From Vibrio sp. STUT-A11 (GTDB taxonomy: Bacteria > Pseudomonadota > Gammaproteobacteria > Enterobacterales > Vibrionaceae): DNA of 24,000 nucleotides. Below, in pieces: positions 1 through 24,000 of the stretch. The notes under the pieces are model-generated. The model saw only the letters and a program-made list of their open reading frames with translations. It did no database searches and was not told the DNA's origin. Location of the stretch: NCBI RefSeq assembly GCF_026000435.1, contig NZ_AP026764.1, positions 424,336 to 448,335 of the forward strand, written 5' to 3'. Each line of letters starts with the position of its first letter. Positions within the stretch are counted from its first letter, which is position 1. Both the position numbers and the translations under genes were made by a program.

Positions 1-644
1 GAGCGATCTTTATCTTCAAGGTGATGACGTAGGCGACTGATCTGCACATCAATACCGCGCTCAAAAGGGTCGGCATCGCGTCCCCAAATCTCTCGGGCAA
101 TATCATCACGAGAGAGGATCGATTGAGCATGATTGACGAACAAACCGAGTAGTGACAGGTCAGCACCACTGAGCTGCTTTACCTCTCGGCTGGAAACGTG
201 GGTTAACTGGCGAGTCACAGTATCTAATAACCAACCATCAAAACGTACTTTGCGCGTGAGTTTTGTATTTGATGTTGATTGGCTACGTCTGAGGATGGTT
301 TTTATGCGAGCAAGCAATTCGCGCGGGCTAAATGACTTGGTGATGTAGTCGTCTGCCCCCATTTCTAACCCCGCGACTCGGTCAGCTTCTTCGGTGACGG
401 CAGTGAGCATGATGATTGGAATATCCGAACTTTTACGCAGCTTCTGACAAAGGGTAAAGCCATCTTCGCCGGGCATCATTATATCAAGGATGATTAAATC
501 AGGATGGTACTCGTTTAGCAGTTGCCACATCACGTCGCCGTTTTCTGCGCAGAGCACCTCAAACCCCGCTCGACCAAGATAATCCGACAACGCTTCACGA
601 AGGTCAAGGTTGTCATCGACGACCAGTATCTGCTTGCTTTCCAT
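1..644 (-). CDS. OmpR/PhoB-family two-component response regulator (3' end lies beyond the window start)
   Basis: Absent from the ORF track because it is open at the window edge. Manual minus-strand translation from ATG (complement of 642-644) gives MESKQILVVDDNLDLREALSDYLGRAGFEVL...HPDLIILDIMMPGEDGF...GLEMGADDYITKSFSPRELLARIKTILRR (receiver domain). A winged-helix portion follows: ...RGIDVQISRLRHHLEDKDR. Confidence 0.85.
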   Translation of the reverse strand, partial: MESKQILVVDDNLDLREALSDYLGRAGFEVLCAENGDVMWQLLNEYHPDLIILDIMMPGEDGFTLCQKLRKSSDIPIIMLTAVTEEADRVAGLEMGADDYITKSFSPRELLARIKTILRRSQSTSNTKLTRKVRFDGWLLDTVTRQLTHVSSREVKQLSGADLSLLGLFVNHAQSILSRDDIAREIWGRDADPFERGIDVQISRLRHHLEDKDR

Positions 645-897
645 CCTACTCTCCCTGTGCCTGTCCCTGTGCTTAGCGCTGGTCAATATGATGCATTCTT
701 AATCACTTATACACAATCGAGCCGATTGCAATTTTACTTATTGGTATCAGAGATTTGTAAGCTGCCACTTACAAACTGATTGCCTTTTGTAACCTTGGCC
801 GTCGCCTTCCTCGCTATGATCATCCTGACCTTACGTGAAACAACATGACCTGAAGGAATCAGGTCTCAAAAACACTGACTTTCGTCAGGAGGAAACC

Positions 898-2340
898 ATG
901 TTTGCAAGTATATTTGGACAACTACAAAAAATAGGGCGGGCTTTGATGCTGCCTGTGGCGGTGTTACCTGTGGCGGGCTTAATGCTCGGTCTTGGCAACG
1001 CTGGTTTTGCGTTTATTCCGGACGCGATCAATAAAGTGATGCTTGCCGCGGGCGACGGCGTGTTTGGCAACATGCAACTGATGTTCGCGGTTGGCGTGGC
1101 GCTCGGATTATCAAAGGGCAATGACGGTGCGGCAGCGTTAGCAGGCTTAGTCGGCCTTATCATAATGAATGCTTCTTTAGGTATCGTCGCTGGGCTTCGT
1201 GGTCTAGAGACCGACGCGACAATCATGGGCGTTGAGACACTGCAGACTGGGGTATTTGGCGGCATTTTTATTGGTGCAGTCGCCGCGATCATGTATAACC
1301 GCTTCTACAATATAAAGCTGCCAGAGTATTTAGGATTCTTCGCAGGTAAGCGATTTGTGCCAATCGTTACTGGTCTTTCCGCAATCGCTGTCGGTGCTAT
1401 TCTCGCGTTCGCATGGCCACCTATCGGACAGCTTCTTGACGCATTTTCTCATTGGGCCGCGTACCAAAACCCGGTTCTTGCTTGGGCTATATACGGTGCA
1501 GGTGAGCGTTCTTTACTCCCGGTTGGTTTGCACCACATCTGGAATGCACCGTTCTTCTTCGAAGTTGGTAGCTATATCGACCCAGAAACCGGCAAAGAGT
1601 TTACTGGTGAGCTAACTCGCTTCTTTGCTGGCGACAAAACCGCAGGTTATCTGTCAGGCGGCTTTATGTACTCAATGTGGGCACTACCAGCAGCAGCGCT
1701 GGCGATTTACCACTGTGCGACGCCTGAGCGTAAGAAGATTGTCGGTGGTTTGATGATGTCAGCAGCGTTGACCTCTTGGTTAACCGGTATTACTGAACCA
1801 ATCGAATTTACCTTCTTATTCGTCGCGCCAGTGCTTTACGTGATTCACATTTTCCTTACCGGTATTGCGTTTGCGATTACCTCATTTTTGGAAATCAAAC
1901 ACAGCACCGACTTTGCTCACGGCGCAATCCAGTTTTTCCTTTACTACCCAATGTCGAGCAACGCGTGGATGTTCATCATCATCGGTCCAATTTGGGCGAC
2001 GCTTTACTACGGTTTGTTCCGCTTCCTGATTGTGAAGTTGGATCTAAAAACGCCGGGCCGCGAAACCGATATTGCAGAACTGAAGATTGCCGGACAACCT
2101 GATGAAATTGCTGTAGATGTGGTGGCTGCACTTGGCGGAAAAGCTAACATTAAATCTGTTGACGCGTGTATCACTCGTCTGCGCGTCTCGGTTAAAGACA
2201 TTGCTAACGTTGATGTTGCTAAGCTGAAAGCACTTGGCGCACGAGATGTACTGGTGATTGGCGACAGTTTACAAGCGATTTTCGGTACGCAATCGGACTC
2301 AATTAAGTCAGAAGTACACAGCGTACTTGCGACCTCCTGA
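898..2340 (+). CDS. PTS glucose-family EIICB transporter (PtsG/MalX-like, no EIIA domain)
   Basis: ORF 835-2340, with the start moved to ATG 898, which is preceded by AGGAGG at 887-892. The N-terminus [33 protein letters not shown] parallels E. coli PtsG ([27 protein letters not shown], from memory). EIIC motif GITEPIEF is present. The C-terminal EIIB has the cysteine motif DACITRLRV. Confidence 0.85.
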
Positions 2341-2369
2341 TCTTACCTCCCCCCATCTGGGTAAGATTT

Positions 2370-2404
2370 GCCAACTTCCCTGCGAGGTTGGCTTTTTCGT
2401 TTTT
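2370..2404 (+). terminator. Rho-independent terminator after the PTS gene
   Basis: Stem GCCAAC (2370-2375) pairs with GTTGGC (2387-2392), followed by TTTTTCGTTTTT (2393-2404). It lies between convergent genes. Confidence 0.6.
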
Positions 2405-2428
2405 GCTCTATCGCAGATCGATGACGAA

Positions 2429-3352
2429 CTAAGAGCGCTCTAAAAGCTCTTTAAGGTTTCGGGCGATTTCTTCGGCCGCAAGCATGCCGCGGTTTAGTGA
2501 CCACAATTTTGGTGAAACCTCTATCACTTGCTGCTTTTTCACCGCAGTCAGCAGATTGAACAATGGGTTCTTCCGCCATTCATCGACAACATTGGGGGTT
2601 GAATACAGTCCAATCAGCAACCAATCTGGATTCGCTTTGAGAAGAAACTCAAAGCTTGTTGGCAAATAAGCCGTTTGAGTTTGATCTACAAGAGGACTGT
2701 TTAGCCCCAGGGTATTCAATACACCACCAGCGTAAGAGACCGGGCTATGTAACCACATCCCCTTATCCGAGACGACCCCAAACTGTATGGTGTCTTGGGT
2801 AGAAAAACGCTGTTTAAACTGCGCCATCGTTTGCTGATGCTGCTCGACTCGCTGCACCATTTGGTCTTGTTTGCCAATCGCAAAACCAATTTTGATTGCA
2901 GACTCAAGGTTCTCTTGATAAGTCTCCCCACGACTTTTTAGCAGCAATGTTGGCGCTATTCGCTGCAAATCCTGATAGATCGTACGATGACGCTCCGCGT
3001 CAGCAATGATGAGATCTGGCTTGAGTTGCGCAATCACTTCTAGGCTAGGCTGTGACCGAGCGCCGACAGACTGCCAAGGCTCCACTTTCTCTCGCACTGC
3101 TGCAATGACTCGTGTTGGGTCTTTATCATCAGCAACACCAACTGGCGACACATCAACCGCGGCTAAGGCATCCACAAAAGAGAATTCGAGTACAACGATA
3201 CGTTGTGGAATCGTTTCAATCTCGAATGTGCCCTGCTCATCTTGAACGGTACGAATCTGAGCCATAGATGAAGATGAAGCAATGGCAAGCATAAGCAACA
3301 TCAGTGAAAGTACATAAAAACGGCCACTGCCAAATCTAGTTAAATTTTCCAT
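2429..3352 (-). CDS. Periplasmic iron-siderophore/cobalamin-type substrate-binding protein (FhuD/FecB-like, class III SBP)
   Basis: 307-aa ORF with a signal-peptide-like N-terminus ([22 protein letters not shown]). Overall composition is SBP-like, and it sits directly downstream of a TonB-dependent receptor. The family call rests on general resemblance, not on a named motif. Confidence 0.7.
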
Positions 3353-3383
3353 ATCAATACACGCTCCAATACTAAGACCGGTT

Positions 3384-3409
3384 AAGTCGCCAACCTAAAT
3401 TGGCGACTT
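3384..3409. other. Perfect 10-bp intergenic hairpin between receptor and binding-protein genes
   Basis: AAGTCGCCAA (3384-3393), loop CCTAAA, TTGGCGACTT (3400-3409). The T-run lies only on the + side, so on the transcribed (-) strand it is a hairpin without a U-tract. Confidence 0.4.
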
Positions 3410-3437
3410 TTCTTTTAAAGATCCATAAACAAAGTGA

Positions 3438-5549
3438 TTAAAACTGGTAGTTCAGATCAAGCGTGTAGGAGCGTCCCGGTGCCGGATAACGACCAACAGG
3501 GCTAGTATCAATACCGCGGAAGTAATAATCTTCATCAAACAGGTTGTTCACGGCGACATTCATACGTAGTTTACCCGTTTCATCCTTGTATAAGTCCGTA
3601 CCTAAGTTAAAGTTCCAGACCATATAAGACGGCACTTTACCAGTCGCCCCCGTACTATCCTCAGAGCTGGTATTCGCGTTATCGGTGTACGCATCACTGA
3701 AATAGAAGCCAGATAAAGTGGTATCTACGCCAGAAAACACATAAGTCGCATCCCAGCCAAGTTGGTGCTTGGAGGAGAACGGCAGCTGATTGCCTTTGTT
3801 ATCACCGTCTTCTTCAAGTGTGGCATCTAAGTAGTTGTAGTTTGCACCTAAACTGAGTAACGGCAATGATTCCGGAACATATCGAGCTGATAATTCAATA
3901 CCCTGATGCAACGTTTTACCAATGTTGTCAAAAGTTTGCGTCGCGCTCTGCCATTGCAGTTGATCTTCAAAATCAACTCGGTAAATCGCCGCGTTGAAAC
4001 TGGTCTCGTTCTGAGTAAAACGCGCGCCCACTTCGTAGTTCCAGGCTAACTCACTGCCTTCTTCACCCAAACCTCGGATGTAAGCAATCTGAGGTGCCCG
4101 CAGAGATTTTTGTGCATTTGCGTAGGTCACCCACTGTTCATTGATACTATAAGCCAGCGTCAAACCAGGTAACCATTCCGTCACTTTATTATCTGCGCTT
4201 TGTTCTTTTCCAAGATCGTCAAAGCTCATATCAACCGATTCAAATCGCAATCCTGGCGTAATTTTAAGTGTATCGTTGAATAAACCAATTTCATTGCTGA
4301 TGTAACCCGCAAACGCATCGGTATCTAAGTGCCAGTCACGCGGTACGTTGGTGGTACCTCCAGAGATAGGCGTTTGCGTAAGTTTGTAATCGATGTCTTC
4401 GTTAACGTAACGAGCGCCAATAATCCAGTTTTGAGTAACAGACTTACCCTCGCCAAAATACATGGCTAGTTTCGGCTCGATACCATATACAGTAAATTCG
4501 CGAGGTGAGGTACGAATATCGGTGGAAGGCAAAGCAGGATCGGCCCAGTGTCCACCAGCACTATTAAAGCCCCACTGGAAAAAACGCTCAGATTGATGAC
4601 CAAAAGTGAGTAGCTCAAGTTCAGAACTGTCTGCAAACGCTAAATCGTGAATGTATTTTACGCTCCAACGCGTCGATTCACCCTGATACTCATCGTATTG
4701 GCGTTTCGACTGCTGTCGGTCTTGTTGGTAGTCTGTTGGGGACAGCGCTCCTGGCATCTGAGTGTCGGCTTCATAACGTTGAATAAACGCCTGAAGCTCT
4801 TGCGAATCACTCAGTAACCACTGAATTTTCGCTTGGAAATTTTTCACGTCCGTATCTGAATGTTCACGAAAACTCTCGCCTTTTAAAAAGTTGCCTTCCA
4901 GTTGCAATGCGAAAGTATCACTTAACCACCCTCCGGTTCTCAGGTAGAAATCGTTAAGCGGTGTATCTCCGTCTTCAAAGACTGTCAGACGATTACTTAT
5001 CTCTGTCTGCCAAGTGTGAGGAATCGCTTTGGTGACTAGGTTAATTACACCACCTACGTTGTTTGGTCCGTACTGAACCGCCGCGCCGCCGCGAACAACG
5101 TCAATTCGTTCAATCATAGACAAAGTCGCAGGGAAAATAGACTGACCGGTATGGCCATAGGGAGCAAGCGTCAACGGAATACCATCCATTAGCATTTGAG
5201 CATGACCACTGCGACTCGCATTTAAACCACGCACTGAAATGTTTGGTAGAACTCCCGTTCCAGTTTCATCCTGAACTTTAATACCAGGAACACTTTGCAG
5301 AGCACCATCAATTGAGCTTGCAGCTGTTTTTTTGATTTGCTCGGCGGTAATGATGGTTCGTGCTCCTGGGTACTCTTTAACGTCTTCAATTTCAGAGTTA
5401 CCTATCACACTACCGGTAACGACAACCGTTTCCATCGCTGACGTATTGACTTTAGAAGCTGAAGCACTTGCCTGCGGTACTATAGCCGTTGAGGCTAGCG
5501 AGGACACAATCGCAATAGATAAAGGATGCATGGTCAATAATTTGTTCAT
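3438..5549 (-). CDS. TonB-dependent outer-membrane siderophore receptor
   Basis: 703-aa ORF with a signal peptide, a TonB-box-like METVVVTG and a plug domain (ISVRGL, DGIPL, IERIDVVRGGAAVQYGPNNVGGVINLVTK). The C-terminal beta-barrel ends ...YTLDLNYQF. Confidence 0.85.
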   Translation of the reverse strand: MNKLLTMHPLSIAIVSSLASTAIVPQASASASKVNTSAMETVVVTGSVIGNSEIEDVKEYPGARTIITAEQIKKTAASSIDGALQSVPGIKVQDETGTGVLPNISVRGLNASRSGHAQMLMDGIPLTLAPYGHTGQSIFPATLSMIERIDVVRGGAAVQYGPNNVGGVINLVTKAIPHTWQTEISNRLTVFEDGDTPLNDFYLRTGGWLSDTFALQLEGNFLKGESFREHSDTDVKNFQAKIQWLLSDSQELQAFIQRYEADTQMPGALSPTDYQQDRQQSKRQYDEYQGESTRWSVKYIHDLAFADSSELELLTFGHQSERFFQWGFNSAGGHWADPALPSTDIRTSPREFTVYGIEPKLAMYFGEGKSVTQNWIIGARYVNEDIDYKLTQTPISGGTTNVPRDWHLDTDAFAGYISNEIGLFNDTLKITPGLRFESVDMSFDDLGKEQSADNKVTEWLPGLTLAYSINEQWVTYANAQKSLRAPQIAYIRGLGEEGSELAWNYEVGARFTQNETSFNAAIYRVDFEDQLQWQSATQTFDNIGKTLHQGIELSARYVPESLPLLSLGANYNYLDATLEEDGDNKGNQLPFSSKHQLGWDATYVFSGVDTTLSGFYFSDAYTDNANTSSEDSTGATGKVPSYMVWNFNLGTDLYKDETGKLRMNVAVNNLFDEDYYFRGIDTSPVGRYPAPGRSYTLDLNYQF

Positions 5550-5589
5550 TTATTCATTCCGTATAATTTAGTTAGATCCCACGGATGCA

Positions 5590-5608
5590 AATAAGAACAA
5601 ATATTATT
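5590..5608. promoter_or_regulatory. Candidate Fur box upstream of the receptor gene
   Basis: AATAAGAACAAATATTATT matches 12/19 positions of the GATAATGATAATCATTATC consensus (hand alignment). It lies 41-59 bp upstream of the receptor ATG in an AT-rich promoter region. Confidence 0.3.
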
Positions 5609-5770
5609 TTAATTTTCAATATTTATTAATAATTAATTCAATATCCTCTCTTTATTAACCGTTAAGAAACAAATTACACAAAGGCCGAAAAGCAATGTCA
5701 TAGTCAACAAGAAGCAATAAGACACCACAGGACTAATGTCATATCGATCACTTTCTGATGTTCAGAAACA

Positions 5771-5800
5771 ACACACCCCGCCAGAGTTAGCGGGGTGTGT
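5771..5800. terminator. Hairpin terminator downstream of yjfF (bidirectional-looking)
   Basis: Perfect 11-bp stem: ACACACCCCGC (5771-5781) pairs with GCGGGGTGTGT (5790-5800). TTATTTT follows on the + side and TGTTTCTG on the - side. It sits 22 bp after the yjfF stop. Confidence 0.6.
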
Positions 5801-5821
5801 TTATTTTCTGCTGGAGATCGC

Positions 5822-6820
5822 TCAACTAGGCGCTGATTTCAACACGGCTGAGTTCGCCACATTCTTGCGTCGTTCACTCATAATCAATAGCAGCCGTTGC
5901 AAGCCGATAAAGCCAAACAGCAAGATACCGACAATGATTTTCGTCCACCACGAACTTAACGTGCCGTCAAAAGTAATGTAGGTTTGAATCAGGCCCTGAA
6001 TGAGCACACCAAATAGTGAACCTAATACAGTGCCCACACCGCCAGAGAGCAGAGTACCGCCAATTACAACAGCAGCAATAGCATCAAGCTCAACACCGAC
6101 TCCTGCCAGCGGATAACCTGCTGAGGTATAAATGGAAAATACAATGCCTGCACAGGTAGCGAGAAACGTCGATAGCATATAGATGCCAATCACAGTACGT
6201 CTGACGGGAACCCCCATTAACCCAGCGGAAGTTGCGTTACCGCCAACGGCATAAACGTTATTACCAAAGCGAGTTCGGTGTGCGAGTAAGATACCAAACA
6301 CAACAACAACTAACATGATGACGGCCATTAAACTCAGTCGGCCCCCACCCCAGATATGCCAGGCAGTACGGGAGAGTTCTTTGAACATTGGGTGCTGAAT
6401 CGGAATCGACTGCTCGGAAATTAAAAAGCTAGCCCCACGTAAGAAGAACATCCCAGCAAGCGTGACGATAAACGCCGGTATTTTCAGCGTATCGATAATC
6501 CAACCCATAAAGCCGCCGAACAGCATACCCATGACCAATACTGTGAACATGGCCATGATTGGATCCATATTCCAGTCACCGATCATTTTCGCCAGAAAGA
6601 CACCAGTAAAAGCCACGACCGATCCCACCGAGAGATCAATACCTCCAGAGAGAATCACAAAGGTCATTCCGACAGCAAGAATACCTAAAAAGGCATTATC
6701 TGTCAGAATGTTACAAATCACTCTTGTTGTCATAAACGCCGGGAACTCAAGCGCGCAAAAAACATAACCGACCAAAAAGACACAGATTGTAATGAACAGA
6801 GGAAAGTTACGTTTAATCAT
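5822..6820 (-). CDS. yjfF: Galactofuranose-type sugar ABC transporter permease YjfF
   Basis: 332-aa ORF. MIKRNFPLFITICVFLVGYVF...TRVICNILTDNAFLGILAVGMTFVILSGGIDLSVGSV is nearly colinear with E. coli YjfF as I recall it. The start overlaps the ytfT stop by 8 nt. Confidence 0.85.
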   Translation of the reverse strand: MIKRNFPLFITICVFLVGYVFCALEFPAFMTTRVICNILTDNAFLGILAVGMTFVILSGGIDLSVGSVVAFTGVFLAKMIGDWNMDPIMAMFTVLVMGMLFGGFMGWIIDTLKIPAFIVTLAGMFFLRGASFLISEQSIPIQHPMFKELSRTAWHIWGGGRLSLMAVIMLVVVVFGILLAHRTRFGNNVYAVGGNATSAGLMGVPVRRTVIGIYMLSTFLATCAGIVFSIYTSAGYPLAGVGVELDAIAAVVIGGTLLSGGVGTVLGSLFGVLIQGLIQTYITFDGTLSSWWTKIIVGILLFGFIGLQRLLLIMSERRKNVANSAVLKSAPS

Positions 6821-7838
6821 GATGGAGTTTCCTCTTAACCGCTTGAATCACCGCTGGCGACTGCATGACCAGCACCAACAACACGACAACGGATTTCACA
6901 ATGTGATTCCACTGTGGTTGGTATCCAGATAGCAAAATACCTGTGTTAATGCTCTGAATAATAAATGCTCCGACTAATGCCAGCAGCAGGTTAAATCGTC
7001 CTCCCATTAATGATGTGCCACCGATAACAACCGCAAGAATCGCGTCCATTTCGAGCCACAACCCAGCATTGTTCGCATCGGCACCTTTGATATCGGCTGC
7101 GATAATGATCCCAGCAAGCGCGGCCATCAAACCGCTCAGCACGTAAACCGACATCACAATAACTGGGGTATTAATCCCGGCATTTTTCGCTGCTTTAATA
7201 TTGATGCCAACCGATTCGATAAACAGCCCTAATGCGGTCTTCTTGGTTAAACACCAGATTCCGATAGTGGCGAGAATCAACAGAATAATCGGGGTTGGCA
7301 GAAGCAAAAATGAACCACTACCAAACCAGGATAAGGTGTCATTAGTAAAGGTCACAATCTGACCCTGAGTGATAAGCTGTGCAACCCCCCGTCCAGCGAC
7401 CATAAGAATCAAAGTGGCGACAATCGGTTGGATCTTAAATACAGCGACAAGAAAGCCATTCCATAGACCACAAACAACACCTGAGAGCAGCGCGCAAACT
7501 AAAATCGTTGCTGGCGCGTAGCCCTGAGATGCCATACTTGCCATCACTGCTCCACTGATCGCCATCACTGCCCCAACCGACAGATCAATTCCGCCCGTTG
7601 CGATAACTAACGTCATACCTATCGTGAGCAGCGCAACTGGCGCACCGCGGTTAAAAATGTCGATCACACTGCCAAACAGACGTCCATCCTGAATATGGAT
7701 AGAAAAGAAGTTATCAGCGATGATCGCGTTGACTAAAAACAGGCACAGAAGTGCCAACACTTGTGGCGCACCTTTCGGCAGACTAAATCTGGATTTCGAA
7801 GATGCGCTTGTGCGAGTTGAAGGATTAAATGTTGTCAT
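6813..7838 (-). CDS. ytfT: Galactofuranose-type sugar ABC transporter permease YtfT
   Basis: 341-aa ORF, the same length as E. coli YtfT. Conserved blocks include GMTLVIATGGIDLSVGAVMAI, KIQPIVATLILMVAGRGVAQLIT and LWLEMDAILAVVIGGTSLMGGRFNLL. Confidence 0.85.
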   Translation of the reverse strand: MTTFNPSTRTSASSKSRFSLPKGAPQVLALLCLFLVNAIIADNFFSIHIQDGRLFGSVIDIFNRGAPVALLTIGMTLVIATGGIDLSVGAVMAISGAVMASMASQGYAPATILVCALLSGVVCGLWNGFLVAVFKIQPIVATLILMVAGRGVAQLITQGQIVTFTNDTLSWFGSGSFLLLPTPIILLILATIGIWCLTKKTALGLFIESVGINIKAAKNAGINTPVIVMSVYVLSGLMAALAGIIIAADIKGADANNAGLWLEMDAILAVVIGGTSLMGGRFNLLLALVGAFIIQSINTGILLSGYQPQWNHIVKSVVVLLVLVMQSPAVIQAVKRKLHHD

Positions 7839-7845
7839 TGGAACC

Positions 7846-9354
7846 TCACATCGCTATCGCTTGCATAATGGCAGGCACGGATAGATCTTCGGTTGGGATT
7901 TCCGCTACCTGCTTACGATCCCGGAGCACAATAACTCGATCGGCATAACCGACTAGCTCTTCCAGCTCAGAAGAGATGACTAATAAAGCCAGGCCATTGG
8001 CACACAAGGATTCAATAAGACGGATGATCTCTGCATGAGCACCAACATCAATCCCACGGGTAGGTTCATCAAGAATTAAAAATTGGGGTTTCGTTAACAA
8101 CCAGCGGGCCAGCAACACTTTTTGCTGATTGCCACCAGAGAGGAACTCAATCGGCTGCTCAATGTTCGGCGTTTTTATATCCAGTTGTTTGATAAAGCGC
8201 TGAGACACCTCTTCCTGCTCGGCTCGGGATATGGGTCTAAACCACCCGCGCTGAGCCTGCAACGCCAGGATGATGTTTTCCCGCACTGATGCTGCTCCCA
8301 CTATACCGTCGGTTTTGCGATCTTCAGGACAGAACCCAAAACCATTTAGCGACGCTTGCCGCGCAGATCTCACTTTGGTTAGTCGATTTTTTAACTTACA
8401 GGTGCCACTATCATTCGCCTCGATACCGAAAATAACCTTGGCAGTCTCGGTGCGGCCGGAGCCAAGTAAGCCAGCAAGACCCACGATTTCACCAGCATGA
8501 ACTTTGAGGTCAAATGGTTCAATCGTGCCACGCTTACCATAATCAGAAAACTCGACGACAGGTTCATCACTGAATTTGGTTTTCCCAGCACGTTTAAGTG
8601 CGTTGTCCTCCAGCTCACGTCCTAGCATCCACTTAACCAGCTCAATTTGAGGTAACTGGCTTGTCTCTCTGGTGCCAACGAGCTCGCCGTTTCGTAACAC
8701 TGTTATGCGGTCACTGACTTCATACACCTGATCGAGAAAATGGGTGATGAACACCAAACTAATACCTTTCGCACGTAGATCACGCATGATGCCGAATAAC
8801 ATCTCTACTTCACTACTGTCCAAACTGGCGGTGGGCTCATCCAGGATCAAAATGTTCGCCGAAAGCGACACAGCTCTGGCGATCGAAATCACTTGCTGAA
8901 TCGCCACAGAAAAACTATTCAGTGGTTGAGTGACATCCAGATGCAGACCATAACCGGTCATGATTTCTGTCGCTTGCTGAGCCATGCGTTTGCGATCAAC
9001 AAATCCCCATTTTTTCGGCTCGTTACCAATAAAGAGGTTATCCATGACCGACATATTGGGCAGCAGGTTCACTTCTTGATAAACCGTACCAATCCCGAGT
9101 TGCTGTGCATGAGCGGTGTTCTGCGGTGAAATGGATTGTCCATTCAGGAAGATATCACCCGCGTCTCGTTGATAAACCCCGGTGAGCGTTTTGACTAAGG
9201 TTGATTTTCCCGCCCCGTTCTCGCCGAGTAATGCCACGATCTCCCCTTTTCGCAGTGAGAAATCGACATTGTGTAGTGCCTTTACCCCAGGGAAGTGCTT
9301 GCTGATCCCTTGCGCACGTAAGACAACGTCATTGTTACCTAAATCCGAAGACAT
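7846..9354 (-). CDS. ytfR: Sugar ABC transporter ATP-binding protein YtfR (duplicated ABC domains)
   Basis: ORF 7846-9378. The start is set at ATG (complement of 9352-9354), preceded by GGAG with 5-nt spacing. Walker A is GENGAGKST. Long runs are identical to E. coli YtfR from memory (NTAHAQQLGIGTVYQEVNLLPNMSV, RITVLRNG, IEFLSGGNQQKVLLARWLLT, LILDEPTRGIDVGAHAEIIRLIE). Confidence 0.9.
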   Translation of the reverse strand: MSSDLGNNDVVLRAQGISKHFPGVKALHNVDFSLRKGEIVALLGENGAGKSTLVKTLTGVYQRDAGDIFLNGQSISPQNTAHAQQLGIGTVYQEVNLLPNMSVMDNLFIGNEPKKWGFVDRKRMAQQATEIMTGYGLHLDVTQPLNSFSVAIQQVISIARAVSLSANILILDEPTASLDSSEVEMLFGIMRDLRAKGISLVFITHFLDQVYEVSDRITVLRNGELVGTRETSQLPQIELVKWMLGRELEDNALKRAGKTKFSDEPVVEFSDYGKRGTIEPFDLKVHAGEIVGLAGLLGSGRTETAKVIFGIEANDSGTCKLKNRLTKVRSARQASLNGFGFCPEDRKTDGIVGAASVRENIILALQAQRGWFRPISRAEQEEVSQRFIKQLDIKTPNIEQPIEFLSGGNQQKVLLARWLLTKPQFLILDEPTRGIDVGAHAEIIRLIESLCANGLALLVISSELEELVGYADRVIVLRDRKQVAEIPTEDLSVPAIMQAIAM

Positions 9355-9367
9355 ACAAACTCCAAAA

Positions 9368-9392
9368 CCTCTCATCACACAGTGATGAGAGG
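9368..9392 (-). promoter_or_regulatory. Intra-operon hairpin between ytfQ and ytfR
   Basis: Perfect 11-bp stem: CCTCTCATCAC (9368-9378), loop ACA, GTGATGAGAGG (9382-9392). On the transcribed strand it is followed by UUUUGG and then the ytfR RBS. Confidence 0.5.
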
Positions 9393-9406
9393 TCTTTAGC
9401 TAAAGA

Positions 9407-10366
9407 TTAATAACCAAGGTCTTTTTTCATTTCGAGCTGTGACTGTGCGTCTTTAGGTAAATAAAGCTTTGACTCTGTCACTATTTTCTTCGGTGGTGTT
9501 GCTCCGTCTTTCTTATAAGCAATCAGTGCATCAAGTGCTGGACCTGCCATATTGGGCGTCAGTTCAACGGTCGCGTTCGCCTCACCATTAATCATGGCTT
9601 TAAATATATCTGGCACAGCATCAATAGAGACAACCAGAATATCTTCACCTGGTGTTAATCCAGCTTCTTTAATTGCCTGAATCGCGCCAATTGCCATATC
9701 GTCATTGTGAGAGAATACTGCGCAGATACTTTTTCCGCCATTTTCAGCTTTAATAAAACTTTCCATGACTTCTTTGCCTTTACTACGGGTAAACTCACCA
9801 GACTGGGTACGCACAATATTGACATTATCGGCTTGGCTAATAGCGTCGTTAAAGCCTTGTTTACGATCAATAGCCACACTGGCACCAACCGTCCCTTGCA
9901 ACTCGACCACGTTACAAGATTTATCTTTGACTGTATTAAGGAGCCACTCACCCGCAACTTTACCTTCCAGGACGTTATCAGCGGTCACCGCTGTCATGTA
10001 AAGTGAATCATCATCGACGGTGATACCACGGTCTAGAAGAAAGACAGGAATATCATAGTCTTTAGCCTCTTCAAGCACCGGGCCCCAACCCGTTTGCACC
10101 ACAGGGGCAATAAAGATCGCATCCACTCCTTGAGCAATAAAAGAGCGGACGGCTTTGATTTGATTTTCTTGTTTTTGCTGGGCATCAGAAATCTTTAGGG
10201 TAATCCCACGCTTTTCAGCCTCTACTTTAGAGACCGCCGTTTCGGCAGCGCGCCATCCTGATTCTGAACCAATTTGGGAAAAGCCTACTGTAAGAGTGTT
10301 AGCAAATATTGACGCAGACATACATAGACTACCGATCGCAGTCGCCAAGGTAAGTTTTTTTAGCAT
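9407..10366 (-). CDS. ytfQ: Periplasmic galactofuranose-binding protein YtfQ
   Basis: 319-aa ORF with a signal peptide. LTVGFSQIGSESGWRAAETAVSKVEAEKRGITLKISDAQQKQENQIKAVRSFIAQGVDAIFIAPVV and CNVVELQGTVGASVAIDRKQGF are near-identical to E. coli YtfQ as I recall it. Confidence 0.9.
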   Translation of the reverse strand: MLKKLTLATAIGSLCMSASIFANTLTVGFSQIGSESGWRAAETAVSKVEAEKRGITLKISDAQQKQENQIKAVRSFIAQGVDAIFIAPVVQTGWGPVLEEAKDYDIPVFLLDRGITVDDDSLYMTAVTADNVLEGKVAGEWLLNTVKDKSCNVVELQGTVGASVAIDRKQGFNDAISQADNVNIVRTQSGEFTRSKGKEVMESFIKAENGGKSICAVFSHNDDMAIGAIQAIKEAGLTPGEDILVVSIDAVPDIFKAMINGEANATVELTPNMAGPALDALIAYKKDGATPPKKIVTESKLYLPKDAQSQLEMKKDLGY

Positions 10367-10682
10367 AATCGTTCTCTATCTATTTATTTTATCGTTTCAC
10401 ATTTAGGTATTGGTAAGATATTGCATTTGCGTGCATTTTTTATGCTAAATGAGGATAGGTAACAGATTTTTCAGCCGATTAGATCTTGGTCACAGCGGAA
10501 GTTAGATAGCTGTAAAGTCCATTATAGTAGCAATTTAATACATATTTTAGCTTTTATTAATATTACTTTTATAACTCATAGTAAATAAAAGAAATTTTTA
10601 AATGTAAACGTAAGAAATTGACCCTTTAAACAAGAGTAATGCAGATCAATTAAGAAACTTTCTAGGGCCGTTTCCGATCTTG

Positions 10683-10720
10683 AAAAAGCAAAAAACCCGC
10701 ATTCAAACCGGAATGCGGGT
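10683..10720 (-). terminator. Strong Rho-independent terminator of the truncated OMP gene
   Basis: 10-bp stem: ACCCGCATTC (10695-10704) pairs with GAATGCGGGT (10711-10720). On the minus strand it is followed by TTTTTGCTTTTT (complement of 10683-10694). Confidence 0.7.
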
Positions 10721-10765
10721 GGCTTTAAGAGAGGTAAAGCAGTGGATTAGTAATGGAACTAAAAA

Positions 10766-10927
10766 TTAGAACGAGTATTTAGCTACAAACTTAAGGCCGT
10801 AACCGTCTTTCTTCTCGTTACCTTCCTGTTCTACAGAGCCAGTTTGAACGACAAAGTCTGTTTTGAATGAGTCAGTGACATCGTAGCCAAGACCTAGGTA
10901 TGCAGTTTGCGCTTCTACATTCGTACC
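10766..10927 (-). pseudogene. 3' fragment (53 codons + stop) of an outer-membrane beta-barrel/porin-like gene, cut by a transposon end
   Basis: Manual minus-strand translation: GTNVEAQTAYLGLGYDVTDSFKTDFVVQTGSVEQEGNEKKDGYGLKFVAKYSF*. It has alternating beta-strand character and the aromatic C-terminal F typical of OMPs. The frame stays open up to 10927 and stops being gene-like at the IR (10928). Its own terminator lies downstream. Confidence 0.5.
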
Positions 10928-10965
10928 GGGGTGTGAAGCCCAACGGTACGGTTTCGTACGTTAAG
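10928..10965 (+). repeat. Tn3-family 38-bp terminal inverted repeat (outer end at 10928)
   Basis: GGGGTGTGAAGCCCAACGGTACGGTTTCGTACGTTAAG is exactly 38 bp with the GGGG...ACGYTAAG architecture. From memory it resembles Tn3/Tn1000-type ends (GGGGTTTGAGGGCCAATGGAACGAAAACGTACGTT...). Confidence 0.7.
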
Positions 10966-10996
10966 CATTAAATCAAACAGTTAGAACGGTATGACG

Positions 10997-11034
10997 CTTA
11001 GGTAGACCCTACGATCACTGGTAAAAACCACCCC
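10997..11034 (-). repeat. Second 38-bp Tn3-family-like terminus in the opposite orientation
   Basis: The complement reads GGGGTGGTTTTTACCAGTGATCGTAGGGTCTACCTAAG. It is again exactly 38 bp and shares GGGTG at the outer end and TAAG at the inner end with 10928-10965, but the internal sequence is unrelated. Confidence 0.4.
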
Positions 11035-11121
11035 AAAATCAGGATATGACATAACCTATGTGTCACTACTGGCTGTGTCATGACTTAAATGACATGCTTG
11101 TTTTTTGTTAGCGTATGGAAT

Positions 11122-11133
11122 GGACTTCCTCCC
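11122..11133 (+). repeat. Left subterminal inverted repeat of the IS110-family element
   Basis: GGACTTCCTCCC is the exact reverse complement of 12437-12448. Confidence 0.7.
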
Positions 11134-11192
11134 TATCACTCAGCCGTTAGTTCTGAGATGATAAATTCACCATTTCATACGGAGATAACAAC

Positions 11193-12167
11193 ATGGCTGT
11201 GACTGTATTAGGTATCGACCTAGCAAAAAATGTGTTCGCATTGCATGGTGTTGACCACAAAGGCAATACCATTTTATGCAAACCCAAAGTAAGTCGGGCC
11301 AAGCTGTTAGAAACGGTAGCCAATATGCCACCGTGTCTGATTGGAATGGAAGCATGTAGCAGCGCTCATTTTTGGGCCCGATTATTCAAAAATGTCGGCC
11401 ACGAAGTTCGCCTCATCGCTCCTAAGTTTGTCTCTCCTTATCGACTGTCTGGCAAAGCAGGGAAAAATGATGCTGCTGATGCTCAATCTATCTGTGAAGC
11501 AGTTCAACGTCCTCATATGCGATTTGTTAGCATCAAGTCAGAAGAGCAGCAATCGATTCAATGTTTGCACCGAGCTAGGCAGGGCCTAAATGAAGAAAGG
11601 ACGGCAGTATGCAACCGCATTCGTGGTTTGCTCGCTGAGTTTGGTGTGATTGCTCCTTTATCACCGGAGCGATTGCGTAACGAGTTCGAGAGCATGAAGG
11701 TTCACCTTCCAACCTTAGCCGCAACTTGCATGGATGAATTATTTCTTCATATAGACAACATTGAGCGCAGGCTTTTAAAGTTCGACCGACTGATTAAAGA
11801 GACGGCAGAGCAAGATGAACGATGCCGACTATTGATGCAACTAAAGGGGGTTGGACCTATGACAGCCAGTGCTCTAGTATCAGCGATCTCTGACGGAAAA
11901 GAGTTTCGTAATGGCCGTCAATTGGCGGCCTGGTTGGGTTTAACGCCTTCTCAATACAGCAGCGGAGGGAAACCAAAATTAGGGCGAATTACTAAAGCTG
12001 GTGACAACTATATTCGTAGTCTGCTTGTGCAGGGGGCGCGTTCAATGATGGCTAGCGCCGGACGAAAAGACGATCCGCTCAGTAAGTGGGTCTGTGATGT
12101 CAAAGATCGCCGTGGTTACTGGCGAGCCGCTATTGCTTTAGCTGCAAAAAATGCACGACACTGTTGA
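11193..12167 (+). CDS. IS110-family transposase/recombinase (DEDD RuvC-like N-domain plus C-terminal serine Tnp domain)
   Basis: 324-aa ORF with GGAG 9 nt upstream. N-terminal motifs are LGIDLAKNVF, GMEACSSAHFW and KNDAADAQSI. C-terminal motifs are LKGVGPMTASALV and GLTPSQYSSGGKPKLGRITKAGDNYIRSLL. Confidence 0.9.
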   Translation: MAVTVLGIDLAKNVFALHGVDHKGNTILCKPKVSRAKLLETVANMPPCLIGMEACSSAHFWARLFKNVGHEVRLIAPKFVSPYRLSGKAGKNDAADAQSICEAVQRPHMRFVSIKSEEQQSIQCLHRARQGLNEERTAVCNRIRGLLAEFGVIAPLSPERLRNEFESMKVHLPTLAATCMDELFLHIDNIERRLLKFDRLIKETAEQDERCRLLMQLKGVGPMTASALVSAISDGKEFRNGRQLAAWLGLTPSQYSSGGKPKLGRITKAGDNYIRSLLVQGARSMMASAGRKDDPLSKWVCDVKDRRGYWRAAIALAAKNARHC

Positions 12168-12436
12168 GCAATACTTCACTATGGTGAATCATTCGAAAAT
12201 TGTTATTCAACCTAAATAAATCTCTTACCACCAATGATGACAACGCAAATATGATAAGGGTTAAGACCCCGCAAGAGGTGCCTGAGAAAACGTTAGGATG
12301 TTAAATATCCGATTAGCGTATGAGGTTCTTGCGAGCGTCTTTCATTTTGGTCCGGAACAGAATATTCCAGTATGACCGCTTATAGTACTGCATCTTAATC
12401 TTCATTGTGATTGCGTTCAGAGCACCCATTGACATC
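12168..12436 (+). ncRNA. Candidate element-encoded guide RNA (bridge/seekRNA-like) in the 3' non-coding tail
   Basis: No ORF. TTAGCGTATG (12313-12322) equals left-junction word 11108-11117. CTTATAGTAC (12379-12388) equals right-junction word 12448-12457. A small stem-loop is possible at 12350-12377. The transcript, its ends and its fold are not established. Confidence 0.4.
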
Positions 12437-12448
12437 GGGAGGAAGTCC
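12437..12448 (+). repeat. Right subterminal inverted repeat of the IS110-family element
   Basis: GGGAGGAAGTCC is the exact reverse complement of 11122-11133. A perfect outward-facing TTGACA lies just inside at 12429-12434. Confidence 0.7.
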
Positions 12449-12484
12449 TTATAGTACAATATTTTCCGAATCGTCGTGTGACCC

Positions 12485-12732
12485 CTATGAGCCTGCTGTC
12501 ACCCTTTGACGTGGTGATATGGATGACGGATGGCTGGCCGCTGTATGAATCCCGCCTGAAGGGAAAGCTGCACGTAATCAGCAAGCGATATACGCAGCGA
12601 ATTGAGCGGCATAACCTGAATCTGAGGCAGCACCTGGCACGGCTGGGACGGAAGTCGCTGTCGCTCTCAAAATCGGTGGAGCTGCATGACAAAGTCATCG
12701 GGCATTATCTGAACATAAAACACTATCAATAA
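12485..12732 (+). pseudogene. insB: insB' C-terminal fragment of IS1 transposase
   Basis: ORF 12478-12732 encodes ...[81 protein letters not shown], which is the C-terminus of IS1 InsB. insA and the N-terminal part of insB are missing. Confidence 0.9.
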
Positions 12733-12749
12733 GTTGGAGTCATTACCCT
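12485..12749 (+). mobile_element. IS1 remnant: terminal ~265 bp including the right inverted repeat
   Basis: The sequence matches the IS1 end from memory (TATGAGCCTGCTGTCACCCTTTGACGTGGTGATATGGATGACGG ... ATAAGTTGGAGTCATTACC). The terminal IR ends at 12749. The inner breakpoint is approximate (about 12460-12485). Confidence 0.9.
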
Positions 12750-12887
12750 TTTTTCAACTTCTGATGGATGCGAGTGATTGAACTCATACATTAATGTTTT
12801 CCCACGAAGTCTTTTTTCAGGTAAGCCTTCGCACATATCGGTAAATAGCTTGCCTGCTTTTATTTTTTCTGTCATCGACATGTTCAT
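12750..12887 (-). pseudogene. lacA: lacA' : first 46 codons of galactoside O-acetyltransferase, truncated by IS1
   Basis: Manual minus-strand translation from ATG (complement of 12885-12887): MNMSMTEKIKAGKLFTDMCEGLPEKRLRGKTLMYEFNHSHPSEVEK. E. coli LacA is MNMPMTERIRAGKLFTDMCEGLPEKRLRGKTLMYEFNHSHPSEVEKRESL.... The frame abuts the IS1 IR at 12749/12750. Confidence 0.85.
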
Positions 12888-12913
12888 TTTTAACATTCCG
12901 TCCTGATAAGTTG

Positions 12914-12943
12914 GTCGGATAAGGCGATCGCGCCGTATCCGAC
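12914..12943. repeat. Enterobacterial REP-like palindrome in the lacY-lacA spacer
   Basis: GTCGGATAAGGCGATCGCGCCGTATCCGAC, in which GTCGGATA pairs with TATCCGAC and GGCG with CGCC. It occupies the position of the REP in the E. coli lacY-lacA spacer. Confidence 0.6.
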
Positions 12944-12952
12944 ATTAATTTC

Positions 12953-14251
<1,299 letters not shown>

Positions 14252-14257
14252 TTATTA

Positions 14258-17369
<3,112 letters not shown>

Positions 17370-17375
17370 TCGCAT

Positions 17376-17405
17376 AACATACGAGCCGGACACATAGAGT
17401 GTAAA
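17376..17405 (-). promoter_or_regulatory. lac promoter (-10 TATGTT at 17376-17381, -35 TTTACA at 17400-17405)
   Basis: The minus strand reads TTTACACTCTATGTGTCCGGCTCGTATGTT. Both hexamers and the 18-nt spacer length are the same as in E. coli Plac. Confidence 0.85.
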
Positions 17406-17418
17406 GCCTGGGGTGCCT

Positions 17419-17440
17419 AATGAGTGAGCTGACTCACATT
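17419..17440. promoter_or_regulatory. CRP (CAP) binding site of the lac promoter
   Basis: The minus strand reads AATGTGAGTCAGCTCACTCATT. The TGTGA and TCACT half-sites are as in E. coli, with one change in the central spacer. Confidence 0.85.
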
Positions 17441-17461
17441 AATTGCGTTGCGCTCACTGCC
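17441..17461. promoter_or_regulatory. lac operator O3
   Basis: AATTGCGTTGCGCTCACTGCC is the complement of GGCAGTGAGCGCAACGCAATT and is identical to E. coli O3. It overlaps the lacI 3' end. Confidence 0.8.
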
Positions 17462-18536
17462 CGCTTTCAAGTCGGGAAACTTGTCGTGCCAGCTGCATTA
17501 AGGAATCTGCCAACGTGCGGGGAGAGGTGGTTTGCGTATTGGGCGGTAGGGTGGTTTTTCTTTTCACCAGTGAGACGGGCAACAGCTGATTGCTCTTCAC
17601 CGCCTGGCCCTGAGAGAGTTTCAGCAAGCGGTCCACGCTAGTTTTCCCCAGCAGGCGAAAATCCTGTTTGATGGTGGTTAACGGCGGGATATAACACGAG
17701 CTGTCTTCGGTATCGTCGTATCCCACTACCGAGATATCCGCACCAACGCGCAGCCCGGACTCGGTAATAGCGCGCATTGCGCCCAGCGCCATCTGATCGT
17801 TGGCAACCAGCATCGCAGTGGGAACGATGCCCTCATTCAGCATTTGCATAGTTTGTTGAAAACCGGACATGGCACTCCAGTCGCCTTCCCGTTCCGCTAT
17901 CGGATGAATTTGATTGCGTGTGAGATATTTATGCCAGTGCGCCAGACGCAGACGCGCCGAGACAGAACTTAATGGACCGGCTAACAACGCGATTTGCTGG
18001 TGACCCAATGCGATCAGATGCTCCACGCCCAGTCGCGTACCGTCTTCATGGGAAAAAATAATACTGTTGATGGGAGTCTGGTCAGAGACATCAAGAAATA
18101 GGGCCGGAACATTAGCGCAGGCAGCTTCCACAGCAATGGCATCCTCGTCATCCAGCGGATAGTTAATGATCAGACCACTGACGCGTTGCGCGAGAAGGTT
18201 ATGTACCGCCGCTTTACAGGCTTCGACGCTGCTTCGTTCTACCATCGACACCACCACGCTGGCACCCAGTTGATCGGCGCGAGATTTAATCGCCGCGACA
18301 ATTTGCGACGGCGCGTGCAGGGCCAGACTGGAGGTAGCAACGCCAATCAGCAACGACTGTTTGCCCGCCAGTTGTTGTGCCACGCGGTTGGGAATGTAGT
18401 TCAGCTGCGCCATCGCCGCTTCCACCTTTTCCCGCGTTTTCGCAGAGACGTGGCTGGCCTGGTTCACCACGCGGGAAACGGTCTGATAAGAGACACCGGC
18501 ATACTCTGCGACATCGTATAGCGTTACTGGTTTCAC
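17454..18536 (-). CDS. lacI: Lactose operon repressor LacI
   Basis: The ORF track gives 17454-18734. I trim it to the conserved GTG start (complement of 18534-18536), giving 360 aa. VKPVTLYDVAEYAGVSYQTVSRVVNQASHVSAKTREKVEAAMAQLNYIPNRVAQQLAGKQSLLIGVATSSLALHAPSQIV... ends ...SLMQLARQVSRLESGQ, colinear with E. coli LacI. Confidence 0.95.
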   Translation of the reverse strand: MKPVTLYDVAEYAGVSYQTVSRVVNQASHVSAKTREKVEAAMAQLNYIPNRVAQQLAGKQSLLIGVATSSLALHAPSQIVAAIKSRADQLGASVVVSMVERSSVEACKAAVHNLLAQRVSGLIINYPLDDEDAIAVEAACANVPALFLDVSDQTPINSIIFSHEDGTRLGVEHLIALGHQQIALLAGPLSSVSARLRLAHWHKYLTRNQIHPIAEREGDWSAMSGFQQTMQMLNEGIVPTAMLVANDQMALGAMRAITESGLRVGADISVVGYDDTEDSSCYIPPLTTIKQDFRLLGKTSVDRLLKLSQGQAVKSNQLLPVSLVKRKTTLPPNTQTTSPRTLADSLMQLARQVSRLESGQ

Positions 18537-18570
18537 ATTTACCACCCTGAATTGACTCTCTTCGGGTGCT

Positions 18571-18599
18571 ATCATGCCATACCACGAAATGTTTTGCCC
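18571..18599 (-). promoter_or_regulatory. lacI promoter homologue
   Basis: The minus strand reads GGGGCAAAACATTTCGTGGTATGGCATGATAGC; E. coli has GCGCAAAACCTTTCGCGGTATGGCATGATAGC. The -10 CATGAT is retained (complement of 18571-18576). Confidence 0.5.
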
Positions 18600-18856
18600 C
18601 ATTATTGTTTTCACAAGGATGGTTACTATCTTGGGTTTGGTGACATTATCCCTAATAAAACTAATCCCAATGGTATCGAAAGTGATTGAGTGGTTTGGAA
18701 CTACGCTGCAAAAGTTGTGGTGTACCGACCACATGACCTAGAGTTATGTCTAATCCTTTTTATTCCTTTCTATTCGGCTATAATCAAATTTACTTCACTG
18801 AGCGAATATGTGACTATTTGACAAAACCCTCAAGCTAATAACGTTAGGTACCTTTT

Positions 18857-19054
18857 GTGACTTCAGACCGTTGGTTATCTGTTGAAGAAATTGCCGAATA
18901 TCTTGGCGTAAGCAAAGATACCGTGTACTCATGGATCAGTAAAAAGGGAATGCCAGCGCATAGAATTGGTCGGCCTTGGAAGTTTAAAGCTGATGAGGTG
19001 GATCAGTGGGTTAGGTCTGGTGGTGCATCAGATAACAGCAAGGAAGAAAAATAA
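18857..19054 (+). CDS. Small excisionase-family helix-turn-helix DNA-binding protein (HTH_17-like)
   Basis: 65-aa ORF (GTG start per the track). WLSVEEIAEYLGVSKDTVYSWISKKGMPAHRIGRPWKFKADEVDQWV is the typical excisionase/MerR-like HTH_17 pattern. Its stop is 1 nt before the hsdR ATG. Confidence 0.7.
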   Translation: MTSDRWLSVEEIAEYLGVSKDTVYSWISKKGMPAHRIGRPWKFKADEVDQWVRSGGASDNSKEEK

Positions 19055-19055
19055 T

Positions 19056-21446
19056 ATGGCCTTAAACGAAGCGGATACTTGCCGAGTCTATGTGACGCCA
19101 AAACTTAAAGAGTCTGGTTGGGAAAGCAATCCTAGCGCAATAACTGAACAGTACACATTTACTGATGGTCGTGTTCAGTTTAAGGGCAGCAAAGTTCAGC
19201 GTGGCGAGCAAAAGCGAGCTGATTATTTACTTAAGTACACTCGTGATTTTCCTATTGCCGTTGTTGAGGCTAAACCTGAAAAAAGCCCTGTAGGTCAAGG
19301 GATGCAACAGGCAAAAGATTACGCAGAAATCTTAGGGTTAAAGTTTGCTTATTCAACCAATGGTCATGAGATCCTAGAGTTTGATTACACCACTGGTGAA
19401 GAGCAGTTATTGTCGCGCTTTCCAACCCCTGAAGAGTTATTCAGTCGGCTTTGTGGTGATGAAGGTTTAAAGGATGAAGATCTTGATACCTTACTGTCTC
19501 CTTACCACCATGTCTCGGGTTACTCACCGCGTTACTACCAGCAAATTGCCATAAACCGCGCAGTCCAGTCGGTACTTCAAGGTAAAAAGCGCTCATTAAT
19601 TACGATGGCAACGGGTACGGGTAAGACAGTTGTCGCTTTTCAAATTAGTTGGAAGCTGTGGAGTGCTCGCTGGAACCGCACGGGAGACTATAGAAAGCCT
19701 CGCATTCTATTTCTGGCAGATAGAAATGTGTTGGTAGATGATCCAAAGGATAAAACATTTACCCCGTTTGGTGATGCAAGGCATAAAATTGAAGGTGGTA
19801 AAGCCGTTAAAAGTCGTGAGATTTATTTTGCGATTTATCAATCCATTGCTAGTGATGAGCGTCGTCCAGGCTTGTATAAAGAGTTTCCGCAAGACTTTTT
19901 TGATCTAATCATCATCGATGAGTGTCATAGAGGCAGTGCCCGTGACAACAGTAACTGGCGCGAAATTCTAGAGTATTTTGAGCCAGCTTTCCAAATCGGT
20001 ATGACGGCGACTCCGCTGCGCGAAGATAACCGCGATACTTACCGTTATTTTGGCAACCCAATTTATACCTATAGTTTGCGCCAAGGTATTGATGACGGAT
20101 TTCTTGCTCCATACCGCGTACACCGAGTCATTTCGGAAGTTGATGCGGCAGGCTGGCGACCAAGCAAAGGCGATGTAGACCGCTTTGGACGAGAAATCCC
20201 TGATGGAGAATACCACACCAAGGACTTCGAGCGAGTTATTGCGTTAAAGGCACGAACAGATACGTTTGCTAAGCACCTGACAGACTTTATGAAGCGAACC
20301 GATCGCTTTGCAAAAACGATCGTGTTTTGTGTCGATCAAGAGCACGCTGACGAAATGCGTCGGGCGCTTAATAACTTGAATTCTGACCTTGCACGTAAGC
20401 ATCCTGATTACGTAGCACGAGTGACATCAGAAGAAGGGAAAATTGGCAAAGGGCACCTCAGTCGTTTTCAAGAGCTGGAAACCAGTACCCCAGTGATACT
20501 GACCACTTCACAGCTATTAACAACGGGGGTAGATGCACCAACCTGTAAAAATGTTGTGCTTGCGCGTGTTGTTAACTCAATGAGTGAGTTCAAGCAAATT
20601 GTTGGCCGTGGTACCCGCTTACGCGAAGATTACGGCAAGCTTTGGTTCAACATCATTGATTATACCGGTTCCGCTACACAAAACTTCGCTGACCCTGACT
20701 TTGACGGTTACCCAGAAATTGAAGATGAAGTGGTGATTGATGAAGATGGTGAAGAAGTGGTTGATGACCCTTTAACACCAGATAGTGAAGAGTTAGAGGT
20801 TGCTGAAGATACGGGTGAACACGAAGTGAACACTGAAGCTGAAGGCGCTGATGATGGAGAGGAGCACGAACCGAGAAAGTACTACGTAGACGGTGGGAGC
20901 GTTAAAATTACGTCTCATTTGGTTTATGAGCTAGACGAAGACGGTAAACAACTTCGTGTCATCCAATATACCGACTACACCGCAGAAAAGGTAAAAACCC
21001 TCTTTTCCTCATTGGACGAAATAAAAGATAGTTGGGCTAATCCGTTAAAGAGAGAACAGGTCATTCTCGAACTACAAGAACGAGGGATCCAGTTTGATGA
21101 TTTGGTTGCAGAGTCAGGCAAAACCGATGCAGATCCATTGGATTTACTTTGCCATATAGCATTTAACGTACCGCTGCGAACCAGAAAAGAGCGTGCTAAC
21201 TACTTGAAGAAAAACAAACCTGATTTTTTTGAACAGTACGGTCCAGAGGCCCGCGCTATATTAACGTCTTTATTGGACAAATACACCGACCACGGCCCTA
21301 AGCAATTCAGTATTCCTGATTCGCTACAGGTACCACCCATTTCTGAATATGGCAATGTGATGGAAATAGCCCGCCTTTTTGGCGGTGCGTTGCAAATGAA
21401 AACAGCCGTGGACCAATTACAAACGCTGCTCTATAGCCAGCAATAA
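19056..21446 (+). CDS. hsdR: Type I restriction enzyme R subunit HsdR (EcoEI/EcoAI-like architecture)
   Basis: ORF 18966-21446. The start is set at ATG 19056 (AAGGAAG at 19041-19047). The N-terminal nuclease region contains RADYLL...IAVVEAK. Helicase motifs are MATGTGKT, IIIDECHRGS, MTATPLRED, TTGVDAP and QIVGRGTRL. The C-terminal part resembles the EcoEI R C-terminal domain (DPLDLLCHIAF...). Confidence 0.9.
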   Translation: MALNEADTCRVYVTPKLKESGWESNPSAITEQYTFTDGRVQFKGSKVQRGEQKRADYLLKYTRDFPIAVVEAKPEKSPVGQGMQQAKDYAEILGLKFAYSTNGHEILEFDYTTGEEQLLSRFPTPEELFSRLCGDEGLKDEDLDTLLSPYHHVSGYSPRYYQQIAINRAVQSVLQGKKRSLITMATGTGKTVVAFQISWKLWSARWNRTGDYRKPRILFLADRNVLVDDPKDKTFTPFGDARHKIEGGKAVKSREIYFAIYQSIASDERRPGLYKEFPQDFFDLIIIDECHRGSARDNSNWREILEYFEPAFQIGMTATPLREDNRDTYRYFGNPIYTYSLRQGIDDGFLAPYRVHRVISEVDAAGWRPSKGDVDRFGREIPDGEYHTKDFERVIALKARTDTFAKHLTDFMKRTDRFAKTIVFCVDQEHADEMRRALNNLNSDLARKHPDYVARVTSEEGKIGKGHLSRFQELETSTPVILTTSQLLTTGVDAPTCKNVVLARVVNSMSEFKQIVGRGTRLREDYGKLWFNIIDYTGSATQNFADPDFDGYPEIEDEVVIDEDGEEVVDDPLTPDSEELEVAEDTGEHEVNTEAEGADDGEEHEPRKYYVDGGSVKITSHLVYELDEDGKQLRVIQYTDYTAEKVKTLFSSLDEIKDSWANPLKREQVILELQERGIQFDDLVAESGKTDADPLDLLCHIAFNVPLRTRKERANYLKKNKPDFFEQYGPEARAILTSLLDKYTDHGPKQFSIPDSLQVPPISEYGNVMEIARLFGGALQMKTAVDQLQTLLYSQQ

Positions 21447-21466
21447 CAGAAGTAACGATACGATTT

Positions 21467-23044
21467 ATGGCACGAACAAAGAAAGCAGATCAGCCGATGA
21501 CCACCGCCCAGCAACTAGGCGCGATTGTTAAATCATCTCGGCAAATCATGCGTAAAGATAAAGGCTTAAATGGCGATCTCGATCGCCTGCCAATGCTCAC
21601 TTGGATCATGTTTTTGAAGTTTCTCGACGACTTAGAACAAATGCGAGAAACCGAAGCCGTGCTAGAAGGAAAAAGCTTTCAGCCAGCCATCGAAGCGCCG
21701 TACCGCTGGCGAGACTGGGCAGCAATTGAAGGTGGTATCACCGGCGATGAGCTGATTGCCTTTATTAACAATGATGAAGCAATGCGACCTGATGGCACGC
21801 GTGGCATCGGTTTGTTTGCTTACTTGCGTAGCCTGCAAGGTGATAACGGTGGTGATCGTCGAGATGTGATTGCGACCGTGTTTAAAGGCATGCAAAACCG
21901 AATGATCAACGGATATTTGTTACGTGATGTTGTCGACAAAATAAACGGCATCCATTTCAACTCATCTGAAGAGATGCATACCTTAAGCCGCTTATACGAA
22001 ACCATGCTGCGTGAAATGCGTGATGCCGCTGGTGACTCCGGCGAATTTTATACTCCGCGTCCAGTGGTTCGCTTTATGGTTGAGGTGATGGATCCGCAGT
22101 TGGGTGAGTCTGTATTGGACCCAGCCTGTGGCACGGGTGGTTTTTTGGTTGAAGCGTTCGAACACCTAGAGCGCCAGTGTAAAACAGTCGAAGATCGCAA
22201 AGTATTGCAAGAAAGCAGTATCTTTGGCGGCGAAGCCAAATCTTTGCCTTACTTGTTGGTACAAATGAACCTGTTACTGCATGGTTTGGAGTACCCAAGA
22301 ATTGACCCTGAAAATAGCCTCCGTTTTCCACTACGAGAGATGGGTGACAAAGATCGTGTGGATGTGATCTTAACCAATCCACCTTTTGGTGGTGAGGAAG
22401 AAAAAGGCATTCTTGGTAACTTCCCAGAAGACATGCAAACCGCCGAAACCGCAATGCTGTTCCTTCAGTTGATCATGCGTAAACTCAAGCGTCCTGGTCA
22501 TGGTTCAGACAATGGCGGCCGTGCCGCGGTTGTCGTCCCAAATGGCACGTTATTCAGTGATGGTATCAGCGCACGCATTAAAGAAGATCTGTTAAAAAAC
22601 TTTAATCTGCATACCATTGTTCGTTTGCCGGAAGGGGTATTCGCGCCTTACACCGATATTGCAGGCAACTTACTCTTCTTCGATCGTTCTGGCCCAACAG
22701 ACGATATTTGGTATTACCAAATCACTGTTCCTGAAGGTCGTAAAAAATATACTAAGACTAAACCAATGGAAAGCCATGAGTTTGATGAATGCTGTAACTG
22801 GTGGAGTAATAGGATTGTTAATCAGAATGCATGGAAAGAAAGTGCCTCAGAGATTATTAAATACTCCGAAAGTGGACAACTGATTGACGTAAATTTAGAT
22901 AGAAAAAATCCTAATAGTCTCGAAGTGCTTGAACACGAAGAGCCTATGGATTTGATAGAGAAAATAACCACTAAAGAAGAGTCTCTTTTAGCGATCTTAA
23001 AACAGATTAAAGCTGAAATCCGTACTCAAGGTATCTCTAAATGA
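21467..23044 (+). CDS. hsdM: Type I R-M N6-adenine DNA methyltransferase HsdM
   Basis: 525 aa with an HsdM N-terminal region (LPMLTWIMFLKFLDD), AdoMet motif I VLDPACGTGGFLVEA and catalytic motif IV ILTNPPFGG. Confidence 0.9.
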   Translation: MARTKKADQPMTTAQQLGAIVKSSRQIMRKDKGLNGDLDRLPMLTWIMFLKFLDDLEQMRETEAVLEGKSFQPAIEAPYRWRDWAAIEGGITGDELIAFINNDEAMRPDGTRGIGLFAYLRSLQGDNGGDRRDVIATVFKGMQNRMINGYLLRDVVDKINGIHFNSSEEMHTLSRLYETMLREMRDAAGDSGEFYTPRPVVRFMVEVMDPQLGESVLDPACGTGGFLVEAFEHLERQCKTVEDRKVLQESSIFGGEAKSLPYLLVQMNLLLHGLEYPRIDPENSLRFPLREMGDKDRVDVILTNPPFGGEEEKGILGNFPEDMQTAETAMLFLQLIMRKLKRPGHGSDNGGRAAVVVPNGTLFSDGISARIKEDLLKNFNLHTIVRLPEGVFAPYTDIAGNLLFFDRSGPTDDIWYYQITVPEGRKKYTKTKPMESHEFDECCNWWSNRIVNQNAWKESASEIIKYSESGQLIDVNLDRKNPNSLEVLEHEEPMDLIEKITTKEESLLAILKQIKAEIRTQGISK

Positions 23045-24000
23045 AAGAGTATACTTTAAGGGATGTTCTTATCCGCCAAAAAGAGGCCATCACCGTTGAG
23101 GATGATGCTGAGTATAAGCGCATTACCATTAAAATGAATGGTAATGGCGTGCTCCTTAGAGATGAAGTCATTGGTGACGCTATAGGAACTAAGCGCCAGT
23201 TTCTGGTGAGTTCTGATCAGTTTGTGCTTTCAAAAATTGACGCAAGGAATGGTGCTTTCGGAATAGTGCCTAAAAGCTGTGATGGAGCAATTATTACAGG
23301 AAACTTTTGGGCATTTGACGTCAACTCCGAACTTGCAGATGTTAAATACCTCGATTTCATGTCTAAAACACCAGAGTTCAAAGACTTTTGTATCGTTGCA
23401 AGCGAAGGTACTACTAATCGAAAGTACCTTGACGAAAATAAGTTTCTTGATAAACGGATTTTGCTACCTGAGCTCGCAGAGCAGAAAAAAGTGGTTGCTA
23501 AGATCTTAAAGTTTAAGAATAAGATAGAGCTAGCGCGGAAAATCCGAAACGAGATTTTAAGTGATCTCTACGTGCTGTTAAACAGCACATTTCACAAATT
23601 AATTGAAGGCGCTGTCTACAAGCCGATGTCGAAAGTGGCACCTCTTGAGCGCCGTAAAGTTGAGATCGATGTGAACGCGGAGTACCCAGAGCTTGGTGTG
23701 CGTTGTTTTGGTAACGGTACTTTCCACAAGCCTATTCTTAACGGAATGGACGTTGGTACCAAAAAGCTGTACCAAATGGTTCCCGGTGACTTGGTGTTCA
23801 GTAATGTTTTTGCTTGGGAAGGTGCGATCGCGGTTGTTAAAAAAGAAGACGAAGGTCGTGTCGGTTCGCATCGTTTTATAACGTGTTTACCTAAATCAGG
23901 AGTGGTGACAGCCGATTTCCTTTGCTTTTATTTTCTAACGACTGAGGGGTTAGAGAAAATACAAGCAGCATCCCCTGGAGGTGCTGGAAGGAATAGAACT
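23041..24000 (+). CDS. hsdS: Type I R-M specificity subunit HsdS (3' end beyond the window)
   Basis: Absent from the ORF track because it is open at the window end. ATG 23041 overlaps the hsdM stop (ATGA). Manual translation: MKEYTLRDVLIRQKEAITVEDDAEYKRITIKMNGNGVLLRDE...LSKIDARNGAFGIVP...LPELAEQKKVVAKILKFKNKIELARKIRNEILSDLYVLLNSTFHKL (central conserved helix), then a second TRD ...VGSHRFITCLP...ASPGGAGRNRT. Confidence 0.85.
   Translation, partial: MKEYTLRDVLIRQKEAITVEDDAEYKRITIKMNGNGVLLRDEVIGDAIGTKRQFLVSSDQFVLSKIDARNGAFGIVPKSCDGAIITGNFWAFDVNSELADVKYLDFMSKTPEFKDFCIVASEGTTNRKYLDENKFLDKRILLPELAEQKKVVAKILKFKNKIELARKIRNEILSDLYVLLNSTFHKLIEGAVYKPMSKVAPLERRKVEIDVNAEYPELGVRCFGNGTFHKPILNGMDVGTKKLYQMVPGDLVFSNVFAWEGAIAVVKKEDEGRVGSHRFITCLPKSGVVTADFLCFYFLTTEGLEKIQAASPGGAGRNRT

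Follow-up and report, generated by a model that had tools for sequence, protein, structure and literature searches.

A porin gene on chromosome 2 of Vibrio sp. STUT-A11 stops abruptly at a 38-bp sequence that resembles the terminal repeats of Tn3-family transposons, and a second 38-mer of similar outline faces it 31 bp further on. To which element do these two sequences belong, and what became of the rest of the porin gene? The window in which the question arose, a stretch of 24,000 bp, corresponds to C2:424336-448335 of a two-contig genome of 5.25 Mb. Its first-pass annotation had proposed either the surviving end of a lac-carrying Tn3-family transposon or a 107-bp miniature unit with hybrid ends. 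Sequence comparisons extended to the rest of the genome, to plasmid records and to other genomes lead us to the following reading: the first 38-mer (IR1) is very probably the functional left end of a complete, helper-dependent composite transposon of 15,376 bp, the left arm of which is a TIME, with the second 38-mer ('IR2') lying in the interior of that arm. The features of the locus are listed below, with the evidence for each in brackets.

10766-10927, minus strand: 3' fragment of the porin gene, Porin_4 family, last 53 codons and stop (frame open to 10927)
10923-10927, no strand: GTACC, the left member of the 5-bp target duplication (its right member, C2:450639-450643, lies past the window edge)
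10928-10965, plus strand: IR1, left terminal inverted repeat of both the 217-bp miniature element and the 15,376-bp composite (sequence, mate, match to the repeat panel)
10928-11115, plus strand: left arm, the left 188 bp of the miniature element (217-bp copies elsewhere)
10966-11010, plus strand: subterminal sequence common to IR1-type ends, including the inner part of IR2, CTTAGGTAGAC (alignments with L017, L015, L018 and L028)
10997-11034, minus strand: 'IR2', a GGGG...CTAAG look-alike and not a terminus (only inside copies of the 217-bp element)
11015-11094, plus strand: putative res-like region (alignment with tnpR-upstream sequence, two dyads)
11107-11115, minus strand: inner 9 bp of the right repeat of the miniature element, GTTAGCGTA, cut off by the IS (intact in six L records)
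11116-12456, plus strand: IS1111-type IS of 1341 bp, coordinates approximate, ends ambiguous by up to 3 bp with GTA repeated (identical second copy)
11193-12167, plus strand: DEDD transposase of the IS (Pfam PF01548, PF02371)
12457-12485, minus strand: outer 29 bp of another repeat of the Tn3 family, belonging to the IR3 type, whose native form is GGGGTCACACGACGATTCGGAAAATATTGTACGCTAAG (L019/L020, V. albus)
12486-12750, plus strand: remnant of IS1 truncated by the IR3-type end and retaining its right end and the 3' part of insB (Pfam DDE_Tnp_IS1)
12751-18603, minus strand: lacA'-lacY-lacZ-lacI block (99.6% identity to Klebsiella plasmid lac regions)
18604-24000, continuing to about 24466 in window-equivalent coordinates, plus strand: HTH-hsdR-hsdM-hsdS type I restriction-modification block (Pfam)

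A 15,376-bp element splits the porin gene

IR1 reads GGGGTGTGAAGCCCAACGGTACGGTTTCGTACGTTAAG over its 38 bp and directly abuts the minus-strand porin frame (ending ...GLKFVAKYSF and stop), which is open as far as 10927. A genome-wide search for IR1-related termini returned IR4 at C2:450601-450638 on the minus strand (window-equivalent 26266-26303), IR3 within the window at 12448-12485, likewise on the minus strand, and two perfect repeats separated by 9.9 kb (C2:1467367 and C2:1477269). The flank of IR4 opens with GTACC, the same pentamer as at 10923-10927, giving the layout GTACC-IR1 ... IR4-GTACC, and the 5' part of the porin gene begins at C2:450644, just past this far repeat. When the two flanks were joined minus one GTACC, a porin frame of 333 codons was obtained, compared with 285 codons when both copies were kept. 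An intact orthologue (L022; congener G017) shows 93% amino-acid identity and is colinear across the insertion site; the two porin halves map to adjoining positions of it at 92% and 89% nucleotide identity, and Pfam recognised Porin_4 both in the 5' part and in the orthologue. Aligned to it, the native sequence ends at 10927 and picks up again after the far repeat. The mate repeat, the GTACC pair and the restored frame together indicate that one insertion of 15,376 bp, extending from IR1 to IR4 on chromosome 2, split the porin gene and that nothing was deleted.

The exact cut of the frame by IR1 had been seen correctly in the first-pass annotation, which left the 5' part of the gene as either displaced or deleted: that part is still present, moved away by 15,376 bp. 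Two further statements have to be reversed. GTACC had been denied a part in a target duplication, but its partner follows the mate repeat, which ends at C2:450638 (window-equivalent 26303), and what had been called a surviving end belongs to a transposon that is complete with mate repeat and duplication. The mate was missed because it lies 2.3 kb beyond the edge of the window, where the porin 5' part and the second GTACC were found as well. As to the nature of IR1, it matches the perfect repeats of the 9.9-kb transposon, which encodes a PF01526 TnpA, at 30 of 38 positions (8 mismatches), and is identical to element ends in V. albus (L028) and V. rumoiensis (L017). With a family-like repeat, an inverted mate and a 5-bp duplication, IR1 is a genuine Tn3-family end. 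The GTACC duplication in itself proves only the joint insertion of the two ends; cargo could be exchanged later.

The left arm is part of a 217-bp miniature element

From IR1 to 11115 the sequence is the left 188 bp of a discrete, Tn3-derived element of 217 bp. Plasmids of V. alginolyticus, V. parahaemolyticus, Citrobacter, Klebsiella, E. coli, Enterobacter and Pseudomonas carry this 188-bp stretch at 98.4-99.5% identity, and V. cholerae pVCG1.1 and others carry it at about 88%. The element was present in 13 plasmid records and in two to three species genomes (three were matched when the genome collection was scanned with IR1), with different flanks in every record. The full unit with an intact right repeat was found in L009, L010, L011, L016, L027 and L029. 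The reverse complement of this repeat reads GGGGTGTGACGCCCAATGGAACGAAAACGTACGCTAAC and shares 29 of 38 positions with IR1 and 35 of 38 with the repeat of the 9.9-kb element; in some variants of the miniature element the right repeat is of the GGGCTTCA type. The pVCG1.1 copy is flanked by GTTAA on both sides; most other 217-bp copies have no duplication. Photobacterium is also among the hosts of miniature-element copies that are 98-99.5% identical.

TIMEs, as described by Szuplewska et al. 2014, have 38-bp repeats with 29-30 identities, generate 5-bp duplications and are mobilised in trans (PMC4133298). A length between 50 and 500 bp, the lack of coding capacity, the Tn3-type repeats and the occurrence of copies in unrelated contexts, one of them with a 5-bp duplication, indicate that the 217-bp element fits this family. 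The likeness to known members (PMC4133298; Gomi & Yano 2026, PMC13367494) extends to the absence of an ORF, to 38-bp repeats at 29/38 and to a distribution over plasmids of several genera, as well as to the single copy with a duplication, to an interior similar to res and to the formation of one end of a larger helper-dependent transposon. The layout, best read as left repeat, putative res and right repeat, is that of IS101 and TIME244, but the sequence differs from IS101, MITESen1, TIME244, IMU and TIME1-4. It is mainly an element of Vibrionaceae that has spilled over into IncQ plasmids with KPC and qnrS2, and no published name for it was found in the papers searched. Unlike in TIMEs, the right repeat is here split by an IS and its outer part replaced. 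The suggestion that a miniature derivative reduced to its repeats was involved is borne out by this element.

Two candidates were examined and set aside. The MITE of pAC3 is an element different from the 217-bp unit, and the 1,375-bp mobile insertion cassette with qnrS2 is not bounded by IR1, no family repeat following qnrS2 in pUR19829-KPC21.

The second 38-mer lies across subterminal and res-like sequence

On the complement, 10997-11034 reads GGGGTGGTTTTTACCAGTGATCGTAGGGTCTACCTAAG, again 38 bp, 31 bp away from IR1. IR1 and IR2 share 15 of 38 positions, ten of which lie in GGGGTG and TAAG. What had been described here from the letters of the window was confirmed, namely both 38-mers and their spacing, the pentamers GTACC and AAAAT flanking the 107-bp stretch between their outer edges, and the TGTGTCA/ATGACAT words and IS110-family gene that follow. 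Searching with IR2 alone returned the same 13 records, always within the 217-bp unit and never at an element end. Against a six-member panel of repeats, IR2 scored 10-17/38, compared with 23/38 against its homologue in the res region. Its hallmarks are gone from diverged copies, which read GGTG...TTAAC in pVCG1.1 and TTTT...TAAA in G003, and GGGG/TAAG is also absent from the homologous stretch of the V. albus element and of the 9.9-kb transposon. The likeness to bona fide Tn3-family ends claimed for the two 38-mers held for IR1 and failed for IR2.

The two parts of IR2 could be traced separately. Its inner part, CTTAGGTA.AC, is subterminal sequence that IR1-type ends of larger elements in V. 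rumoiensis, S. baltica, V. parahaemolyticus and V. albus have in common. Its outer part and the next 73 bp align to the 110 bp that immediately precede tnpR in the 9.9-kb transposon, in which CACG stands in place of the 'CCCC'. This local alignment scored 41, compared with maxima of 33 over 2000 shuffles and 29 over 2000 random genome pieces, and the interior also aligned to tnpR-upstream sequence in L017 and L028. Two 19-bp dyads, TGACA-N9-TGTCA (11047-11065) and TGTCA-N9-TGACA (11076-11094), account for the repeated TGTGTCA/ATGACAT words and are probable resolvase-binding sites. An Rfam scan of 10700-12800 with E up to 1 returned nothing. At this genome's rate, a GGGG-N30-TAAG string is expected about 0.001-0.003 times in the 141-bp interior, which makes the look-alike appear unusual by chance, yet it is not conserved. 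Because TAAG comes from the conserved subterminal motif, only CCCC is fortuitous. From these alignments IR2 is an apparent seam of subterminal and res-region sequence, with the GGGG...CTAAG outline confined to this sub-lineage, and not a Tn3-family terminus as first thought. A comparable seam exists in the V. albus element, in which IR1 and 55 bp are joined to a res-tnpR-cargo segment of the 9.9-kb type; as homology breaks right after CTTAGGTA.AC, an exchange at res is suggested.

An IS1111-type insertion sequence sits in the repeats

The IS that cuts the miniature element had been taken to begin at 11108; 11107-11115 is in fact the inner part of the right repeat and the IS spans about 11116-12456. 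A second copy, 100% identical and in direct orientation, lies at C2:449261-450610, directly inside IR4. The IS has 12-bp subterminal repeats (GGACTTCCTCCC) and non-coding regions of 77 bp on the 5' side and 290 bp on the 3' side. Its DEDD transposase, subterminal repeats, long 3' non-coding region and fixed target are those of the IS1111 group, in which subterminal inverted repeats of 11-13 bp and a long non-coding region downstream of tnp are found (PMC11187229). Comparison with the uninterrupted repeat of the 9.9-kb transposon places the insertion point behind ...CTTAGCGTA, so that 9 bp of the repeat remain on the inner side, and tnp reads outward. Position and orientation are the same in four repeat contexts, including the IR3-type ends of two V. 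alginolyticus plasmids (L019, L020), in agreement with the earlier idea that an IS1111-group element targeting Tn3-type repeats was at work. The left terminal extension measures 6 bp and the right one 5-8 bp, according to the assignment of the repeated GTA; the usual values in the group are 7 (or 6) bp and 3 bp, respectively (PMC11187229).

Copies of the left and right junctions are present in the 3' region of the IS, as the 10-mers TTAGCGTATG (12313) and CTTATAGTAC (12379); at least one such junction 10-mer occurred in only 99 of 5000 shuffles. The IS probably recognises the inner ...TTAGCGTAC of Tn3-type repeats via a guide RNA produced from its 3' tail. Its right end, CTTATAGTAC, replaces CTTAGCGTAC and restores 8 of the 10 displaced bases. 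The loaded repeats still conform to the Tn3 type at 36 of 38 positions, which is why IR3 and IR4 surfaced in the pattern scan. In its DEDD transposase, 12-bp subterminal repeats and long 3' non-coding region, and in its insertion in one orientation at one fixed site of Tn3-family repeats with tnp toward the outer end, the IS resembles IS4321 and IS5075 of the IS1111 family, which target 38-bp Tn21-family repeats (Partridge & Hall 2003, as cited in PMC11187229). It is distinguished from them by a nucleotide identity of at most about 65% and by the cut at 9 bp from the inner end, compared with 16 bp for IS5075 in Tn21-type repeats.

The left-arm copy is bordered on its left side by the inner repeat of the miniature element and on its right side by the outer part of IR3, not by the element's own sequence. 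IR3 is a bona fide end: it is uninterrupted in V. albus, and transposons of the cadR/czc and resolvase/RelE types on V. alginolyticus plasmids terminate in it. The hybrid right end is most simply explained by recombination between an IS copy in the miniature element and another in an IR3-type transposon inside the lac-adjoining IS1.

The composite joins modules from Klebsiella and Vibrio plasmids

Identity to Klebsiella IncF plasmids (99.6%) starts precisely at 12486, and the lac block matches the Klebsiella plasmid lacIZY-lacA'-IS1 arrangement surveyed in PMC4549013. It lies between IR1 and its mate, which upholds the assignment of IR1 to a lac-carrying Tn3-family transposon. The hsd block is 94-98% identical to V. 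campbellii plasmids, and microhomologies, GTTTTGC.CCATT and TGTCCAAA, mark its two seams. The right arm, outside the window, reproduces the left end of the 9.9-kb transposon over 496 bp at 100% identity; it holds a fragment of the resolvase gene, with the second IS copy within its repeat. No tnpA was found between the ends of the composite, which makes it helper-dependent, and the window contains neither tnpA nor tnpR, as had been noted.

Neither the composite nor the junction between IR3 and IS1 was found in other records (72,556 plasmids were searched for the junction), so that movement of the composite as a unit rests on one insertion. The junction search matched only neighbouring, distinct junctions in Klebsiella and Leclercia plasmids, where Tn1721-type and Tn21-type ends adjoin the same IS1 within 3 bp and represent separate events. 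The TATGA common to the V. albus flank and to the IS1 junction is a coincidence, the sequences diverging after 6 bp.

A resident transposon could provide transposase and resolvase

The 9.9-kb transposon, 1 Mb away, has perfect repeats and a GTATA duplication, and encodes a PF01526 TnpA of 1001 aa, a resolvase, ParE, a metal ATPase and a MerR regulator. The sole PF01526 match in the genome, at C2:1474231-1477236, lies within it, and several Vibrio plasmids carry its transposition module at more than 99% identity. An autonomous transposon with both IR1 and tnpA was not found: the IR1 elements of V. albus and V. rumoiensis have no tnpA, and the V. albus element was dropped as an autonomous parent for this reason. 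Because no element combines IR1 with tnpA, we infer, rather than observe, that the resident transposase recognises IR1.

Events may have taken the following order. An IR3-type transposon end would have entered the IS1 beside a Klebsiella-type lac region, and recombination between IS copies would have fused the arms. The 9.9-kb transposon or a plasmid-borne twin would most likely have supplied transposase and resolvase in trans, acting on IR1 and IR4, with the miniature element providing one end and a res site in cis. The composite would thus have been inserted into the chromosome 2 porin gene, generating the GTACC duplication, and the cointegrate would have been resolved at the res-like site. 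As a wider and rather doubtful generalisation, the IS might be an end-swapping device: loaded repeats would remain usable by the transposase, and recombination between IS copies would fuse unrelated arms into working transposons. If true, end-swapping would have brought together a miniature element, a Klebsiella lac region captured via the end of another transposon, and a restriction system from a Vibrio plasmid.

Alternative explanations

The composite might instead have been assembled in place, in two steps, a course that we consider unlikely. A small element consisting of IR1, res and a 9.9-kb-type repeat, perhaps already with the IS, would have arrived first, and lac-hsd would have been brought in on a circular molecule by homologous recombination between IS copies. 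Such a course would account for the 100% identity and direct orientation of the two IS copies and for their position at the exact limits of the cargo plus the foreign outer part of IR3; it also agrees with the microhomology of the cargo seams, which marks them as recombinational, with the absence of the composite from other records and with the existence of miniature variants having GGGCTTCA-type right repeats. The incoming molecule would nevertheless still need the hybrid IS context, with a 9.9-kb end on one side and IR3 on the other, so that nothing is gained in economy. Moreover, the 467 bp inside the far repeat are identical (100%) to the left end of the 9.9-kb transposon and are not miniature-element sequence.

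Much less credible is the reading in which IR1 and IR2 bound a decayed or hybrid miniature of 107 bp, or in which IR2 is the relic end of a nested second transposon. It draws on the geometry of the two strings, both GGGG-N30-TAAG, exactly 38 bp long and facing each other, an arrangement with a chance of about 0.001. No 107-bp copy exists anywhere, however, and no duplication surrounds the 107 bp; IR2 is seen only within the 217-bp unit, its interior matches no repeat of the panel and its GGGG/TAAG is lost in diverged copies, its inner half being subterminal sequence and its outer half res-like sequence with CACG in the parent. That IR1 might be a dead orphan, left by a lac transposon that lost its other end while the porin 5' part was deleted, had been a natural conclusion from a window in which the mate repeat, tnpA, tnpR and a second GTACC adjoining a repeat are all missing. 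It is refuted by the mate, the second GTACC and the complete porin 5' part 2.3 kb beyond the window, and we give it practically no weight. The reading of IR1 as the left end of a complete composite is the one retained below.

Relation to known elements and significance

All parts of this structure are of known kinds: TIMEs and TIME composites, lac regions in class II transposons as in Tn951, IS1111 elements that hunt for repeats, and the lacIZY-lacA'-IS1 arrangement of Klebsiella. The composite resembles a TIME-COMP in its cargo without transposase, its Tn3-type ends, its 5-bp duplication and its presumable mobilisation in trans. A TIME-COMP is bounded by two TIMEs, whereas the right arm here is a 496-bp fragment of the end of an autonomous transposon, and the cargo is a catabolic operon with a restriction-modification system instead of resistance genes. 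Tn951, a lactose transposon of the Yersinia enterocolitica plasmid pGC1 (Cornelis 1978), contains Tn2501 (Michiels & Cornelis 1984), both as cited in PMC4549013 and PMC3316555. As far as these citing papers describe Tn951, the likeness is one of architecture only, comprising an enterobacterial lacI-Z-Y, IS1 nearby, a class II transposon of about 16 kb and dependence on a Tn3-family module; Tn951 carries Tn2501 as a component transposon, whereas the composite described here has no tnpA and Vibrio-type repeat ends. New are the specific 217-bp element bearing a res-like site, the composite with mixed arms, the combination of lac with a Vibrio restriction-modification system as cargo, and the landing in a chromosomal porin gene of Vibrio.

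An apparent orphan repeat thus becomes a fully delimited mobile element, and the locus offers a worked case of how the edge of a window can conceal a mate repeat and a target duplication; miniature elements of this kind are also easily missed in annotation. The presence of three repeat types and one repeat-hunting IS provides a convenient natural system in which to study the function of IS-loaded ends. The apparently unnamed 217-bp element ties the Vibrionaceae mobilome to IncQ KPC/qnrS2 plasmids of Enterobacteriaceae and Pseudomonas. Finally, the composite shows a route by which a lac region like those of Klebsiella plasmids entered a Vibrio chromosome along with a type I restriction-modification system, at the expense of a porin gene.

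Joints within the composite cargo

Each of the two seams of the hsd restriction-modification block, carried inside the composite that IR1 and IR4 bound, is a microhomology joint:

Window 18591-18603: lac-side seam, GTTTTGC[C/G]CCATT, shared with that end of the Klebsiella-type block which lies upstream of lacI
~24467-24474 (C2:448802 region): right-side seam, TGTCCAAA, common with the copy of the 9.9-kb transposon end

The presence of such joints on both sides argues that the cargo was assembled through illegitimate recombination and not by transposition. The ~75-bp stretch directly preceding the transposon-end copy (C2:448740-448818, window-equivalent 24405-24483) has 79-83% matches at two further sites of this contig (961334 and 1652747) and is a short dispersed repeat. 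Two native lacZ-like genes, at ~1.397 Mb of contig C1 and ~0.969 Mb of C2, are present in the same genome; their nucleotide identity to the imported lacZ (window 14910-17074) is 67-75%.

At the other end of the lac block, the IS1 adjoining lacA' is met, in unrelated records (the window, L031 and L032) and at positions no more than 3 bp apart, by three distinct Tn3-family ends:

Window 12482-12490: junction with the IR3-type end
Klebsiella pneumoniae NZ_CP132671: Tn1721-type end
Leclercia pLEC-000f: end of a Tn21-type mer transposon

This clustering could reflect an insertion hot spot within IS1 or, alternatively, end-mediated deletions.

Repeats loaded with the IS1111-type element are still intact at 36 of their 38 positions, because the right end of the element, CTTATAGTAC, restores eight of the ten bases that it displaced, CTTAGCGTAC (window 12448-12457; C2:450601-450610). 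Unlike this element, IS5075 in Tn21-type repeats brings no such restoration.

The miniature element on plasmids, and two larger elements

The 217-bp Tn3-derived miniature element is also found, 98.9% identical, on the IncQ plasmids pKPC-LB887 and pUR19829-KPC21, where it lies immediately downstream of blaKPC-2 in one and immediately upstream of qnrS2 in the other, and is annotated in neither record. The two larger elements are:

C2:1467367-1477269: autonomous 9.9-kb Tn3-family transposon, perfect 38-bp repeats, GTATA duplication
NZ_QFWT01000007, 644-7053: Vibrio albus region with an uninterrupted end of the IR3 type and, 141 bp further in, an element of 6,231 bp

Besides TnpA and TnpR, the 9.9-kb transposon encodes ParDE, a metal ATPase of the P type and a regulator of the MerR type, and it also has DsbB-like genes; a 93-aa resolvase-gene fragment lies within its left end. 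In the V. albus element, IR1 is followed by 55 bp, res and tnpR; after a metal-ATPase cargo come a fragment of tnpR and a repeat of the 9.9-kb type. The element contains no tnpA and is flanked by no target duplication. Its homology with the miniature element breaks at the putative res, which suggests an exchange of arms by resolvase.

Follow-up and report, generated by a model that had tools for sequence, protein, structure and literature searches.

The bridge RNA of IS621 (Durrant et al. 2024, PMC11208160; Hiraizumi et al. 2024, PMC11208158) possesses two internal loops, each of which combines a same-sense guide (left half-site plus core) with a reverse-complement guide (core plus right half-site). 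The left-target guide (LTG) and the left-donor guide (LDG) of this RNA pair with the bottom strand, core included, and hence resemble same-sense copies of the DNA; its right guides represent reverse complements (PMC11208160). In the seekRNAs of IS1111-type elements, the segment matching the top strand is located 5' of the segment matching the bottom strand (PMC11187229). IS1111 elements carry their RNA in the right end, and the donor loop can lie at a multi-loop. For ISEc11 it has been demonstrated that an 82-nt seekRNA is enough for movement, and in related insertion sequences the RNA was shown to be essential (PMC11187229).

The element described here is located in a stretch of 24,000 nucleotides of Vibrio sp. 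STUT-A11 (contig NZ_AP026764.1), which was analyzed as a whole and is referred to as the window. The original prediction had assigned a guide RNA to the 3' tail of an IS110/IS1111-type element and had interpreted two 10-nt words within this tail, copies of the junction sequences, as its specificity segments. This interpretation gained support from a conserved structure, from loops that track the flanking sequences in 57 loci and from the mapping of the ends, and none of the observations named in the original prediction as refuting it was made. The tail very probably encodes an IS1111-type bridge/seek RNA of ~155 nt on the transposase strand.

Transposase gene and ends of the insertion sequence

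The insertion sequence (IS) and its immediate flanks comprise the following features:

11108..11115, + strand: left target TTAGCG and TA crossover, belonging to the inner part of a 38-bp terminal inverted repeat of the Tn3 family (empty sites)
11116..11121, + strand: left terminal extension TGGAAT (right donor, RD), delimited by the mapped junction and the left repeat (IRL)
11122..11133, + strand: left subterminal inverted repeat GGACTTCCTCCC (sequence reading)
11193..12167, + strand: DEDD transposase gene, truncated copy, 324 aa (PF01548 + PF02371; NF033542)
12429..12434, + strand: outward-facing -35 box TTGACA (sequence reading)
12437..12448, + strand: right subterminal inverted repeat GGGAGGAAGTCC (sequence reading)
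12449..12456, + strand: right terminal extension TTATAG (left donor, LD) plus TA (end-mapping)
12457..12485, + strand: outer 29 bp of the Tn3-family terminal inverted repeat (CAATATTTTCCGAATCGTCGTGTGACCCC), a variant differing from that of the left flank

The TA at the end of 11108..11115 can equally be assigned to the IS.

The product of 11193-12167 scored 62.6 bits with PF01548 and 93.4 bits with PF02371. The NCBIfam model NF033542 'IS110 family RNA-guided transposase' yielded 326-340 bits, with a score of 326 for the open reading frame of the window, compared to a cut-off of 140. Both parts that characterize IS110 transposases were found, the DEDD (RuvC-like) N-terminal domain and a C-terminal Tnp domain with the serine motif GL-P----S(t)G, which reads LGLTPSQYSSGG in this protein. 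Thus, the family originally proposed for the recombinase was correct, the extent of its gene was not. In the window, a TGA at 12165-12167 replaces the TGG of the other copies (W325), which encode 340 aa, and this premature stop removes the last 16 residues, conserved ones, from the transposase. Intact copies are present in V. alginolyticus FDAARGOS_108 and strain 2-1. Since intact copies continue to 340 aa, the true 3' non-coding tail measures ~240 nt instead of the ~290 assumed before (289 nt follow the premature stop). The transposase of the window shows a second difference, A99S, and the RNA region is identical to that of the plasmid copies. Its own transposase being truncated, the window copy would probably need an intact enzyme supplied in trans.

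Comparison of empty and occupied sites mapped both junctions, and the IS therefore comprises 1341 bp, 11116-12456 (+), with an ambiguous TA. The 12-bp subterminal repeats are perfect, as GGACTTCCTCCC (11122-11133) and GGGAGGAAGTCC (12437-12448) are exact inverted copies of each other. A length of 12 bp falls within the 7-17 bp of IS1111 subterminal repeats, and terminal extensions of 6 nt on either side plus TA lie outside of them. Further properties typical of this group are a short left end (77 nt before the ATG), a long non-coding region downstream of tnp and a site- and orientation-specific insertion without target duplication. All copies with a preserved junction share their orientation and their insertion point within a Tn3-family repeat; empty sites contain a single TA, occupied ones a TA at both junctions. 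Copies 99.6-99.8% identical to the IS reside in two Vibrio alginolyticus plasmids and copies ~80% identical in V. coralliilyticus and V. harveyi plasmids. By every testable criterion, the element is a member of the IS1111 group of the IS110 family and a relative of IS5708.

IS5708 is the closest named relative in annotated records and is annotated in those of enterobacterial plasmids. According to the ISfinder convention, isoforms share roughly at least 95% DNA identity. The 340-aa transposase of IS5708 is 64% identical to that of the window element and the tail ~75% identical over ~100 nt, which does not place the two elements among isoforms. Because of the 64% identity, the window element has to be considered a separate IS, found in Vibrio plasmids. 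A second group, IS4321/IS5075, is reportedly directed to the terminal repeats of Tn21-family transposons, as Partridge and Hall are said to have described in 2003. The window IS resembles these elements in its one-orientation insertion into a 38-bp Tn3/Tn21-family terminal repeat, and an IS5075 copy lies in such a repeat in two of the compared loci (L008, L013). By contrast, the transposase of IS5075 is only 36% identical, its insertion takes place ~9 bp further out, at TT, and its ends differ. Its tail was not recognized by the covariance model R1 described below (no match in L008). The kind of target is all that the IS4321/IS5075 group has in common with the window IS. Judged by these comparisons, the element is neither IS5708 itself nor part of the IS4321/IS5075 lineage.

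The insertion site in a Tn3-family terminal repeat

The sequences adjoining the IS had been regarded as ordinary flanking DNA, a view that had to be abandoned. Joined together, the conserved flanks (CTTAGCG...TTTTCC...GACCCC) form the reverse complement of the 38-bp Tn3-family repeat (GGGG...CGCTAAG), and the two flanks of the window copy, TTAGCG-TA to the left of the IS and CAATATT...GACCCC to its right, are recognizable as the two halves of such a transposon terminal inverted repeat. The site is composed of the left target (LT) TTAGCG, the crossover TA and the right target (RT) CAATATT...; on the part of the IS, RD is TGGAAT followed by the repeat, and LD is the repeat followed by TTATAG.

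The original prediction had called for empty target sites in related genomes, and these were indeed detected. The predicted uninterrupted site TTAGCGTACAATATTTTCCGAATCGTCGTGTGACCCC occurs with 100% identity in four Vibrio plasmids, beside a resolvase-type recombinase gene. One left context is available in both states, empty in L008, which belongs to these four plasmids, and occupied in L002. Moreover, the left context of the window itself (10920-11115) runs on uninterrupted as TTAGCGTACGTTTTCG in two plasmids, one of V. parahaemolyticus and one of Citrobacter (L095 and L096). The mapping by empty sites puts both 10-nt words exactly across the junctions.

Similarity among the aligned copies ends left of 11108 and right of 12485, at ...GTGTGACCCC. 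An IS reaching as far as 12485 was initially suggested by copies that stay similar up to GACCCC. This possibility was dropped after the flanks had been identified as the two parts of a Tn3-family repeat and the empty site had been detected as predicted.

Structure of the predicted RNA and its guides

The two words, the 12-bp repeat, the TTGACA and the GGTC..GACC hairpin of the original prediction are all present at the positions listed in this report, and the hairpin is additionally backed by covariation. Word 1, TTAGCGTATG, occurs at 11108-11117 and again at 12313-12322; it straddles the left junction, its bases belonging to the target (6 nt), the crossover TA (2 nt) and the IS (2 nt). Word 2, CTTATAGTAC, occurs at 12448-12457 and again at 12379-12388, straddling the right junction with 7 nt of the IS, TA and 1 nt of target. 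To assess whether these matches might be due to chance or a by-product of AT-rich low-complexity sequence, dinucleotide-preserving shuffles (20,000) of the 269-nt tail were compared with junction windows of 24-28 nt. A match of at least 10 nt was obtained with P = 0.004 on the left and P = 0.010 on the right. For a single 10-mer, a probability of ~0.004-0.01 is not negligible on a genome-wide scale, but joint matches were not produced by any shuffle (0/20,000). Furthermore, the same loop positions copy different flanks in other members of the family (L093, L081, L082), which refutes a chance origin, so that this explanation is extremely improbable.

A consensus fold of the tail was calculated by RNAalifold from nine sequences, namely the window IS, four Vibrio relatives, three IS5708 copies and a Salmonella relative. 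It contains 37 pairs, 13 of them with compensatory changes, and is made up of these elements:

12252..12407, + strand: predicted bridge/seek RNA, an outer stem closing the junction with a target-binding and a donor-binding arm (RNAalifold consensus; model R1)
12252-66 with 12393-407, + strand: outer stem (RNAalifold)
12270..12333, + strand: target-binding arm (compensatory changes relative to IS5708)
12270-76 / 12327-33, + strand: P1 (RNAalifold)
12281-83 / 12323-25, + strand: P1b (RNAalifold)
12284-95 opposite 12311-22, + strand: target internal loop, 12x12 nt unpaired (RNAalifold)
12296-12310, + strand: P2 hairpin (RNAalifold)
12335..12391, + strand: donor-binding arm (RNAalifold, covariation)
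12335-37 / 12389-91, + strand: outer stem of the donor arm, GCG / TGC (RNAalifold)
12338-48 opposite 12378-88, + strand: donor internal loop, 11x11 nt unpaired (RNAalifold)
12349-12377, + strand: P3 stem-loop (GGTC..GACC hairpin) with a variable covarying tip (RNAalifold, covariation)

An example of a compensatory change is P1, which reads CGCAAGA/TCTTGCG in the window element and CGTGAGA/TCTCACG in IS5708. The covariance model R1, built from the nine-tail alignment, matched the window at 12246-12411 with 177 bits. Another 70 matches were obtained in a set of 82 other sources, for the most part in relatives with 45-64% identity from a genome contig scan. All these matches lie on the transposase (+) strand, directly 3' of tnp. 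In the alignment fitted to R1, which is hence biased in favor of this model, 94.1% of the cells are in standard pairs, compared to 35-48% with partners slid by 1-3 columns, both-side changes were detected in 33 of the 37 pairs, and the covariation score is 0.578 versus <=0.09 after sliding. In this model-fitted alignment, the non-coding end thus exhibits a conserved secondary structure on the strand of the transposase gene.

An Rfam scan of 10500-13000 with E values up to 10 disclosed no bridge/seek RNA family and only weak unrelated matches. As a single sequence, the window tail shows no unusual stability (z = -1.05), and in its minimum-energy fold the guide loops are paired in another way. 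Since the single-sequence fold is uninformative, the comparative structure was relied upon.

It could be argued that the words act as DNA, by offering the transposase additional binding sites or end-like sequences within the IS, as internal copies of the ends do in other transposons, and that no RNA is involved. They are exact DNA copies of the junctions, and a consensus promoter and terminator scan revealed neither for the tail RNA. However, the words reside in unpaired loop sides, and the helices around them keep pairing by compensatory changes in 70 elements, which indicates selection on a single-stranded fold. In addition, their partner segments correspond to the other half-sites in reverse complement, as needed by an RNA that guides to two strands, and in related insertion sequences the RNA is essential (PMC11187229). 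A function as DNA is therefore very unlikely.

[quoted passage not shown]

12286-93, + strand: right-target guide (RTG) GAAAACGT, 5' side of the target loop, reverse complement of A+CGTTTTC
12313-20, + strand: left-target guide (LTG) TTAGCGTA, 3' side of the target loop, copies LT + TA
12339-45, + strand: right-donor guide (RDG) CTTTCAT, 5' side of the donor loop, complements A+TGGAA(T) of the left IS end
12379-87, + strand: left-donor guide (LDG) CTTATAGTA, 3' side of the donor loop, exact same-sense copy of the right end + TA

These assignments modify the original prediction in several respects. The words had been taken for two sides of one loop around the hairpin at 12350-77, while word 1 forms the 3' side of the target loop and word 2 the 3' side of the donor loop. 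Reverse-complement guides, which the original prediction had not found, are present at 12286-93 and 12339-45. The crossover core is not the TTA near the 5' end of the words but the TA at positions 7-8 of word 1 and 8-9 of word 2. The 10-mers are same-sense because LTG and LDG pair with the bottom strand including the core, as described for IS621 (PMC11208160). An architecture departing from the known members had also been considered; however, the guide order is the one reported for IS1111-type seekRNAs (PMC11187229). The segments of the target loop match one strand each, overlap at the crossover and covary with the target. Those of the donor loop match both IS ends, the RDG via one G-U pair and with one terminal mismatch, the left extension TGGAAT being able to form 5 Watson-Crick pairs and 1 G-U pair with it. 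The sequence AATATT/ATTCCA at 12361-12369 was considered as right-target or right-donor guide and rejected, because it represents the variable covarying tip of P3 and this reading is also against the register, as IS5708 and the V. maritimus element (L010) put the RTG at 12286-93.

For a family-wide test of the guides, automatic end-finding by subterminal repeats was not suitable, as for over half of the distant loci it failed or gave spurious repeats. Instead, the longest match of each loop to flank windows was determined, with cross-locus and wrong-strand comparisons as controls. Exact matches of at least 7 nt between each loop and its own flank window were scored in 57 loci. The LTG matched its own flank in 43/57, the LDG in 41/57 and the RDG in 36/57 loci; for the RTG, 28/57 loci gave a match, compared to 5.7% with the flanks of other loci. 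Wrong-strand controls gave 2-6/57 matches, in case of the RDG loop 14/57. The cross-locus backgrounds of LTG and RDG were high since many relatives share targets (CTAACGAA) and ends. Among the four guide results, the one for the RDG is the weakest. The covariation of internal words and junctions across homologues, which had been proposed as a check, is thus apparent, the loops of the 57 loci following their own flanks.

Individual relatives illustrate this correspondence. In IS5708, the LTG position is occupied by TTAACGAA, beside a left flank TTAACGAA, and the RTG position by ATATCCTA with the right flank TAGGATAT; in L013, it faces TA+GGATAT. In the V. maritimus element, the RTG position is occupied by GAAAGTGT, opposite ACACTTTC. 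In the distant relative L093, which has an unrelated target, the loop CGAAGTACCA faces TGGTACTTCG, and 9-nt matches between loop and flank were observed in L081 and L082, again with unrelated targets. For the RDG, the pairs CTTTCAT/ATGAAAG, TCCCAT/ATGGGA, TTTCAT/ATGAAA and TTACA/TGTAA occur in the family. What IS5708 shares with the window element is the RNA scaffold, the right end TTATAG-TA, a nearly identical left end (TGGAAG vs TGGAAT in the window) and the insertion point in Tn3-family repeats. The two elements differ in their LTG (TTAACGAA vs TTAGCGTA), their RTG (ATATCCTA vs GAAAACGT) and the sequence of the subterminal repeats. As the guide words differ, IS5708 is tuned to another repeat variant (TA-GGATAT).

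With regard to the second loop, a minimal seekRNA was also taken into account, in which the target loop alone matters and CTTATAGTAC is a degenerate second copy of the LTG. CTTAGCGTAC and CTTATAGTAC differ at merely two positions (LT/LD 8/10 identical), the 82-nt seekRNA of ISEc11 is sufficient (PMC11187229), and covariation is weaker for the donor guides, the donor ends hardly varying in the close family. In distant relatives, however, the 3' side of the second loop follows their own right end (ATGTATGG in L093; TTGTAG in many loci) in the presence of unrelated LT words. On its 5' side, agreement with the left end is seen (e.g. TCCCAT/ATGGGA), and the donor loop of IS621 has the same design (PMC11208160). 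A minimal seekRNA is hence unlikely, and the second loop is better understood as a donor loop.

The RNA of the window shares with IS621 the two internal loops with their same-sense and reverse-complement guides, a 2-nt core common to target and donor, and the same recombinase domains (PMC11208160, PMC11208158). Unlike in IS621, where the RNA lies in the left end, it lies in the right end, the guide order within each loop is opposite, and the arms hang from a multi-loop closed by the outer stem. The subterminal repeats measure 12 bp compared to 2-3 bp in IS621, and the core is TA instead of CT. With the seekRNA elements ISEc11, ISKpn4, ISPa11 and ISPst6 (Siddiquee et al. 2024, PMC11187229), the window IS has in common the position of the RNA 3' of tnp and a top-strand-complementary segment 5' of the bottom-strand one, with an overlap of the two at the insertion point. 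Further common traits are a natural re-targeting of close relatives whose stems are the same and a junction promoter, which is putative in the window IS. The targets of the seekRNA elements are GTGAAAATACTG, attC or REP sites, that of the window IS is a Tn3-family repeat. While the published 82-nt seekRNA is centered on the target matches (PMC11187229), the window RNA adds a second loop matching both IS ends.

The words slightly exceed the guides. The last two bases of word 1, TG (to 12322), have no covariation support as a guide, and word 2 ends at 12388 with C, the first target base, whereas the LDG itself stops at 12387. One could speculate that LTG and LDG are longer than half-site plus core and copy the product junctions, LT-TA-TG and LD-TA-C, at bottom-strand handshake positions. 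The base following LDG+TA is C in the window and G in IS5708, in each case the first base of the cognate right target. On the other hand, the left extension does not covary, since IS5708 has GG opposite TG, and the handshake guides of IS621 have been described solely next to top-strand guides. This extension is rather doubtful; if it existed, it could bias the reaction or aid the RNA in recognizing an integrated copy for excision.

Repeat variants, proposed mechanism and junction promoter

With high probability, the programmed target is TTAGCG-TA-CGTTTTC, at a distance of 8-9 bp to the inner end of the 38-bp Tn3-family repeat. Versions of the target sequence are the predicted cognate one (TTAGCGTACGTTTTC), the flanks of the window (TTAGCGTACAATATT) and the H2 variant (TTAGCGTACATTTTC). 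With the present right flank CAATATT the RTG agrees poorly, at ~5/8 positions including wobble, but it is perfect for a sister repeat variant (TACGTTTTC), i.e. TTAGCGTA/CGTTTTCG. It is this variant that constitutes the empty site of L095 and L096, where the left context of the window is uninterrupted, and sites cognate to the RTG exist in L095, L096 and L005. In V. rumoiensis, the TTAGCGTA/CGTTTTCG variant adjoins a 130-bp IS fragment with 100% identity. The window copy and the copy in NZ_CP119336 have mixed flanks, their left and right halves coming from two different repeat variants. A third repeat variant that would make the flanks of the window a simple insertion was looked for and not found. 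Most likely, the mixed flanks arose by recombination, homologous or IS-mediated, between two IS copies in different repeats. The two variants point to an IS-associated rearrangement among transposons of resistance plasmids.

Since the mechanism has already been published for the IS110/IS1111 family, the locus does not open a new question. From its sequence alone, all four guides of an IS1111-type RNA can be read, and the target is confirmed by empty sites. The window IS, IS5708 and the elements in L010, L014 and L020 make up a natural series of re-targeted guides that track variants of the Tn3-family repeat, and this series is suitable material for studies on mismatch tolerance and reprogramming. 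By their insertion, these elements split a terminal repeat that is presumably needed for the movement of Tn3-family transposons.

By analogy with the characterized systems, the RNA would be transcribed, bound by the enzyme and direct recombination. It would fold in such a way that the outer stem closes two arms, each with a symmetric internal loop. As in IS621 and ISEc11, the RNA-bound DEDD/serine recombinase might synapse the circularized IS with the Tn3-family repeat, and strands would be exchanged at TA. The IS circle would carry the junction CTTATAG-TA-TGGAAT (...GGAAGTCCTTATAGTA/TGGAATGGACTTCC...) together with a TTGACA-17-TAGTAT promoter.

Junction promoters have been documented in the IS1111 family (PMC11187229), and the original prediction had regarded the TTGACA in this light. 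In the linear form, a consensus scan did not call the TTGACA as a promoter. It is followed by a 17-nt spacer and TAGTA, which becomes TAGTAT only upon joining of the right to the left end and reads TAGTAC when the IS is integrated. Thus, the position and the completion by end joining agree with the earlier proposal, and TTGACA-17-TAGTAT may serve as a junction promoter in the circle. Among 55 relatives, 24 have TTGAC 17-21 nt before their right end.

Target sites and guide segments in the transposase clade

Within a single 38-bp transposon end-repeat of K. pneumoniae pKPN-3967 (L013, about 1900-3560), insertions of both IS5708, a relative of the window IS, and IS5075 are found, which lie 8 bp apart, each element occupying its own specific position. 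The plasmid of V. alginolyticus FDAARGOS_108 (L002) was compared to the empty site in L008, which is otherwise identical. At the right junction (about 2852), the L002 flank lacks AAT and reads TAC|ATTTTCC. Absence of this triplet moves the flank nearer CGTTTTC, the cognate of the right-target guide in the predicted bridge/seek RNA.

In most members of the transposase clade (L020, L016, L014 and L010, along with numerous loci from A5), the left-target guide, which matches the left side of the target, is shaped (C/T)TA(A/G)CG(A/T)A. This common form suggests that the whole clade is specialised for Tn3-family terminal repeats, at their inner ends. L020, for instance, matches TTAGCG..TACGATTTTTTCCGAAT, which resembles the Tn1721/Tn501 repeat. 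In a Coxiellaceae MAG (L085), the covariance model of the RNA matches twice, at 2590-2770 and 2957-3137; both matches are identical, arranged in tandem and located downstream of a single transposase gene, suggesting that the guide-RNA region may have been duplicated.

Mixed flanks and surrounding DNA

The left (10920-11115) and right (12457-12485) flanks of the IS belong to two different variants of the Tn3-family repeat. The left 196 bp match a context that continues elsewhere as TTAGCGTACGTTTTCGTTCC...CACCCC, namely on plasmids of V. parahaemolyticus (L095, 2501-2720) and Citrobacter (L096), the latter a small IncQ plasmid on which this context adjoins blaKPC-2. The right flank carries the variant CAATATTTTCC... 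This combination suggests a rearrangement through the element. The identical pairing of variants was detected in NZ_CP119336, another record with this IS.

Beyond the right flank, the following features were identified:

12486-12750: internal IS1 fragment (C-terminal part of InsB, ORF 12478-12732), starting immediately outside the GACCCC end of the repeat
12726-12896: truncated lacA-like ORF, after the IS1 fragment
12953-14206: lacY
14258-17332: lacZ

Upstream of 10900, a sugar ABC transporter cluster is located, for which plasmid matches are almost absent. This part of the window resembles a patchwork of mobile DNA carrying an E. coli-type lac operon. Between truncated lacA and lacY (12913-12952), there is a GC-rich hairpin, to which the REP-derived family naRNA4 gave a weak, sub-threshold match (30 bits; gathering score 59.5).

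Transposase gene of the window copy

The window copy is probably not autonomous, judging from its coding sequence. Comparison of the copies revealed that its gene ends with TGA (12165-12167) at W325, a codon that is TGG in all other copies. Intact copies encode a transposase of 340 aa, their reading frame being 48 nt longer. A second change in the window gene, 11487 G>T, results in A99S.
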